Virus record (IMG/VR): IMGVR_UViG_3300031134_000001
Coordinates: 32,001-96,000 of that record
Origin: a virus
Taxonomy: Duplodnaviria > Caudoviricetes
Strand: one strand, 5' to 3'
Length of the DNA stretch: 64,000 bases
The notes beneath the pieces are model-generated. The model was not told the DNA's origin, did no database searches, and saw only the letters and a program-made list of their open reading frames with translations. Shown here piece after piece: positions 1 through 64,000 of this stretch. The stretch's first letter is position 1. Each line of letters begins with the position of its first letter. The position numbers and the translations under genes were made by a program.

Positions 1-3000
1 ATCTGGTCTTCGTAACTACCGTCACGATCACCGTCCCCGTCAGAATCGAGCGTACTGCGCACTTTGCGTTTAGGCAGACGATCCATCAACACATCCCGAA
101 TCTCTTTCAGATACGAGACTTGTTCGGTTTGCAGTTCCACCGCTTTCTTGGTGATCTCAGCAGACGGGCCTTGACGGAATGGATTGCGACCGCGCAGGAC
201 GTCCATCGAACCACCAGCCAGATTCACAGCAGCCGACACGCCTTTCTTACCCAGCGCGTAACCATTCTTGATCAAGCTCGTACCAGCGTCGTTAACCAGC
301 TTACCGGCTTTCCACGCCAACTTACCTGCCGTACGAATTCCCGACATGGCAAAGTTAAAGAGCTTACCAATACCGCTACGGATTGGATTGCCGTTCTTGT
401 CGACCAGACCTTTGCGCAGATCGTCGTGCGTAAGCACTGTCTCTACGTTAGGACCATCGCCGATTAAGACCGGACCATCAATCTTACCTGGGCTCTTAAT
501 GACCTTACCCGAGGCCGCGGAGTAGTACACCCCAGCGCGCATCAACCGCGCCGTCATGACAGGGCTATCCAGACGGTCTTTGACAAACACGTCTTTGGCC
601 AAGTCGAGTAGTCCCCAGACTTTCTTACCGACCGAGAAGGCCATCTTAAAGACAGGCGGGATACCTTTGGTGACAACGCCCAACAAGCCCTTGCCGAGTC
701 CGTACGCGCCAGAAGCCACAGCGCCTAAGGCGTTGAGCGACTTCTTAACTGGACCGACCTTCTGCCAAGCCTGTTCGATTTCAGCAGCTTCAAGAACAGT
801 CTCTTCGCCCGCAGCGGTTTTACGCACCACATCGCCGCGGATATCTTTCAGCCGACGAATCGGCTTACCAGTTTCTTTGTCGAAGTAGACGTTACCTTCT
901 TGCAGCATCCGGCCATACAGTCGCGGCTTGCGTTCGTTACCAACGTAGATATCCACGAAGCCGCGCGCGCGGCGGTATTGACTACCGCCTACCAGACCAA
1001 TGCCGTCGGCAGCCAGACCAGCAGTACCTTTGATCGCACCCCAACCGAAACGCGCAGTACCACCCACTACCGTGTTGACAGCTTTTCCGCCGAAGCGGGC
1101 TGTGTTACCGATCATGCGGGCGCCGAAACCCACACTGCGGGCAGCGAATATCGCGCTACCTTTGACCACATCAACCAAACGCATGGCGCCGTTATTTACA
1201 GCACGCTTGGTCTTACGCACGATGCCGTCAGGTACACCACCTGTGGTGATAATACCGTCCTCCAAACGATCGCGGATACTTTCCAGAATCGTCTTGATTT
1301 CACCCAACGTGCCTTTGTGTTCTTCACCATCCAGACCACGCGACTCGTTACGTTGACGCATCTGTTCAGTCGCTTGTTGGATACGATCGTGGATGTTGCC
1401 AGCAGTCGAGCGAGCCCGGCCACTTAAGTCGGTGAACATCTGACCAGCTTGGCTGCGACGCTGACGCAGGTTCTCGCGGAACTCATCGCTGTTAACGTAG
1501 TCTTGCGCACGCTCTGCACTGCCACGTACTTGGTCCCAACGATTGCGCAGCATACCGCCCAACTCATTCATGCTAGGACGACCATCCCAAGCTTCTTGAG
1601 CGCGACGTTGTTGGTCGGTTAAGAACTCTTGCGCACCATCGATCTGTGGCTGATACTGCTGCCGGAGGCGGCCACCTTGTACTAAGGCTTGGCGCTGCAA
1701 ACGCTTAGCGCGGCGCTTGGCTTCTGCTGACAGCTCCTGCGCACGGCGCTTAGCCTCATCGATTTGGTCTTGATGCTGTTGTTTGAGGCGGCCACCTGAG
1801 ACCAACGCTTGACGCTTTAAGCGCCGAGCGTTACGTGCAGCAGACGATGCCAAATCACTCGCACCATCAATCGCCCGGTCAAACGCCGATGGACCACTTG
1901 CCCCGCCCATGTTGGCCAGATCGGCTTGCATGGCAGTTAAGATGTCTTTGATGTCCGACACCAAGGGTTTGCTGTTTTGCAGCTCAATCACAGCGATCAG
2001 CTTTTGCAGCTCATCAACCATGGTCGAACCGTTAGCGGTATCGTTCGCTGCCGGCGGACGTGGTAACTGTGGCGGCGTACCACGATTGCCACCACGCCAG
2101 ACTTGTGGCGTACGACGAACACCACCAATGCCTGGAGCGCCGTTGGCGTTGTACTGCTCGCCATCGAAGTAGCTGTAGACTTTCTCCATGTCGATCTGGG
2201 TCGACCCTGGCTTGATCAAGCCCATGTCTTCCAGCATATCGCGCGGATACACTTCGAGCAGCTGTTGGATTTCTTTCTTGCGGCTACCAGCTGAACGACC
2301 CACATCGCTAAAGCGGCTAGCGAACTGGTTGTTCAGTGAGAACTCCGAGGCTTTGTTCTTCTCGTTCAAAGCGCGGAACAGTTCAGCGAACTTCTCACCG
2401 TTTGCCGACTCATTGAAGTTTGACGCATTCTGATAGTTCGAGATGCGACCAGTCTCGTAGCCAGCGCGACCGCGCAGATTGTCCTTCATCAAGAGCTTGG
2501 TCAACTCAGCGCGTTGCTGTGGATTTAAAACACCTGCCGGATCAACCATCTCCATCAGGCTTTCTTGTTCCCGTTTCACGCCCTTCCTCGAATTTTCATC
2601 GAAGAGTTTGTTGAACACGGACTTACGAACGGCCTTGGTCGAAGAGAACGCACCGCGGCTATAGTCGTATTGGATCAGATCAACTGACGTGTCGCCCGTG
2701 CGAGCGATTTGTTGCTCTTGCACGATGCGCGCTAACAGACCTGGGATGACTTCCACAATCGTCTTGTGCGCTTGGTTACTGAACTGGGTCGGTGCGTAAA
2801 GATCAGCAACGCCCTTTTCCTTAACCTGGGTGTCTGTCGCATTAGCCCGACGGATCGTACCTTTGAACAAATCGATCAGTGGGTTGCCTGCCACGCCAGC
2901 AACTTTACTCAAGAAGCTCTTGAGGCCGTCTGGCATCCGGGAGTTGTCCAGGAAGTCTTTGGTGGACTGCTCGGCATCGGTGTATTGGTTGGACCAGTCG

Positions 3001-4199
3001 TTGGCGATCTGTGGGACGTTTGAACCGAAGTGTTGCAGACGGTTACCCGTACGACGCAAGGCTTTGGCTTTGTTGCCATTGTCGCCCATGATCTTCTTGC
3101 CGACTTTACTAGCGGCCAGACCACCCAACCATTTTGCAGCCACACCACCGACGGCGTTACCACCCATGCGGTAGCGATCCATCCCCATGTCTTCTGCCAT
3201 GTTGACGGTGTCGCCTGCCATCTCCATACCACTGATACCATCACGCACACCACCAGCGAATTTGCTGATGCTGCCAATGGCTTGCTCACGGAATGCTTTG
3301 CCCAAGTTCTGCATGAACTCAGTGCGAGCGCCGAAGACGGTATCCTGAATACCGCCCATGACCTTGTTACGCAACATGTCCTTGAACTTCTCGGACGCGG
3401 TCATCTTGATGAGATCAGGCAGCGAAGTGTTGTGCAAGATCCCCGAGAGCATCTCGGTGTTGCGTACGTTCTGACGACGGGTCTCGTTTAACGTATCGAC
3501 TGCCACGTAGTAGTGACGGGCTTGCAGTTCGAGCGACTTCTTGTGGAAGTTAAACTCGATCCGGCGTTGGTACGCAGCCATCGACACCACACTGCGACGG
3601 ATACCGTCGAGCTGGGCCAAGTTATCGTTATGTCGGTTGTTGCCAACCACATCACGGATCGTCTCACGCGCATCAGACTTGGCTTCTTGCCGAGCACCTT
3701 CTTTGGCGTTGTACTGGAACGTATCTGACAGCATGGCGGCAACAGCCATATCGTTCGCTGCATTGGCCCCGATACCGACCTGTGGTTGATCGCGATACTT
3801 GTCCGCGAAACCTTTGAGTACTTTCTCTGCAGATTTCGGCAGATACTTGCTACTCGACGGCATCATTTTGTCGATCATGCGACCGACATCTTTGAACATC
3901 GGTTTGGCCTCTTTTTGGCCTTCATTGTATAGCTCACGGACGGACGTTGCCGATTGATCAGCTAAATCAACCATGTCGCCGAACCCGCGTGGTAATGCTT
4001 TCTTCACGAATTCACGGAAGAACGACCCACTCTTTACTGTGTCCTTGGCGCCTTCCCATGCGCCAGCGCCGACACGTTCGACGGCTTCGCGTTTATTCTT
4101 AGGCGGTTTAACTTCCATACTGAATTCTTCAAAGTCAAATTCATTACCGAAGTCATATTCGTCAAGATTGAGGCGTTCTGTGTTTGATTTACTCGCCAT
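1..4199 (-). CDS. Tape measure / tail-associated protein, phiKZ gp181-like; N-terminal ~1400 aa, runs off the left edge
   Basis: ATG at 4199 gives MASKSNTERLNLDEYDFGNEFDFEEF. The frame reads sensibly at the window edge (DSDGDGDRDGSYEDQ); I spot-checked it rather than translating it fully. It is divergent from the vRNAP beta' gene, as in phiKZ gp181/gp180. The C-terminal lytic domain is not visible. Confidence 0.75.
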   Translation of the reverse strand, partial: MASKSNTERLNLDEYDFGNEFDFEEFSMEVKPPKNKREAVERVGAGAWEGAKDTVKSGSFFREFVKKALPRGFGDMVDLADQSATSVRELYNEGQKEAKPMFKDVGRMIDKMMPSSSKYLPKSAEKVLKGFADKYRDQPQVGIGANAANDMAVAAMLSDTFQYNAKEGARQEAKSDARETIRDVVGNNRHNDNLAQLDGIRRSVVSMAAYQRRIEFNFHKKSLELQARHYYVAVDTLNETRRQNVRNTEMLSGILHNTSLPDLIKMTASEKFKDMLRNKVMGGIQDTVFGARTEFMQNLGKAFREQAIGSISKFAGGVRDGISGMEMAGDTVNMAEDMGMDRYRMGGNAVGGVAAKWLGGLAASKVGKKIMGDNGNKAKALRRTGNRLQHFGSNVPQIANDWSNQYTDAEQSTKDFLDNSRMPDGLKSFLSKVAGVAGNPLIDLFKGTIRRANATDTQVKEKGVADLYAPTQFSNQAHKTIVEVIPGLLARIVQEQQIARTGDTSVDLIQYDYSRGAFSSTKAVRKSVFNKLFDENSRKGVKREQESLMEMVDPAGVLNPQQRAELTKLLMKDNLRGRAGYETGRISNYQNASNFNESANGEKFAELFRALNEKNKASEFSLNNQFASRFSDVGRSAGSRKKEIQQLLEVYPRDMLEDMGLIKPGSTQIDMEKVYSYFDGEQYNANGAPGIGGVRRTPQVWRGGNRGTPPQLPRPPAANDTANGSTMVDELQKLIAVIELQNSKPLVSDIKDILTAMQADLANMGGASGPSAFDRAIDGASDLASSAARNARRLKRQALVSGGRLKQQHQDQIDEAKRRAQELSAEAKRRAKRLQRQALVQGGRLRQQYQPQIDGAQEFLTDQQRRAQEAWDGRPSMNELGGMLRNRWDQVRGSAERAQDYVNSDEFRENLRQRRSQAGQMFTDLSGRARSTAGNIHDRIQQATEQMRQRNESRGLDGEEHKGTLGEIKTILESIRDRLEDGIITTGGVPDGIVRKTKRAVNNGAMRLVDVVKGSAIFAARSVGFGARMIGNTARFGGKAVNTVVGGTARFGWGAIKGTAGLAADGIGLVGGSQYRRARGFVDIYVGNERKPRLYGRMLQEGNVYFDKETGKPIRRLKDIRGDVVRKTAAGEETVLEAAEIEQAWQKVGPVKKSLNALGAVASGAYGLGKGLLGVVTKGIPPVFKMAFSVGKKVWGLLDLAKDVFVKDRLDSPVMTARLMRAGVYYSAASGKVIKSPGKIDGPVLIGDGPNVETVLTHDDLRKGLVDKNGNPIRSGIGKLFNFAMSGIRTAGKLAWKAGKLVNDAGTSLIKNGYALGKKGVSAAVNLAGGSMDVLRGRNPFRQGPSAEITKKAVELQTEQVSYLKEIRDVLMDRLPKRKVRSTLDSDGDGDRDGSYEDQ

Positions 4200-4275
4200 A
4201 ACGTCTTACTCCTAATTAGTATACTCGCCTCGTATCTCTTGAGGCTTCATAGTTTTAGCGCACTAAGGACTTAGC

Positions 4276-5895
4276 ATGCAAAAATCAATGCTGCCTTTCA
4301 ATGTATCGATTTTACATTTGACCCCCCCTAAGCTGGCGGGACTGGCACAAATTACGTCGTTGTCGATGTATGAAGGCATCACGAACAACTTCCACCCAGA
4401 TGGACTGTTCTCTACCAAAATCTTTGGCCGTGTGGGCGATGATGTCCGCGCGCGGCGTTATGCCTACATCGATATCAAAGTAGCGGTGTTCCATCCGATC
4501 ATCTACAACACGCTGGTCTCACTCAAGCGGTTGTATGGTGGCATCATGTCGGGTCACGAATACGCAGTGTGGAATCCCGAGAAGAAAGACTTCGACCGCT
4601 CGGACGCCATGGATGGTGAGACTGGTTACCATTTCTTTATGACGTATTGGGAACAGATCGACTTTGCCAAAACGTCTAGCGACAAACGCGACATCGCGAT
4701 TCGCTTAATCGAGAAATACAAGAAGCAAGCCTTAACCAGTAAGATCATCGTGATCCCTGCGGGCCTGCGTGATGTGGAAATCGGCGGGGATGGTCGGCCA
4801 CGTGAAGATGAGATCAATCCCATCTACCGCGAACTGTTAAGTACGGCCAACACCTTGTCCGACATCGCGATTCGCTCCACACCAGAACTGATCGACCGAG
4901 CCCGTTTCAAACTGCAAACCACGTTCGTTAAGATCTATGACCTGATCGAGCGTTTGATTTACGGTAAGAACAAACTGATTCAAGGTAAGTGGGCTAGCCG
5001 GCGCATTATGAACGGCACTGGTAACGTCATCACGGCCCTGCCGGTGGAAACCCAGTACCTGGGCGCAGCAGGCGCAGCAGGCTTTAACGACACGGCTATC
5101 GGCCTGTTCCAACTGATCAAAGGCTTGCTGCCGATCGCGCTGTACCAACTCAAGCATGGTTGGTTGCGTCAAGTCTTCCCAGACTACAGCTTGCCCGTTA
5201 ATCTGGTGAACAAGAAAACGTTGAAGGCCGAACCCGTATCGCTCAAGACCGAGTACTACGATCGCTTCCAAACCAATGAAGGGTTGGAGAAAGTCGTCAA
5301 CGCCTTCCGCGAAGAATCGCTACGCGACCAGCCGATGGAACTGGAAGGTCGTTACATGGGCCTGATTTATAAGGGACCAGACAACACCTTCAAGATCTTC
5401 AACGACATCGATGAGTTGCCTGCCAACCGTAGCCGCGCGCACGTCTATCCGCTCACGTTCTGTGAGCTGGTCTATTTGTCCGGTTATCGCATGTGGAATA
5501 AATATCCAGCGACAGTGACCCGTTACCCAGTGACCGGTGTGGGTTCGATTTACCCAACCAGTCTGTATGTGCGCACCACCACGGTGGCTGAGTGCCGCAA
5601 AGAACTGGGTCGTAACTGGGAACCGCTGGACGACTCCCACACTGCCTACGAGTTCCCGGTGCCTGGTCCGTACATGAAGTCGATGTCGCCACACCCAACC
5701 CGTCTGGCCAAACTGGACGCCGACTTCGACGGCGATATGATGAACTGCAACATCGTGTACTCCGATGAAGCGGTCGAAGAAGTCAACAACTATTTTGGTA
5801 AACGCCGAGCGTATGTCGGTACCAACGGTCAATTCATTTCCAGCACCGCGGTGCATACAGCAAAACTGGTGTTTCATAACCTCACAGGGGATTAG
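4276..5895 (+). CDS. Virion RNA polymerase beta' subunit, catalytic middle part (phiKZ gp180-like)
   Basis: RLAKLDADFDGD catalytic motif, GKWASRRI and RYPV (beta' motifs), 539 aa, synteny. Confidence 0.92.
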   Translation: MQKSMLPFNVSILHLTPPKLAGLAQITSLSMYEGITNNFHPDGLFSTKIFGRVGDDVRARRYAYIDIKVAVFHPIIYNTLVSLKRLYGGIMSGHEYAVWNPEKKDFDRSDAMDGETGYHFFMTYWEQIDFAKTSSDKRDIAIRLIEKYKKQALTSKIIVIPAGLRDVEIGGDGRPREDEINPIYRELLSTANTLSDIAIRSTPELIDRARFKLQTTFVKIYDLIERLIYGKNKLIQGKWASRRIMNGTGNVITALPVETQYLGAAGAAGFNDTAIGLFQLIKGLLPIALYQLKHGWLRQVFPDYSLPVNLVNKKTLKAEPVSLKTEYYDRFQTNEGLEKVVNAFREESLRDQPMELEGRYMGLIYKGPDNTFKIFNDIDELPANRSRAHVYPLTFCELVYLSGYRMWNKYPATVTRYPVTGVGSIYPTSLYVRTTTVAECRKELGRNWEPLDDSHTAYEFPVPGPYMKSMSPHPTRLAKLDADFDGDMMNCNIVYSDEAVEEVNNYFGKRRAYVGTNGQFISSTAVHTAKLVFHNLTGD

Positions 5896-5900
5896 TTCTC

Positions 5901-8900
5901 ATGTTGCTCGATTTTAATCTCTTTTATCGTAACTACGGTCTGCGTCGTGCTGACCAGCTGATGGCGCCGCGCTTTGGTCACTTGGAGAACTTCCAGCTGC
6001 CACGCCGTGCGATCTTCCATAGCGCCCACGGCAGTCCGAACCAATACGGTCCATCGGACAACGACGTTGCGCTGCAAGGCTTTTCAGCTGCGATCATGAA
6101 AGACGACAAGGTCATTCAGAAAGCGCAAGCACGCAACATCTGGGTGCACCACGTCTTGGCACTGGCGCCAGGTCAATTGGGTCAACCATCCAAGCTGGCA
6201 GTCCAACCAGTCCAAGTCATTCGTCAGTACCACCAACACTACCGCCGGTTCCGTAACGCGGTCGATGAAAAGCCGTTGGCTGATGTCAACAGCTTGATGG
6301 TGTACAACTACAACGTCCTGCCGCATCTGCTGCGCTATCCGCGTAACCAGTTCAACCAGTATCTGGAATGGTACAACATCGAACGCACGGTCTGGACCGA
6401 GATTGCCCGTCTGTCAGCCATTACCGATCGACCTCAGTTCGTGCTGTGCCATGTGCCGCAAGTGTTGCCCGCCCGGTCGATCTTGCAGCAGTACGATACG
6501 ATGGACCCGAAAAAGCCCACGTCCCGGATTGCGCAGATCCTTTACTCCAACGAGCATTTGTTCTTGGGTGAAGTGTGGAAGTGGTTTGGCGAGAACCGCA
6601 GTCAGTCGCTGCTGGGCTTGGTACCACGTAAGCACTTGAACCGTGTGAACTTGGTGTTCCTCGAATCCGGTCAATGGACCGTGATTAACCTGGGCGTGCT
6701 TGACTCGTGGCGACGGCCGCTGCCGGCGGAGAAGTTCGAGAACGAACAAGAGCGCTCGAATCTGATTGCGCCTAAGTCGTTCCAGAATCACATCCTGCGT
6801 TTCTTCATGTCCGTAACCCAGTTGCGTTCTGTCGCCCCGACGGAAGTTACTGACATGGACGGTCGTCAAGTTCTCGATGACGACGACAAGAAAGACTTGC
6901 AGAAGGAATTGGCCACGATCACCAAAGTCGATTCTGGTCCAGCCGTCATCAACCCAACTACGGGTGCTGCGACGATTGCGACCAACCAACTCAAGGCCCA
7001 GTTTAGTGGTGCGGCTGATGACAAGCCAGACGACACCGCTGACAGCGTGAAGGTGGATGCCAATCTCGACGCCTCGATCGATGCCGAATTGGCCGAGATG
7101 GAAAAGGTCTTGGCTGCGCCAGTGGCTGATAACGCAGGCGATGAACAAACGGCGACGGCCAAACGGGAAGCCTGGATTACCACACCACAAAGCGTGGATG
7201 CTGAAATCCCGCCACTCGTGCGTCCCAGTCACGAAGAAGCACTGCTCAAGATCGCCAAAGCCAATCTGGCCAACGGTTCGATTACTGCTGCCCAGTACCG
7301 CAACTATGAAAAGGTGGCAAACGCTTACAAGACCATGAAGTCGCCAGATGGTAAGATGACCCTTGGGGAATTCATCGACATCTCGCCTGACTCGCTCTTG
7401 ATCAAGGAATCCAAAGCGATTCCCGACATCTCGACCGTGCCTGACAAAACCATGCTCAAGTCCTCGCTCTTGGACTTTGACAAACGGTATACCCGTGAAA
7501 TCATGCAGCGTGACGTGGCCTCGATGGCAATGTGCTTTGCGCAAGCTGGTTATGGCGTGACGGAATACGACGTGGAAACCGTCGACAGTCTGATGGGGGC
7601 GTATAACGTCTACACGGTGCGTGTGTTGCCAACTGATGGCAGCGCCTCAACGGTGCGCTTTAAGTTGCCTGTGATCGATCCTGATGGCAGCTACATGGCC
7701 AACGGTGTGAAGTACAGCATGCGTAAGCAGCGTGGCGACATCCCGATCCGTAAGACTGCGCCTGACACAGTGTCCCTGACCAGTTACTACGGCAAAGCGT
7801 TTATCCGTCGTAGTGAAAAGAAGGTGAACAGTTACGCGCCGTGGCTGACCAACAACCTGATGGCCAAGATGCTCGACGATCTCGATCCGAGTATCACCAA
7901 CGGTCACCCAGGCGACATGTCAGACAACGAGGCGAAAGTCCCACGTCTGTATGCGATCATCGCGTCAGCGTTCAATAGCTTCACGTTGACCACGAGTGCG
8001 TTGTCAGGTGCCCAAGGCCATATCTCGTTTGAGATGTCGTTTGACCATACCAAGCGTGAAGCGTTGTATGGCAAAGAAGCGTTGGCCAAGTACGAACAGA
8101 ACGGCACGATCATCGCTGGTATCTCCACCATGAAGTCGCATTACTTCCTGATTGGTAAATCCGGCGCGTGTGCTCTTGTGGGTCCGTCGCTCACAGGCGA
8201 GCATGAAGTCAAGCAGTTCTCGTTTGAACAGCTGATCGGTTTGGATCGCGCTAAGGCGCCGGTCGATATCGCAGTCATGAAGATTGCTGGTGCGACGATG
8301 CCACTCGGTGTGATCTTGGCGTATGCCATTGGTCTGGACCCGATGCTTGCGTTACTCAAGTCGAAGATTCGCCGCGTGCCGGCGGGGACACGGTTGAACA
8401 TGGCGTTGAACGAAGCGTCGGTGGTATTTAACGATGAGTCGATTGTGTTTGACAAGAACGACCAACTCACCGGTTTGTTCCTGGGTGGCTTTAACGAATA
8501 CCATCGTCACATCCGTCGTTACAACGTGCATCTGTTTAACAGCAAAGAAGTCTACCTGAACGTGCTGGAAGCTGATGGTCTGGGCGTGCGCTACATCCGT
8601 GAGATGAACTTGTTCTACCAAATGTTCATCGACCCGATCACGCACGACATTTTGGTCGAAATGAAAATGCCGACTGACATGCGGGCACTGCTCGTGGTGG
8701 CTGGCACGATGCTGCTGACGGACGACCATCCAGACGAACTCGACGGCGCCTTCATGCGCTTGAAAGGTTACGAACGGATGGCTGGTGCAGTGTACTCCGA
8801 AATGGTACGCTCCATCCGTCAACACAACGGCAGTGCCGGCAAGTCCCGCTCAGCACTGAACATGGACCCGTTCGCGGTGTTCACGGCTATTCAGACTGAC

Positions 8901-10334
8901 CCTGCTAAGACTCAAGTGAACGAGATCAATCCGATCCAGAACTTGAAGGAACAGGAAGCGGTGACGTACAACGGCACGGGCGGTCGTAACAGTCGCACGA
9001 TGACCAAAGGCACCCGTACCTATCACCGCAACGACATGGGGTTAATCTCCACTGACACGGTCGATAGCTCGGACGTTGCGATCAACACCTCGACCTGCGC
9101 CAATCCCCAGTTCACATCCCTGCGCGGCCTAACGCGTCCTTACGAGGAGACGATGGGTAAAACGGCACTGCTTTCAACAGCTGTGTTGTTAGCACCGGGC
9201 ACCAGCAACGACGACATGAAGCGGGCTAACTTCATCGGCATTCAACACTCGCACACCGTCGCATGCGCAGGCTACCATCAGATGCCAGTGCGCACCGGTT
9301 ACGAGCAAGTCGTTGCACACCGCACAGGCGACATGTTTGCAGCCTCGGCTACCCAAGACGGTAAAGTCATCTCGGTGGCGCCTACCGGCATCATCGTGCA
9401 GTATGCTGATGGCACCCGTCAAGGTTACGAGATCGGTCGCCGGTTTGGTAACGCCGCTGGTCTGACGATCCCGCACGAGATCCGCGCCAACGTTAAGTTG
9501 AACGAGGAATTCAAACAGGGTCGTATCCTGATTTATAACACGGGCTTCTTTGAGACCGATATCTTAAATCCGGACAACGTGGTGTGGAAAGCGGGTATGT
9601 TGGTTAAGACCGTGTTGATGGAAGTACCAGAGACCCTGGAAGACTCCTCAGCCGTCTCAGCGCGCATCACGGACAAGCTCGTGACCAAGGTCTCGAAGTA
9701 CTCCGACGTCGTGGTAACGTTCGATCAAGCCATCTCTAAACTGGTCAAAGAAGGCCAAGCCGTCTCCAGCGAAGATATTTTATGCATAATTGAGGATGCT
9801 GTTACGAGTCAAGCAAATCTGTTTGATGAGAATTCTCTCAACACGCTCAAGCTGCTGAGTAACTACGCGCCACAGGCGAAAGTGAAAGGTGTCGTTGAGC
9901 GGGTGGAAGTGTACTACCACGGTGAGAAGGAAGACATGAGCGATTCTCTGCGGAGTATTGCCAATGCTTCTGACAAAGCCCTGGCTGAACGCTTTAAGTC
10001 CACCGGCCGGAAAGTGTTAACCGGTAGCGTGGATGAAGCCTTCCGCGTTGAGGGAGAACCTTTGCAGTTTGAACATCTCTGCGTTCGCATCTACATCACG
10101 TCAGACGTTGACATGGGTGAGGGTGACAAGGGCGTGTTCGCCAACCAAATGAAAACCGTCGTTGGTAAGAAAATGGTGGGCGAATATAAAACAGAGAAGG
10201 GCGACATCATCGACGCTGTCTTCGGTGCGCAAAGTATCGATAACCGGATCGTGCTCTCGCCATACGTCATCGGCATGTATAGCGTTCTTTTAGACCTAGC
10301 GGGTCAAGAAGCTCTCGCCGCGTACGAATCATAA
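5901..10334 (+). CDS. Virion RNA polymerase beta subunit, N-terminal large part (phiKZ gp178-like)
   Basis: 1477 aa; beta motifs NDDMKRANFIGIQHSH, GYEQVVA, GDKGVFANQMKTV and DAVFG; follows the gp180-like gene. Confidence 0.92.
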   Translation: MLLDFNLFYRNYGLRRADQLMAPRFGHLENFQLPRRAIFHSAHGSPNQYGPSDNDVALQGFSAAIMKDDKVIQKAQARNIWVHHVLALAPGQLGQPSKLAVQPVQVIRQYHQHYRRFRNAVDEKPLADVNSLMVYNYNVLPHLLRYPRNQFNQYLEWYNIERTVWTEIARLSAITDRPQFVLCHVPQVLPARSILQQYDTMDPKKPTSRIAQILYSNEHLFLGEVWKWFGENRSQSLLGLVPRKHLNRVNLVFLESGQWTVINLGVLDSWRRPLPAEKFENEQERSNLIAPKSFQNHILRFFMSVTQLRSVAPTEVTDMDGRQVLDDDDKKDLQKELATITKVDSGPAVINPTTGAATIATNQLKAQFSGAADDKPDDTADSVKVDANLDASIDAELAEMEKVLAAPVADNAGDEQTATAKREAWITTPQSVDAEIPPLVRPSHEEALLKIAKANLANGSITAAQYRNYEKVANAYKTMKSPDGKMTLGEFIDISPDSLLIKESKAIPDISTVPDKTMLKSSLLDFDKRYTREIMQRDVASMAMCFAQAGYGVTEYDVETVDSLMGAYNVYTVRVLPTDGSASTVRFKLPVIDPDGSYMANGVKYSMRKQRGDIPIRKTAPDTVSLTSYYGKAFIRRSEKKVNSYAPWLTNNLMAKMLDDLDPSITNGHPGDMSDNEAKVPRLYAIIASAFNSFTLTTSALSGAQGHISFEMSFDHTKREALYGKEALAKYEQNGTIIAGISTMKSHYFLIGKSGACALVGPSLTGEHEVKQFSFEQLIGLDRAKAPVDIAVMKIAGATMPLGVILAYAIGLDPMLALLKSKIRRVPAGTRLNMALNEASVVFNDESIVFDKNDQLTGLFLGGFNEYHRHIRRYNVHLFNSKEVYLNVLEADGLGVRYIREMNLFYQMFIDPITHDILVEMKMPTDMRALLVVAGTMLLTDDHPDELDGAFMRLKGYERMAGAVYSEMVRSIRQHNGSAGKSRSALNMDPFAVFTAIQTDPAKTQVNEINPIQNLKEQEAVTYNGTGGRNSRTMTKGTRTYHRNDMGLISTDTVDSSDVAINTSTCANPQFTSLRGLTRPYEETMGKTALLSTAVLLAPGTSNDDMKRANFIGIQHSHTVACAGYHQMPVRTGYEQVVAHRTGDMFAASATQDGKVISVAPTGIIVQYADGTRQGYEIGRRFGNAAGLTIPHEIRANVKLNEEFKQGRILIYNTGFFETDILNPDNVVWKAGMLVKTVLMEVPETLEDSSAVSARITDKLVTKVSKYSDVVVTFDQAISKLVKEGQAVSSEDILCIIEDAVTSQANLFDENSLNTLKLLSNYAPQAKVKGVVERVEVYYHGEKEDMSDSLRSIANASDKALAERFKSTGRKVLTGSVDEAFRVEGEPLQFEHLCVRIYITSDVDMGEGDKGVFANQMKTVVGKKMVGEYKTEKGDIIDAVFGAQSIDNRIVLSPYVIGMYSVLLDLAGQEALAAYES

Positions 10335-10336
10335 CC

Positions 10337-10379
10337 CACAGGACGGCTTACGCCGTCCTGTGATTCGTCTTCTTTTTTA
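10337..10379 (+). terminator. Intrinsic terminator
   Basis: CACAGGACGGC-TTAC-GCCGTCCTGTG 11-bp hairpin followed by a T-rich tract. Confidence 0.75.
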
Positions 10380-10396
10380 GTAACCAAAGGAACATA

Positions 10397-10594
10397 ATGA
10401 ACAATCTCTCATCTTTGCAAACCGTGCTGACAGTTGCCAATGCGGCTGAACTGACGGCAGCGATTGCGAAAGAGGTGCTGGGTAACGATGTGGCTGATTC
10501 GGTCGAAGGCAGCGAGCTGACCTCGGACGTCGTGCGCGATATCGCTGTGGCCCAAATCCAGCAAAACCTGTCCACCTACAACCGGAGCAAATAA
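10397..10594 (+). CDS. Small 65-aa protein, probably virion-associated
   Basis: AAAGGA SD; stop is directly followed by the ATG of the next gene; contains an SVE-G protease-type site. Confidence 0.7.
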   Translation: MNNLSSLQTVLTVANAAELTAAIAKEVLGNDVADSVEGSELTSDVVRDIAVAQIQQNLSTYNRSK

Positions 10595-12022
10595 ATGCTT
10601 AGCCCTAGCGCCATTTACAAAGCGATCGCCTTGACCGGTCAGTTCGATGCCGCCGGCATCATCCTGAAACCGCTGGGTGGTTCGCCACTGCATCACGTGG
10701 TCGAAGCGTGTGCGACTTTGCCTGAGATGGCATACAAGACCGAAGGCGGCACTGTCGAATTCGACTTCGGCGCGATCGAGCGCGCAGCCAATGCCAAAGA
10801 AGGTGTGTTCGATCGCTCGCGTCACGATTACGCCATGACCGACTTCGCCAACCTGGGCGCTGAGACGGTGCGTAAGTCGCTGTACGTGGCCCGCAACCTC
10901 GTGGCACCACGCATCAACAGCCTGCTCGAACTGGTGACCATGCGTCTGGCCAATGCCCCGGTGTCGGATCTGTCCAAACTGCGCATCAGCGAAGAAGAAG
11001 ACTGCCCAGCCATCTACGGCCCGAACCTGCGTCGCCTCGTCGACCAGTACGCCAACTACCACAACGGCGAACCTACGCTCTCGCTCAACGGTCCTGAACT
11101 GGGCACGGACGAAATCCTGAAGTACATGGAAACGGGCATTGCTTCGATCGACGACGAACTCATCACGTGGGCTGCAGCGCTGCCAGAAGCCACCCTGCAA
11201 GACACATACCGCAGTTTCTTCACGACGTTAAACGGTCGCGATAACCGCGGCTTCTTCGGTCGTATCGACAAGTCGGTCGTCAAGATGGTGATCGTGTATT
11301 GCATCGCCCGTCACCTGTTCGAAAACGACGTCCTGCTCGACGGCATCTCGCTGAGCCTGAAAGAATACCGCGCGGTCTTGACCGGCCTGATGGCACAAAG
11401 CGCGCACCTCTTGACCATCCAGATGGAAAAGAACGATGCGTCGATCAAGAACGGCAACATGGTGCGTTCGATCAACGGTGTCGAGATCCGTGTGTTCCCG
11501 CCAGTCTACCGCGAATGGCTCAAGAACGGCGGCAACACCGACGTGCTGTACGGCATGGCCACATCGGGTGAGCAGAAGTTCACCATCGATGCGATCAGCG
11601 AAAACGCCGACAAGTACGTCAAAGCCTGGAACAGCTACGCTTCGCTCATCACGGCGCGCGACAGCATGGCGCGGATGAACTTCCTGCGCGAACAGCTCAT
11701 CATGTCGTACGAGAGCATCATCAACGCACCGAACGAAGAAGGCATCCTGCCTAACCCGGCCGACGTGCGTGCTGAAATGGATTGCTTCCGCGACGTGCTG
11801 CGTGAAATGACCGTGAACGACGCCGACAACTTGCACCTCATGTGCTTGAAACTCGTGTGCCGTGCTTCGTTCTGCGAAACGCCTGCGGAAATGATCCTGA
11901 TCAAGATGGACGAAGAAGCCAAGAAGAATCCAAAGCTGTCCCCGCGTGAAGCTGGCGCCTTGGCTGTCATCTGGTACATCTCGGCCTGGGTCTCCTCGCT
12001 GATCATCATCGACAACGCGTAA
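10595..12022 (+). CDS. Virion head protein (phiKZ gp177 / SPN3US gp243-like)
   Basis: 475 aa, strong C-ending codon bias, lies between the vRNAP beta and beta'-C genes. Confidence 0.6.
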   Translation: MLSPSAIYKAIALTGQFDAAGIILKPLGGSPLHHVVEACATLPEMAYKTEGGTVEFDFGAIERAANAKEGVFDRSRHDYAMTDFANLGAETVRKSLYVARNLVAPRINSLLELVTMRLANAPVSDLSKLRISEEEDCPAIYGPNLRRLVDQYANYHNGEPTLSLNGPELGTDEILKYMETGIASIDDELITWAAALPEATLQDTYRSFFTTLNGRDNRGFFGRIDKSVVKMVIVYCIARHLFENDVLLDGISLSLKEYRAVLTGLMAQSAHLLTIQMEKNDASIKNGNMVRSINGVEIRVFPPVYREWLKNGGNTDVLYGMATSGEQKFTIDAISENADKYVKAWNSYASLITARDSMARMNFLREQLIMSYESIINAPNEEGILPNPADVRAEMDCFRDVLREMTVNDADNLHLMCLKLVCRASFCETPAEMILIKMDEEAKKNPKLSPREAGALAVIWYISAWVSSLIIIDNA

Positions 12023-12033
12023 GGACATCGGCC

Positions 12034-12750
12034 ATGGATTACAGTCACTACATCCACGATGCGGCGAAAGTACACAGTGCGCTCGCTGAATTGCCGAACG
12101 GTAGTTTGGTGGCCAAAAAGGCAATCAAGATCGTCGTCCCTACTCGGTTTGCTGAGCGGGGTTTGGCGTTCGTGGGTATCGAAACTAGCATCGTCGGTAT
12201 CTACGCCATCATTGTGGAAGACCAGTACTACGGCGTGTCCACCACCAATGCCATGATTCGCATCACGCCGTCTTCGACCAACAAGGTCACGTACGACGAA
12301 GATGAGTATTACGAGTTCTCGTTCGATCCAGGTGCAACGATCATCCCGTCGCTCGACTTGGTGAAGATCGATACCATCGTGTACAACATCTACGATGAGC
12401 TGTTAGGTAAAGGTCGGGTGCCTTGGTACATGTCGTACGAGCTGATGGGTGGCTTGTTTGACACGGCCAAGGATCACGCTGGTGCCAACGTGGGTCAACA
12501 ACAGGAGGTCGTCGAAATGATGGTCTCCTTGATCACACGCGATGAAAGCAACCGGGTAGAGTACTACCGCCGGGTTGTTGCGCAAGATCCGAAAAAGAGG
12601 CCAGCCTTCATCCCGCTACGTAGTGTGGCGTATGCCGCGACCAATACCTTGAACAAAGTCGCAGGTAGCTATGCGCGGGACGGGATGGTTTCAGCATTGG
12701 TCACACCAACTGAGCGGGTGGAGCGACTCGAATCACTCCTTCGAACTTAA
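12034..12750 (+). CDS. Virion RNA polymerase beta' C-terminal subunit (phiKZ gp176 / SPN3US gp244-like)
   Basis: C-terminus FIPLRSVAYAATNTLNKVAGSYARDGMVSAL...LESLL resembles the beta' C-terminal block; lies immediately before the protease. Confidence 0.7.
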   Translation: MDYSHYIHDAAKVHSALAELPNGSLVAKKAIKIVVPTRFAERGLAFVGIETSIVGIYAIIVEDQYYGVSTTNAMIRITPSSTNKVTYDEDEYYEFSFDPGATIIPSLDLVKIDTIVYNIYDELLGKGRVPWYMSYELMGGLFDTAKDHAGANVGQQQEVVEMMVSLITRDESNRVEYYRRVVAQDPKKRPAFIPLRSVAYAATNTLNKVAGSYARDGMVSALVTPTERVERLESLLRT

Positions 12751-12761
12751 TTGGAAAGACT

Positions 12762-13562
12762 ATGTTCGCCAATACCAACTCGGTCGTCTTTGCTTGCACC
12801 TCGCTTGAAGGTGTGAACAAAGTCGGCCTGCTGAAAAAGACACCGGAGGGTTATTACCCGATGGTGGTGGGGGCGTTAAACGTCTTCAACTCGGGCGGGC
12901 AGTTCTACCCAGCCAACAACGATGCACGTGCGCTGTTCGAACAATCCAGTTCGTTCATGCGCCGTGTGCAAGATGGTGCACTGCGTGGTGAGATGGGTCA
13001 CCCAAAGCCGGGACCGCGCAGTCTGGATCAAAACGAACAGCGCTTGCGCGATCAAGAGTTCGTTCGCCGTAACCTCTCGATCTACGAAGAACGGGTGTGT
13101 TGCCACCACATGAAGATTTGGCTGGACTTCGATTCAGTCAAAAACAAAGATGGTCAGCCAGTCATCGCCATCATGTCGCTGGTCAAGCCCAGCGGCGAAC
13201 TCGGCCACGTCTTGGAAAAGCAATTGGAAAACCCGCATGAGAATGTGTGTTTCTCGATCCGCTCGTTCACAGACAACAAAACCCGCTTCGGCATCGAAGA
13301 GCGCACGCTCAAAGAAATCGTGACGTTTGACTACGTTAACGAGCCAGGCATTTCCCACGCTAAGAAGTATCTCTCCCCGGCCTTGGAGAGCGGCTTTGAA
13401 ATGTCAATTAGCCGTGGTATGTTGGACAGCGCAATCATGATGAACCGTCCGGACAGTGTGTCGTCCGAGTCGATCATCGTTCGCCCTGACAACCTGTACA
13501 ATTCGATGAACTGGCCACTGCCAGGTCATAGTTCGAAACAGCTGCCTTCGCGCGGCTGGTAA
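12762..13562 (+). CDS. Prohead protease (phiKZ gp175 / T4 gp21-like)
   Basis: GEMGHP, FSIRS and TFDYVNEPG motifs. Confidence 0.92.
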   Translation: MFANTNSVVFACTSLEGVNKVGLLKKTPEGYYPMVVGALNVFNSGGQFYPANNDARALFEQSSSFMRRVQDGALRGEMGHPKPGPRSLDQNEQRLRDQEFVRRNLSIYEERVCCHHMKIWLDFDSVKNKDGQPVIAIMSLVKPSGELGHVLEKQLENPHENVCFSIRSFTDNKTRFGIEERTLKEIVTFDYVNEPGISHAKKYLSPALESGFEMSISRGMLDSAIMMNRPDSVSSESIIVRPDNLYNSMNWPLPGHSSKQLPSRGW

Positions 13563-13564
13563 TG

Positions 13565-13608
13565 ATAAGACCTCTCTGCCTTTCGGGGTGGAGGGGTCTT
13601 ATGCCGTA
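13565..13608 (+). terminator. Hairpin with TATGCCG tail
   Basis: ATAAGAC...GTCTTAT imperfect stem directly after the protease stop, then TATGCCG at 13600. Confidence 0.6.
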
Positions 13609-13617
13609 TGGTTCTAA

Positions 13618-13640
13618 ATCGTTTTAACGCTATATCACTT
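13618..13640 (+). promoter_or_regulatory. Early (vRNAP-type) promoter
   Basis: TTTTAACGC-TATATCAC-T (core 13631-13638). It matches five other copies in the window and the phiKZ early consensus TATATTAC. Confidence 0.75.
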
Positions 13641-13739
13641 TACTGTAATTAGTTGTCAATATGCAATCTAACGATATAAAAATAGCTGGTATCCACCTGC
13701 TATAGAGCCGAACCACCTCTTAACCAAAAGGAAAACGAA

Positions 13740-14243
13740 TTGGGCACTCCTATCAATCCACAGTGGGAACACGTGTTGCTGACCTTCAAAGGCAACGAAC
13801 ACAAATTCTCCGGCGTGGTTGCGCAAGCGACCAAAGACACCATCGACGTTGACATCGAACTGATCGACTTGGTTGCCTCTGCCAAGGAAGTTGCTCACGT
13901 TTCGAATGTGATCGATGTCGAAGACCTCGAAATCGTCACGCCAATCTTTTACAAGCACGAAGGCAAGTTCATCGTGCTGGCCGGTGCTGACAAAGTCATC
14001 GCCACCAAACAAGCAGCAAAGCCCAAAGCCGATGGTTCGCCGATCACGGTCAAGGGTCGCATGCTGTCTTCGGTTGCACTCAAAGGCGTTCGCGTCTTGA
14101 AAGCGCAACCACCCGCAGAGCAAGTACGTCCAGCGACACCGTTCAATCCACCGCGACTGAACACGCCGCATCGCGCTGGCGCCTACAACAGCGACAGCCA
14201 ACCCCGTACCTACGCCGGCAAACCAACGCCACGTAAGTACTGA
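13740..14243 (+). CDS. Hypothetical early protein
   Basis: TTG start after AAAGGA SD; 167 aa with a Pro-rich tail; only a weak ParB/Srx-like look (PIFYKHEGKFIVLAG). Confidence 0.7.
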   Translation: MGTPINPQWEHVLLTFKGNEHKFSGVVAQATKDTIDVDIELIDLVASAKEVAHVSNVIDVEDLEIVTPIFYKHEGKFIVLAGADKVIATKQAAKPKADGSPITVKGRMLSSVALKGVRVLKAQPPAEQVRPATPFNPPRLNTPHRAGAYNSDSQPRTYAGKPTPRKY

Positions 14244-14286
14244 TTCATTTCACCCGTAGTACATACCACCAAAAAAGGAAAACAGC

Positions 14287-14793
14287 ATGAGCACCGAAAA
14301 GATCGCAGAAGTCAAACTGAATCCGGCCGTCGAAGAAATGAAGGGCAAGATCTACGAAGCCATCACCGTGTCGAACACCGGTGACGTCGAAAAGACCGAG
14401 AACATCTACGAGAGCACCCTGCCCGACGACATCACGATCGACATGGTCAAGCGCGTCAACACGCACAACGAACTGTTCATCGCTGCCGCCTACGACGCCA
14501 TCGGTGACGCTGCTCGCGCCGCGGCCCTGGAACACGAAGGCATCAAGCAAGTCAACGCAACCATCGGCATGACCGGCCGCAACACCCTGCACGTGCAGTG
14601 GGACCGCGCCGTCGAACGCAACGCCGGCATCGCCGAAAAAGGCAAGGTCGCCCCGAAGAAAACCGTGTACGGCGCCATGTCCGGCAAACTGACCGTCGCC
14701 GGCACCGACACCGGCTCGGGCGAGCTGGGCAAAGTCGCACGTCGCCAAAAGCAAGCAGCACAAGACATGTTCGCGCCGGCCGTCACGGCCTAA
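14287..14793 (+). CDS. Hypothetical protein, probably highly expressed
   Basis: AAAGGA SD, extreme C/G-ending codon bias, 168 aa. Confidence 0.85.
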   Translation: MSTEKIAEVKLNPAVEEMKGKIYEAITVSNTGDVEKTENIYESTLPDDITIDMVKRVNTHNELFIAAAYDAIGDAARAAALEHEGIKQVNATIGMTGRNTLHVQWDRAVERNAGIAEKGKVAPKKTVYGAMSGKLTVAGTDTGSGELGKVARRQKQAAQDMFAPAVTA

Positions 14794-14801
14794 GCAGCAT
14801 C

Positions 14802-15200
14802 GACCTGGTAGTCCCTTGTAATGCATGAAAGCTCACCAGGCACACCCATGCGTTACAAGGAGGTCAAAAAGAAATCTACTGATGTCGACGTTTGCTCACA
14901 CCGGCGACTAGGTAGTCCTGCTCTGACACACCGCGGTAGTTATTCTCTCGCAATCCAACGCGAAGGTTATAAGTTACAATCTATCGCCAAGTGTGTTACG
15001 ACAGGATCGAGACTAGGACAGACCTAGTGCTCGGAGCACCGCAAATTCTTGAAACATTCCTCTTAGCTCTTAGCGGGGCAAACGGGGCGCATTGGTCCCC
15101 ATCGAGAATCTGTGGTGTTAGTAGTTCCATGACGGTGAGGCGTCATGGTTGTGGATAGCCGCACTGCCCTTCGGGGTGGTGCGGTTATTTATGACGTCTT
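14802..15200 (+). ncRNA. Candidate structured non-coding RNA
   Basis: No credible ORF; 14-bp stem 14814-14827/14847-14860 with a G-U pair; pseudoknot-compatible pairing; further nested helices; ends in a UUCG hairpin. Strand inferred. Confidence 0.45.
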
Positions 15201-15210
15201 TATTTTTTTG
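15156..15210 (+). terminator. UUCG-capped terminator with TATGACGTC
   Basis: TAGCCGCACTGCCC-TTCG-GGGTGGTGCGGTTA, then TATGACGTC and a T tract. Confidence 0.75.
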
Positions 15211-15322
15211 TTTGTTTCTAGGTGTATTGCCCCTAAGCCTCACCACGGCGTTTGTTTTTGCTCCACTCAAGAATCTACCGCGCAGTAGAAAGAATCGCTC
15301 CTAGAGGCTATACGTAGGTCCT

Positions 15323-15376
15323 GACGGCATAATACCCCCATCCATCTCCACAGCGGGGATGGATGGGATGTATGAC
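15323..15376 (-). terminator. Terminator of the tail tube transcript
   Basis: CCCATCCATCTCC/GGGGATGGATGGG stem just past the tube stop, with GACGGCATA (reverse of TATGCCGTC) at 15323. Confidence 0.65.
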
Positions 15377-15381
15377 TTCAA

Positions 15382-16272
15382 TTAGAAGTTGGTCTGACGC
15401 TGCGAGACAGCTTTGATGGAAGCATCGAAACCAGTTTCGACTGCCGATGCGACGTCTGCGCTGATCTTGTCGACCATGGCTTGTTTCATCATCGGGTTTG
15501 CACCCACGTAGTTCACGGCGTTCAGGATACGCTGCGCGAACGCATCGACGCCGGCGCCGACTTGTTGCAGAGCGGTGAACGACAGATCGACCGTGACGGT
15601 TTGCATGTCCTGGGTCTTGTCAGCCGAACCGACGATATCGCCGGTGCCTTCAGGGAACATGTTAAAGCACAGGAACGCTTGCTGGACTTTACGACCGAAT
15701 GCATCCGGTTCGATGTACAGCACGGTCATTGTGGTCTGGTCAGCCAGCAGGTCGGGCGACGCGCCGCCGGCAAATGCTGCTTGGAAGCTTGGCAGGGTAG
15801 CGACCGATGCGAACTTGGTGTCCGGGTCCATACCAGCGTAGAGCATCCAGGTTTCGATCAGGCGTTGGATCGGACGACCGTAACGCTCGATGTACGAGTG
15901 CTTGGGCATCGATTCAGCGCGCTTGATGTTCACCAGGTCGCGTTGCATTTGACCGGAACCACCGAATGCGTTTTGTGCGAATTCAGCGGTCAGGCCGCGG
16001 TTCAGACCGTCGATCGACAGCCACTGCGTCTCGATCAGAGCGCGCAGAACCTTGACGAACTTGTCGCCGTTGGGGAAGTACTGGAACAGCTTCGGAGCCT
16101 GGATCAGGATCGGGATGAGGTGACGACGTACGTGAGCTTGGTTGTTGACAAACGCAGCGTGGTCTGGAGCCCAGCCCATCTGACCGCCATAGGTCAGGTC
16201 GACCATGGGTGCGTTCGCACCCAGACCGAAGGCTGTGCCCGGTTGCATGATAGCACCATTGACGCGGGACAT
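15382..16272 (-). CDS. Tail tube protein (phiKZ gp30-like)
   Basis: 296 aa, directly downstream of the sheath gene, strong codon bias. Confidence 0.85.
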   Translation of the reverse strand: MSRVNGAIMQPGTAFGLGANAPMVDLTYGGQMGWAPDHAAFVNNQAHVRRHLIPILIQAPKLFQYFPNGDKFVKVLRALIETQWLSIDGLNRGLTAEFAQNAFGGSGQMQRDLVNIKRAESMPKHSYIERYGRPIQRLIETWMLYAGMDPDTKFASVATLPSFQAAFAGGASPDLLADQTTMTVLYIEPDAFGRKVQQAFLCFNMFPEGTGDIVGSADKTQDMQTVTVDLSFTALQQVGAGVDAFAQRILNAVNYVGANPMMKQAMVDKISADVASAVETGFDASIKAVSQRQTNF

Positions 16273-16341
16273 GTATATACCTTTTTGTAAAGGAACTAGA
16301 CAACCTTAGTCATCTAATTCCATTTGGGGAGGGCTGGAGAT

Positions 16342-18423
16342 TTAAGCTTGAGCCAGATCTTCAGCGCGGTACGACTCGATGGTCAGCGACTGGACAGTGC
16401 GCATCGGCGAGGCGCCGAGCTTGATCACGGTCGTCCAGCTGTAACCACGCAGGTCATCGTCCGCAGTGAAGTGCGTATCTGGGATGATGATGAAGCGGTT
16501 GTCGAACTTGCCATCGACTTCCGCCATGATCGCAGCGTTCACACGTTCGACGATCTGGTCTTTGGTCAGATCGCTACGGCCGGTGAAATCGCGGTGCACC
16601 TTGTCGCCGATACGCACGAGTTGTGCGCAAGCAAACGCGGTGATCGCGCTGTTCAACACCGAGGTGTCGTCTGGGTAGACGGTCTGGTGTGCTGGGAAGT
16701 ACATGGTGTCCATGGTGTACGGCTCAGGCCAGACCATGCTTGCTTCCCAGTCCTTGTAACGGGCGGTAGCAGGACGGAACACGACGTTCAGGTCGCGCAG
16801 CGTCGAGACGACGTTGTTCGGGTTGACGTCTGGCTTGTAGTTTGGAACCCACTTGCCGTTCGATGCACCCATGTACAGCGCCCACTTTTCAGCACGGTCG
16901 ATCGAAGCCGGAACAGCGGCGACGTAGTTGCTGTTGAGCAGGTAGCCCGAACCAGCGACAATACTGGCGCGCACCGTTGGGGTAGCGTAGTATTCCGATT
17001 CAGGGTAGTTCAGCAGATGCTGCGACAGCGAAATCGCCACCGAACGTTCTTGATCGTCCGTCAGCATTTGACCGCCGACAACGTGGGTGGCACCCATCAC
17101 GAACGTATCCTTACGGACCGCGATGAAGTTACCCATGACCATCTTGACCGACAGCGGGAAGCCGGAATCCCAGAAGATGTTCTCCGGGTTGTTCACAGCG
17201 TCTTGACGCTGGCTGTTCTTGTCGCCGTATTCCTGCAACTTGGCTTTGACCAGCGCCGAGAAGGCTTCGTCGGTCATCGTGCCGTCGTTACCACCTTGGG
17301 CAAACATCACGCCGTTCTCGTTCATGCGTACGCTGTTAGCAGCGCCGACGACGAGTTGGAAAGCGTGGTATGGCGCGCCGTAGGACGACACAGCGGTGAA
17401 CGGGTTCAGACGGTAGATCTCGTCTTCTTCACCGTTGATGTCGCTGAACATGTCCATGTGCGGGAACTCGACGGTGTGGATCATCGACAACACGGTCTTG
17501 ATGTTGTTGTCGTAGACCTTGACACGGTCGAAGTCACCGATGGTTGGCGAGAAGCCTGGGGTCGACGCGTCTTGGTAAGCCTTGACGAAGATGTCGCCCA
17601 GATACATTTGTGCCGACGTGTTACGGTCGCGCATGCCTGGCTTCAGGGTGAACGTGATCGCTGGCGCGCCCGAGAGGGTGCCGACGGTCGACGGACTGGT
17701 CAGGCGATCCGGACGCGATTTAACCGCGAGCTGGAACGGGTATGCTTTTTGATCGGTGATCAGGCGGGTGTCGACAGCAGCTTGCGACAGTTGGGTCAGT
17801 GCCCAGATCGCGATGCCTTTGTGGTTACCCCATTCGCCTTCCGAGCTGACCATGAAGTCCAGGATCGGGTAGCGGTCCGACTGTGTCGAATTGCTGGTGT
17901 CGGTTTGGTCACCCTTGGTGATTTGGCCGATACCGAATTGACGCATGCCGTCAACAACAGCGATGGGTTCAACAACCCATTTGCCCATGATGCCGTCGTG
18001 CTTGGCAGCCACCGGGATCTTTTGACCGTCGTTGATTTTGTACGAGCCATCGAGATTGCGCTCGAAGTCTTGCACTTGCGTTGGCAGCAAATCGAACGAC
18101 AGACGGAAAGCCGCCGGAGGTGCGATATCGCTTGGTGCCACGCGCTCGACGCAGGTCGAATTGCCGGCGCGGTTGAACACGTTGGCAAATGCGGTCGAGT
18201 GGTTGAAGTACGGGCTTGTTTCGTCGAACGTTTCCGCACCGAAGATGGCAGCACGGCTGGCACCCACAACGAGATAGTTCTTGCCGAGTTTACCCTTGCG
18301 GGCGAACACGAACGATTTTGGCAGGTGGGATGGCTGATCGAGTGGCTGGGGAGCCAGTGTCCGACCAGACACATCGTGGATGCCGCGATTATACGACATC
18401 GCTACGGCGTTTGGAATGTTCAT
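16342..18423 (-). CDS. Tail sheath protein (phiKZ gp29-like)
   Basis: 693 aa; WDSGF motif; C-terminal sheath-like RGYSWTTVIKL...MRTVQSLTIESYR; synteny. Confidence 0.9.
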   Translation of the reverse strand: MNIPNAVAMSYNRGIHDVSGRTLAPQPLDQPSHLPKSFVFARKGKLGKNYLVVGASRAAIFGAETFDETSPYFNHSTAFANVFNRAGNSTCVERVAPSDIAPPAAFRLSFDLLPTQVQDFERNLDGSYKINDGQKIPVAAKHDGIMGKWVVEPIAVVDGMRQFGIGQITKGDQTDTSNSTQSDRYPILDFMVSSEGEWGNHKGIAIWALTQLSQAAVDTRLITDQKAYPFQLAVKSRPDRLTSPSTVGTLSGAPAITFTLKPGMRDRNTSAQMYLGDIFVKAYQDASTPGFSPTIGDFDRVKVYDNNIKTVLSMIHTVEFPHMDMFSDINGEEDEIYRLNPFTAVSSYGAPYHAFQLVVGAANSVRMNENGVMFAQGGNDGTMTDEAFSALVKAKLQEYGDKNSQRQDAVNNPENIFWDSGFPLSVKMVMGNFIAVRKDTFVMGATHVVGGQMLTDDQERSVAISLSQHLLNYPESEYYATPTVRASIVAGSGYLLNSNYVAAVPASIDRAEKWALYMGASNGKWVPNYKPDVNPNNVVSTLRDLNVVFRPATARYKDWEASMVWPEPYTMDTMYFPAHQTVYPDDTSVLNSAITAFACAQLVRIGDKVHRDFTGRSDLTKDQIVERVNAAIMAEVDGKFDNRFIIIPDTHFTADDDLRGYSWTTVIKLGASPMRTVQSLTIESYRAEDLAQA

Positions 18424-18658
18424 TATGTCAGGTTCCTGTCGCTAATAATGAATGGTATGGTTTCGGTATTGTTTTGAAGTCGATGCCCAGCATCATAGTA
18501 ATCGTAAAAAAATACTGGCAGGATCGGCGTAAAGTCCTACCTGTAATGTTAAAACAACCTGAGCGGACTCGACATTGGTTTAACATAGAATGTCGGGCAT
18601 ATAGGGGAAGGTAATATTTTTATCCTTCTCTTTGTCAAGAAATTAAGGATGAACTAGA

Positions 18659-19627
18659 ATGACAATCTGCCACACAGCTTACAACACCACTGCCTGTGCT
18701 GGGCACCGGATGGCGCCCATTGTGGATGCAATCCAAGAAGCACAGGTGCGGGAGTTTCTCAGCCACGCTGACGGCGTGACGTATATCGATACATCCACGG
18801 GTGCATCGGGACAAATCAAAGCGTTCAAGCATGCGCTGTATATCCACAAGACCAACGTGCAAGATCAGCGCGGTAGCAACATCTCGGCGGAAGAGCCTAT
18901 CCTGGCCATGGACGTGCGGGCATGCGGTCGGTTCGATACCACCACGGGTCGGTTCAAAGTGACCAACTCGACGATGTACAAAAACCTGATCTACCGCGCG
19001 GCCTTGTCGTCGGTGTGGTTGACCAACGGCGCTGCGGCGTTCCGTAACATCACGCCAACAGCCACCGGTATTTTCGCCTCGTGGTTGGCTGAAGCCATTA
19101 GCTTCAAGTACGCACTGGACCCAAAAGCCAAGATCGACTTGATGATCGTGGCCGGCCTGTTCTACCAATCGAATCACATCGACGGCGTCGAGTTCGACAA
19201 AGGCAACGAAGCACGTTATCTGTCGGCCGTGTCCAACGCACTGAAAGTGAACGTCACGGAAGTGAACCGGATCTATCAGCAAACCCAAGCCATTGTCTCG
19301 ATCGAAGACTTCTGCTCCAAAGCCAAACAAGTACTGGGCAATGTGCGGCTGGAAAACCTGAACCATGGCGTGTTGATCGCCATGATGAGTTCGACCTGGT
19401 CGGGCGACAACGCACCAGAACTCGTGGCTGTGGCCATGGAGCATCCGCCAACCTGGATCTCGCTGGTGTACGAAGCGGCTACTAACATGGCGCTGCGCAA
19501 AGTTGGTTTGTCACGCATCGTCGAACGTCGTCAATACCTCGACGGGCTGGAGCGCTTGACCCAGATGCTCAGGACCCTGGCCCCGGAATCGACTGCGAAG
19601 ATCGAGAACGTTCCGTCGCTATACTGA
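18659..19627 (+). CDS. Virion structural protein (phiKZ gp28-like)
   Basis: 322 aa, divergent from the sheath gene, first of the gp28-27-26-25 run. Confidence 0.65.
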   Translation: MTICHTAYNTTACAGHRMAPIVDAIQEAQVREFLSHADGVTYIDTSTGASGQIKAFKHALYIHKTNVQDQRGSNISAEEPILAMDVRACGRFDTTTGRFKVTNSTMYKNLIYRAALSSVWLTNGAAAFRNITPTATGIFASWLAEAISFKYALDPKAKIDLMIVAGLFYQSNHIDGVEFDKGNEARYLSAVSNALKVNVTEVNRIYQQTQAIVSIEDFCSKAKQVLGNVRLENLNHGVLIAMMSSTWSGDNAPELVAVAMEHPPTWISLVYEAATNMALRKVGLSRIVERRQYLDGLERLTQMLRTLAPESTAKIENVPSLY

Positions 19628-19708
19628 AAGCAAAGCTAACCGCCATCTGGATCGAGCAATCGGTCTGGGTGGCGGTACCTTTTATTTCTTTTCTTTTTAA
19701 GGACAGCT

Positions 19709-22276
19709 ATGGCTGACTATCTGGTTAAACAAGCCATCCAAAACATCTGGTGCACGCCTGAGCAGGATCAACAGTCCAACTTCAAGTTGGGCAAGATCAC
19801 GCGCTATGGTGGTGTGTATACCAAGGTGGAAGTGATGTGGCGGGAATACGTCCTGCCTGTTCCGGGCGTTTTGTTTCACTGCTATCAAATCGGTAATATC
19901 GGTCCACACCATCTGGGACTGACTTCGCCACCAGCGCCGGGCTTCTGGATGCGGATGCCCGAAGTGTGCGAGAAAGAAGAAACCATCATCGACTTGTACA
20001 CAGTCAGTGGTCGGCAATCGCCGCGTGTGTTGGCCTGGTATACGATCACGGATGATCGGGCCTTGATCATCGCTGTACAAAAGCATCCCCGTGTGGACAT
20101 CAACTACGATACAGAAGCGTTGTATCTGCGGGTCTATCACAACGCGTACTACGGTTCGGTGCGGCGCGATGTAACGCGAGACTTCATCGAAGTGCGCGGT
20201 GGTATTCCCCGTAACGTCGATGAGATCCGCGCGATCCAGACCATGTACTTGAAAGCCAAAGAGCGTGGTGTTGCATACGCGTTCATCAACGGTTATTTGG
20301 TGGACCAACTCGACCTGTTGACAGTGCAGATTGATGACGTCATCGAGTACGTGTACGATGGTTCGATCTACGCGGTTGAAGACTTGATCATCGGTCAGCT
20401 GCCAGTGTTTGACAGCACGATGGATGCTAAACGCAAGTACCTGATCCACGCGCTGCAATCGATCAAGACCAACATCACGTACCATGACGATGTGGATGTG
20501 TTCCTGTTTAAGAAAGAACCACAGGGACGCTTTAAGGGCGTGTACTTCCACCGTAACCAAAAGGACGCTGTGCGGCAAGTTACGCATGCGGACTTTTCCA
20601 TTTCGATCCAGTATCTCGATGCGTTCTTGCATACGCTGCCAGATTGGGACAACACCAACGACTTGACCATCCGGTTACAGATGCGTCACTCGGGTTACCG
20701 TCGGCCTCTCTCAGGGGAAGCGAACCGCATCAAAGAACTGTACAAGTTGCCAGACGCTGAGATCGTTAAAGCCATGGTCGGTGTAGATGCTGTTGTGCCG
20801 GAGTGGCAAGCAGCCAATCTGGAAGCCTCGGCGTACGCCAAGATCATGCGGGCCAGTACGATGGAAGTTACCGCAGCGCTGGTGCAAGAAGCTTACGGTT
20901 ACAACGCCATGAGTCAAATCTTGGCACCCACGCCGCAGTTCGTTAAGAACGTCTCGACCGTGGGCGTGGTGGACATTCCACCGAACCTGCAATACCGCAG
21001 CACGGTGTACGAATACGACTTCGATGGCCATCTGTTGGGTTGGCATTTGCATACGCTGGGCGCTCGGTGGATCACCCGTAACCCAGCGGCACGCATGGTG
21101 CAGATCATGTCGGGCTACGGCGTTAAGCGTATCGACGAACGTTACGGCGCGCAGATCATGACGCTGGATAACAATCTGGATTACCGGGCGTATGTTTGCA
21201 CGATCGTCAATGGCTCACCCGACAACATCTGGCAGGACGTCACCGACTCGGGTTCGTACACCGTCTCAGGCGGTTCGATCCATTGGTTAACTTCGGCAAG
21301 CACCACGTACACCATGGTGCGCAGTAACCTGGATTTCCTGTGCTACGACTTAGCGCTGCCAGTACAAGCTGGTGTGCTGGCGTTTAGTTTGACGTCCGAG
21401 CAAGACCGCGGACTGGGTCACGTGAACACCGTTATGCAAGTGCAGATGGGTGAACTCGATGTCTGGTTAAACAAGAAGGCATTGGTGGAAGGTATCGACT
21501 ACATCGTGAACTTCCCGCGTGTGGTGATCATCAACAAGAAGTACATCGACCATAAGAAAGCGGCTCAAGACATCACCGTGCGTTTCTGCGGTCATGCCAA
21601 AGCGGACATGACTCGTGCTGTGCTGGGTGACCGTGGCTTCGTTAGTCATGGCGTACTGTCGAACAACAACAAGTTCGATATCCGTGATGACAAGGTGCTG
21701 CACATCTCCGTGGGCGGCGGCGTGTACGATCGGAGCGAACTGACGTTTGCGGAAGAACACAGCGGCGTGAATGTTGAAGGCGTACCCAACGGTTCGCCGT
21801 ATGTGGTGCGTGATGTCGTGGTGCCGATGCGTGGTACAACCAATGCGAAAACGTATGAGCTGCGTGATAAAGCTTTGGTGACCGATGAAAACGTCAGTGA
21901 CTATTTGACGCTCAAATTACCACCACCAACCTACGACAATCCAAGTGCAATCAAAGAGCGCTATCCAGTCTACAGTCCCTTCGTTTCGGCGTTGATTGAC
22001 GACTTGGCTAGTGGCGACTTTAGTGATGAGCGGATCTTCGAGCATTACAACGACGACATGCTCAAGTCGATGTGCGCTTACTACGAGCCGCTGCTGGCGT
22101 TTGAACCAACGCGGGCACCCAACGTCGTCGATACGCATTACGTGAGCGTGCAGCCCTATTACAAGGACGCGGTGACGAATCTGGGGTTGTTTGAATACCG
22201 CTTCCTTTCACGCGCCGTTTCACTTTACTTAAACAACGCAATTGAACTGTCACACTTCGTGACCGTTACGGCGTAA
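19709..22276 (+). CDS. Virion structural / baseplate-region protein (phiKZ gp27-like)
   Basis: 855 aa; N-terminus DYLVKQAIQNIWCTPEQD typical of this family; synteny. Confidence 0.75.
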   Translation: MADYLVKQAIQNIWCTPEQDQQSNFKLGKITRYGGVYTKVEVMWREYVLPVPGVLFHCYQIGNIGPHHLGLTSPPAPGFWMRMPEVCEKEETIIDLYTVSGRQSPRVLAWYTITDDRALIIAVQKHPRVDINYDTEALYLRVYHNAYYGSVRRDVTRDFIEVRGGIPRNVDEIRAIQTMYLKAKERGVAYAFINGYLVDQLDLLTVQIDDVIEYVYDGSIYAVEDLIIGQLPVFDSTMDAKRKYLIHALQSIKTNITYHDDVDVFLFKKEPQGRFKGVYFHRNQKDAVRQVTHADFSISIQYLDAFLHTLPDWDNTNDLTIRLQMRHSGYRRPLSGEANRIKELYKLPDAEIVKAMVGVDAVVPEWQAANLEASAYAKIMRASTMEVTAALVQEAYGYNAMSQILAPTPQFVKNVSTVGVVDIPPNLQYRSTVYEYDFDGHLLGWHLHTLGARWITRNPAARMVQIMSGYGVKRIDERYGAQIMTLDNNLDYRAYVCTIVNGSPDNIWQDVTDSGSYTVSGGSIHWLTSASTTYTMVRSNLDFLCYDLALPVQAGVLAFSLTSEQDRGLGHVNTVMQVQMGELDVWLNKKALVEGIDYIVNFPRVVIINKKYIDHKKAAQDITVRFCGHAKADMTRAVLGDRGFVSHGVLSNNNKFDIRDDKVLHISVGGGVYDRSELTFAEEHSGVNVEGVPNGSPYVVRDVVVPMRGTTNAKTYELRDKALVTDENVSDYLTLKLPPPTYDNPSAIKERYPVYSPFVSALIDDLASGDFSDERIFEHYNDDMLKSMCAYYEPLLAFEPTRAPNVVDTHYVSVQPYYKDAVTNLGLFEYRFLSRAVSLYLNNAIELSHFVTVTA

Positions 22277-22286
22277 CGGAGAAAAC

Positions 22287-24011
22287 ATGGCAACTAATAA
22301 CACGGTCGCGCTGAACGGCGCGGCCATTCCCGTCATGGCATTGAGCACAGTCGGTGTTGTAGGTACCGATGGTGTCGTGCCAGTGTACGATCCTGATGCA
22401 CGCTGGGCACAGTGGGCTTTGCATGAAGTCTACGTGGGCAAAGCTGGCGCCAAGCGCTACGTGCCGAAAGTGGGTGACTGGGTCGTCGACACGCCTGCCG
22501 CCAAGTTCTACGAGGTGACGGAAATCGACGTGACCACGCTCATCCCACGCATGAAGTCGATCCGGCCTTTGGTGCAAGACCAGGAGTTCAGCAACGCTGA
22601 CATGATCCTCGGTGTGGGTCCGGGCGGTATCTCCGATACGTTCCGCGCTTACCTGAACAAGAACGTGTTGCCGTACACCTTGACCATCGACGCCCGTCTA
22701 CACACGTACTCCTCGGAAGCGGAAAGCTTTACGGTGTTTCGTGGTACCGACATCGAAGGCACGGCCAAACCGATCAGCCAGATGTACAACCAATCGAGCG
22801 AATTGATTGGCACGGCTATCCCACTGACGCTGGCAGCGATCGATGGTAACAACCGTACAGTCAAGTCGTTCCCGATGTGCTACACGACTGAAGACATGCC
22901 TAACGGCGAGAAGGTCGTCTTGATCGTGTTTGCAGACGGCAGTCACCAAGTGTCTAAAGTCGAGCTGTTGATCGAGAACACGGAATTCGTTCCATCGGCT
23001 GACAACTCGCTCAAGCAGATCACCAACATCAGTCTGGAGTCGCCGTTCATTTCGCCGTCGGACCCGAACGTCTTGAGCTTCCCGCTGAACGTCATGATGA
23101 ATGGTCTGTCGCTCATGGGTGTGGTGCACTACAACGACGGCAGCAAACTGCGCCTGCCGGTGAACGATACCCGCTTCTCGCTGCGTGGTCTGGATAACTT
23201 CGTCTCCACCTACGCTGGCCAGAAGTTTGACCTGGTGCTGGACTACAAGCTGGCCCCTGAAGAAGTGACGGTGGGATTGCAGACCACACCAGCGCGGTCG
23301 GTCACGCGTCGTTACGAAGGCATCACCACCAACTTCGAAGGCATGTACTCGCCGAAGCTGTATGGCTTCCCAGTGTGGATCAACTCGGTGCGTGGTTACC
23401 GGATCGAATGGTGGCTCTACGACATGGAGCGTCGCCTGGCGCAACTGGTGACGCCGTTCGTGCAGTACAACGCCAATTCGCGTCCGTTCGACCCAACCGG
23501 CTACGGCTTTAAGCAATCGATCGGCGTGACGATCAACCTTAAGGATGTCAATCCATCGGGTCTGGCGTTGAACCACGTGCAAGCTGTCGACTTCGTTCTG
23601 CGTCAGCAAGGCACCGCGCGTACAACGAACTGGGCTGTTGGTTTCATCCCGAACCAAGAAGTGCTGTTCGGCGAAAACAACTTCGCTAAGATGACGCTCA
23701 TCGATCAGAACCAGATGCAGCTGGACATCACGTGCGGTGAGACTACCCAAGTTGGCTGGTTAGAACGCCTGTACCGCCTGGTGCATCCGTTGTCGGACCC
23801 AGGTCGTGAAAGCCGTGCACCAAACCCGACGCACTTCTCGGTGTGCACGCCTGAATGGGAAGTGGCTTACCCAATCGGTCAATGGAACAAAAAGCTTGTC
23901 TTGAATTACACGGTGCCAAACAACGGTACTTTGTTCATCAAGTTCTTCATCCGTACGGCTGAAACTGACATTCACCTGTCAGTCGCGGGTATTCCCGTGT
24001 ATAGCCAGTAA
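22287..24011 (+). CDS. Virion structural protein (phiKZ gp26-like)
   Basis: 574 aa; WALHEVYVG and RYVPKVGDWVVD; lies before the terminase. Confidence 0.75.
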   Translation: MATNNTVALNGAAIPVMALSTVGVVGTDGVVPVYDPDARWAQWALHEVYVGKAGAKRYVPKVGDWVVDTPAAKFYEVTEIDVTTLIPRMKSIRPLVQDQEFSNADMILGVGPGGISDTFRAYLNKNVLPYTLTIDARLHTYSSEAESFTVFRGTDIEGTAKPISQMYNQSSELIGTAIPLTLAAIDGNNRTVKSFPMCYTTEDMPNGEKVVLIVFADGSHQVSKVELLIENTEFVPSADNSLKQITNISLESPFISPSDPNVLSFPLNVMMNGLSLMGVVHYNDGSKLRLPVNDTRFSLRGLDNFVSTYAGQKFDLVLDYKLAPEEVTVGLQTTPARSVTRRYEGITTNFEGMYSPKLYGFPVWINSVRGYRIEWWLYDMERRLAQLVTPFVQYNANSRPFDPTGYGFKQSIGVTINLKDVNPSGLALNHVQAVDFVLRQQGTARTTNWAVGFIPNQEVLFGENNFAKMTLIDQNQMQLDITCGETTQVGWLERLYRLVHPLSDPGRESRAPNPTHFSVCTPEWEVAYPIGQWNKKLVLNYTVPNNGTLFIKFFIRTAETDIHLSVAGIPVYSQ

Positions 24012-24020
24012 GGCCAACAT

Positions 24021-24064
24021 CCCCACTACCATGCGGTGGTGGGGAGTTTCCCGGTCTATGACGT
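24021..24064 (+). terminator. Hairpin with GGTCTATGAC motif upstream of the terminase
   Basis: CCCCACTACC-ATGC-GGTGGTGGGG stem, then TATGACG at 24057. Confidence 0.55.
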
Positions 24065-24080
24065 TCTTCGAAAGTACATC

Positions 24081-26264
24081 ATGATTCTGTTTTTAGAAGA
24101 TTGGTTAAAGTATCCCAACGCTATACCGCACAAGAACACCCGCAATGAATCTTGGTTTTACATGGCCCAAGTCTACAAAGCCATGGGTGTTAAAAATCAC
24201 ATGTTCCTGCTAGCGTTGATCAATCCGCTGCTGCAATATGTCGATCCGCATTCCCCGAATTTAACGCAAGAACAAAAGGATATGGTCTTGGCCGAGTGCA
24301 AGATCAATCCTTGGTACTACTTCCGCGAAGTCGCGCGCATTCCAGCAGGTGTGGGTTTGCCAGACGAACCAGTCAAAGCCAACCGCGGTAACATCGCAGC
24401 ATGGTGGTGCTTCTTCAATCACATCACCATCACCATGATTCAACCCCGTCAGACGGGTAAGTCATACACCATCTACGAGCTCGACGTGTACTTGATGACT
24501 GTGCTGTGCCAAGGCACGAACATGAATCTGTTTACCAAAGACGAAAAGCTGCGTAAAGATGCGGTGGACATTATCAAGAAGATCTTTGACACGCTACCGG
24601 AGTATCTGGATTTACGCAACAAGCGCACCGATGCGAACAACACCGAAGAGATCACGGTCAATCTCTTGGAGAACAAACTGCGCACGTTCGTGCCACGTTC
24701 GTCGGAGAAAGATGCCAACAACGTGGGTCGTGGTTTCGGCTCGCCCGTTAACCACGTCGACGAAGCGGCGTTCTGCGGCAATGCCCACATCTCGATGCCA
24801 GCGCTGTTCTCGGCAGGTAACGCCAAACGTGACATGGCCAAGCGCTCCGGCGCGCCGTACTGCAACATCATCACCACAACGGCCGGTAAGCTCGATAGTG
24901 CAGAAGGTAAGTTCGTCTACGAGAACTACATCTTGGCTTCTATGCCAATGACTGAGCACATCTACGATCAGCAAAACGAAGAAGCCTTGGCTGATTTCGT
25001 CAAACGTAATGCTGGTGGTAATCTGCAAATCTCGATCATCATGAGTCACCGCCAACTCGGCTTGTCCGATGAATGGTTGTGGGAAGCGATGAATGAGACG
25101 AAGACGTTTGGTGATGCGGCTGACCGAGATTACTTCAACGTCTGGACCTCGGGTACGGAATCGCATCCATTGTCGCCTGCATTGCTCAAGCGTATCGTCG
25201 CATCGCAAAACGATGTGTTCTACGACCAGTACTTCCCGCACCAGAAATACTTCATTCGCTGGAATGTGAATGAGTGTAATCTGGAGAACTACATGCGGCA
25301 TTCTAAACTCATCCTCGGGGTCGACCCATCGTCTGCTAACAACAACGATGATATCGCACTTGTGTGGGTGGATGCGGCAACGCTCGATGTGGTGGCCAGT
25401 GCGACGGTAAACGAAACGAACATCCTGATGTTTGGTAACTGGATGGCGATGCACTTGGTGGAGAACAAGAACGTGACCTTGGTCATTGAATCGAAGTCTA
25501 CCGGTGAAGCGCTGCGTGACATGATGCTACAGATCCTGCCGTCGTTTGGTGAAGATCCTTACAAGCGCATGTTTAACACAATCGTGCAAGACAAAGACGA
25601 TTATCCAGAACGTTACGATGTGGTGCGTTTACCGATGAGTCGTCGGGACAACACCATGTACACGTTGAACAAGTCGGCCTTTGGTTTCGTAACTGCTGCT
25701 AGCGGCCGGTTTGCCCGTAGCGACCTGTACGGTAACACGCTGCAAGAAGCAGCCAAGCGCGGTGGCAACAAAGTGTACGACCGGCGTTTGATTAACCAGA
25801 TCACCAGTCTGGTCAAGAAGAACGAGCGGGTTGACCACCAAAACGGTAAGCACGATGACTTGGTGGTGGCGTGGTTGCTCTGTCATTGGTTCCTGTCCAA
25901 CGGCAAACACATGGCGGTCTATGGCATTCAGGACGTCATGACGCAAGTGGGCGACGAACGTGAAGTGACGTACGAAGAACACTTGGCCCTGCAAGCGCAA
26001 AAGCAACTGCGTGAACAGATCGATACGTTAGGGCAGGATCTGGAAGATTGTGCTGATCCGTATTTGGCTGAGAAGCTGGAACACCAGCTGCGATTCTTGG
26101 CACAGAACATCGTGTACCAGCCAGGCGACTTGACAAGTGTTGACCAGATGTTGGCCGACATCAAAGAGCGCAAGAAGAAACGCAGTCAAACTTCGTCGCT
26201 CAATCGTAGCGATGAAGCAGTGAACGATACCGACTTCTATCGGAAAATGATGGGCATGCGGTAA
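24081..26264 (+). CDS. terL: Terminase large subunit (phiKZ gp25-like)
   Basis: Walker A QPRQTGKS, Walker B HVDEAAF, TTT motif III, nuclease LGVDPS and HDDLVVAW. Start moved to ATG 24081 (MILFLEDW). Confidence 0.93.
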   Translation: MILFLEDWLKYPNAIPHKNTRNESWFYMAQVYKAMGVKNHMFLLALINPLLQYVDPHSPNLTQEQKDMVLAECKINPWYYFREVARIPAGVGLPDEPVKANRGNIAAWWCFFNHITITMIQPRQTGKSYTIYELDVYLMTVLCQGTNMNLFTKDEKLRKDAVDIIKKIFDTLPEYLDLRNKRTDANNTEEITVNLLENKLRTFVPRSSEKDANNVGRGFGSPVNHVDEAAFCGNAHISMPALFSAGNAKRDMAKRSGAPYCNIITTTAGKLDSAEGKFVYENYILASMPMTEHIYDQQNEEALADFVKRNAGGNLQISIIMSHRQLGLSDEWLWEAMNETKTFGDAADRDYFNVWTSGTESHPLSPALLKRIVASQNDVFYDQYFPHQKYFIRWNVNECNLENYMRHSKLILGVDPSSANNNDDIALVWVDAATLDVVASATVNETNILMFGNWMAMHLVENKNVTLVIESKSTGEALRDMMLQILPSFGEDPYKRMFNTIVQDKDDYPERYDVVRLPMSRRDNTMYTLNKSAFGFVTAASGRFARSDLYGNTLQEAAKRGGNKVYDRRLINQITSLVKKNERVDHQNGKHDDLVVAWLLCHWFLSNGKHMAVYGIQDVMTQVGDEREVTYEEHLALQAQKQLREQIDTLGQDLEDCADPYLAEKLEHQLRFLAQNIVYQPGDLTSVDQMLADIKERKKKRSQTSSLNRSDEAVNDTDFYRKMMGMR

Positions 26265-26276
26265 GTCTTTTTTGTA

Positions 26277-26337
26277 GTGACGGCATAGTTCCCCATGGCC
26301 CTTGCGGGCCACGGGGGCTATTGCAGTATGCCGTCAC
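26277..26337. terminator. Bidirectional hairpin closed by an 11-bp inverted repeat
   Basis: GTGACGGCATA ... TATGCCGTCAC flanking an inner GC stem at a convergent junction. Confidence 0.75.
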
Positions 26338-26731
26338 CCACAGCAGCGACGATCCGTGTTTCCAACAAATCTAAGTACGCATTGACTTGCCGAATCCGAA
26401 TCATCGAATCGAAGTTCCAGCGATGCACCAAAGACGGAATGTCGACATCAAGCTCACATGCTTTTCGCAATGGCTCTGGTGCGTCGTGCCCTACCACCGA
26501 AAAGACGTTGTAGCTATACAAGGTGCGGTTAGGCACATACCAGCGATTGTAACGCACGTGGTATTCTCGACGATGGCAGTAGATGGCAATTTCAAACCCG
26601 CGTACGGTAAAGCCCCGCAAATCTCCCAGCGCATTTTCTGGCCGTTTGATTTCCGTTACTGTATTCGTGCCACGTAAATACTCAAACAACATCAAACTTC
26701 CACTAGCAAAAAACTTCAAGAATTTCAGCAT
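26318..26731 (-). CDS. Hypothetical protein
   Basis: 137-aa ORF downstream of the 409-aa gene; AT-richer codon use. Confidence 0.6.
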   Translation of the reverse strand: MLKFLKFFASGSLMLFEYLRGTNTVTEIKRPENALGDLRGFTVRGFEIAIYCHRREYHVRYNRWYVPNRTLYSYNVFSVVGHDAPEPLRKACELDVDIPSLVHRWNFDSMIRIRQVNAYLDLLETRIVAAVGDGILQ

Positions 26732-26760
26732 GTCGCATCCCTAGTGAGAGGTGACGACTG

Positions 26761-27990
26761 CTATGTGTTGGCGTAATGCCTTTTGGCGAGACTGCGCAAC
26801 ACAATGTACAGAAGTACCCCTGTGCGGATAGGTGGTAAAAGGCTCACGTTGCGGGTGCCAGTTGCTTCCCTCACCATGTCTTCAGTCCGTCGGCGAATAT
26901 CCATCAGGATAGGATCGGTCGAACGGGCTGCTGTATACACACCACGTAACTTCGCCAACAGGGCAGGTAGGTCATGCGGGTTTTGTAGTGCGTCGGCATT
27001 GTGAGCCAAGTAATCGAAACAGTGCACCATGATTTCCTGGGTCAGGTCTTGCAGCTTGTGCGCTTGATGACCTTGGAAATGCTCCGACAACCATTCCAGT
27101 GTTCCCCGGAATAAGCTAGGCGGCATGGTTTGTACCATCCCTTCGATGACAGTCAACAGTTCTTCTCGCAGGAAGCTTGATTTGTCAGGAATGATGGACT
27201 GGATGTAGCGGGTGTAATTGGCCAAGCTCTTGGTTTTATCCTTGAGGATCTCTTTGCCATCGTGCTCGACAGTTTGCGATACTGCGATGATGCGTTTACC
27301 CGATGCGTTGATTTGGTAGTGCATACCAGCGATCAAGCGCAGCGTTTTGCGTAAGCGGGTTTGGATGTCGTTGACGATCTTTTCGATCTCACGGTCGTCA
27401 CCCATTTTTTGGAAGTGCTTAAAGCGTGGTGCTTTTTCGTCGAGGATGTCTTCTGCGCGTTTGCGCAAGTACGCTCCCCAACTGCCAGCTTGTTTCAGAT
27501 CGAACTTCATCGACAACGACGCATAGGTCGCTTCCGCCACCGACTTGTCGGCAGGGTAGATGAAGTGACGATACAGCCGGCTGGTTAAGAACTTGTACTG
27601 CATGACTAAGATGACCGAGATCATTGCGTCGCGCTTTAACCCATCGGGGATATTGGGCGCGTTCAAGATTACGTGGGTCAGCCAGATGCAAGACAGGTTC
27701 ATGGCGTCAGATGCCACTTGGTGATCCCGGTGCACTGTTGGAAGCTTGAACAACGCTTCTTGCAGTGTGTCTTCATCTGTGTGCAAAATCTCATCGAACC
27801 AGACCAGACGATCCGAATCGGTAAAGCGCACAATCTGAACACCGGTTAAGTGACCACCGAAGAACTTGACGTGTTCATCGTTCTTGGCCACAAACGCCAA
27901 AGCGTATGCGACGACTTTCTTGGCTAAGATTGAATCAACAATCACATCCGGGCATTGTTGCTCAAATACGTTACGTACAAGTAAACTCAT
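26761..27990 (-). CDS. Hypothetical protein, probably a conserved jumbo-phage gene
   Basis: AAAGGA SD before ATG 27990 (MSLLVRNVF); 409 aa, helical; function not recognised. Confidence 0.75.
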   Translation of the reverse strand: MSLLVRNVFEQQCPDVIVDSILAKKVVAYALAFVAKNDEHVKFFGGHLTGVQIVRFTDSDRLVWFDEILHTDEDTLQEALFKLPTVHRDHQVASDAMNLSCIWLTHVILNAPNIPDGLKRDAMISVILVMQYKFLTSRLYRHFIYPADKSVAEATYASLSMKFDLKQAGSWGAYLRKRAEDILDEKAPRFKHFQKMGDDREIEKIVNDIQTRLRKTLRLIAGMHYQINASGKRIIAVSQTVEHDGKEILKDKTKSLANYTRYIQSIIPDKSSFLREELLTVIEGMVQTMPPSLFRGTLEWLSEHFQGHQAHKLQDLTQEIMVHCFDYLAHNADALQNPHDLPALLAKLRGVYTAARSTDPILMDIRRRTEDMVREATGTRNVSLLPPIRTGVLLYIVLRSLAKRHYANT

Positions 27991-28043
27991 GGAAGTTTTT
28001 CCTTTGGGACAAGGTTCACAAGATGAGACTCCGTAAACCATGC

Positions 28044-28087
28044 TGACGGCATAAAGCCCCACCGAGTCACCCCGGCGAGGCTTTATT
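28044..28087 (-). terminator. Hairpin with TATGCCGTCA tail
   Basis: ATAAAGCC/GGCTTTAT outer stem; GACGGCATA on the + strand. Confidence 0.6.
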
Positions 28088-28104
28088 AGTCGATGGCGAA
28101 AAGA

Positions 28105-28797
28105 TTACTTCGCTTGACGGGCGGCGCGCGCTTTGACGTAGTCGCCGAAGTTGCGCACCACTTTACCGCCCAGGGCGATGACCATGGATTCCATGGCGAC
28201 CACGAGCTCTGGGCTGTTGGTGATGACGGTTGGGCTTTCCGAGTCCAGCACCTGATCAGGCACGACGTCGTCGATCAGGACGGTGACGTTTTCTGGGTTA
28301 TCGGACGTGGCCAGGATTTCCGTGACGTCCTTGACGGTGTCAGGCGTGACCTGGGTTTCGTCGATAGCGTACAGCGTTTCGAACGCGCTGTCGTCGGTTG
28401 GTGCAGTGTCGCTGATCGAATCAGCCAGGCTCGATGCCACGACCGAGTCGATGGCTTGCGATTCCAGCACGATGTTGCCGACTTCCGAGATGATCGCCGC
28501 TTCGACGGTCTCTTGGGTCTCGCCTTCAGCTGGCTTGAGGTTGCTGGTATCGACTTCGGCTTCGTCTTCAGCCGGCGGTGGCGTCTCGCCTTCGACTGGT
28601 GCTGGCGGCGTCTCGCCTTCAGCTGGGGCATTCTTGTCGTAGGTCTTGGCCAGGGCTTCGGAGTACACGTCAGCCAGTGGACCTTTCATGACAACGGTGG
28701 TGTCTTCGGTAGCTGGGTTGACAGCGTTGACATCGAAGTCTTCCATCGCCAGGTGGTGGCGGGAGCGGGTACCGAACAGATTGCGCATATGGGACAT
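28105..28797 (-). CDS. Acidic putative head protein with protease-type sites
   Basis: 230 aa; LAME, IVLE and VAME sites resemble A/S-x-E processing motifs; EGET repeated three times. Confidence 0.6.
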   Translation of the reverse strand: MSHMRNLFGTRSRHHLAMEDFDVNAVNPATEDTTVVMKGPLADVYSEALAKTYDKNAPAEGETPPAPVEGETPPPAEDEAEVDTSNLKPAEGETQETVEAAIISEVGNIVLESQAIDSVVASSLADSISDTAPTDDSAFETLYAIDETQVTPDTVKDVTEILATSDNPENVTVLIDDVVPDQVLDSESPTVITNSPELVVAMESMVIALGGKVVRNFGDYVKARAARQAK

Positions 28798-29271
28798 TGC
28801 AAGTTTCCTTCACGTGGGTAAAAAAGATCTGAGTTAACACACGCTAATTTGAAGCGATGCGTTTCACAGTATGGTTAAGCACAGAATGTGGGTCAAGGAA
28901 CGTTAGTTGTCTAAAAGACAACGCGCGCCCTTTACGTACATGTATTTCTGTTTTTTCAAGCGGCTACGCTTTAAGGTGGATGTATTCCAAATAATACCCT
29001 TGTCTTTGTTTTTATTCATTTATCTTTAGTGTTATTAGAGAAGCGCCCCTAAGGCGCGGATCGCTAGGCTACGCTGTAAATGTTTCCTCCGGTAAAAAAA
29101 TACAGTGAGGTACAAGATGTTTATGCATTGTAGCGAGTGGAACGAGCGGTCGGTAACGAACGGCGCGGTAGCAGAGTGAAGTTAGTAGGAAAACCAACTA
29201 CGTTTGGGGGAGAGGGGGGCAACTTACCCTAGGACCCGCATAGCGGGGCCTCTATCTAACAAGCAAAACTA

Positions 29272-29775
29272 ATGGGGGGTAAGGTGATTGAAAAGCTGTT
29301 GTTAAGTATGCCATACAAGTTCGTACAAATCGAGTACCAAGGGAAGAAGTTTTGGGGAATAGCGGCAAATCCCAGAACGATCCACCATATACAAGAGTTT
29401 CGTCGTTACGTAATCAACGCCAAGTTGTTTACGCTTAAGGAGCTACGACAAATTCAAATTGGTGCGGTCGCGCAAGATGAATCGGAAGACCTGCGTATGT
29501 GGATCTATCACGCGATTTGCGAACGTACTGATCTGGTGACCAAAGGACGTTGGCTCTTTTATTTCAACGACAACAGTGAGCTGGTCATCACAACGTACGC
29601 TGATCAAGAACTGGGCATCGCGCCAGTGATCGCAACGCCTACCAGTCATTCACTCAAGGAGTACGATGATTTGTTGGAAGTCGTGGCGCGTCAGAAAGAA
29701 GGCGTAGACATCAGTCTGCGAATTCGTGACTTACAATCCAAACGCGTCGACATCAACTGTAGTAAGCGTGGATAA
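29272..29775 (+). CDS. Hypothetical protein
   Basis: 167-aa ORF ending at a UUCG hairpin; start uncertain (a later ATG is possible). Confidence 0.65.
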   Translation: MGGKVIEKLLLSMPYKFVQIEYQGKKFWGIAANPRTIHHIQEFRRYVINAKLFTLKELRQIQIGAVAQDESEDLRMWIYHAICERTDLVTKGRWLFYFNDNSELVITTYADQELGIAPVIATPTSHSLKEYDDLLEVVARQKEGVDISLRIRDLQSKRVDINCSKRG

Positions 29776-29810
29776 AGCTAACCCACCTTCGGGTGGGCTT
29801 TATGCCGTCA
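29773..29810 (+). terminator. UUCG hairpin with TATGCCGTCA
   Basis: CCCACC-TTCG-GGTGGG, then CTT-TATGCCGTC at 29801. Confidence 0.7.
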
Positions 29811-29825
29811 AAACGAAATGTAATA

Positions 29826-29849
29826 GAAAATTTCAACTCTATATCACTT
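29826..29849 (+). promoter_or_regulatory. Early promoter
   Basis: GAAAATTTCAACTC-TATATCAC-T (core 29840-29847). Confidence 0.75.
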
Positions 29850-29874
29850 AGCCGAATACCTACAGGAGTCATTC

Positions 29875-30186
29875 ATGCAACTGGATAAATTGATACTAAA
29901 AGCTAACTCCATGTCCAAAGAAGATAGCTGCCATGGAAAAATCACTAACATCATTCTTCATCAACCAGATGAAGATACCATTGCCGAACTAAAGGCTCTC
30001 AAAAAAGGGCAGCACATCAACCACATTGAGTTGCGCGATAAAGAAAGTGATGGCTACGAGGATCTCACTTACCATCGCCACGTATTTGAAGTGGTAGGTG
30101 TGTTTGAAGATGAACGTCCTTACAAGAACGTTTTTATGTTAGTTCTGCTCAACTCGATGGGCAGCTTTCGCGCCGTGTCGGAGTAA
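29875..30186 (+). CDS. Hypothetical early protein
   Basis: AGGAG SD, 103 aa. Confidence 0.7.
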   Translation: MQLDKLILKANSMSKEDSCHGKITNIILHQPDEDTIAELKALKKGQHINHIELRDKESDGYEDLTYHRHVFEVVGVFEDERPYKNVFMLVLLNSMGSFRAVSE

Positions 30187-30199
30187 AAGGAATAAAGTA

Positions 30200-30550
30200 A
30201 TGGATTCCCAACAAGCTCTTCGCAGTCTTATCATTAACGCTATTGCATTACATCCCGCCCGTAGTGCAACTATGCAAGAAATCAACTCGACCCTTGGCTG
30301 GAATGTCATCACCCGCTACAAAACGGAGTATGCCATTCCAGCAGTAACTTCGCATGAAGTATTGAACTTGATGCTTGGACAGATGGTGCTTCAACGTAAG
30401 TTGAACATCGTTACCCGTGACGGCGTTAATTGTTACGCTATTGCAGAACGCGACTTCATCCCTCCAGATCACACCGCTGAGATTGAGGATCTGAAAGAAC
30501 GCGTCAAGGCTCTCGAAGACCTCGTTCGCAACCTCACCCAACCTACTTAA
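30200..30550 (+). CDS. Hypothetical protein, possible winged helix plus C-terminal coiled coil
   Basis: AAGGA SD; wHTH-like pattern; heptad tail EIEDLKERVKALEDLVRNL. Confidence 0.55.
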   Translation: MDSQQALRSLIINAIALHPARSATMQEINSTLGWNVITRYKTEYAIPAVTSHEVLNLMLGQMVLQRKLNIVTRDGVNCYAIAERDFIPPDHTAEIEDLKERVKALEDLVRNLTQPT

Positions 30551-30563
30551 CTAAAGGAGTGTC

Positions 30564-30914
30564 ATGAGTATCTTGTCGCAATTTAATCATCTACATTCCA
30601 TTTGCACTTCTGAAGACCTGGACAATCCGCCATTGGAAAATTTGTTCAACGCCTATTCGGTCCGTAACCTGCACGTTAATGACGTGCTCGCTACTGAACT
30701 TGATGATGTTTCGTCAGCAGTTGCTATCAGAACGAATGTGGGGATTATCATCCTTACAAATGAGTGGGAATCCAAGGATGTGTTTTGCCATCTCACAGAT
30801 AGCGTAGCTGCCGATCCAGAATGGCAAGCACTCGGTTTTGAAAAGTCGACGCTAATCGACACTGAGGAAAAGTGGACGTTTATCCTCAGTCAACAACGTT
30901 ACACCGGTCTATAA
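30564..30914 (+). CDS. Hypothetical early protein
   Basis: AAGGAG SD, 116 aa. Confidence 0.75.
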   Translation: MSILSQFNHLHSICTSEDLDNPPLENLFNAYSVRNLHVNDVLATELDDVSSAVAIRTNVGIIILTNEWESKDVFCHLTDSVAADPEWQALGFEKSTLIDTEEKWTFILSQQRYTGL

Positions 30915-30942
30915 CCCAACTAACAACACAAGGAGCACTACC

Positions 30943-31389
30943 ATGGCAACTGCAAAAGAACTGTTTGAAAAATTCCTCGATCAAGAAGCGGATAACAAAC
31001 TTTCCTACCATCTGCACACGCTGGAATGGCTAAAGAGAAAGCGCTCGAATGCTGAGGGTTCCCTTACCGTGTGTAAAATGGCGTTGGAGCAAAAGAAAGA
31101 AGAAACGCCACTGCCGCACCACATGAACGATTTCGAAGACGAGCTGGACGAAATCGATGCGCAAACAAAAATCAACGACGCCATGGACAAGGTGCTCGCC
31201 ATCGCCGAAGACGACGACGGCTTTATCATCACGAAGGGCGATTCGGAAAAGCCGTGGTACGAGCAAGAACCAGTTTACTGGACTCCGCACAAACCAACTG
31301 CCGACTGGGCCGTCACGTTCTTCAACGCCCATGCGATCATCACCGCACCAGAAGCCAAGCCTTTCAATCACGGCTGCTTCGTGGAGTAA
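30943..31389 (+). CDS. Hypothetical acidic early protein
   Basis: AC-rich leader with AAGGAG SD, 148 aa. Confidence 0.8.
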   Translation: MATAKELFEKFLDQEADNKLSYHLHTLEWLKRKRSNAEGSLTVCKMALEQKKEETPLPHHMNDFEDELDEIDAQTKINDAMDKVLAIAEDDDGFIITKGDSEKPWYEQEPVYWTPHKPTADWAVTFFNAHAIITAPEAKPFNHGCFVE

Positions 31390-31392
31390 TCG

Positions 31393-31836
31393 ATGCAGTT
31401 ATCCACCGTAAGTGAACGCAACCTTGACTTGGTTTTGGCTATAGCGCAAGGTAAGACATTACAAGCTGCCGGCGCCGAAGTGGGTATTAGCATCGAGCGA
31501 ACTCGGCAAATTGTGCGTAGCTTTTGCCGGGAGTACTTGCGTTACTCTCAATCCCAAGGTACGCCGGAAACGTTTTATCCAGGACCTGACATCGAAGGTG
31601 AACATTACTTCGGCGAGAGTCCCTACAACAATCACAAGCACAGCGACCCGACAACCAGCATGCGCAGCTTTAGACGGCTGTGGAATAAAGGTTTAGCTGT
31701 GTTAGATGTTGGAGCGTCGAATCCATGGCCCGGCCTTGACCGTCTCGAAGATTTGCGTTTAAATAGCGACTATTGGATACACCAAATTAAGTTGCTGCGT
31801 GAACGGCGTGCCTCATCTAAACACAAGGTAAAATAG
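31393..31836 (+). CDS. Sigma-70 region 4-like HTH protein
   Basis: GKTLQAAGAEVGISIERTRQIV resembles the sigma region 4.2 pattern TLxEIGxxxGVSRERVRQI. Confidence 0.6.
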   Translation: MQLSTVSERNLDLVLAIAQGKTLQAAGAEVGISIERTRQIVRSFCREYLRYSQSQGTPETFYPGPDIEGEHYFGESPYNNHKHSDPTTSMRSFRRLWNKGLAVLDVGASNPWPGLDRLEDLRLNSDYWIHQIKLLRERRASSKHKVK

Positions 31837-31837
31837 C

Positions 31838-32167
31838 ATGAAAATCGTAGATCTTGCCACATTTTTGGCCTATCCGGACGGTGTGGTATTTGCCGAGTAC
31901 GACCCTTGCATCATTGGGGAAATTGAAGTGCGTGGCGATGTCTGGATGTATGACAAACTAAGTAACTGCTGCTATCAGCGTTTTTCGCTGTTTGGTGCAG
32001 ATAACCCACCTTGCGGCCTGGGCACCGAAGGCGAGCTCGAAACCGACGTCTATTCTCGTACGGGGCCTGGGCTTAATGAAAAACAACTTTTCGCTGTCTT
32101 CGACAAGAAGGACATCAGCGTGATGATCAACCGTCTTCAGCGAGCATTGGACGAAGCAAAGGAGTAA
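31838..32167 (+). CDS. Hypothetical phage protein
   Basis: 109 aa, coupled to its neighbours. Confidence 0.75.
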   Translation: MKIVDLATFLAYPDGVVFAEYDPCIIGEIEVRGDVWMYDKLSNCCYQRFSLFGADNPPCGLGTEGELETDVYSRTGPGLNEKQLFAVFDKKDISVMINRLQRALDEAKE

Positions 32168-32168
32168 C

Positions 32169-32438
32169 ATGGACCAAACATCTAGCGATCTTCAATTCAC
32201 TAGCGTGTACTCCGGCAAGCTTCTGTCTGAAGTGCCATTTGATCACTTATGGGCGGACATGCCCGTCGTTGACGATGACGATGGTGCGGGTAAGATTGTT
32301 AACGTCATTAAGCGAGACCAGTACGGCATGCCGGTTAAAGCGGTGAAAATAACTTGCTTTGAACCCAAAGCCGAAGGCGTTGTTGAAATTACCTACACCG
32401 CCATCCATTCTGAATTAAAGTTCGTGAGGGTAAAGTAA
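32169..32438 (+). CDS. Hypothetical protein
   Basis: GGAG SD, 89 aa, TAATG overlap with the next gene. Confidence 0.7.
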   Translation: MDQTSSDLQFTSVYSGKLLSEVPFDHLWADMPVVDDDDGAGKIVNVIKRDQYGMPVKAVKITCFEPKAEGVVEITYTAIHSELKFVRVK

Positions 32439-32995
32439 TGGCCATCATCGGTATCATCGGCACAGCTGGCCGAGACAAAACCAAACCCATGACGCTAGCG
32501 TTGTGGAAGTGGATGCTCCAAGATGCGTACAGTCGGGTACCTGCGGGTAGTCACGTGGGTTCGGGCGGCGCAGCATGGGCTGACCATTTGGTTGTGTCCA
32601 TGTTCCTGTTTGGTTACACCGGCAACATCACGCTGCATCTGCCAGCGCCTTTCGTTGATGGTAAATACCAGGGCGAAGGATTCAAGAGCGCAGGCTCTGC
32701 CGCGAATTATTACCACGAGATGTTCGGTAAAGTTATCGGTCGCAATACGCTGGAACAAATCGGGGACGTCATCGCCATGCGTGCTAGCATGCCTGAACGT
32801 GTCCATATCACCGAAGAGCCCGCTTCAGCCAGTATCGGCGGGATGTTCGCCCGTAACGCCAAAGTCGCCCAGTTCGACGAACTACTCGCTTACACATTTG
32901 GCGAGGGTGACGTACCAGCTGATGGTGGCACCAAAGACACGTGGGACAAATGCCAAGGCAAGAAAACCCACATTTCCCTTCCCCTTCTTTACTGA
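32438..32995 (+). CDS. SLOG superfamily protein (YspA/DUF2493-like)
   Basis: IIGTAGR, SGGAAWAD, ARN and DGGTKDT motifs match the SLOG pattern (GxR, SGGAxGAD, RN, GGT). Confidence 0.75.
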   Translation: MAIIGIIGTAGRDKTKPMTLALWKWMLQDAYSRVPAGSHVGSGGAAWADHLVVSMFLFGYTGNITLHLPAPFVDGKYQGEGFKSAGSAANYYHEMFGKVIGRNTLEQIGDVIAMRASMPERVHITEEPASASIGGMFARNAKVAQFDELLAYTFGEGDVPADGGTKDTWDKCQGKKTHISLPLLY

Positions 32996-33004
32996 AAGCG
33001 CCCT

Positions 33005-33295
33005 ATGTCCGTTATCCTCCCAGTCATCAAACTCAAGGCAGATTCGATCGTCATCAAAATGGCAGTAGATGGCCGTGTTGTCACATACACGATGTTTAAT
33101 CCTGATCCCGAAACCATGGAGTGTCTGCGCGCAGCACAACTTGGTGACAAATTCAACGGCGTGATCATCGTTGATAAGCGTGACGATGGTGACGACGACA
33201 CGCACATCAACGAACGCATTCAGACATTCCTTGAACTGCATTTGCCCAGCATCAACAAGCGTCACACCCAAAGGGTGACATTCATCAACGGCTAA
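33005..33295 (+). CDS. Hypothetical protein
   Basis: 96-aa ORF in the early operon. Confidence 0.7.
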   Translation: MSVILPVIKLKADSIVIKMAVDGRVVTYTMFNPDPETMECLRAAQLGDKFNGVIIVDKRDDGDDDTHINERIQTFLELHLPSINKRHTQRVTFING

Positions 33296-33308
33296 GAAAG
33301 GATACAGC

Positions 33309-33542
33309 GTGAGTAACATTCAACCTAAATGGATTATATTCATTGTTCGCGATCAAGACGGATCAATGATTTATAACTCGGGAATCTCCGGCAGTGCGCA
33401 TCAGCGACGTACACGATTGCGCGCCCTTCTTCAGCGCCTTCGCCAAGGGCGCGATATTGTTGTATCTAAAAACGAATGGGTAAAAGGTCGCGGGCAGCGC
33501 ACTACCAAAATGATCTGGAGTAAAGAGCTGCCCGCAATCTAG
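33309..33542 (+). CDS. Hypothetical basic protein
   Basis: GTG start after AAAGGA, 77 aa. Confidence 0.6.
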   Translation: MSNIQPKWIIFIVRDQDGSMIYNSGISGSAHQRRTRLRALLQRLRQGRDIVVSKNEWVKGRGQRTTKMIWSKELPAI

Positions 33543-33562
33543 CCATTAGAAATGTGGCGCTA

Positions 33563-33586
33563 GAAAATCTCAAGGCTATATACCTA
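33563..33586 (+). promoter_or_regulatory. Early promoter variant heading the amphipathic-helix array
   Basis: GAAAATCTCAAGGC-TATATACC (33577-33584); shares CAAGGCTATAT with the copy at 40102. Confidence 0.55.
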
Positions 33587-33653
33587 GTGTGAATTGGAAA
33601 CGGTATCGATTAAACGAACCGTTTCTTACCCTAACTTACACTGGAGAATTACC

Positions 33654-34034
33654 ATGAACTTCATCAAATCGATCTGGAATAAAGTCAAGTCGTTCTTCGG
33701 TGGCATGTTCGCGTCGAAGAAAGTCACCGCAGCACCAGCTGCACCAGCCGTCAAAACCGAAGTGGCTCAAGCTGCTGAAGTCATCAACGCTGAAGAAGTC
33801 CAAGCTGAAGCCGATGCTAAAGCAGAAGCTGATGCTCGTATGGAAGCCCTGGCAATTGTATTCAACCGCGTTGCTGAACTGGCTCGCTTCCGTAACTACT
33901 CGCTTGAAGAAGCGCGTACCGCATTCTACGCTGACGACATGACCACCATGGTTCGTATCGAACGCGACATGAAAGCACGCAAGTACAAAGCACCAAAGAA
34001 AGTCAAAGCAGTTAAGCAAGTTGTTGCAGCATAA
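33654..34034 (+). CDS. Array protein 1, N-terminal amphipathic helix
   Basis: GGAG SD, ATG 33654; starts MNFIKSIWNKVKSFFGGMF and ends VVAA. Confidence 0.85.
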   Translation: MNFIKSIWNKVKSFFGGMFASKKVTAAPAAPAVKTEVAQAAEVINAEEVQAEADAKAEADARMEALAIVFNRVAELARFRNYSLEEARTAFYADDMTTMVRIERDMKARKYKAPKKVKAVKQVVAA

Positions 34035-34075
34035 TTCGTTCGTTCCCTATAACTAACAACACAAGGAGCATTACC

Positions 34076-34501
34076 ATGAAACAATTCTTCAACAACATCT
34101 GGTCGAATGTCAAAGACCTGTATGTCAAAGTGCGCAACTTCATCGCACGTCAGATCACGCCTTGCCTGCAATACGGCGACAAGCTGATCAACACCGTCAA
34201 AGCGCTTCGCACGCTTGGCAAAGAAGTGTCGTACATGGACTACGCTAAAGTGGTCCTGGGTTACACCGTGAACATCCTCACGTGCGTGACCTTCGGCGTC
34301 ATCCTGGCTGTGCTCGGTGCGTACGCTACGCTGGCACTGTCGTTCGTGGTTGGCGAATTTATCGCAACCGTGTTCGTGATCGTTGCCCGTACGCTGTTCG
34401 TCATGGACGTGTTCGAAGAAGTTGAAAGCCAGATGTTCTGCGCTAAGATTTCTGAAATTGCTGTCGCAGTGCGTGAACGCCGTGAAGCCGCGGCAGCTTA
34501 A
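34076..34501 (+). CDS. Array protein 2, amphipathic helix plus membrane segments
   Basis: Starts MKQFFNNIWSNVKDLY; hydrophobic stretch of about two TM segments; ends AAAA. Confidence 0.85.
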   Translation: MKQFFNNIWSNVKDLYVKVRNFIARQITPCLQYGDKLINTVKALRTLGKEVSYMDYAKVVLGYTVNILTCVTFGVILAVLGAYATLALSFVVGEFIATVFVIVARTLFVMDVFEEVESQMFCAKISEIAVAVRERREAAAA

Positions 34502-34527
34502 TTCATAACCAACAACAAGGATCTATC

Positions 34528-34992
34528 ATGAACTTCCTGCGCAACCTCTGGACCCGTATCAAATCGTTTTTCAGCAACCTGTTCGGCGGCAAGAAAGTCG
34601 AAGCTGAAGTCAAGGCTGAACCAGCTCCACTGACACCGGCTGCTAAGCGCTTCAACGCCGCTTACGAGAAAGCTGAGCAAATCGCTTTCAACCCTAAGTG
34701 GAGCAACGGCACTGGTTACTTCAACCATGCTGTTGAAGGTGAGCACGCACCAAAACTGGCTGTTGGTCAAATTGTTGCAAGCAAAGTCCCTGCCGCTGAC
34801 AACCGTCGTCTGATCATCGTCGGTACTGCAACTGGCAACGCCGTAATGTTTGAGCGTTACACCGACAGCGCTCAAACACTCGCAAGCAATGTGCCAGATG
34901 AGCTGCGCTCGTTCATCAGCAACCGCCTGTCGGCTGACGATGTAACGTTCCTGCTCAACGCTGGTAACGTACCAGTTAAAGCTGCAGCGTAA
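34528..34992 (+). CDS. Array protein 3, amphipathic helix plus globular domain
   Basis: Starts MNFLRNLWTRIKSFFSNLF; has RRLIIVGTATGNAVMFERY; ends KAAA. Confidence 0.85.
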   Translation: MNFLRNLWTRIKSFFSNLFGGKKVEAEVKAEPAPLTPAAKRFNAAYEKAEQIAFNPKWSNGTGYFNHAVEGEHAPKLAVGQIVASKVPAADNRRLIIVGTATGNAVMFERYTDSAQTLASNVPDELRSFISNRLSADDVTFLLNAGNVPVKAAA

Positions 34993-34997
34993 TACCG

Positions 34998-35023
34998 AAG
35001 AGGGGGATCGCCCCCTCTTTTAT
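34998..35023 (+). terminator. Intrinsic terminator
   Basis: AAGAGGGGG-ATCG-CCCCCTCTT hairpin. Confidence 0.65.
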
Positions 35024-35047
35024 AAACAACAATAACTAGGAGTTGTC

Positions 35048-35425
35048 ATGAATTTTCTGAAGAAATGTTTCAACCGCGTTGTCGGCTGGATGGCTTATCC
35101 GTTGGCCAAGTCGATGGACAAGATGGCGCAGCTCTTCGCGCCAGCACTGGTCGACCTGAAGTCGGACCGTAGTGTGAAGTGGACGTGGAAAGCTGTGGGT
35201 CAAGTGGTGATGGGCTTCTTGCTCTTGATCCTTACGTCTGTCGCGCTCTGCGTAACCTTTGTCGGCTCCATCGCCGGCATCACGTTGCTGCTTGCTCTGG
35301 TCCTGCCATCGCTCTTGGCTAACGTGATCGCCATCCTCGGCACGTTGTACATCGGTCACTGCGTGTACGAAGTCACCGAACCAATGCGTGCTGACGAAAT
35401 CGCTGTTGATTTCGAACTTAACTAA
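35048..35425 (+). CDS. Array protein 4, membrane protein
   Basis: Starts MNFLKKCFNRVVGWM; long hydrophobic region. Confidence 0.85.
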   Translation: MNFLKKCFNRVVGWMAYPLAKSMDKMAQLFAPALVDLKSDRSVKWTWKAVGQVVMGFLLLILTSVALCVTFVGSIAGITLLLALVLPSLLANVIAILGTLYIGHCVYEVTEPMRADEIAVDFELN

Positions 35426-35460
35426 TCCAATACCTGTTGTACCTTTAAAGGAGCATTACC

Positions 35461-35841
35461 ATGGAACGTATCAAAAACTTCTTCGTCGGCGTCGCCAAGT
35501 TCGCCTACGACTTCTTCATCCACCCAATCGTCAACCTGCGTCACCTGACGAAGATGGACAACACAACCAAAGCCCTCAGCATCATCGAAGCGGCTTCCCG
35601 TGTCATCGTCATGGCATCGTGGGTCGTCGCTGTGCCAGCCCTGCTGGTTACCCTGGCATGGACGTGGATCATCGGTACGCTGATCTGGGTCGCTGCAACC
35701 GTCGCTTTCATGATGGGTTCGATGGTTGCTATCGGCAAAATGGCTGGCGAATTTGATGCCGCTACTCCAGCTGCTGAAGTCAAAGCCGCCGACGCTGCTG
35801 AACCAGCAACTGAATCGACCATCATCCTCGCTACGGCCTAA
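35461..35841 (+). CDS. Array protein 5, membrane protein
   Basis: Starts MERIKNFFVGVAKFAYDFF; two TM-like segments; ends LATA. Confidence 0.85.
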   Translation: MERIKNFFVGVAKFAYDFFIHPIVNLRHLTKMDNTTKALSIIEAASRVIVMASWVVAVPALLVTLAWTWIIGTLIWVAATVAFMMGSMVAIGKMAGEFDAATPAAEVKAADAAEPATESTIILATA

Positions 35842-35844
35842 GCC

Positions 35845-36141
35845 ATGTGGGATTTTATCAAACGCCTCTTTAAATCCATCTACCGTCGTACGGTAGGTGG
35901 GTTGGTGCGGTTGGTAAAACACGCGGCGCAGGGTAAAGTGGATGGTCATGACAAAGTCGTGGTGTCGCGTTTCTTGCGACAGAGCGCGTACTTTGTGGTG
36001 CTGTTCTTCTTCCCAGCCCTGGGTGGTTTGCTTATGGCTTTGCGTATCATGGCGTTGGGTGATGTCTTTGGCATCATTAGCGACGTGTACGAAGATGTCG
36101 TTACCGCGTATTTAAAACAACCCGCACCTGCCCCCGCCTGA
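35845..36141 (+). CDS. Array protein 6, membrane-associated
   Basis: Starts MWDFIKRLFKSIY; hydrophobic AYFVVLFFFPALGGLLMAL; ends PAPA. Confidence 0.8.
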   Translation: MWDFIKRLFKSIYRRTVGGLVRLVKHAAQGKVDGHDKVVVSRFLRQSAYFVVLFFFPALGGLLMALRIMALGDVFGIISDVYEDVVTAYLKQPAPAPA

Positions 36142-36180
36142 TTCAGGTGGTGGGTAGATGCCCACCATTTGGAGAACAAC

Positions 36181-36480
36181 ATGCGTAAATTGCTCGCATT
36201 TGTAAAAGGCTTTTTCTTCACAGCGAAAGTCATTGTGTCGGCGATTGTGGCGCCAGTCGCGCAGCTGCTGAAAAGCACGTTGCAAAATAAGCCGTTGTCG
36301 GTCTTCCAGTTAGCGTTTGCTATCTGGCGTTTGTTCGTATGGACGATCTTCGTTCTGTGCGTTACGTCATCGGTGGGCGTCCCTGCCATCATCGCTTACC
36401 TGTTCTTAATCGACGTCATGGTCGTTTGCGTGCAGGTCGTGGCAATCACTGTCCTTAACTTGAAGGAGAAAGCAGTATGA
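36181..36480 (+). CDS. Array protein 7, membrane protein
   Basis: GGAG SD, ATG 36181; starts MRKLLAFVKGFFF; two or three hydrophobic segments. Confidence 0.8.
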   Translation: MRKLLAFVKGFFFTAKVIVSAIVAPVAQLLKSTLQNKPLSVFQLAFAIWRLFVWTIFVLCVTSSVGVPAIIAYLFLIDVMVVCVQVVAITVLNLKEKAV

Positions 36481-36845
36481 AAAAGTTTCTCGACACCTTA
36501 GCGGTGTTTGTTGGTAACCTGCTGGACTTGAACCCCAAGTCGTGGCTGGAATCCCAACGCCAAGCGCAGAAGATGCGCGAAGCAGCGCGTGCATGGGAAG
36601 CTGTCCCAGCGCCTTCGATCGTTCACAAAGACGGTCAAGAAGAAGTCGCCGCAGCGCCTGAGTCGCCATTTAGCTACCTGGGTCGCACCGCCCTGGTCGC
36701 GCTTGGCTTTGTTGGTCTGGCGTGGGTCGTAACCCAAGTGGTTACCGCGTTCATCTACGTCCTGCCTATCTTGGCAGGTCTGGCAACGCTGGCTTTGTTG
36801 ATGACCATGTTTGGTCCCAAGAAGCCTGACCCAATCCCAGCATGA
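36477..36845 (+). CDS. Array protein 8, C-terminal helical hairpin membrane protein
   Basis: Starts MKKFLDTLAVFVGNLL; two TM-like segments near the C-terminus; ends PIPA. Confidence 0.85.
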   Translation: MKKFLDTLAVFVGNLLDLNPKSWLESQRQAQKMREAARAWEAVPAPSIVHKDGQEEVAAAPESPFSYLGRTALVALGFVGLAWVVTQVVTAFIYVLPILAGLATLALLMTMFGPKKPDPIPA

Positions 36846-36907
36846 ACACCGCAGTAAAATCCATTTCATTTTCTAATCGCAGCAAAATCAAACATCGGAG
36901 ATCTACC

Positions 36908-37609
36908 ATGAAAAACGCACAACAAGCCCAACACGTCGCTAACGCCATCAAAACCGTCCGCGCCCAAATCGAAGCACTGCGCGAGCAGATCAAGTCGGCC
37001 ACCGGCGACGAACGCATCGCGCTGCAAGCCGAAGCCAACGCGCTGCTCGAATCGATCGGCGTGGAATCGTCGGTCGGTGTGCAGTCGGCCGACAACAGCA
37101 CCGCTGGTCACATCCTGGGTAACATCAACGCCGTTGTCGAGAAAGCTGGCAACATCACTGGCTTGCCAATCGAACCAGCTGAAATCGATGTGAAGATCAC
37201 CAACGCCGACGGCAGCAGCACCACCACCCACACCACGGTCGAGACCAAGAAAGCTGGCCTGTGGACCCGCTTCAAACTCTGGTGCGCAGAGAACAAGAAG
37301 AAAGTGATCTTCGGTGCTATCGGCCTGGCCGCCGGCGCTGCTGGTCTGTGGTTCTGGATCAATGGTAAAAATACTGTGAACGTTACATCCTCTGCAACGG
37401 ATGTGATCATCACTGCCGAACCTACCATCCAAACCGGCGAGGCTGACCCTTCGATCTTCGAACGTGTCGGTGCCTGGGTTGTCGGTGCTGCTGGCGCCGT
37501 CAAAGGCTATGCGGTCAACGCCTGGTCGTGGGTGAAGGGTCTGTTCAACCGTAACAACAACACGGAGGTCAACGTTGAAGTCCCAGTCCAAATGCCACTC
37601 GCTGCCTAA
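36908..37609 (+). CDS. Array protein 9, coiled coil plus TM plus amphipathic helices
   Basis: GGAG SD, ATG 36908; GLWTRFKLW, TM VIFGAIGLAAGAAGLWFWI, WSWVKGLF; ends PLAA. Confidence 0.85.
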   Translation: MKNAQQAQHVANAIKTVRAQIEALREQIKSATGDERIALQAEANALLESIGVESSVGVQSADNSTAGHILGNINAVVEKAGNITGLPIEPAEIDVKITNADGSSTTTHTTVETKKAGLWTRFKLWCAENKKKVIFGAIGLAAGAAGLWFWINGKNTVNVTSSATDVIITAEPTIQTGEADPSIFERVGAWVVGAAGAVKGYAVNAWSWVKGLFNRNNNTEVNVEVPVQMPLAA

Positions 37610-37706
37610 TGGCCGGCACTACCCTTCCGGTAAACAAGCACTTGTCTCGTTGGTGTTGGCCTTCGTGATCTTTGTGATCGCCAACATTTCCACCGGTCGG
37701 TTCTAA
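37575..37706 (+). CDS. Small overlapping 43-aa tail-anchored membrane peptide (not in the ORF track)
   Basis: GGAGG at 37564-37568, 6 nt before TTG 37575; encodes MKSQSKCHSLPNGRHYPSGKQALVSLVLAFVIFVIANISTGRF. Confidence 0.5.
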   Translation: MKSQSKCHSLPNGRHYPSGKQALVSLVLAFVIFVIANISTGRF

Positions 37707-37789
37707 AAGCATACACTCATGAGGAGCTCGGGGTAACCCGGCTCCTTGTGGGCGTATGTTGTTTCTTTTTTCTTTACAGGAGTTGCCTT

Positions 37790-38071
37790 ATGGTCGCTGC
37801 CCTCGTTGCAAGCCTGCTGTTGTTAGTGACAGCGGTTCGTCGTAAAGCTGCTGAGCCGGTCCAACCGATCGCCGCTAAGCCCGTACCTAAACCCAAGCCA
37901 GTAGCTATGCCAGTGATGCCACGTGCTGCGCGTACTGCGCCACCAGCGCTTAAGCGTGATCGTCGTCCAACGTTGAGTGTGGATGAATACCAGCAGCAGT
38001 ACGCCACCCCAGTATCATTCAAGGTGGAGCTTACGGGCTACAACTTACCTCCTGGAACACTGACTTACTAG
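37790..38071 (+). CDS. N-terminally anchored Pro-rich small protein
   Basis: AGGAG SD, ATG 37790; MVAALVASLLLLVTAV followed by RRK. Confidence 0.7.
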   Translation: MVAALVASLLLLVTAVRRKAAEPVQPIAAKPVPKPKPVAMPVMPRAARTAPPALKRDRRPTLSVDEYQQQYATPVSFKVELTGYNLPPGTLTY

Positions 38072-38144
38072 AAAAATATTGTAAGTCAGCAATACCATGT
38101 CCGACAATTTACCTATAACTCCATACCAACAGAAGGGATTCATC

Positions 38145-38942
38145 ATGAAACTTTTTTCGACCATGTCGCCAGCTGAGCAACAAGCAATCCAACGTTTTTA
38201 CAATGGTTTCCAGAACGCGCCGACCACCATCGCGTTTCGTAGCCAGTTCATCGAGCGTAAAGCCGATGGCAGCGTCGGGTTCATGCCAATCATCAGTGAC
38301 CCCGTCAAGCGGATCGTGATGAAGGAAGGTGATACGGCGCGCATGCACAATGTGCACCCGATCGAGACCAAACAACACCTCAACAGTCTTTTCCTGTTGA
38401 TCGGCACGCCTTACGGCACGCTCGTGGTGTACGGTCGTGAAAACGAGTACAAGATCAATGGCAAAAATGTGGTCCTCGGCCCGTTGCCACAGCTGCACCA
38501 CACGGCGCGCTTCTTAGGCGCTGCCCTGCGGTTCTTCGCTCGCACCAAGCGTGGCAAGACCACCACGGCGGAACTGGTGACCTGGATCTTCTCGGACAAC
38601 TTCGAACGTGACATGGAAGAGCAAGCGCAGCTCGACCACGTCACCGAACAAAAGACCGGCAACACCAATCTGCTGGGCGACGGCATGCCACCCCGTATTC
38701 GTCAGCAACACCCAACGCAGAAGAAAGCCTATGATGTGAGCAAACGGCGTGGACCTATCCAGCCTGTTGCCGACTTCCAAAACCCGAAGGAAGTCCAACC
38801 ACATCCGCTGGATATCATCCCGTGCCGTGCCAATGGTTTCAAAGGCACGCGCTACGCTAACCAGACGCCAGAACAGCGCGCTGAAGGCGCTGCGATGGTG
38901 GTACAGCCTGGCGTTCTTTCGGGTGTGCATCCAGCGGTGTAA
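38145..38942 (+). CDS. Hypothetical protein, possibly sharing a domain with 34528-34992
   Basis: ATG 38145; LFLLIGTPYGTLVVYGR resembles LIIVGTATGNAVMFER. Confidence 0.75.
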   Translation: MKLFSTMSPAEQQAIQRFYNGFQNAPTTIAFRSQFIERKADGSVGFMPIISDPVKRIVMKEGDTARMHNVHPIETKQHLNSLFLLIGTPYGTLVVYGRENEYKINGKNVVLGPLPQLHHTARFLGAALRFFARTKRGKTTTAELVTWIFSDNFERDMEEQAQLDHVTEQKTGNTNLLGDGMPPRIRQQHPTQKKAYDVSKRRGPIQPVADFQNPKEVQPHPLDIIPCRANGFKGTRYANQTPEQRAEGAAMVVQPGVLSGVHPAV

Positions 38943-38961
38943 CATCCACTAAGGAGTTATC

Positions 38962-39210
38962 ATGGCCAATCCACAGAAGCAAGCTCAGTTCAAAGCACGT
39001 CAAGATGTGTTGCGTGACGAAGTCAATCTGTTTCTTTCGCAAAACAAGCGCGAAGTCGCCATTCGACATTACCAAGACAAATGCGCTTGCACTCTCGATC
39101 GCGCTGTTCAGTACGTCGAATCGGTGGAACGGGAACGTCGCGCTGTGCGTCATGAAGACTTCTTAACGCGGGTTCGCACTCGTAGTTGGTATGGCCATGC
39201 AATTGCTTAA
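38962..39210 (+). CDS. Small protein with a ribosomal L7/L12 C-terminal-like helical motif
   Basis: AAGGAG SD; KREVAIRHYQDKCACTLDRAVQYVES resembles KIxAIKxYRExTGxxLxEAKxxVE. Confidence 0.45.
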   Translation: MANPQKQAQFKARQDVLRDEVNLFLSQNKREVAIRHYQDKCACTLDRAVQYVESVERERRAVRHEDFLTRVRTRSWYGHAIA

Positions 39211-39256
39211 ACGGCATAAGCCCGCTACCCTTCGGGGTAGCGGGTTGTATGACGTC
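39211..39256. terminator. Bidirectional UUCG terminator
   Basis: ACGGCATA-A-GCCCGCTACCC-TTCG-GGGTAGCGGGT-TG-TATGACGTC at a convergent junction. Confidence 0.8.
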
Positions 39257-39269
39257 TCTTTTTTTTTGG

Positions 39270-40082
39270 CTATCGACCAATACCGCTGATCAACGAGATG
39301 TATCGGGTCATGGATTCCGGGTCATTCATGAACGCGACCTTGGCCCAGGTTTCATCCAGGTATTCCCGGTACATCATTTCTGCATCGGAATAACCTTCGA
39401 CGATTTCCTTGAACTTACCGACTTGCACACCACCACGCAGTTCACCCATGTCGAGCTGGATGATGTACGAGTTGTAGATGAAGGACTTGACAGCCAACTC
39501 CACTAGGCGGGCAAAGGCCAGGTAGCTGCGGGCTTGGATGTTTGACAAGTTCTCATCGTTCTCCAGCGAGCAGCGTAAGTACATGTTCTGCGGTAAAATC
39601 ATGGCGTCTTGCACCATCACCACGTTCTCACCGATTAACTCCACACGCGCAGTACCGATGTTACCAGTGCGCAGTTGTGCTTCCATGACTTGGGATGCCA
39701 TGGACAACGCAGGACTACCACGCCCTGTGCCGTAGTTGCCACCATAGCCACTTTGTAGATTGGCCAGATAACCGTACGTGACATCGAACACGCTCAAGAT
39801 CGCGCGGCCGTTGGTCTTTGTTTTGGGAATCTGAAAGACGGTGACGTAACCGTTCTCAACTGTTTCTCGGGGAACGTCACTTAAGTCAATCCGCGTTTCC
39901 ACGCCATTGACCAAGTTACAGTCCACCAACACACGCGGTGCGAGCACCATGAAACGAATGCGTTCTTTGATGTCAGAAGGCAGATCGCGAAACTGTTGAT
40001 ACGGTTCTTGGAACACCACCTTCAGAATCTCGCGCGGAATGCGGAACATCACTTCATCCAGCGCTTTGGTAATGGGATTCAT
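39270..40082 (-). CDS. Conserved virion structural protein (phiKZ gp32-like)
   Basis: N-terminus MNPITKALDEVMFRIPREIL typical of this family; 270 aa. Confidence 0.6.
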   Translation of the reverse strand: MNPITKALDEVMFRIPREILKVVFQEPYQQFRDLPSDIKERIRFMVLAPRVLVDCNLVNGVETRIDLSDVPRETVENGYVTVFQIPKTKTNGRAILSVFDVTYGYLANLQSGYGGNYGTGRGSPALSMASQVMEAQLRTGNIGTARVELIGENVVMVQDAMILPQNMYLRCSLENDENLSNIQARSYLAFARLVELAVKSFIYNSYIIQLDMGELRGGVQVGKFKEIVEGYSDAEMMYREYLDETWAKVAFMNDPESMTRYISLISGIGR

Positions 40083-40093
40083 CTTGGCTCCTA

Positions 40094-40117
40094 AATAATT
40101 ACAAGGCTATATTACTA
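40094..40117 (+). promoter_or_regulatory. Early promoter
   Basis: AATAATTACAAGGC-TATATTAC-T (core 40108-40115), an exact phiKZ-type core. Confidence 0.75.
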
Positions 40118-40177
40118 CTCTGAGATGCGTAGCACATAGCATTCATCCTTTACAACCAACAACTACTAGGAGTATTC

Positions 40178-43144
40178 ATGAATCAATCGCGTAAGCCCCT
40201 TGTGCATCTTCTTTTCGTCGGCATCAAAACACCAGAATGGTGCAACGATTCTGAGAGCGGCATCAGTAAACTGCTCCATCTCATGAAATCGGAAGGCTCG
40301 GCCATCATCGCGCTCGGTGACGAAGAGATGACCGCCGTGGGTAACAACGCCGCTTTCTTGGCACTGAAACAGAAGGTTGAAGAATTGCGCTCGAAAGGCT
40401 ATAAAGCAGATCGCTGGGTGGTTGTTTCGAATAGTAACAACTTCAGGTTTATTGGCGACATGGATGGTCGCCCCATCGATTTCATTTACACGCACATTCA
40501 CCCTGGTGAAAATACGTATTTGTACGAAGATGATGAGCGGTCGCAGTATGGCAAACCACGGGCGCTGAATAACGTTTTAATGGCCATGCGTCAACAAAAC
40601 AAGCAAGCCGAGAAAAACAAACTATCGGGCCTTCTGCCAACGCTGTTGATCAAAAAACTGCTGGTCAGCATGGTGTACCATCTCAACGCTACGCCACCCG
40701 ATCGAAACAATGAGCGCGAGTTGCGCGAAATCATCGACTTTACTGAACGCCAGCTGACGCTTGGTAAGTTGTTCCCTAAGCCCGACCCTATTAACAACCA
40801 ACAACCACAAGGAACCACCATGGACAAAAACCATATCGTGCAACTGCTCAAGCTGACATGCCAGATGCTGAAGCCAGAAGAAGCGAATTCGTCGACGATC
40901 GACGGAGAAGTTGTGTGTCGTGACCTGACGTGGGTTAAAGAAAATGCAGAGACGACGCTGAAGGATATCGTACCACGGGCCACTCCGATCGTCATCGGTG
41001 AAACTCTGGTGGCACTGCAAACCATCGTCCCTCCGCACCCTCTGTATGCGGCAAAACTCACTGATGATCTCAAGCGTGTGATCAATGCGATGAAAGAGCC
41101 AGAAGCTGAAGCTAGCTCGCAGCCAGCGGATGATCAGAAAGCGCCGGTCGTTCACGTCGCGCCAATGGGTAAGCGTAAGCAAGTTGTCGAAACTTTGGCA
41201 CGCGCTATCGGCGCCATCGAAAACGGCGCCGACCTGAACGAGACCGAGAAGAAAGATCTGGTGGACGACCTCGCGTTTATCCATCGCAACTTCGACACGA
41301 TCATTCCCGAGCCCAAAGCACCGACACACCACAAGAACGTCAACCTGATTCTCGACGGCTTGAGCGATCAGAATTGGGGCAAAGATATCCAGGCGTTGTT
41401 CGACGAAATGAACAAACGTGGCGGGCGTACTTTCCAGTTCAACCAGTACGGTTTCGACACGAATCAGGACATTGCTTTCGCTGCTGAACTGGGTGACTAC
41501 CTCAAGGTTGTGCATCCCGACTCGACCTGGGTCGTCATCAAGGTTAACCCTGACGCGAAAAAGGAAGCCACGCTGGGTGATAAACCAAGCACCGTGATGA
41601 TGCAGCATTTCAAAAGCAAGGTGCTGGATCACAACGTCGCCTACTTGACCTTCACGGCGGGTATTAAATTTAGCACCATTAAGTCGTCCCTCTATCAGGT
41701 GCTGGAAAAGCATTTGCGCCGTATCGCTGGCGCGAACCAGACTGAAGAGAAAGCGCCAGAGTCCGCCACGCCAATGGCAGATGAAATCCTGAAAGCGCTA
41801 CGCAACCTGGACGTGATGCGTGAAGCGTTGATGCCTTTGTTGCCAAAGCCGTCTTCCGAACCATCGGAACTGCAAGAGTATTTGCAGGGTTGGCTGCGTG
41901 ATTTTAATGGCATGCCTCCAGGCCCTGGTGCGAACTTCCAGCGGTTTGGCCGTCTTCCACAAGGCTATGCCGATGACTGGCGCTTCAATGTCAATGGTCA
42001 TCCAGATCAACAAGGCTATGGTCCAGTCGGTGGTTGGCCAATGTCGCAACCACCTTCGTATGGACCAGGTCGCGATCCATCGCAAGAAGCTTGGCGTACA
42101 TCACGGGCACCATTCATGGATTACGCCCGTCGTCCGCAGGGTGGTTCTTTCACGGAAGAAGTGTTGAAATCATTTAAGGGTGTGGTCGCAGTGCACGTGT
42201 ATGGCACATCCGGTGAGATTGCTTTGAAGCGCTTTATGAATATTTTCCATCAAGCGCTTCCACATGCGATGCTGACTGTTGTTCAGCATCAAGACCGGCA
42301 AGAGATCTCGTTGTTGGATTTCATACAGGAAGAGGAAGCGAAAGCAAGGTTATCGACTGGTCGTAAGAGTATTTTCCATGCCACTTTTTTCCTCGCACAA
42401 AGTGATGTTGCTGCGCACCGACACCTGCAAGAATTTAAGTATCAGATGGCTATGCATCATATTCCCTGCCCATGCATCGGTGCGCATGTTGTTAACGCGC
42501 ATGCGTTGTTGAATGCGAGCGATTTTGGTTCGCAATTACTTCAGTTTATCCAAAACCCACAAAGCAACGCTGGTGTCAATAGCGATGTAAGCCATCTGTC
42601 GCCTCAGGGTCGTGACAACGTCGAAGCGATGAAGCATACTCTGGAGCGCAACGGGCTGGGACGCTATGCATCGCAACCACGCCTGTTCGACGCCTTCAAT
42701 CAGTTCGAGGGGGTGTTGGCCATTCATGCCGTCGGCAAGCACAATGCGCACCACATGCGTGCAGCGAACCTTGCCATCCAGATGTTGATTCCAAACGCAC
42801 ACGTGGAAGTGTTTGCGTATTCGCTCGACGATAACGATGGTGTCAACACGTGCGGGAAGCTGATGAAGAATGTGTCGAAACTGAAGCAGCATCAACTTCA
42901 CGTCGTGGTATCGGCGGCGCAACCAATGCCGCCTTTGCCAGCACCAGGTGTGTCAAGCAACTTGGGCTATATGCTGTATTCCGCATTGTCGACGACTTTC
43001 CGTCCGAGTAAAGGGGCCGTGACGATGTTGGCTGAAGGTGCAATCACCGGCATCACGGTGCAAGCGCTGCAAGAAGTATTTGTCAGCGTACTCTTCGGGC
43101 TCTTGGAATCGGAAGCGCTTCCTCAGCCGACGCGGCGTTTCTAA
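40178..43144 (+). CDS. Large modular early protein of unknown function
   Basis: 988 aa; AGGAG SD; internal in-frame SD and ATG at 40820; duplicated alpha/beta unit near the C-terminus. Confidence 0.85.
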   Translation: MNQSRKPLVHLLFVGIKTPEWCNDSESGISKLLHLMKSEGSAIIALGDEEMTAVGNNAAFLALKQKVEELRSKGYKADRWVVVSNSNNFRFIGDMDGRPIDFIYTHIHPGENTYLYEDDERSQYGKPRALNNVLMAMRQQNKQAEKNKLSGLLPTLLIKKLLVSMVYHLNATPPDRNNERELREIIDFTERQLTLGKLFPKPDPINNQQPQGTTMDKNHIVQLLKLTCQMLKPEEANSSTIDGEVVCRDLTWVKENAETTLKDIVPRATPIVIGETLVALQTIVPPHPLYAAKLTDDLKRVINAMKEPEAEASSQPADDQKAPVVHVAPMGKRKQVVETLARAIGAIENGADLNETEKKDLVDDLAFIHRNFDTIIPEPKAPTHHKNVNLILDGLSDQNWGKDIQALFDEMNKRGGRTFQFNQYGFDTNQDIAFAAELGDYLKVVHPDSTWVVIKVNPDAKKEATLGDKPSTVMMQHFKSKVLDHNVAYLTFTAGIKFSTIKSSLYQVLEKHLRRIAGANQTEEKAPESATPMADEILKALRNLDVMREALMPLLPKPSSEPSELQEYLQGWLRDFNGMPPGPGANFQRFGRLPQGYADDWRFNVNGHPDQQGYGPVGGWPMSQPPSYGPGRDPSQEAWRTSRAPFMDYARRPQGGSFTEEVLKSFKGVVAVHVYGTSGEIALKRFMNIFHQALPHAMLTVVQHQDRQEISLLDFIQEEEAKARLSTGRKSIFHATFFLAQSDVAAHRHLQEFKYQMAMHHIPCPCIGAHVVNAHALLNASDFGSQLLQFIQNPQSNAGVNSDVSHLSPQGRDNVEAMKHTLERNGLGRYASQPRLFDAFNQFEGVLAIHAVGKHNAHHMRAANLAIQMLIPNAHVEVFAYSLDDNDGVNTCGKLMKNVSKLKQHQLHVVVSAAQPMPPLPAPGVSSNLGYMLYSALSTTFRPSKGAVTMLAEGAITGITVQALQEVFVSVLFGLLESEALPQPTRRF

Positions 43145-43154
43145 GTAGTACCTG

Positions 43155-43192
43155 CCCAACCAGTGTAACTCTAGCTGGTTGGGTGTTTTTTT
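43155..43192 (+). terminator. Intrinsic terminator
   Basis: CCCAACCAG/CTGGTTGGG stem followed by a T run. Confidence 0.75.
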
Positions 43193-43265
43193 ACTCTGTT
43201 TCTCTTATTCAATGTCCAGAATAACGTTGAATGTTTTGCACTATAATTAACAAAAGGATCATGCA

Positions 43266-44309
43266 ATGAACGCTGTAACCAATTCTGCCCCTAAAGGCAA
43301 AGCCCGTCTGTATGCTTGCGGCGGGGCATCGATTAATATCGTGAGCGGCATTGGCGCGATGCAAATCAATCCTGATCTGCTCGCTGATCTGCTGATTACC
43401 CAAATCGACACCAGCCCATCGAACCTGACGACCCGCTCGACCAGCGTCGAGAACTACCTGATGACCATCGCAGGCAAGGTCGATGGCGGCGGCAAGAACC
43501 GCACCGAGAACGAAGCGCTGATTGAAGAACACGTCAAGCCGATTCTGAAGATGCATCCACCGGGCGACGTGAACATCGTGATCTCTACCGGCGGCGGTTC
43601 GTCCGGCTCGGTCATCGCCACCAAGCTGACCAACGAACTGCTGATCCGTGGCGAATGCGTGATCGTGCTGCTGATCGGCACGACCGGCTCGCGTATCGAA
43701 GCAAAGAACTCGATCGACACGCAGACCAACTACGAGCAGATCGCCAAAGCTCGCAATGCGCCAGCGGTCATGGTTTACATGCAAAACTCGCAGACGATGC
43801 CGCGTGAAAAGGTTAACGACCACATGCGCTCGACGATCATGTACCTGGCCATGTTGTTCTCGCGTCGCAACAGCGGTCTGGACTCGATGGACCTGCGCAA
43901 CTGGCTGTACTTCACTCGCCCAGAAGTGATCAAGGGTTTGACGCCACAGCTGTTCAGTCTGACGGTGCTGCTGCGCGAACATACGCCTGAAGGCGAAGCC
44001 AAGTTCGAAAAAGAACTCGACCAACTCGGCAACATCTTGTCGGTCGCTACCTTGGCCCGCATCGGCGGTCAAACGGAAATGCCGGAAGACTTCATGCCGG
44101 AGTACCATACCGAAGGTTTCGCTCCGGACATCAAGGACAGCAAAGTCTTTGATACCCAATCGGTGAACTTCGTGATCAGCGATGGTCTGGTACAAGGGTT
44201 CGTCACGGAACTGCGCAAGTTTGCCAAGCGCGAAAAACCGCAGATCAACACATCGACGCTGTTGGCAGACAGCGAAGATGATGACGACGCGCCTACGGTT
44301 AATTTCTGA
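43266..44309 (+). CDS. phuZ: Phage tubulin PhuZ
   Basis: YACGGASINI, DGGGKNR, STGGGSSGSV tubulin signature, T7-loop NSGLDSMDLRNW, acidic tail. Confidence 0.93.
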   Translation: MNAVTNSAPKGKARLYACGGASINIVSGIGAMQINPDLLADLLITQIDTSPSNLTTRSTSVENYLMTIAGKVDGGGKNRTENEALIEEHVKPILKMHPPGDVNIVISTGGGSSGSVIATKLTNELLIRGECVIVLLIGTTGSRIEAKNSIDTQTNYEQIAKARNAPAVMVYMQNSQTMPREKVNDHMRSTIMYLAMLFSRRNSGLDSMDLRNWLYFTRPEVIKGLTPQLFSLTVLLREHTPEGEAKFEKELDQLGNILSVATLARIGGQTEMPEDFMPEYHTEGFAPDIKDSKVFDTQSVNFVISDGLVQGFVTELRKFAKREKPQINTSTLLADSEDDDDAPTVNF

Positions 44310-44469
44310 TACCGACATGGATATAGCCATCATCGGCGGCGGTGGTGGATGGTTAGGAACCGCTCTTATAAGAGCACTCTGTGGCGGCTTGGGTCGGACA
44401 GTAGAGATCGTGAAGCTTTGTGACTGGGTAAACAAATGGTCGTTTACTCATCAACATGAAGTCATGTAC

Positions 44470-45030
44470 GGTCTATGCAATTATGAGAGCGGGGTTTACG
44501 GCGCGGGTTGCATAACCCCGTCACATCACGTTCAACAGCCCGAGCGGGCACTGGCACACAGTAAGGGTCTGTGTAAGCCTGTGATTGTCTCCGCCAACGG
44601 CCAAAGATAATGTGAACAAAATAAACCTCCGGTTATTAATAGCGCAAGTTTACGGGACTTGTAGCTAAACTTATCCCATTTAGATAAGTTTTCGAACCAT
44701 CCAAGCCTATCCGCTGCGCGCGGTATTAAGCGTCTGCCCGACGTTTGTCTGAGTCCGCAACATCGAAGACGCTTTCCTTTTACACCGCCAGCACATTGAT
44801 TCATGAATCAACAGTGTTGTGTTAGGTGATCTGCGGAGGTTGTCCTAGAACCGGATGATCGGACGTTAAACGAAGTAAACTTGGGGGCGGGACGAGCGAA
44901 GCTTTGCGAAGAGAATCACTCAGGCATGAGTGGGCGAAAATCTCTTTGCCAGCATTAGAACTCCCTTCCCCCCATTTCATCCCACTTACCTAACCGTTCT
45001 CTTCGGAGAATAATTAGGTAAGTGGATTCA
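44470..45030 (+). ncRNA. Candidate large structured non-coding RNA
   Basis: At least ten hairpins or nested helices, some with G-U pairs; no ORF with phage-like codon use; ends in a long UUCG hairpin. Boundaries are approximate. Confidence 0.5.
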
Positions 45031-45045
45031 TTTTTTTATGCCGCC
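44982..45045 (+). terminator. Long UUCG terminator
   Basis: CCACTTACCTAA..TTCTC-TTCG-GAGAA..TTAGGTAAGTGG, T7 tract, TATGCCG. Confidence 0.8.
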
Positions 45046-45147
45046 ACAGTGAAATATCACAGTAGGTAAAAACGCACTAGAAACGCTTCTAAGCGTTATT
45101 TTACTTGGCGGGTGTATTGTATACGTAACGCCGTCAAAAGGCCCCCA

Positions 45148-45624
45148 ATGGACCATAAACAACGATTGCAGCGATCTGTTTGGGTGCTCGACATCAACGA
45201 TTACATTTTGTACTTGGAAGACTGCCTTTACCGCATCTCACCCAAGTTTCCGTGGTTGTTAGATAGCCAGCCAATTGATCGTAATTGGACGTGGCAACAC
45301 ACAGATCGTTTTACTGTAGACAAGACCCAGCGAGATTACTTGATCGACTGGATCATCAAACACTTCTTGCGTGAAGTCTATCACTTCGATACCGGTAACG
45401 ATTGGAACGAAGACTTTCACGATGTTTTCAATGTCTTGTGTAGTGACTACGCCCTGCACGAATCCACCAAATACTACCTGAGTATCCCGCACGTCTACGG
45501 CGACATCTTTACTCCTCAGGTATTCCGACAATCTTGCTGGGTGTATATCGAAGCGGATATCGACCCACAACAACAAAAGATTCCAATCACACATGCCCTA
45601 CCCAAACCCATCACGCCAGCTTGA
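45148..45624 (+). CDS. Hypothetical protein
   Basis: ATG 45148 preferred over GTG 45112; aromatic-rich 158 aa. Confidence 0.7.
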   Translation: MDHKQRLQRSVWVLDINDYILYLEDCLYRISPKFPWLLDSQPIDRNWTWQHTDRFTVDKTQRDYLIDWIIKHFLREVYHFDTGNDWNEDFHDVFNVLCSDYALHESTKYYLSIPHVYGDIFTPQVFRQSCWVYIEADIDPQQQKIPITHALPKPITPA

Positions 45625-46549
45625 AGTCCATCATTCGTTTATCTCGGATGTGTTTGATGTTGCCCATTACATCCAGGGCGTGCTTGAACCTGTTCTGAAA
45701 GCGCCTGAAGCTGGTTTGTATTTGCCTGGTCAAGTCGATCCAGTGCTACGGGCTGATCGTGAGTATTGGTACCAAGAACCAATCTCGATCCAGCAGGCCA
45801 GCCGTTCGGTAGCAGTGCGTACGTTTGATGCGCCTTACAATCCGTCCCCGTATCACACGGGTCCTTTGGTGCAGCTGCACAACCAGCCATGGCAATACTA
45901 CCGTTACAACTACATCCGGGTAAACGACTTAGAACAAGTCATTACCTCGCCGTGGGATGTGGTGGAAATGCCGCACGGTTTTATCCCGCCTTACTTCAGT
46001 CCAACTGACGACATGTCCGGCACGGACGCATTGCCGATGCGGGTAGCATTAACGTCACACCTGGCGCACATGTGTTCACTGACGCCCGACGTGCCGTTTG
46101 CGGGCATCAAGCTCGCTAAGCTCATGCTCGACAATGAGATCGTTGCTACGCGCAGCTTTAACCCATCGCCCGGTAAGACCATCGAACAGCTGATCACGCC
46201 ATTCATTAGCGAGCACTACCTGCCGCCCGATTTGTCTGATTTAGACAAATACGAGCACATCCTCGAAGATGCTTGGTTCCGGCGCGCCATGAATAAGATT
46301 TGCGAAAGCATGGCTACCGTTCTGGCCCCCTTACGCAATGGCTTGTATGGCGACTCGTACCAGATGTTCACGGCGCAATACCAAGATGGCTTTACCATCC
46401 GCATTGATCAGCTGGGCGACTACCGCATCCACGAGTGGGAACGTATCGTGAACGATCCTGAATATCAACGTTGGTTGCGTGCCAAAGCCGATGGTAGCTG
46501 GTACCGCGTTCCCGTAGCTGATGCTTACGATTCTAAACTTCATCTCTAA
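45593..46549 (+). CDS. Hypothetical protein
   Basis: 318 aa; IDQLGDYRIHEWER motif; coupled operon. Confidence 0.8.
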   Translation: MPYPNPSRQLEVHHSFISDVFDVAHYIQGVLEPVLKAPEAGLYLPGQVDPVLRADREYWYQEPISIQQASRSVAVRTFDAPYNPSPYHTGPLVQLHNQPWQYYRYNYIRVNDLEQVITSPWDVVEMPHGFIPPYFSPTDDMSGTDALPMRVALTSHLAHMCSLTPDVPFAGIKLAKLMLDNEIVATRSFNPSPGKTIEQLITPFISEHYLPPDLSDLDKYEHILEDAWFRRAMNKICESMATVLAPLRNGLYGDSYQMFTAQYQDGFTIRIDQLGDYRIHEWERIVNDPEYQRWLRAKADGSWYRVPVADAYDSKLHL

Positions 46550-46551
46550 TC

Positions 46552-46935
46552 ATGACCATATCGCAGGAGTTGTTTAAGTTACCGTTTGATCCTGTCATGC
46601 AGTCTGTCGAGATGGGGATGGAGCCGCTATCAGCGTTGGCCAAGTACAACATCGTGATCCGCACCTTTATCGAGTACCTGCTGGAAGAACTGAGCGTGAA
46701 GATCTCGGACCAGTACGCGACGTCGCCGATTGATTTAGCCGTGGCGTATCTGAAACAGAACTACGTGGATGAGGAATACGCGCAGCGGTTTAGCCACCAC
46801 GTTCTCGACGCGCTCATGACGACCGTGATCGGTTACTTCCCGTCGATCTCACACCAGACGCTATCGGCTGCCCGGTACGTACTCGATCAAGATAACATCA
46901 CTTTGTTGGTTTACATGCAATACAAAAACCCATGA
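46552..46935 (+). CDS. Hypothetical protein
   Basis: 127 aa, coupled. Confidence 0.8.
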   Translation: MTISQELFKLPFDPVMQSVEMGMEPLSALAKYNIVIRTFIEYLLEELSVKISDQYATSPIDLAVAYLKQNYVDEEYAQRFSHHVLDALMTTVIGYFPSISHQTLSAARYVLDQDNITLLVYMQYKNP

Positions 46936-47324
46936 ACCAATTACTTATTGACACCGCAGGCGCGCTTGATCAGTTCAAGCGCTTGGAGCACACGTTTGAT
47001 TTCTATCCAGCCGGGTTTGTTGGCTTGATCTCAGACATGCTGAACTACCACATGAGCAATCCGGACAGCAGTGAAGATGCTGACCAAATGTTCATGGACA
47101 CGGTATTAGAAGCGTATTACACGTCAACCAAATACCAGGCCACATCTGCATCACCAGAAGACCCAGCCATTGAAAACTTAATTGCTTTGGCTTTACTCAT
47201 GATTAACCACACCACCATGCATTTCGTGCGGTATCATCGTAACACGCTGTCGCTGTGCGAAGTCGATTCGCAGTCCATCGAGCTGGGTTCGTCATTCGAA
47301 TACATTTTGTTGAAAAGAAAATAG
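46932..47324 (+). CDS. Hypothetical protein
   Basis: 130 aa, ATGA overlap. Confidence 0.75.
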   Translation: MNQLLIDTAGALDQFKRLEHTFDFYPAGFVGLISDMLNYHMSNPDSSEDADQMFMDTVLEAYYTSTKYQATSASPEDPAIENLIALALLMINHTTMHFVRYHRNTLSLCEVDSQSIELGSSFEYILLKRK

Positions 47325-47332
47325 GAGGTTGT

Positions 47333-47746
47333 GTGGCACTGGGCGAACAATACATCGTGAACTTTTCAGAAGCCATCGACCTCTTCCAAAAGCGGATGGC
47401 GGCCGATGATTTACCTACCATTGATTTAGATGTTGTGAAGTGGCGTGTGATGGAAATGTGGGAACAGAAATACCCACTGCGTCATTTGGAATTAGTTGTG
47501 GATGACATGCTCAGACACGACTGGTTGTATGCCAAAGAAGAGTTTGTTGATACTACTCCTATGCGAGCTCGTCAGAAAAAAATTCAGTTGAACCAATATC
47601 TGCGCACTTGCCTCATTGAACTTGGTGTTAATCTGCACGCCAAGCTTCGGGAGATGGGCATGCTTACTTCAGGCACCGAACGTTATCGCGTCACCCTACG
47701 GCCACTAGACAATGAAACTTACACCTTACGACAGACTGGGAGTTGA
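47333..47746 (+). CDS. Hypothetical protein (putative paralog set)
   Basis: AGGAGG SD before GTG 47333; LREMGMLTSGTERY motif. Confidence 0.75.
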   Translation: MALGEQYIVNFSEAIDLFQKRMAADDLPTIDLDVVKWRVMEMWEQKYPLRHLELVVDDMLRHDWLYAKEEFVDTTPMRARQKKIQLNQYLRTCLIELGVNLHAKLREMGMLTSGTERYRVTLRPLDNETYTLRQTGS

Positions 47747-48326
47747 GTATCCGCCTCCGTCAGTAGAAACGCCTTTGCAGATCAAGTACCCGGACTACTA
47801 CATTTTGAAGATTGACGACATCGTCGACGACTTCATCAAGCAGTGGGATTTCATCATCACCACCGAAATCATGGAGCATCCGATTGACTCGGATGTGGTG
47901 CTGCCTGAAGTGTACACCATCGGTCAAGATGGCACGCTGCACAAAACCGTGTACTTCGCCCAGCACGTATCCGAACGCGTCAAGCCTTGGCATCCAGACA
48001 TCAGCATTATTCTGGCAGCCACGATCGAGACCATCAAGGCCAAGAACGAAGCAGAAACAGACATGGATCTTGTCATGGGGTCGCTCTGGGTGGACGTAGC
48101 GTACATGGCCGATATTCATATTCGCTCGAACGTGGGTGAACTCCACGTGAACAGAGCCATCACCGGCGCACGGCGAGCTATCGCAAAGCTCTCTACCCAA
48201 TTCGGCAAGAAAATCTATCAACGACTCATCGAGTACGGCTTGTACAAACAAGGCTACTTCCCGTACCACTATGTCGGTTGGGAAGACGAATGCGCGATCG
48301 TTGCGCTCGATGACACACACAGGTGA
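47712..48326 (+). CDS. Hypothetical protein (putative paralog set)
   Basis: 204 aa; LIEYGLYKQGYFPY motif. Confidence 0.8.
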   Translation: MKLTPYDRLGVEYPPPSVETPLQIKYPDYYILKIDDIVDDFIKQWDFIITTEIMEHPIDSDVVLPEVYTIGQDGTLHKTVYFAQHVSERVKPWHPDISIILAATIETIKAKNEAETDMDLVMGSLWVDVAYMADIHIRSNVGELHVNRAITGARRAIAKLSTQFGKKIYQRLIEYGLYKQGYFPYHYVGWEDECAIVALDDTHR

Positions 48327-48329
48327 ACT

Positions 48330-48692
48330 ATGGTAATAACCGATCAAATAACCATCTTAGATACGATGGAACTTGTGGTCGATTTCGAGCAGAAGTTAGG
48401 CTACGAACTCACGCCTGAAGATCGTCTGGAAATCTTTCATCAGATTTTCCTGATGATCAATCAGCACAGTGCGTTGGACCTGGACGACAAGGACGTTTTG
48501 GACTACGACTCGCTTGTGTTCGCCAATTATCTGAACGTGGACCACGCTGCTGTTGATCGGATTGCCTACAACCTGATGGTGAAGGTGTGGCACCTTTGTC
48601 ATCAGCGTGGCTTTTATATCAATGGCGAATTGCGCTACATGCCCTTTGCCATGCATGGCTGGGACTTGTCGGTTCGCTATTACCAGAACTAA
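48330..48692 (+). CDS. Hypothetical protein (putative paralog set)
   Basis: 120 aa; CHQRGFYINGELRY motif. Confidence 0.8.
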   Translation: MVITDQITILDTMELVVDFEQKLGYELTPEDRLEIFHQIFLMINQHSALDLDDKDVLDYDSLVFANYLNVDHAAVDRIAYNLMVKVWHLCHQRGFYINGELRYMPFAMHGWDLSVRYYQN

Positions 48693-48707
48693 CAGAGGAG
48701 TCCGGTA

Positions 48708-49124
48708 ATGAATTTAGATGTCGGCGGTACGTATAGCTTTGCAGTGTACCCAGTAGCTGTGTTGGGTACCAATTTCAAGAACGTGTTGGTGTTGTCGATC
48801 TTAAGCGCTGCCACGGCGCAAGCGCTGGGTGAAGACATCTTCGCTCGCCACGCGTTGATCTCGCCATCCCTGCCAGATACGACGCAAAAGAAAGATCCCA
48901 GCAAATACAAGTACGTGCAGATCAAACTGCCATCAGGTGCTGAGCAAATCATCGCCATGGAATGGATCAACACGGCCACGATCCAATCGGTGAACTTGGG
49001 TCGCCATACTGTCATCATCGACAACAGTCCAAGCAGCGAACGGCAAAAGATCCTGGACGCATTGGCTGCCAACGGTATCAACGTGTCGGAGATCGATTTC
49101 CAGTCGGCTACGATGCAGGCGTAA
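48708..49124 (+). CDS. Conserved chimallivirus hypothetical protein upstream of the DNA polymerase
   Basis: GAGGAG SD; TYSFAVYPVAVLG N-terminal motif; 138 aa. Confidence 0.75.
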   Translation: MNLDVGGTYSFAVYPVAVLGTNFKNVLVLSILSAATAQALGEDIFARHALISPSLPDTTQKKDPSKYKYVQIKLPSGAEQIIAMEWINTATIQSVNLGRHTVIIDNSPSSERQKILDALAANGINVSEIDFQSATMQA

Positions 49125-49154
49125 TCGTTTTTTATCCGCGATACGTATAAAGTG

Positions 49155-49478
49155 CAAGAGAGGGACTCACACATCCTCGACGCAAATCGCCGGGACCTGG
49201 CCTAGCGGTTTGTTACACTCTGTTTGCGACGGAGTGGTGTGTTGTGCGGCGCTGCCGAGAAACATGGAGGTGTGGCGTAAGGTGACGCGAAGTGGCGGAG
49301 ACGTAAAGCCATTAAGTTGTTGATCTTGCTTTTACCTTTTTGGGCAATTGATCCGATGGATGTGGCGTGTAGTCTTGCCATTAGCATTTCCTTGATATCG
49401 GCAGCGCTGTGCTTTCTTTTGTGGCTAGGTAAGCGCAAAGGGACTTTTTGAAGTTGTGAATCCCCTCTTGAGCGAGGG
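49155..49478 (+). ncRNA. Structured RNA closed by a 5'-3' long-range helix and containing a small ORF
   Basis: 49155-49171 pairs with 49455-49470 (15 bp); 49244-49258 pairs with 49398-49412 (15 bp, 3 G-U); hairpin 49216-49236. Confidence 0.55.
49356..49451 (+). CDS. Candidate 31-aa single-TM peptide (type I toxin-like)
   Basis: MDVACSLAISISLISAALCFLLWLGKRKGTF; no clear SD; the frame is open back to 49281. Confidence 0.35.
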   Translation: MDVACSLAISISLISAALCFLLWLGKRKGTF

Positions 49479-49485
49479 CGTTTTG

Positions 49486-49528
49486 GCGATCGGGTACCTT
49501 CGGGTGCTCGATCGTTCTTTTTGCCGCC
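49486..49528 (+). terminator. UUCG terminator
   Basis: GCGATCGGGTACC-TTCG-GGTGCTCGATCGT followed by TCTTTTT. Confidence 0.8.
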
Positions 49529-49597
49529 TGTTTATTTTTTTGGTCATTTTTGATCACCAGTTCTAATGATGTAGTTCGTAGCCATCAGGATGTCAAC

Positions 49598-51742
49598 ATG
49601 TCTCGTAATAGTCCGTTCATTTCCAAACCAGATGAGTATATCCGGGATATCAATCCGGTGAAACACATGGTGCACCAACAAGCAACCCACCTGTCGATCA
49701 TGGGTGGTATCTCGTACGAAGAAGCTTGTGAGTTTGTAAAGCATCAACTCGGACCCCAAGGTGAATTTCCCTTGCAAGATCCGAATGCCATTTTCCTAGA
49801 GCGTGATTTCGACTCAGGTGACCGGGAAGAATCTTCCATTCCCATGTCGAAGTATATCGGCGAGATCTTACAACAAGAACAGATCTACGCCCCCACGTTC
49901 ACGACGTACCACAATCCCAAGGTACGCCTGTCACCGCTGTCGAAGTTCCAAGACGATAACGTCAAGAGCCGCGGTAAAGCCAAGAAGGCAATGTTCGTAG
50001 CAGAACAAGAAGAAGGTAAGTCAAGCTTTAACTATCAGTTCTACAAAGGCTCGCAGACCACAGAGAAGTTGGCTAACAACGCCGTCTCTGGCGCCATGGT
50101 CAGTGAGTACAATCCGCTGCACAACAAGACCGGCCACAGTTCCTTAACGTCTTCGTGTCGTCAGACGTCGGCGTATGGTAACGCCAACAACGAACGGTTC
50201 CTGGCCAGCAACCGCCATTACTGGTCGTATGACACAGCACGCCAGAACATCGTCTCGATCGTCGCCCATACGGACATGGCTGCGGTTGAACGGGTAATGA
50301 CGCAGTACAATCTGCACTACCCAACGCAGGACGAAACATATCAAGTCGTGTGCCGTTCAGCCAAGCTGTACTGGAACTCGGCCAATGCTTACCAGAAGAT
50401 CCGGCAACTGATCGATCGCTTGACACCACTGCAGCGTGCTGCGTTTGTCTACACTGGCGATATGTATCAGCTGAAAGAATTTAACGAACCGTTCGTTCGC
50501 GAATTCATGTCGCGGTTAATCCACAAAGTTGATATTGCGGACCCGACACCAGAAGCCACAATTAAGAAGTGGCCAGAAGACTTCCTGAACTTGGCTAAAC
50601 AGCTGCAGCCTGAAATCACCAAAGGTAAGTCGCTTAACGAGATCATCAAGAACGATCCTCACGGCTATGGACTGGTTGCTGCGCAAGTAGAATACATCGC
50701 GCAGACGCTCTGGTCTTACTCGGACATGATCCGTGTGTTTTGGGCTACAGACAACCTACCTGCTTCGATCGCCATGTTCCCTAGTTCGCTGCGCCGTGTG
50801 GTGCTCGTGTCAGATACGGACTCGACGATCTTTACCACGCAAGACTGGATCATCTGGTATTGCAAACAGGTCAAGTTCGATGCCACGTACGATGCGATTA
50901 CTGCCAGCATGATTTTCTTGGCATCGCAATCGATCGTGCACATTCTGGCCAAGATGTCGGTTAACGTGGGCATTGGTCGCGACCATGCGTTCACGATTGA
51001 GATGAAGAACGAGTATAAGTTCGACGTCTTTGCATTGACGCAGCTGGGCAAGCACTACTATGCTCAGATCAGCTGTCAAGAAGGTAATATCAAGAAACAG
51101 TTGGAGAAAGAGATCAAGGGCGTTCACTTGAAGTCTTCCAACGCGCCGAAACAGATTGTCAAACAAGCCGAACAAATGATGCTCTCCATCATGGACGACA
51201 TCATGACTCGCGGTACGATCAAAGCGCACAAGTATCTGAAAGAGGTCGCTGACCTTGAACGCTCGATTGTTGAATCGATCCGTAAGGGTGAGTTTAAGTT
51301 CCTGAAGCTAAGCACCGTTAAGGATGCTGCGGCTTACAAGAATGGTGCTGAGACGTCCACGTACAAGCAGTACGGCATGTGGAACGGTGTGTTCGGTAAC
51401 AAGTACGGTCCGATCGCTCCGCCGCCTTACAAGGCCATCTACATCAGCTTGGGGCTCGATAGCAAAACCAAGACCAACAACTGGTTAGAACAAATGCCTG
51501 ACCAAGATGTCGCTGGTAACATGCGTCGCTGGTTGGGAGAAAACGCCCGTGACAAGATTCCTTCCTTGCAGTTACCGCTTGTGATCGTATCGTCCAAAGG
51601 TATTCCGGACGAAATCATGGCAGCAATCGATGTACGCAAGATTGTGCAGAAAGCCTCTGCAATGTTTTACCTTATCTTAGAAACACTCGGCTTTTACTTC
51701 AATCACGATGACTTGAGCCAATTGGCCATGGACTACTACTGA
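49598..51742 (+). CDS. Family B DNA polymerase subunit (phiKZ gp50-like; split polymerase)
   Basis: KLANNAVSG (motif B-like), VSDTDSTIF (motif C), EIKGVHLKSS. No exonuclease motifs or motif A recognised. Start set to ATG 49598. Confidence 0.85.
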   Translation: MSRNSPFISKPDEYIRDINPVKHMVHQQATHLSIMGGISYEEACEFVKHQLGPQGEFPLQDPNAIFLERDFDSGDREESSIPMSKYIGEILQQEQIYAPTFTTYHNPKVRLSPLSKFQDDNVKSRGKAKKAMFVAEQEEGKSSFNYQFYKGSQTTEKLANNAVSGAMVSEYNPLHNKTGHSSLTSSCRQTSAYGNANNERFLASNRHYWSYDTARQNIVSIVAHTDMAAVERVMTQYNLHYPTQDETYQVVCRSAKLYWNSANAYQKIRQLIDRLTPLQRAAFVYTGDMYQLKEFNEPFVREFMSRLIHKVDIADPTPEATIKKWPEDFLNLAKQLQPEITKGKSLNEIIKNDPHGYGLVAAQVEYIAQTLWSYSDMIRVFWATDNLPASIAMFPSSLRRVVLVSDTDSTIFTTQDWIIWYCKQVKFDATYDAITASMIFLASQSIVHILAKMSVNVGIGRDHAFTIEMKNEYKFDVFALTQLGKHYYAQISCQEGNIKKQLEKEIKGVHLKSSNAPKQIVKQAEQMMLSIMDDIMTRGTIKAHKYLKEVADLERSIVESIRKGEFKFLKLSTVKDAAAYKNGAETSTYKQYGMWNGVFGNKYGPIAPPPYKAIYISLGLDSKTKTNNWLEQMPDQDVAGNMRRWLGENARDKIPSLQLPLVIVSSKGIPDEIMAAIDVRKIVQKASAMFYLILETLGFYFNHDDLSQLAMDYY

Positions 51743-51780
51743 CGGCATACTCCCTCTCCCGCGCAAGCAGGAGAGGGAGA
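51741..51780. terminator. Hairpin at a convergent junction with GACGGCATA
   Basis: CTCCCTCTCC/GGAGAGGGAG 10-bp stem preceded by GACGGCATA. Confidence 0.7.
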
Positions 51781-51796
51781 TGTCATCGTGAGATGA

Positions 51797-53080
51797 TTAC
51801 GCTTTTTGGAAGTTGTTCGTTGCCATTTCGTAGAACGACAAGAAGAACTTGTTGTGACGCGCAGCGGCGCCAAACAGCTTGGCCGTTGGCTGGGTCGACC
51901 AGTTGGCGTAAGCCGAGCACAGACCCATCAGTTGCTTGCCGAAGGCGATGCCGTCCTTGTTGTCTTCCTTGATACGGCCGAGCATGCCGTCGCAGGCTTT
52001 CTGGATTTTCTCCATCTGCGCTTCCAGCGCCTTGAGCTGATCGTTCTTGAAGGCCAGCAGCTGCTCGATAAACACCAGACGCTCTTTGACGTATTGGAGC
52101 AGCATTTCAGGCGTGGTATCGTTCTTCATGACGCGACCTTTGCTGGTGGCGAAGTCGGTCTTTTGATCGACATCGAAACGCACCTTCGACAGACCAGCGA
52201 CCTTGGTTTCGACGTTGTTGGTTGCCAGCGCCCAGTTTGCACTATAGTGCTTGGCCGTGACGGTCATGTTACCCAGCGTGTCGGTTTTCCAGAAGTCGCC
52301 GTTCTTCGGTTCGAGTTTCAGGCGCTTCATGTAGCTGTTGAACGTGGTACCCAGTTTGTCGATGACGCTGGTTACGTCAGCCATTTCCACGCCGTCATAG
52401 GTCGTGAATACGCGTTCCAGGTCACTACCGATTGGACCCATCAGTTCGTGCTGGGCTTTGGATGCTTCGATGACGTAGGTGCAGAACTCTTCAGCATCGC
52501 GACCAGCTTTGTTGAAGAAGTCGACCCACGACGAACCGCCGTAGTTGAAGATGTCGGTGATCACGCTGGTCATTTCAGCGCCGCTGTTGGCGGTGTAGCC
52601 CTTCATGCCTTCCAGGCGAGTGACCAGGTCTTGGGCGTGCTTCTTGTTTTGTTCCAGGGTCGAGAAGTACGTGGTGAACCAGTGCTTGATGCCGACCCAC
52701 ATGTTCTTGATCGCGGTGATGATGGCATTCCAGAGCGACTTCAAGGCGCTGGCGATCCCTTCGACGCTGATCGTATCGTCCTCGCCAGTAGGCATCGAGA
52801 TGACATCTTCAGCGGATTCGTCGGTACCAGCGACAGCCATCTCGCCCACAGCGTTAACGAGTTCTTGTTCGACTTGGCCGACTTCAGGCGTTTCATCGAC
52901 GACCAGCATGGTGTCGTTGGCCACGTCAGCCACTTCAGCGACACGGTCCAGATCAGCAGCAGCAGCGTCAGCGGCAATACCAGCTTCGCTAACTGAGTCG
53001 ATCAGAATCGCATCTTCTTCGACGGACAGGGTTGGGGACGATACGGCTGGAGCTGGCCGCGCTTTCAGATGACGTTGCAT
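51797..53080 (-). CDS. Processed internal head protein (phiKZ inner-head paralog type)
   Basis: Acidic ~105-aa propeptide ending ISVE, then an amphipathic helix GIASALKSLWNAIITAIKNMW. Confidence 0.75.
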   Translation of the reverse strand: MQRHLKARPAPAVSSPTLSVEEDAILIDSVSEAGIAADAAAADLDRVAEVADVANDTMLVVDETPEVGQVEQELVNAVGEMAVAGTDESAEDVISMPTGEDDTISVEGIASALKSLWNAIITAIKNMWVGIKHWFTTYFSTLEQNKKHAQDLVTRLEGMKGYTANSGAEMTSVITDIFNYGGSSWVDFFNKAGRDAEEFCTYVIEASKAQHELMGPIGSDLERVFTTYDGVEMADVTSVIDKLGTTFNSYMKRLKLEPKNGDFWKTDTLGNMTVTAKHYSANWALATNNVETKVAGLSKVRFDVDQKTDFATSKGRVMKNDTTPEMLLQYVKERLVFIEQLLAFKNDQLKALEAQMEKIQKACDGMLGRIKEDNKDGIAFGKQLMGLCSAYANWSTQPTAKLFGAAARHNKFFLSFYEMATNNFQKA

Positions 53081-53105
53081 TTTTAAACCTTTTGTTTAAG
53101 AGAAG

Positions 53106-54209
53106 TTACAATGAAATCAAGATCTCATCGATCATATCCATTGCGGATTGGTACAGTTCTTTGGGGAGCGCTGAATCTAATACACGTTGCGACTTTAACC
53201 GCTTCAAGGTAACGGCGATATCCGCCAACCCTGTTTGGTCTTGCACACGTTCGATCTTCTTGGCCAGACGAATCAAAAACAACAACATCGGTAACCGCGC
53301 TAAGATTACAGACCATAGAATTTGACGTGTTGGTACAACGTCTGGTACAAACATCACCGAGCGCATGTCTTTGTGTGATGCCGAAGGAATCGCGGCCAAC
53401 AACGCCGGGACTGGGTAGTGCACTTTATCGAGCATACCGAGCAGCCGTTTGTAGACAACGTCCACTTGCGGGTGATGGCTAGGTGTATGCAATGCTTCAC
53501 GGGTAGGCGTGTTGTCGACCGGAGCATCACGATCTAACGCATCGATTCGATTGAACAACGCATAATCGAGATAACTCTCTAGCATGTTGGGCAGCACGTA
53601 CATGTGCACGAACTGCTGGACGTTGCGCTGCGTGTAGTCTGGATTGGCGTTTTGTTTACGCTGCTCGGCATAACGAAATGCGCGGTACTGCACGGCGAGT
53701 AAACTCACGTTCACAGCCACTACAGCCAAACCCACTTCACGACTCATGTAGCGCCCGTTGGGCACCTGCAAATTGAGATTGGTGAAAGGATGGCGTAGCA
53801 CACGCACTGGTGTCGCGTCTTGCCACTGCGCTTCGACTTTGTCTATGTTAAAGCTCTCATCGAAACCGATGATCACTTCTTGCACGCTCTTACTAAAGAA
53901 CACACCACGGAACAACTTGCCTGCGCCAAACGGTGTAGTTAGTTGAAACGCATTGGCCGTTTGCAAAGCACTGATACTTACGTTACTGTAATACCGATCG
54001 CTGTTTAAGCTAAGCGGTATGTTGATGGACTGGAGAAGCTGCACAAGCAGGTGGTCTGGTGCAACGCTGTAACTCGCGTGCCGGTAATGCGATAACATGG
54101 CAACCAGGTTTCTCTTGAGTCCATCTTGTACGGTCTTCCATTCCGGAAGCTTTACGACACCGTACTCTTTCTTAGGGTCGACGTCAATGAGGCTATACAT
54201 GGATGGCAT
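53106..54209 (-). CDS. Conserved protein divergent from chmA, probably virion-associated
   Basis: 367 aa; occupies the conserved position upstream of chimallin. Confidence 0.65.
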   Translation of the reverse strand: MPSMYSLIDVDPKKEYGVVKLPEWKTVQDGLKRNLVAMLSHYRHASYSVAPDHLLVQLLQSINIPLSLNSDRYYSNVSISALQTANAFQLTTPFGAGKLFRGVFFSKSVQEVIIGFDESFNIDKVEAQWQDATPVRVLRHPFTNLNLQVPNGRYMSREVGLAVVAVNVSLLAVQYRAFRYAEQRKQNANPDYTQRNVQQFVHMYVLPNMLESYLDYALFNRIDALDRDAPVDNTPTREALHTPSHHPQVDVVYKRLLGMLDKVHYPVPALLAAIPSASHKDMRSVMFVPDVVPTRQILWSVILARLPMLLFLIRLAKKIERVQDQTGLADIAVTLKRLKSQRVLDSALPKELYQSAMDMIDEILISL

Positions 54210-54462
54210 TCACCACAGAAGAGGGAGGAAGGGGATGACATACGATTGCATTCACCTAGTACCAAGTTAGAAAAATACCCGCACTAAGTATCTGTTGAAC
54301 CATTAAGTCGTGATGAGAAAAGCATAAAGGAAAGCACATGAACAAGTAAAAAAATATGTTCTCACCCCCATGGTATAGTGAAAGCGAAAAAGCTTTGCAC
54401 ATTGATTGTGATATGCTCTGTCTTCGGCATTACATGCCATTAAGTAAAACGATCTGGCGCTA

Positions 54463-54486
54463 AATCATTTTAGCACTATATCACTA
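54463..54486 (+). promoter_or_regulatory. Early promoter of chimallin
   Basis: AAATCATTTTAGCAC-TATATCAC-T (core 54477-54484). Confidence 0.8.
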
Positions 54487-54572
54487 AATTGATCTAACTA
54501 GCGATAGTGATGATCAACAGTTTGTTTGCGCAAACAAATTAAACACATCTTTACCACAAAAAGGAAAACAGT

Positions 54573-56594
54573 ATGAAGACCGGTAGCCAAAATACTCCGA
54601 ACGCAAACAGCGCTCAAGGCTCCACGCAAATGGGTGAAGCATTCGCTCAAGCGGCCCCGCAACAAAACCAAGCCAACTACCAGACCCAGCCACCAGCAGC
54701 AGCACCAGTCGGCGGCGCACCACGTGCCGGCGGCATCAGCGCACTGTTCAGCCGTGGTCGTATCGGCGGCACGCCACAAAACGGCGGCCGTGATGTCGCG
54801 GAACTGACCAAGAAGCTCCAGGACTACTACGACAGCCAGAAGACCACCGAACTGAACGGCGTGAACATCCGCATCGTGCCGGCCACCCGTGGCTCGATCA
54901 TCGGCGCCGCTGACAACCTCAGCAACGCCATCGGCCTGATCATGTTCGTCGTCGAAGGTTCGGACAACCGTGCAGCATTCCACACGCTGCTGATCGCTTC
55001 GGACATGTCGCCATCGGCGCCTACCCGTACCAACGACATGTACCAGTTCGCGCAAGAACAGGTCGTCGCACCACGCACCACCGCCACCCTGGCCGATGAT
55101 GCGCTGAACAAAGTCGTGCATCTGCGCGTCGGTCAGCTGATGCCACAAGCAAAGCTGTTCTCGGCCGACTGGTCGACGGTGCCAACCAACTTCAAGATCA
55201 ACGATCCGGTCGCTATCGCAACGCTGTTCCTGAACGCGCTGCGCGCATGCTGGACCGAACTGGAAGTCAAGACCCCTGGCTTCAAGTACGACAGCCTGTC
55301 GATGGTCGCCGGCGACGGCATCCTGGTCAACTCGGTGCACTTCAACCAAGACCAGGTCAACCCACCAGTCGAAGCATTCGATCCAGCCGGCCTGCCGATT
55401 CGCGGCGAAGTCGTTGCAGCGTTCCGTTCGGAACAACCGCGTATCGTCAACCAGCGTGACCAGACCGAAAACACGGCCGGCATCATGGACCTGGGCACCA
55501 CCCTGGCCTCGATCAGCCTGAACATCGATCCGGTGCCAGCGCGTGCCAACCGCTACATGCCGCAACAAGCGCAAGCTGATGCGACGCAGGAATACAGCGC
55601 TGAAGTGACCATCACCGGTTTCGACATGCGTCTGCCGCCAGACCTGGGCAACGTGCTGCTGCAACTGTCGACCATCCTGGCTGTGCTGAACTCGCAAGAA
55701 CGTCCATGGCTGCGCAACTTCCTGCCACGCCACCTGCAAATGAACGGCGCGAGCCCAACCCGCAACGACAACTTCCGTCCGCGCGACCTGGGCGCCCTGA
55801 ACTACGACTACGGCCTGAAAACCCAACGTCCAGATGGTTCGGGTGTCATGGAAGTTCTGCCATTCCCAACGGCGAACCAGAACGACTTCGGCATCGACAA
55901 CTACTACCTGCTGGTCAACGCCATCATCCAGTCGGCACCAGCGCTGTCGATCGACTGCCCGCTGGCCGGCGCCGAGACCTGGTATCTGCGCATCTTCGCT
56001 GAAGCTAGCGATGTGCCAGAAGCGTTCAACGCCATCGTCAACGCAATGGATTCCATCACGGACAACCGCTTCAGCCAGATCTTCTTCGCGGCCAATTCGA
56101 GCCGTCAGATCGTCCTGAACCGCGCCGAGCGTATCCTGAACGGTTACTTCACCGATTCGGACGGTCGCATTCACGACCTGCGCGTTGCGCAAGACCTGCT
56201 GTACCTGATGAACGCCAAAGGCCACGAAGACCCAGAAATCGGTCGTAAGTACGCCGCAACGTTCAACGGCAGCAGCGATGCACAACTGGCGGCCCGTGCC
56301 AAGCTGATCGAATCGGCTGTGCACAACGTGACCTACACCGGTATCTCGATCCACAAGACCTTCCACCCAGACTTCCTGCGTGCGATGGACGAATCGATCA
56401 CTGCTACCGGCCTGCGTCCACGTATCGACATCGCCCAGCAAGACAACCGCATGCAAATGCGTACGCCATACGGCCTGGCGTCGGCCGGCGCCCTGAACAC
56501 GGGCTTCGTTTCGACGATGTTCCAACAGGGTCCAGCCTACGGCAACAACGCTGCGTCGGGTTACCGCGGCATGGCGCACACGCGCACGTACTAA
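54573..56594 (+). CDS. chmA: Chimallin, major nuclear shell protein
   Basis: 673 aa; Q/P/A-rich N-tail then GGISALFSR, like the 201phi2-1 gp105 N-terminus; early promoter; extreme codon bias; directly upstream of the gp55-like RNAP subunit. Confidence 0.9.
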   Translation: MKTGSQNTPNANSAQGSTQMGEAFAQAAPQQNQANYQTQPPAAAPVGGAPRAGGISALFSRGRIGGTPQNGGRDVAELTKKLQDYYDSQKTTELNGVNIRIVPATRGSIIGAADNLSNAIGLIMFVVEGSDNRAAFHTLLIASDMSPSAPTRTNDMYQFAQEQVVAPRTTATLADDALNKVVHLRVGQLMPQAKLFSADWSTVPTNFKINDPVAIATLFLNALRACWTELEVKTPGFKYDSLSMVAGDGILVNSVHFNQDQVNPPVEAFDPAGLPIRGEVVAAFRSEQPRIVNQRDQTENTAGIMDLGTTLASISLNIDPVPARANRYMPQQAQADATQEYSAEVTITGFDMRLPPDLGNVLLQLSTILAVLNSQERPWLRNFLPRHLQMNGASPTRNDNFRPRDLGALNYDYGLKTQRPDGSGVMEVLPFPTANQNDFGIDNYYLLVNAIIQSAPALSIDCPLAGAETWYLRIFAEASDVPEAFNAIVNAMDSITDNRFSQIFFAANSSRQIVLNRAERILNGYFTDSDGRIHDLRVAQDLLYLMNAKGHEDPEIGRKYAATFNGSSDAQLAARAKLIESAVHNVTYTGISIHKTFHPDFLRAMDESITATGLRPRIDIAQQDNRMQMRTPYGLASAGALNTGFVSTMFQQGPAYGNNAASGYRGMAHTRTY

Positions 56595-56618
56595 TCTGGT
56601 CGTGACTCGTTAAGAGAG

Positions 56619-56652
56619 AAAGTGGAGCCCCGCAAGGGCTTCACTTTTTTTT
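56619..56652 (+). terminator. Intrinsic terminator
   Basis: AAAGTGGAGCCC-CGCAA-GGGCTTCACTTT plus T tract. Confidence 0.8.
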
Positions 56653-56710
56653 CTTTACTACGAGAAGAAAAGTAGCAGTAGTTTATTGTTCCCTTCCAGA
56701 GGAGTGTATC

Positions 56711-58285
56711 ATCGGTACTTATCTGCGACTTGTAAGTCACGACGACTTGTGGAAATCACAGTCGCGCACTGATCCGATTATCATCAACGAGTTTCAGGAG
56801 TGTTCTGATACCGCGATCAAGGCGTTTAAAGAGAAGATCTTTACTCGCTACCAACCTAACGATGTTCTGACCAATACGCCACGTTGTGAATGCAACCAAA
56901 CGAAAGGGAAGAAGTACTTAGGCGTTGTATGTGATAACTGTAACAAACCCGTATTGAACATCCGGGAGCAAAAGCTGGAATCGTTGGTGTGGCTCAAGCA
57001 GCCTGCCGGCGTGGAGCGGTTGATCAACCCGACGACGTGGACGATTCTGTCGAACCATTTCAAGAAGGGACGGTTCAACGTTATCCATTACTTAACTGAC
57101 ACCAAGTACCCGGTGCCGGATAAGCCCCCGAAGATCTTCGCCCAGGTACAAGCGCTGAACATTACTCGTGGCTACAACTACTTTGTCAGGAACTTCTTTG
57201 ACACGGTGGATGCTTCAGGTAACGTCATTGGGCCAGGCATCATCGCGAAGCTGCTGACCATCAGCGACTTCCGCAAGAAAAAGCAAGACAACCAACACGA
57301 GGTCCATCACATTCTCCGGTTCTTGGAAATGAATCGTGATAAGATCTTTTCAACACGGTTGGCACTACCGAACAAAACATTGCTGGTCGTTGAAGATACC
57401 GACATGGCTGTGTACGTGGATTCGAATGTACCGATTGCGATCGACGCGATCGAGTCGTTGATCGGGCTGGATGATCCGCTGAATAACTACACGCCGGCAA
57501 TGCGTCAGAACCGCGTGATTCGTGCTATTGCGAATCTGGCGACGTACTACCAAGAGTTCAACAAGAAGTCGTTCTCCTCCAAGGAAGGCATTTCGCGTAA
57601 GCACTTGGCCGCAACACGCTGCGACTGGTCGTTCCGGGCCGTCATCAGTTCGCTCACCGCTGACCACCACTTGCAGGAAATGCATCTGCCGTGGGGATTG
57701 GGCATTGGCTTGCTACGTCTGCACCTGGCGCGTAAGCTCAAAGACCGTGGATGGTTGCCCAATGAAATCTGGCGCTTCTTAAGCCGGTACGCAACGGAGT
57801 ACAATCCGTTGATTGATGAGCTGTTTAAAGAACTCATCGCAGAATCCACCCATCAGCTGCAAGGCCCGATGGGCATCGACCGTACGACCGGTTTGCGCAA
57901 GACAGGTCTGCCAAGCATCTTCCAACGCAATCCATCGCTTGGCTTGGGCTCGATGCAGTTGTTCTACATCACCCGTATCAAACCTGATCCGCAAGATCAG
58001 ACGATCAGCTTCTCCATCCTGACCGTACGCGGCTTTAACGCCGACTACGACGGAGATGAGATGAACGGCACGTTGTTGATCGACGATTACATGGCAGGCC
58101 GTTTCGAAGCCATGGCGCCGTACCGCAGTGCAATGAGTACGTCTACGCCGCGTCAGCTCTCGGGGAACTTCTCGAAGACCAAACCGTGGTTGTCTACCGC
58201 AGCAAACTTCATCGAAGCGGCACCAAATATTCCGCCCGATCCAGAAGTCATGAAGCGGATGATGACTATCCCAGAAGCGGCGTAA
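56711..58285 (+). CDS. Non-virion RNA polymerase beta' N-terminal subunit (phiKZ gp55-like)
   Basis: Zn finger CECxxxKGKKYLGVVCDNC; RCDWSFRAVI, QRNPSL and FNADYDGDEM. The start is proposed at ATC 56711 (the track gives TTG 56747). Confidence 0.92.
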   Translation: MGTYLRLVSHDDLWKSQSRTDPIIINEFQECSDTAIKAFKEKIFTRYQPNDVLTNTPRCECNQTKGKKYLGVVCDNCNKPVLNIREQKLESLVWLKQPAGVERLINPTTWTILSNHFKKGRFNVIHYLTDTKYPVPDKPPKIFAQVQALNITRGYNYFVRNFFDTVDASGNVIGPGIIAKLLTISDFRKKKQDNQHEVHHILRFLEMNRDKIFSTRLALPNKTLLVVEDTDMAVYVDSNVPIAIDAIESLIGLDDPLNNYTPAMRQNRVIRAIANLATYYQEFNKKSFSSKEGISRKHLAATRCDWSFRAVISSLTADHHLQEMHLPWGLGIGLLRLHLARKLKDRGWLPNEIWRFLSRYATEYNPLIDELFKELIAESTHQLQGPMGIDRTTGLRKTGLPSIFQRNPSLGLGSMQLFYITRIKPDPQDQTISFSILTVRGFNADYDGDEMNGTLLIDDYMAGRFEAMAPYRSAMSTSTPRQLSGNFSKTKPWLSTAANFIEAAPNIPPDPEVMKRMMTIPEAA

Positions 58286-58313
58286 TCAATAACCAACAAA
58301 AAGGAGCAACACT

Positions 58314-58493
58314 ATGTCAACACAGGCATTTGATTTTGCCTACGATCCAGCCGATGAAGCCATCGCGGCAGATCTGCGTGAGTTGCATCAATGGCCCATC
58401 CCAGTTCCGGGTTACAAGTTTACCGATGAACATGGCGGCAACGGAGTGATCTGTGAAATTCACGAATCGGACGCTGAATCGAAGGAGCAGTAA
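58314..58493 (+). CDS. Small acidic 59-aa protein (below the track cut-off)
   Basis: AC-rich leader, AAGGAG SD, ATG 58314, TAATG overlap with the next gene. Confidence 0.7.
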   Translation: MSTQAFDFAYDPADEAIAADLRELHQWPIPVPGYKFTDEHGGNGVICEIHESDAESKEQ

Positions 58494-59122
58494 TGGCTAC
58501 CGCGTTTTATGGTGGTGAAGCAGAACTCAATCTGTTTACCGCAGGCGAGCCACACCCGTCCATGTTGCAGTACGCACGTGAACAGGCACAAGTCATCGGC
58601 GGTTACATCCAGCGCACCGGTCACCAGTTTGCACAAGGTGTGGTGGATGCCTACCAATCGTTCTACAGCGATGAAGCAATTCACCGCGCCCGCATCGGGA
58701 TCTCCCGTGTGAAGAGTTACTTCCAAGAAGACCGGATTGCTCTGCTGTCCTCGATCTACGAGATTCAGCAAGCCTCTCCGGTGATGCAGCGTTACATCTT
58801 GGCCGAACCTACTATCGCAAAGATGGTCGACCAAGGACGCTGTGAAGGCTATGGTTATCCGAATCCTTTCCCTGAGCAATACGGTGAGGACAACTATAAC
58901 TACCGCCGCGCTACCAACGGTCTGGTGCAGTTCCAGCCTGAAACCGAAGACCAGCCAGATGGTGGCTGGAAGGTGGTGATTCACATTGAAGACCTCATGG
59001 AAGGCGACCGAGAACTGATCTTACCTGAGCAAGTGGCCATTGGTCACACTTGGGCATCGATCCGTTATTCGTTGGCCAACTCCATGTACGACCCAACGTC
59101 GAAGTCTGGCGAGATGTTGTAA
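58493..59122 (+). CDS. Conserved hypothetical protein of the chimallin block
   Basis: 209 aa; MQRYILAEP, YNYRRATNG and DPTS motifs. Confidence 0.8.
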   Translation: MATAFYGGEAELNLFTAGEPHPSMLQYAREQAQVIGGYIQRTGHQFAQGVVDAYQSFYSDEAIHRARIGISRVKSYFQEDRIALLSSIYEIQQASPVMQRYILAEPTIAKMVDQGRCEGYGYPNPFPEQYGEDNYNYRRATNGLVQFQPETEDQPDGGWKVVIHIEDLMEGDRELILPEQVAIGHTWASIRYSLANSMYDPTSKSGEML

Positions 59123-59123
59123 C

Positions 59124-59170
59124 ATAGTGCCCACTGCCCATTACGGGCGGTGGGCATTGTGATGTTATGA
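59124..59170 (+). terminator. Hairpin terminator
   Basis: GTGCCCACTGCCC-ATTAC-GGGCGGTGGGCAT. Confidence 0.7.
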
Positions 59171-59204
59171 ATCTTTTTTTGTTTGTTTCTAGCCAGGAGC
59201 ACGT

Positions 59205-59621
59205 ATGGAACCCATCAAACCAATCGCCACCTTGTCACCTAAAGGTTACGTCAAATCCATCGTGGAGAAGACGGATCGTATCGTGGCGCACTTCTTTGCG
59301 TCTGACTCCAGCCAAGATTACATCTACGCTGGCACCATCGCCAACTGTTCTATCTTGCTGCAAGAATGCGGCAATGACATCCTCCAGTTCCGCGAACGCT
59401 TAGGCGCTACGCTGCAAACGTACATGGCGCGCTTATACGACAGTGTGACGGTGGATGTGTGGGACGATACCGAAACCAACTTCACCAGCCGCATCAACGT
59501 CAAGTTCTCGATCGAAGTCACCCAAGGTGGAGAGCGTTACGATGTGGCCAATTTGCTGACACTCATCGATGGCAAATTTGAAAAAATTACGAAGCTTAAT
59601 AATACAGGCAACGTCGACTAA
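59205..59621 (+). CDS. Conserved hypothetical protein
   Basis: AGGAG SD, 138 aa. Confidence 0.8.
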   Translation: MEPIKPIATLSPKGYVKSIVEKTDRIVAHFFASDSSQDYIYAGTIANCSILLQECGNDILQFRERLGATLQTYMARLYDSVTVDVWDDTETNFTSRINVKFSIEVTQGGERYDVANLLTLIDGKFEKITKLNNTGNVD

Positions 59622-59639
59622 TTATAAAGGAACCAAACC

Positions 59640-60230
59640 ATGTCGCAACAAGAACCTACTGATTTCATTACCCAAAGCCTGAACGATTTGTTAGAAGACC
59701 TGGAACAGAACTTGGTCAACGACAAGTCCGGCCAACGCGTGATTGCCGAAAGCTTCTTCGTGGGCGTGTTCTTGCCGATGTTCGCTGGCGACGCTAACCC
59801 ACAACACAAAGCCACACCTGAAATGTGGTTCAATGTCGCGCATAGCGCGTTCAATGAAGTGACCGTGGTGTCCGACGGCGGTGGGTTCTTGTTCGATGTA
59901 CCGGCCTTGGCCAGTCAAGATGCCATCAAGCCACTGGACGGCACCGGTAAGGACGCCAACATGCAGACCGTGACCGACATGATCACGACAGCGCGTTTGT
60001 ATGCGCAGCGTGGCCCGAACGTCATGCAGGGCATCATCGCCAACGAGATGGACAAACGCTCGTTCCTGTTTAAAGATGCGCAGATGAGCGCGGATCATAT
60101 CCGCCGCTGGAACGAAATCTTCGCGCGTTACGACCGTCCGCTTTTGCCAGTGACTGGCGCAGTTGCAACCAACACGACCAACCATGCCTACGACCCAGCC
60201 CGAGACAGCACTGACTTTGAACCGCTTTAA
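59640..60230 (+). CDS. Conserved hypothetical protein
   Basis: AAAGGA SD; FFVGVFLPMF and FDVPAL; 196 aa. Confidence 0.8.
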   Translation: MSQQEPTDFITQSLNDLLEDLEQNLVNDKSGQRVIAESFFVGVFLPMFAGDANPQHKATPEMWFNVAHSAFNEVTVVSDGGGFLFDVPALASQDAIKPLDGTGKDANMQTVTDMITTARLYAQRGPNVMQGIIANEMDKRSFLFKDAQMSADHIRRWNEIFARYDRPLLPVTGAVATNTTNHAYDPARDSTDFEPL

Positions 60231-61431
60231 GACTGGCGGGTTTTACTACGCCGTCATCAGTGACATTCATTTAGGTCACAACCGTAATAGCGCAGCGCGC
60301 ATTGTCGAGAACTTGTTCCAAGCGTTCCCTGACAATGCCGAGACTGCCAGCCTGGACGCGATCTTTATCCCAGGCGATATCTTCGACAACCTGCTCATGT
60401 TTAACGACGAAGACATCGATGCGATTATGCATTGGAGTAATAGTCTGCTGCACATGTGCAAACGTCACGGCATTATTCTGCGCATTGTGGAAGGTACGCC
60501 ACTGCATGACCGTACCCAGTCCAAGTACTTCATGCGGGAAAACGAGATCGGTCGTATCGGTGCGGACATGAAGTACATCGACAAGATCGATATCGAGTAC
60601 ATCGCTCGGTTGGATATTCATGTGTTGTATATCCCTGACGAAGTACCAGGCGGCTCTGCTGCTGCGCTGCAAACGGTGAAAGACCTGATGCGTGCGCGCG
60701 GCATTGAGCAAGTGGATATCGCCATGGTGCACGGCTTGTTCCGGTTCCAGATCGATTTCGTCGATTCGTCCATCACCCATGACGAACACGAGTATCTTCG
60801 TTTGGTCAAGCACAACATCAGCGTGGGACATGACCATAACCACAAGAGCTTTGTGAAGGATGGTCATGGGGTTTATGTGCAAGGTTCGTTCGATCGTTTA
60901 GCGCACGGCCATGAGACGCCCAAAGGGCACATGCGCTTTAAGTGGCAGCCCGACGGAACCTGGGAGATTCGCTTTATCGAGAACGTTAATGCGATGAAGT
61001 TTGTCACGCTTAATTGCACTGGCAAGACGCTCGAAGAGACGTTTGCCTTTGTGCAGGCGTCGGTGCAGGCTTTGCCGGATAACTCCCACGTACGGATCTT
61101 GGCCGAAAGTAACCATCCTGTATTTACCAGTATGGAAGTGTTGATTCGCATGGCGCCGTTGCTGAACTGGAAGAAAGATCCAGTGCGGGACAAAGAGAAG
61201 GCGTTAGCGCCACTCGCCGAAGTCGACACCAAGTACATTCCGACTAACATCATGCCCGACAACCTTGCAGGATTAGTCTTGGAGCGAATCGCTAGCGAGG
61301 GAGCTTCGGGGGAAATCATGGATGCGGCATTGGAAATCTTGGAAGAATTATTCCCATCATGCAAGAAACCACAGTCACCTATGCTAACACAGCAGATGGA
61401 AGAGCCCAGGGATTTTTCCCCTTATCAATAG
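60217..61431 (+). CDS. SbcD/Mre11-like metallophosphoesterase nuclease
   Basis: SDIHLGH, PGDIFD, EGTPLHD, MVHG, GHDH and QGSFDRLAHGHE. Start uncertain (TTG 60217 proposed). Confidence 0.88.
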   Translation: MNRFKTGGFYYAVISDIHLGHNRNSAARIVENLFQAFPDNAETASLDAIFIPGDIFDNLLMFNDEDIDAIMHWSNSLLHMCKRHGIILRIVEGTPLHDRTQSKYFMRENEIGRIGADMKYIDKIDIEYIARLDIHVLYIPDEVPGGSAAALQTVKDLMRARGIEQVDIAMVHGLFRFQIDFVDSSITHDEHEYLRLVKHNISVGHDHNHKSFVKDGHGVYVQGSFDRLAHGHETPKGHMRFKWQPDGTWEIRFIENVNAMKFVTLNCTGKTLEETFAFVQASVQALPDNSHVRILAESNHPVFTSMEVLIRMAPLLNWKKDPVRDKEKALAPLAEVDTKYIPTNIMPDNLAGLVLERIASEGASGEIMDAALEILEELFPSCKKPQSPMLTQQMEEPRDFSPYQ

Positions 61432-62222
61432 CGACTTCGCTCGCAATCGAATCGGCGGTCGGGATACATCCTGACCTGCCTCGCCCGGACGTTATGCCCA
61501 TTAAGCAATACCGGGGCGTCTGGATCAACATGCGCACGCTGTACCGTAACATTGTTGGCGCTATGTCCAAAGAGATCGCAGCGTCGATCTCCGCTGTCGA
61601 GATCGCCCAAATCCTGGATGAAGAAATGCGGGTCATTCCCGACTTTCTTGGCGAATACGCTGGCGCACCTGTCAACGTCACGTATTACTTCAACAACTTA
61701 AATGAGGTTGAACGCAAGCACCCAGAAGCCGATGTGCGGAAAGACACGACCGACCGCATGCGACACTTCACCCGCGTCATGGGCGATGTGATGAAAGTCA
61801 TGCTGGCTGAACGTTCAGATCGGTTTATCGTCGTCAACGATCGCTTGCCAGGTGAAGCAGTTAAGACGTTGATTATTACGCACATTGCCTATGATCTGCT
61901 GGCAGAGAAGAACTTTGGTGGTTTGGTGTTACTGGAAAGTCACACCGGACGTATCAAACCTAAGCCCTTGTGGTACTCCAAGTATTATCAAGGGCGCGAC
62001 TTGGCAATGATTCCTTTCACCGAGGAACTCTTACAAGTATTTGGCGACACGGAAACGTTCCATCCTCTGGATAAGAAACTCCGTGAAGCCATCATTGAAG
62101 TGGCAGCAAAACGTGGATGGCATGCTTCGACATCGAGGGAGCGTATTGTCGAGGGCATCAAAGAGCTGCCCAACCCAGCACATCTTCTCAAGATGAAAAA
62201 GATCTTCAAAGTCCTCATCTAA
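61359..62222 (+). CDS. Conserved protein, possible nuclease-like fold
   Basis: 287 aa; WINMRTLYRN, ITHIAYDLL and LLESHTG; between the SbcD-like and ChmC-like genes. Confidence 0.65.
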   Translation: MQETTVTYANTADGRAQGFFPLSIATSLAIESAVGIHPDLPRPDVMPIKQYRGVWINMRTLYRNIVGAMSKEIAASISAVEIAQILDEEMRVIPDFLGEYAGAPVNVTYYFNNLNEVERKHPEADVRKDTTDRMRHFTRVMGDVMKVMLAERSDRFIVVNDRLPGEAVKTLIITHIAYDLLAEKNFGGLVLLESHTGRIKPKPLWYSKYYQGRDLAMIPFTEELLQVFGDTETFHPLDKKLREAIIEVAAKRGWHASTSRERIVEGIKELPNPAHLLKMKKIFKVLI

Positions 62223-62290
62223 CTGTGGAAAAATATCCAACGGTACTATTGGATGTACTCCGCAAACATATCTTTTCAGGATAGCAAAAA

Positions 62291-63082
62291 ATGGCATATA
62301 ACAACCAGGAAAAAGACAAACGCCCAAAGGCTCCCTTCGACCTTTTCGCGCTGACACTGTGGGCACCTTCCACAGCCCAAGGCAAGTCCGCCATGTTCAT
62401 GATGGACGTGAGCCTGGACGGCAAGGTCAACTTCACCGTGCGTACGGGTGACCCGGCCGACAAAGAAAAGCAAAAGGATGGCGACGTCATCCGCATGCGC
62501 ATGAATCTGGTCGACTACGAGAAAGTCGTCAACGTCTTCGGCGACGTGATCCGTTCCAAAGGTCCGATGAAAGTCGCGGCCGTGGCCCTGGACTACTACC
62601 GCTGGGACAAAGAAAGCAAACAACGCGTGCGCATGGATGCGCCGCGCGACGGCAACAAGCTGTTCATCAACAAAGACGCCGACGGCACCGTGTCGCTCTC
62701 GCTCGTGCAATACAACCGCACGAACATCGAGTTCGGCTTCATCCCGCGCAATCCTGAACTGGTGTTCGCGCATTCCGACGGCAACAAGTGGACCGACGGC
62801 GAGATGTCGCTCTCGGGCGCCCGTGCTTACCACAAAGTCATGGCGGAACTGCACTCGCGCGTGGCCGCATCGACGATCCGTCAACACCAGATCCCAGACC
62901 AGTTCCAACCACCGTACGTGGCGCCACAAGCTGCTGGCGGCGGTCAAGGCGGTGGCTACAAGTCGGGCAATGGCGGCGGTGGCGGCGGTGGTTACAACAA
63001 GCCGCAGCAAAGCAACAACGGCGGCGGTCAACGCGCTGTGGTCGTCGCTGAAGACGACATGGACGACGATATCCCGTATTGA
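62291..63082 (+). CDS. chmC: ChmC-like nucleic-acid-binding protein (Whirly-type fold, Gly-rich tail)
   Basis: 263 aa; beta-rich core; G/N/Q-rich disordered tail; immediately upstream of the gp68-like gene, as recalled for ChmC homologues. Confidence 0.65.
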   Translation: MAYNNQEKDKRPKAPFDLFALTLWAPSTAQGKSAMFMMDVSLDGKVNFTVRTGDPADKEKQKDGDVIRMRMNLVDYEKVVNVFGDVIRSKGPMKVAAVALDYYRWDKESKQRVRMDAPRDGNKLFINKDADGTVSLSLVQYNRTNIEFGFIPRNPELVFAHSDGNKWTDGEMSLSGARAYHKVMAELHSRVAASTIRQHQIPDQFQPPYVAPQAAGGGQGGGYKSGNGGGGGGGYNKPQQSNNGGGQRAVVVAEDDMDDDIPY

Positions 63083-63113
63083 TCGTCTATCTCACTTAAG
63101 TGAGGTAATCTAA

Positions 63114-63152
63114 TAGGTCCACGCAGCTTACGGGCTGCGTGGTCTATGCCTT
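63114..63152 (+). terminator. Hairpin with GGTCTATGCC
   Basis: CCACGCAGC-TTACGG-GCTGCGTGG, then TCTATGCC. Confidence 0.7.
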
Positions 63153-63174
63153 CGTAACGAGATAAAGCCGATTG

Positions 63175-63200
63175 AAAATAATTTCACGACTATATCACTA
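63175..63200 (+). promoter_or_regulatory. Early promoter
   Basis: GAAAATAATTTCACGAC-TATATCAC-T (core 63191-63198). Confidence 0.8.
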
Positions 63201-63245
63201 CGATGAGTAGTATCTGTAATACAACGTCAACAAAAAGGAGAAGAC

Positions 63246-64000
63246 GTGAGATTTAGGAAAGTGTTATCGGTTTCCGACAAAGTATCGAACGTTGTTATTG
63301 ACCATGCTGGCCAGGAACTGGCGTGGGATGTGAAGATCTTGGAGCGCGGTAACAAAAACGCGAACCGTAACAAAGACCCAGCAGCTGAAGAAGTAGCACC
63401 TGCTGATCCGTTCGAGCAACTCAACGACTTCCTCAAAGAGCGCTCGGTGCAGCAGCAAAACGAGTTGTTTGAAGTCTATACGCACATTCACGGCATCTTG
63501 CAGCCGCATGGGCATCATGACATTCAGGACTTGCGTCGCAAGATCCCTGGGCTACTCAAACGCATCTTTACGATCGTTCCGCCAGATGAAGTGGCGCGTT
63601 GGGTGCATCATACGCCGACGATTCTGTTCCCTGCCAACATCCGCGTGTTTCAAACGCTGAAAGAATCAGCAGAGCGTGGCGAGAACTTCGGTCTGTCCAA
63701 ACGGCCGGTGGACGCAACGTATCTGGAAAAGGATTACTGGGGCTTGGTGGTGTTGGTGTTGATCTGCCGGATGTTGGTACCAATCTGGGGTCGCTTCCTG
63801 GGCAACATCGATTCGACAGTGAACAACCACTACAAGGAAATCTACGCCCTGCGCTTGGCAACCAAGACCGCGTTGGTGGATACCGATGGCTATAAACGCC
63901 TGGAGAATTACATCAACATCTACCTGACCCCGGACAAGTTCAAGAACTCGGCCATGGAAGGTAGCGTTGCCAAGGAAGATGCGCCGATCCAAACCATGGC
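63246..64000 (+). CDS. nvRNAP sigma-like subunit (phiKZ gp68-like), truncated at the right edge
   Basis: AAGGAG SD before GTG 63246; open frame MRFRKVLSV...TYLEKDYWGLVVL...VPIWGRF; early promoter; synteny. Confidence 0.75.
   Translation, partial: MRFRKVLSVSDKVSNVVIDHAGQELAWDVKILERGNKNANRNKDPAAEEVAPADPFEQLNDFLKERSVQQQNELFEVYTHIHGILQPHGHHDIQDLRRKIPGLLKRIFTIVPPDEVARWVHHTPTILFPANIRVFQTLKESAERGENFGLSKRPVDATYLEKDYWGLVVLVLICRMLVPIWGRFLGNIDSTVNNHYKEIYALRLATKTALVDTDGYKRLENYINIYLTPDKFKNSAMEGSVAKEDAPIQTM

What the first reader, a model, noticed from the sequence alone, without database searches (positions are those of the whole stretch)
44470..45030. Candidate ~560-nt multi-domain ncRNA directly downstream of phuZ
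Helices seen: CGGGGTT/AACCCCG (44490-44520); GCCC/GGGC (44538-44549); ACACAG/CTGTGT (44556-44574); AACCTCCG/CGGAGGTT (44624-44631 with 44834-44841, long range); AAGTTTA/TAAACTT; AACTTATC/GATAAGTT; AAGCGTCT/AGACGCTT (44728-44774); the 16-bp palindrome TTGATTCATGAATCAA; and nested TGGGGG-GGGA, GCGAAGAGA/TCTCTTTGC (G-U) and CACTCA/TGAGTG (44882-44974). It starts near a GGTCTATGC motif like those at 24053 and 63141 and ends at a UUCG terminator. A large structured phage RNA of unknown class is the simplest reading.
Basis: partly seen in the sequence, partly recalled or inferred. Interest (0 to 1): 0.7.

Follow-up and report, generated by a model that had tools for sequence, protein, structure and literature searches.

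The report
New structured RNA after phage tubulin gene
The stretch after the tubulin gene phuZ of this uncultured nucleus-forming giant phage holds a real, conserved, roughly 550-base folded RNA of no described family, seen in environmental RNA samples, and its job is still unknown.

Summary
Between phuZ (43266-44309) and the next gene (ATG 45148) lies a + strand structured RNA of about 550 nt (about 44490-45037). It ends at a conserved intrinsic terminator. It is conserved in about 12 related metagenomic jumbo-phage lineages (PhuZ 54-87% identical). Five helices or helix groups show compensatory base changes. Two covariance models built from subsets recover every left-out relative, on the + strand only. 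Rfam has no match. In two metatranscriptomes from different habitats, contigs over this stretch are deeper than those over neighbouring genes.

- The first ~120 nt overlap the unconstrained 3' third of a small ORF (44317-44610), translationally coupled to phuZ, that no gene caller consistently calls.
- Three proposed helices (AACCTCCG/CGGAGGTT, AAGTTTA/TAAACTT, AAGCGTCT/AGACGCTT) are not conserved.
- The GGTCTATGC "start" motif is neither enriched nor conserved, and RNA contigs begin upstream of it.

The RNA is most likely the stable 3' domain of the phuZ-smORF transcript, acting as a protein-binding scaffold. That function is inferred, not shown.

This scan has noted structured RNAs after phuZ on other jumbo-phage DNA. 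Here the family is confined to one clade: it is absent after phiKZ phuZ, and the models do not detect it in Burkholderia phage FLC9, which has its own structured 770-nt gap.

The parts
43266..44309 (+). phuZ (tubulin, 347 aa), the upstream gene of the transcription unit
   Evidence: ORF list. tblastn hits annotated tubulin PhuZ in 185 phage records, best 37%. Homologues at 54-87% identity give the related loci.
44317..44610 (+). Small ORF (97 aa), coupled to the phuZ stop. The N-terminal ~40 aa are conserved (hhhGGGxLGAA). The C-terminal third is unconstrained as protein and overlaps RNA hairpins.
   Evidence: The same ORF follows phuZ in all relatives, mostly with an ATGA overlap. Codon-position differences are 990/701/1180 in the N-terminal part against 518/523/530 near the C-terminus. 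AF2 gives pLDDT 52.8, with residues 60-97 below 50. No Pfam or PHROG family matches.
44490..44520 (+). GC-rich hairpin H-1 (CGGGGTT/AACCCCG), inside the small ORF
   Evidence: Each relative has a GC-rich hairpin here, with different sequence and register (single-sequence folds). This is the weakest of the conserved elements.
44538..44549 (+). Hairpin H0 (GCCC-GAGC-GGGC)
   Evidence: 92.9% of cells paired; 3 of 4 pairs have compensatory changes (GCCG/CGGC, GUCC/GGAC, CCCG/CGGG). The RNA contig of run X15 carries the double change 44541 C>G plus 44546 G>C.
44553..44579 (+). Hairpin A: 3-bp outer stem, 6-bp inner stem, conserved loop UAAGGGU, 2-nt 3' bulge. It lies at codons 80-86 of the small ORF.
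   Evidence: 98.9% paired; 7 of 9 pairs compensatory; 0/500 shuffles reach the score. RNAalifold finds it independently. L023 keeps the stem with loop UUUGGGU, so the K-G residues are not what is conserved.
44641..44666 (+). Hairpin A', a second copy of the hairpin A architecture (loop UUACGGG, 3' bulge UA). Absent in the short forms (L009, L010, L014, L021, L023).
   Evidence: RNAalifold consensus with compensatory pairs at 106-120, 107-119, 108-118 and 109-117. Alignment.
44667..44692 (+). Variable hairpin V1 (AACTTATC/GATAAGTT)
   Evidence: A hairpin sits at this position in all the long-form relatives, each with a wholly different stem sequence.
44706..44759 (+). B block: CCUAUC, hairpin B1 (44711-44723), UAUUA, hairpin B2 (44728-44746), UGUCUGAGUC
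   Evidence: B2 is 100% paired with 5 of 7 pairs compensatory. Covariance model R1 scores 72-80 bits in family members and recovers the non-seed loci L014 (4e-8), L016 (5e-4), L009 (2.5e-3) and L023 (8e-21).
44760..44853 (+). Variable region V2 (38-99 nt in relatives), including the palindrome TTGATTCATGAATCAA at 44797-44812
   Evidence: Alignment. L004 has CTGATTCATGAATCAG, in which the outer pair changed on both sides. The other lineages have unrelated hairpins.
44854..44882 (+). C block: GAUGAUCGGACGUUAAACGAAGUAAACUU, nearly invariant, with no supported pairing partner
   Evidence: Invariant or near-invariant columns in 12-13 lineages. The small UCG/CGA helix proposed by RNAalifold is broken in L006 and L009. 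No complementary site exists elsewhere in the phage genome.
44882..44974 (+). D3 long irregular hairpin with five helices P1-P5. P1 is UGGGGG/CCCCCA. A conserved internal loop has CGAAGC opposite AGCAUUAGAA.
   Evidence: P1 pairs in all 13 lineages when anchored only on flanking invariant motifs, with variants UGGCGGGG, UGGGGGAGG, UGGAGAGG and UGGAGGGG. Consensus structure. Model R2 gives 146 bits on + against 13 on -, and recovers 6 non-seed loci. 87.7% paired, 17 of 26 pairs compensatory (the alignment was fitted to the model).
44982..45037 (+). Intrinsic terminator: 12+6 bp stem, cUUCGg loop (44982-45025), then U7 (45031-45037)
   Evidence: Single-sequence and consensus folds. 98.6% paired, 9 of 18 pairs invariant, 3 compensatory. 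Present in all relatives.
45037..45044 (+). TATGCCGC, a late-promoter-like motif for the next transcription unit. It is not part of the RNA.
   Evidence: 36 TATGCCGY sites in the genome against about 18 in shuffles; most lie directly after a hairpin. In phiKZ the late promoter is TATG with G as +1 (PMC4666361).

Best explanation
A previously undescribed family of structured RNA, about 550 nt in the window and about 400-570 nt in relatives, forms the 3' domain of the phuZ-small-ORF transcript.

It is transcribed on the + strand and ends at a conserved intrinsic terminator. It accumulates as a stable RNA species.

Its conserved features are:
- one or two copies of a hairpin with a purine-rich (U)UAAGGG loop and a 3' bulge;
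- the two-hairpin B block;
- an almost invariant unpaired 29-mer;
- a long irregular hairpin with a conserved internal loop.

These are best read as binding sites for one or more proteins, so the RNA would act as a scaffold or decoy (an RNP) during infection.

Shown: the structure, its conservation and covariation, the strand, the 3' end signal, the absence of any known family, and the presence in RNA libraries.

Inferred: co-transcription with phuZ, accumulation by stability or processing, and protein binging as the mode of action.

The confidence given is for the whole statement. That it is a functional + strand structured RNA I put at about 0.9. The scaffold or decoy mechanism I put at about 0.35-0.4.
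For: Relatives: PhuZ homologues at 54-87% identity led to loci that all carry the element after phuZ and a small ORF.

Covariation:
- B2: 100% paired, 5/7 pairs compensatory.
- Hairpin A: 98.9% paired, 7/9 compensatory.
- H0: 3/4 compensatory.
- P1 pairs in 13/13 lineages with five sequence variants.
- D3: 17/26 compensatory.
- In every count 0/500 shuffles reach the covariation score, and slid controls drop to 15-65% paired.

Strand:
- There are many G-U cells and almost no A-C cells.
- R2 scores 146 bits on + against 13 on -.
- The terminator with its U-run is on +.

Not coding:
- The window has no + ORF of 45 aa or more at 44611-45111, and frames on both strands are inconsistent among relatives.
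- There is no codon periodicity over the ORF's 3' third.

No known family: Rfam gathering search gave 0 hits in the window and in 9 relatives, and the E<=10 search gave only chance hits.

Expression:
- Run X15 has a 608-nt RNA contig at 44367-44972 with depth 9.3, against 2-4.4 for neighbouring genes.
- Run X18 (another habitat and study) has a 260-nt contig at 44706-44965 with depth 11.4 and nothing else real in 7 kb.

No terminator or conserved promoter lies between phuZ and the RNA.
Against: - No protein partner is known and none was tested.
- No raw-read RNA data exist, so the 5' end, the 3' end and the strand of the RNA are not measured. Contigs can come from DNA carried over into RNA libraries, and the runs were found with this stretch, which is an ascertainment bias.
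- Overall nucleotide identity of the RNA (50-68% to distant relatives) is no higher than that of phuZ (68-76%). Conservation is in blocks, not throughout.
- The sequences are related by descent, so shuffle controls overstate significance.
- The D3 counts use a model-fitted alignment.
- The loops have GGG more often than GGA, so a known RNA-binding protein motif such as CsrA/Rsm is not indicated.
Confidence: 0.5

Rival explanations
1. It is a purely cis-acting 3' untranslated region. The folded domain protects the phuZ-smORF mRNA from 3'-5' decay or RNase E, or controls translation, termination or localisation of those two genes. It has no function in trans.
For: It lies directly behind two coupled genes with no terminator or conserved promoter in between. 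Hairpins H-1, H0 and A sit inside the end of the small ORF. The scan's notes and FLC9 suggest structured RNA after phuZ in other clades. That would fit a phuZ-linked cis role.
Against: A protective 3' end needs only a terminator hairpin. Here about 430 nt beyond the ORF carry invariant unpaired sequence and conserved loops. RNA contigs over the element are deeper than those over phuZ in the same run. phiKZ and several other phuZ genes manage without it.
Confidence: 0.3
2. It is an RNA decoy against host defence or host RNA machinery. Candidates are a mimic of CRISPR repeats, of a Shine-Dalgarno/anti-Shine-Dalgarno duplex, or of an RNase substrate. This is a special case of the trans-acting reading.
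For: Hairpins A and A' are repeated units with purine-rich AAGGG/AAGGA loops. P1 reads GGAGG/CCUCC in most lineages. From my own knowledge, not tested here: nucleus-forming phages are exposed mainly to RNA-targeting defences, and phiKZ encodes an RNA-degradosome inhibitor, gp37/Dip (title and abstract of PMC4980113), two genes upstream of phuZ (locus tag PHIKZ037).
Against: No repeat or target sequence was identified. GGAGG/CCUCC is replaced by GGGGG/CCCCC in the window's own clade. GGA is not universal in the loops. The host is unknown.
Confidence: 0.1
3. It is a DNA-level element (replication origin, packaging site, or a cluster of promoter and terminator units) rather than an RNA.
For: The - strand folds as well as the + strand by energy (z -5.0). 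The genome is full of hairpin-plus-TATGCCGY units.
Against: Helices tolerate G-U but not A-C, which fits RNA of the + strand only. Model R2 matches the + strand only. The cumulative GC skew shows no turn at the locus. The element is not repeated in the genome. RNA contigs cover it.
Confidence: 0.04
4. It is unrecognised protein-coding sequence: further small genes, or a longer product of the small ORF made by frameshift or readthrough.
For: The small ORF runs into the structure, and in L010 it extends 164 nt past hairpin A. The - strand has ORFs of 52-90 aa in the window.
Against: The window has stops in all three + frames after 44610. Frames of conserved blocks differ among relatives on both strands. 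Stop positions lie 14-164 nt after hairpin A. There is no codon periodicity. No family hits.
Confidence: 0.03

Closest known systems
GOLLD, ROOL and OLE: large 'ornate' structured non-coding RNAs of bacteria, phages and prophages (Rfam families)
   Same: Size class (several hundred nt). Many conserved helices with covariation and conserved unpaired stretches. Phage-borne. No coding capacity over most of the length. Function not evident from sequence.
   Different: No sequence or structure match to any Rfam model, at the gathering threshold or at E<=10. It has a fixed position behind phuZ and a small ORF, not the tRNA-rich context I recall for GOLLD and ROOL (my knowledge, not tested). It is found only in one clade of nucleus-forming jumbo phages.
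3'UTR-derived stable RNAs of bacteria and phages (sRNAs released from the 3' end of an mRNA and sharing its terminator)
   Same: It sits at the 3' end of a coding transcript, shares that transcript's intrinsic terminator, and seems to accumulate more than the coding part.
   Different: It is several times longer than typical 3'UTR-derived sRNAs. No seed-like complementarity to any other site in the phage genome was found. No processing site is known.
sRNAs reported in phiKZ-like phages (for example 201phi2-1 sRNA005 and phiKZ sRNAgp182, PMC11512511)
   Same: Conserved small structured RNAs at syntenic positions in giant nucleus-forming phages, found beside conserved genes.
   Different: Those were filtered to under 250 nt and the conserved one is 5'UTR-derived, upstream of a tail gene. 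This one is about 550 nt, lies 3' of phuZ, and phiKZ has only 54 nt between phuZ and gp40.
Hairpin plus TATG late-promoter units of phiKZ-like phages (PMC4666361)
   Same: The 3' hairpin with U7 followed by TATGCCGC is one of 36 such motif sites in this genome. TATG is the phiKZ late promoter, with G as the start site.
   Different: This explains only the last 60 nt. Unlike the other units, this stem is long, AU-rich and conserved in sequence across relatives.

Membership tests
Any Rfam 15 family (including GOLLD, ROOL, OLE, HEARO, tmRNA, RNase P, 6S, SRP, group I/II introns, ribozymes) | Score at or above the family's gathering threshold against its covariance model | tested here: not met
   0 matches in the whole window and in 9 related loci. 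At E<=10 over 44200-45250 there were only four chance hits to eukaryotic miRNA/snoRNA models and PhotoRC-I, all far below threshold.
tRNA / tmRNA | Cloverleaf or tRNA-like domain with a tag reading frame, as detected by ARAGORN | tested here: not met
   ARAGORN found 0 genes in the window.
CsrB/RsmZ-type protein-sponge RNAs | Multiple hairpins presenting an invariant GGA in the loop | tested here: not met
   Only one or two such hairpins per RNA. The loops read AAGGG, UUGGG or CGGGG as often as AAGGA, so GGA is not universal.
New family 'phuZ-downstream RNA' of this clade (defined here) | B block: two hairpins with the linkers UAUUA and UGUCUGAGUC | tested here: met
   R1 scores 77 bits in the window, and all 12 other lineages match, including non-seed ones.
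New family 'phuZ-downstream RNA' of this clade (defined here) | C block followed by the five-helix D3 hairpin and AUUUC | tested here: met
   R2 scores 146.5 bits in the window. Non-seed loci L015, L021, L023, L010, L014 and L009 match at 1e-15 to 9e-6. There is no match in FLC9, RTH11, LucasX, Ea35-70, Eowyn, Proteus phage 10, phiKZ or L024.
New family 'phuZ-downstream RNA' of this clade (defined here) | Synteny: phuZ, small coupled ORF, RNA, terminator, TATGCCG promoter, 142-170-aa gene | tested here: met
   Gene tables of the related contigs and the alignments.
Stable transcript (non-coding RNA gene in the strict sense) | A discrete RNA with defined 5' and 3' ends, detected in infected cells | tested here: inconclusive
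   Metatranscriptome contigs cover 44367-44972 and 44706-44965 at higher depth than the neighbours. Contigs give no ends, strand or level, and no raw reads or cultured member were available.

The most novel reading that the evidence does not exclude
The RNA is the core of a new ribonucleoprotein specific to nucleus-forming phages. It would be one member of a wider, fast-evolving set of 'phuZ-3' RNAs', which this scan has noted in several unrelated chimallivirus clades and which FLC9's structured 770-nt gap suggests. These RNAs would be made in the ribosome-free phage nucleus, where they can fold undisturbed. They would act in a process peculiar to these phages, such as RNA traffic across the shell, spindle or nucleus positioning, or protection of exported mRNAs.
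Probability: 0.15. Interest if true: 0.85.

Novelty: new variant of a known kind. Interest (0 to 1): 0.62.

Why it matters
Nucleus-forming jumbo phages separate transcription from translation, and how their RNAs are handled is an open question. A large, conserved RNA that is apparently abundant and tied to the tubulin gene gives a concrete new molecule to test. It also adds a well-supported family to the short list of large structured RNAs of unknown function. It has two working covariance models and about a dozen members, which is enough to seed an Rfam entry and wider searches. It also shows that gene callers miss both the RNA and the small ORF that runs into it.

Tried and rejected
- DNA search of GenBank phages with the locus found no match.
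- A single-protein scan of IMG/VR found no relatives. An alignment-based scan found L020-L024.
- A pattern scan of metagenome contigs gave one false positive, L013.
- The GGTCTATGC motif is not enriched.
- The sigma-70 promoter scan found nothing useful near the RNA.
- Long-range pairings tried by eye were inconsistent across relatives and were dropped: GUCYG with CRGAC, CGGAU with AUCCG, the C block with the terminator loop, and hairpin A's loop with ACCUCC.
- The small UCG/CGA helix in the C block is broken in L006 and L009.
- A search of the phage genome for antisense targets of the C block found only the block itself.
- Origin hypothesis: the cumulative GC skew does not turn at the locus.
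- Homology with FLC9: hairpin A-like and terminator/TATGCCG similarities are visible by eye, but R1 and R2 give no match. FLC9's gap has no DNA relative in GenBank.
- The small ORF has no Pfam or PHROG family, and the AF2 model is of low confidence, so no fold search was made.
- Runs X19 and X20 hold only single 151-nt contigs at depth 2. None of these is used as evidence.
- RNA contigs of X15 and X18 both stop at 44965-44972, before the terminator hairpin. This could be 3' processing or an assembly limit and is not interpreted.
- A possible internal middle-type promoter (the TTAC core in the conserved GATTAC 'DY' codons, about 20-30 nt upstream of 44467-44476) has inconsistent spacing to an ATG among relatives and remains unresolved.

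Full report
**Context.** The window is bases 32001-96000 of a 271-kb IMG/VR virus record with direct terminal repeats. It encodes a tubulin, PhuZ (43266-44309). Its best GenBank relative is only 37% identical (Burkholderia phage FLC9). The next sizeable + strand ORF starts at 45148. That leaves about 840 nt in which the only long frame is 44317-44610.

- The stretch 44470-45030 folds more stably than dinucleotide shuffles on both strands (z -3.8 and -5.0). Energy alone therefore shows structure but not the strand.
- Rfam gives nothing at gathering thresholds in the whole window and only chance hits at E<=10. There are no tRNA or tmRNA genes.

**Relatives.**
- No GenBank phage shares the DNA.
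- The protein collection holds PhuZ homologues at 54-87% identity.
- Their contigs, two pattern hits and an alignment-based IMG/VR scan give about 12 distinct lineages: window/L017/L002, L004, L015, L006, L007, L016, L014, L009, L010, L021 (=L012) and L023.
- All share the same order: phuZ, a small ORF usually overlapping the phuZ stop, a gene-free stretch of 280-540 nt, then a 142-170-aa gene.
- A more distant relative (L024, PhuZ 33%), Xanthomonas phages RTH11 and LucasX, and phiKZ itself have no such stretch.

**Conservation pattern.** Alignments show blocks of near-invariant nucleotides separated by variable hairpins. The conserved elements are:
- hairpin A with loop UAAGGG;
- a second copy, A', in the longer forms;
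- the B block;
- the 29-nt C block (GAUSAUCGGACGUUAAACGAAGUAMAYYU);
- a G-rich/C-rich closing helix;
- the motifs CGAAGC and AGCAUUAGAA;
- a long terminator hairpin followed by a U-run and AUGCCGUC.

Translations of these blocks fall in different frames in different phages on both strands, and the window has stops in all + frames after 44610. So they are not coding. Overall identity of the RNA to distant relatives (50-68%) is similar to or below that of phuZ DNA (68-76%). The signal is block conservation plus compensatory change, not unusual overall identity.

**Covariation.**
- On MAFFT alignments not fitted to structure, helix B2 is paired in 100% of cells, with 5 of 7 pairs changed on both sides.
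- Hairpin A is 98.9% paired, with 7 of 9 pairs compensatory.
- H0 is 92.9% paired, with 3 of 4 pairs compensatory.
- P1 plus the terminator are 98.9% paired.
- In every case 0 of 500 column shuffles reach the covariation score, and sliding the partner by 1-3 columns drops pairing to 15-65%.
- P1, extracted only by its invariant flanks, pairs over 6-8 positions in all 13 lineages, with five sequence variants.
- RNAalifold independently recovers A and A' and, for the long-form group, five nested helices P1-P5 in the 3' domain.
- The sequences share descent, so the shuffle figures are not probabilities. The number of independent double changes is nevertheless large.

**Covariance models.**
- R1 (B block, 8 seeds) finds the left-out L014, L016, L009 and L023.
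- R2 (C block plus D3, 6 seeds) finds the left-out L015, L021, L023, L010, L014 and L009 at 1e-15 to 9e-6. It scores 146 bits on the + strand against 13 on the - strand.
- On the model-fitted alignment, 17 of 26 pairs have compensatory changes.
- Neither model matches the phuZ regions of FLC9, RTH11, LucasX, Ea35-70, Eowyn, Proteus phage 10, phiKZ or L024.

**Strand and ends.**
- G-U pairs are frequent and A-C cells almost absent, which fits RNA of the + strand only.
- The 3' end signal is a conserved 12+6-bp hairpin with a cUUCGg loop and U7 (44982-45037).
- The following TATGCCGC belongs to a genome-wide set of 36 TATGCCGY sites, most of them directly after a hairpin. It resembles the phiKZ late promoter TATG (PMC4666361). 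It therefore starts the next unit and is not part of the RNA.
- No terminator or conserved promoter separates phuZ from the RNA, so co-transcription with phuZ is the simplest reading. This is an inference.

**The small ORF.**
- 44317-44610 has homologues in every lineage, with a conserved N-terminus (hhhGGGxLGAA...).
- The codon that reads the loop of hairpin A sits at residue 80-86 throughout.
- Codon-position differences are coding-like at the N-terminus (990/701/1180) and flat at the C-terminus (518/523/530).
- Between close relatives, non-synonymous changes outnumber synonymous ones (20 to 6 and 9 to 6).
- AF2 predicts one helix and a disordered tail, with pLDDT 52.8. No family matches.
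- In L023 the hairpin is kept while the K-G residues are not.
- I conclude that the ORF is probably translated, that its last third is shaped by RNA structure rather than by protein function, and that the RNA domain begins inside it, near 44490.

**Expression.**
- The stretch occurs in DNA runs from phyllosphere, straw, dairy, food-production, wastewater and plastic samples, and in several RNA libraries.
- Laid on 41000-48000, the phyllosphere metatranscriptome X15 has a 608-nt contig at 44367-44972 with depth 9.3. Its contigs on neighbouring genes have depth 2-4.4.
- The freshwater metatranscriptome X18 has a 260-nt contig at 44706-44965 with depth 11.4 and no other real match in the 7 kb.
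- The X15 contig carries the compensatory double change in H0.
- These are contigs, found with this very stretch, so they show presence in RNA libraries and a within-run excess over neighbours. They do not give ends, strand or level.

**What it is not.**
- It is not a known RNA family.
- It is not a replication origin by GC skew.
- It is not a repeat.
- It is not an antisense regulator of another phage site.
- It is not a CsrA-type sponge, because GGA is not universal in the loops.

**Mechanism.**
- The architecture is a string of hairpins with conserved loops and bulges, an invariant unpaired 29-mer, a conserved internal loop and a sequence-conserved terminal stem. This is what protein-bound RNAs look like.
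- My best reading is therefore a stable RNP-forming RNA released from, or persisting as, the 3' end of the phuZ-smORF transcript.
- A purely cis role as a 3'UTR is the main rival.
- Both rest on inference. The existence of the structured RNA does not.

**Wider picture.**
- Earlier notes of this scan describe structured RNAs after phuZ in other jumbo-phage genomes. I did not examine those genomes.
- Here I found that cultured Burkholderia phage FLC9 has an unannotated 770-nt gap after phuZ that folds with z -4.9. It has an ORF running through a UAAGGGA-loop hairpin and a terminator followed by UUUAUGCCGU.
- The FLC9 gap is not detectably homologous by R1 or R2.
- The literature search found sRNAs in phiKZ-like phages, but none of this kind or position.

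Noticed in passing
whole genome (G000); in the window e.g. 12631, 13600, 26327, 29801, 45037, 51749(-), 39218(-): There are 36 TATGCCGY sites (about 18 expected from shuffles). About 28 of them lie 2-4 nt after a strong GC-rich hairpin. This is a generic terminator-plus-late-promoter unit, like the phiKZ TATG late promoter.
   Followed up: partly
window 45045-45147: The leader of the next gene is conserved in all relatives. It holds a hairpin plus U-run (45082-45097), then TTATTTTAC and about 20 nt later GTATTG/GTATG. This resembles the phiKZ middle-promoter motif AAanTTACc at -24 plus TATG (PMC4666361). The gene may therefore have both a late-like and a middle-like promoter, or an attenuator.
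   Followed up: partly
window 44317-44610: An inconsistently called 97-aa ORF is coupled to the phuZ stop. It has a glycine-rich hydrophobic N-terminus (IAIIGGGGGWLGTALIRAL) and no family match. Non-synonymous changes outnumber synonymous ones between close relatives.
   Followed up: yes
L018:3485-4254 (Burkholderia phage FLC9, LC667451.1 7020-7789): An unannotated 770-nt gap follows phuZ in a cultured phage. It is strongly structured (z -4.9). A 79-aa ORF reads through a UAAGGGA-loop hairpin, and a terminator is followed by UUUAUGCCGU. This is an analogue that could be tested at the bench.
   Followed up: partly
L025:2758-3059, L028:2758-3032, L026:2752-2945: Erwinia phage Ea35-70, Proteus phage 10 and Klebsiella phage Eowyn have 190-300-nt gaps after phuZ. 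Each contains a GC-rich hairpin followed by (T)TATGCCG within its first third to two-thirds, so that unit is shared across distant chimalliviruses.
   Followed up: no
window 45148-45624 and 45593-46549: The two genes after the RNA are conserved in all relatives but match no Pfam or PHROG family.
   Followed up: partly
window 43150-43265: Upstream of phuZ lies a terminator hairpin (CCCAACCAG...CTGGTTGGG plus a T-run), then TTTTTTTACTC and about 24 nt later AATG. This is a possible middle-type promoter for the phuZ-smORF-RNA unit.
   Followed up: no
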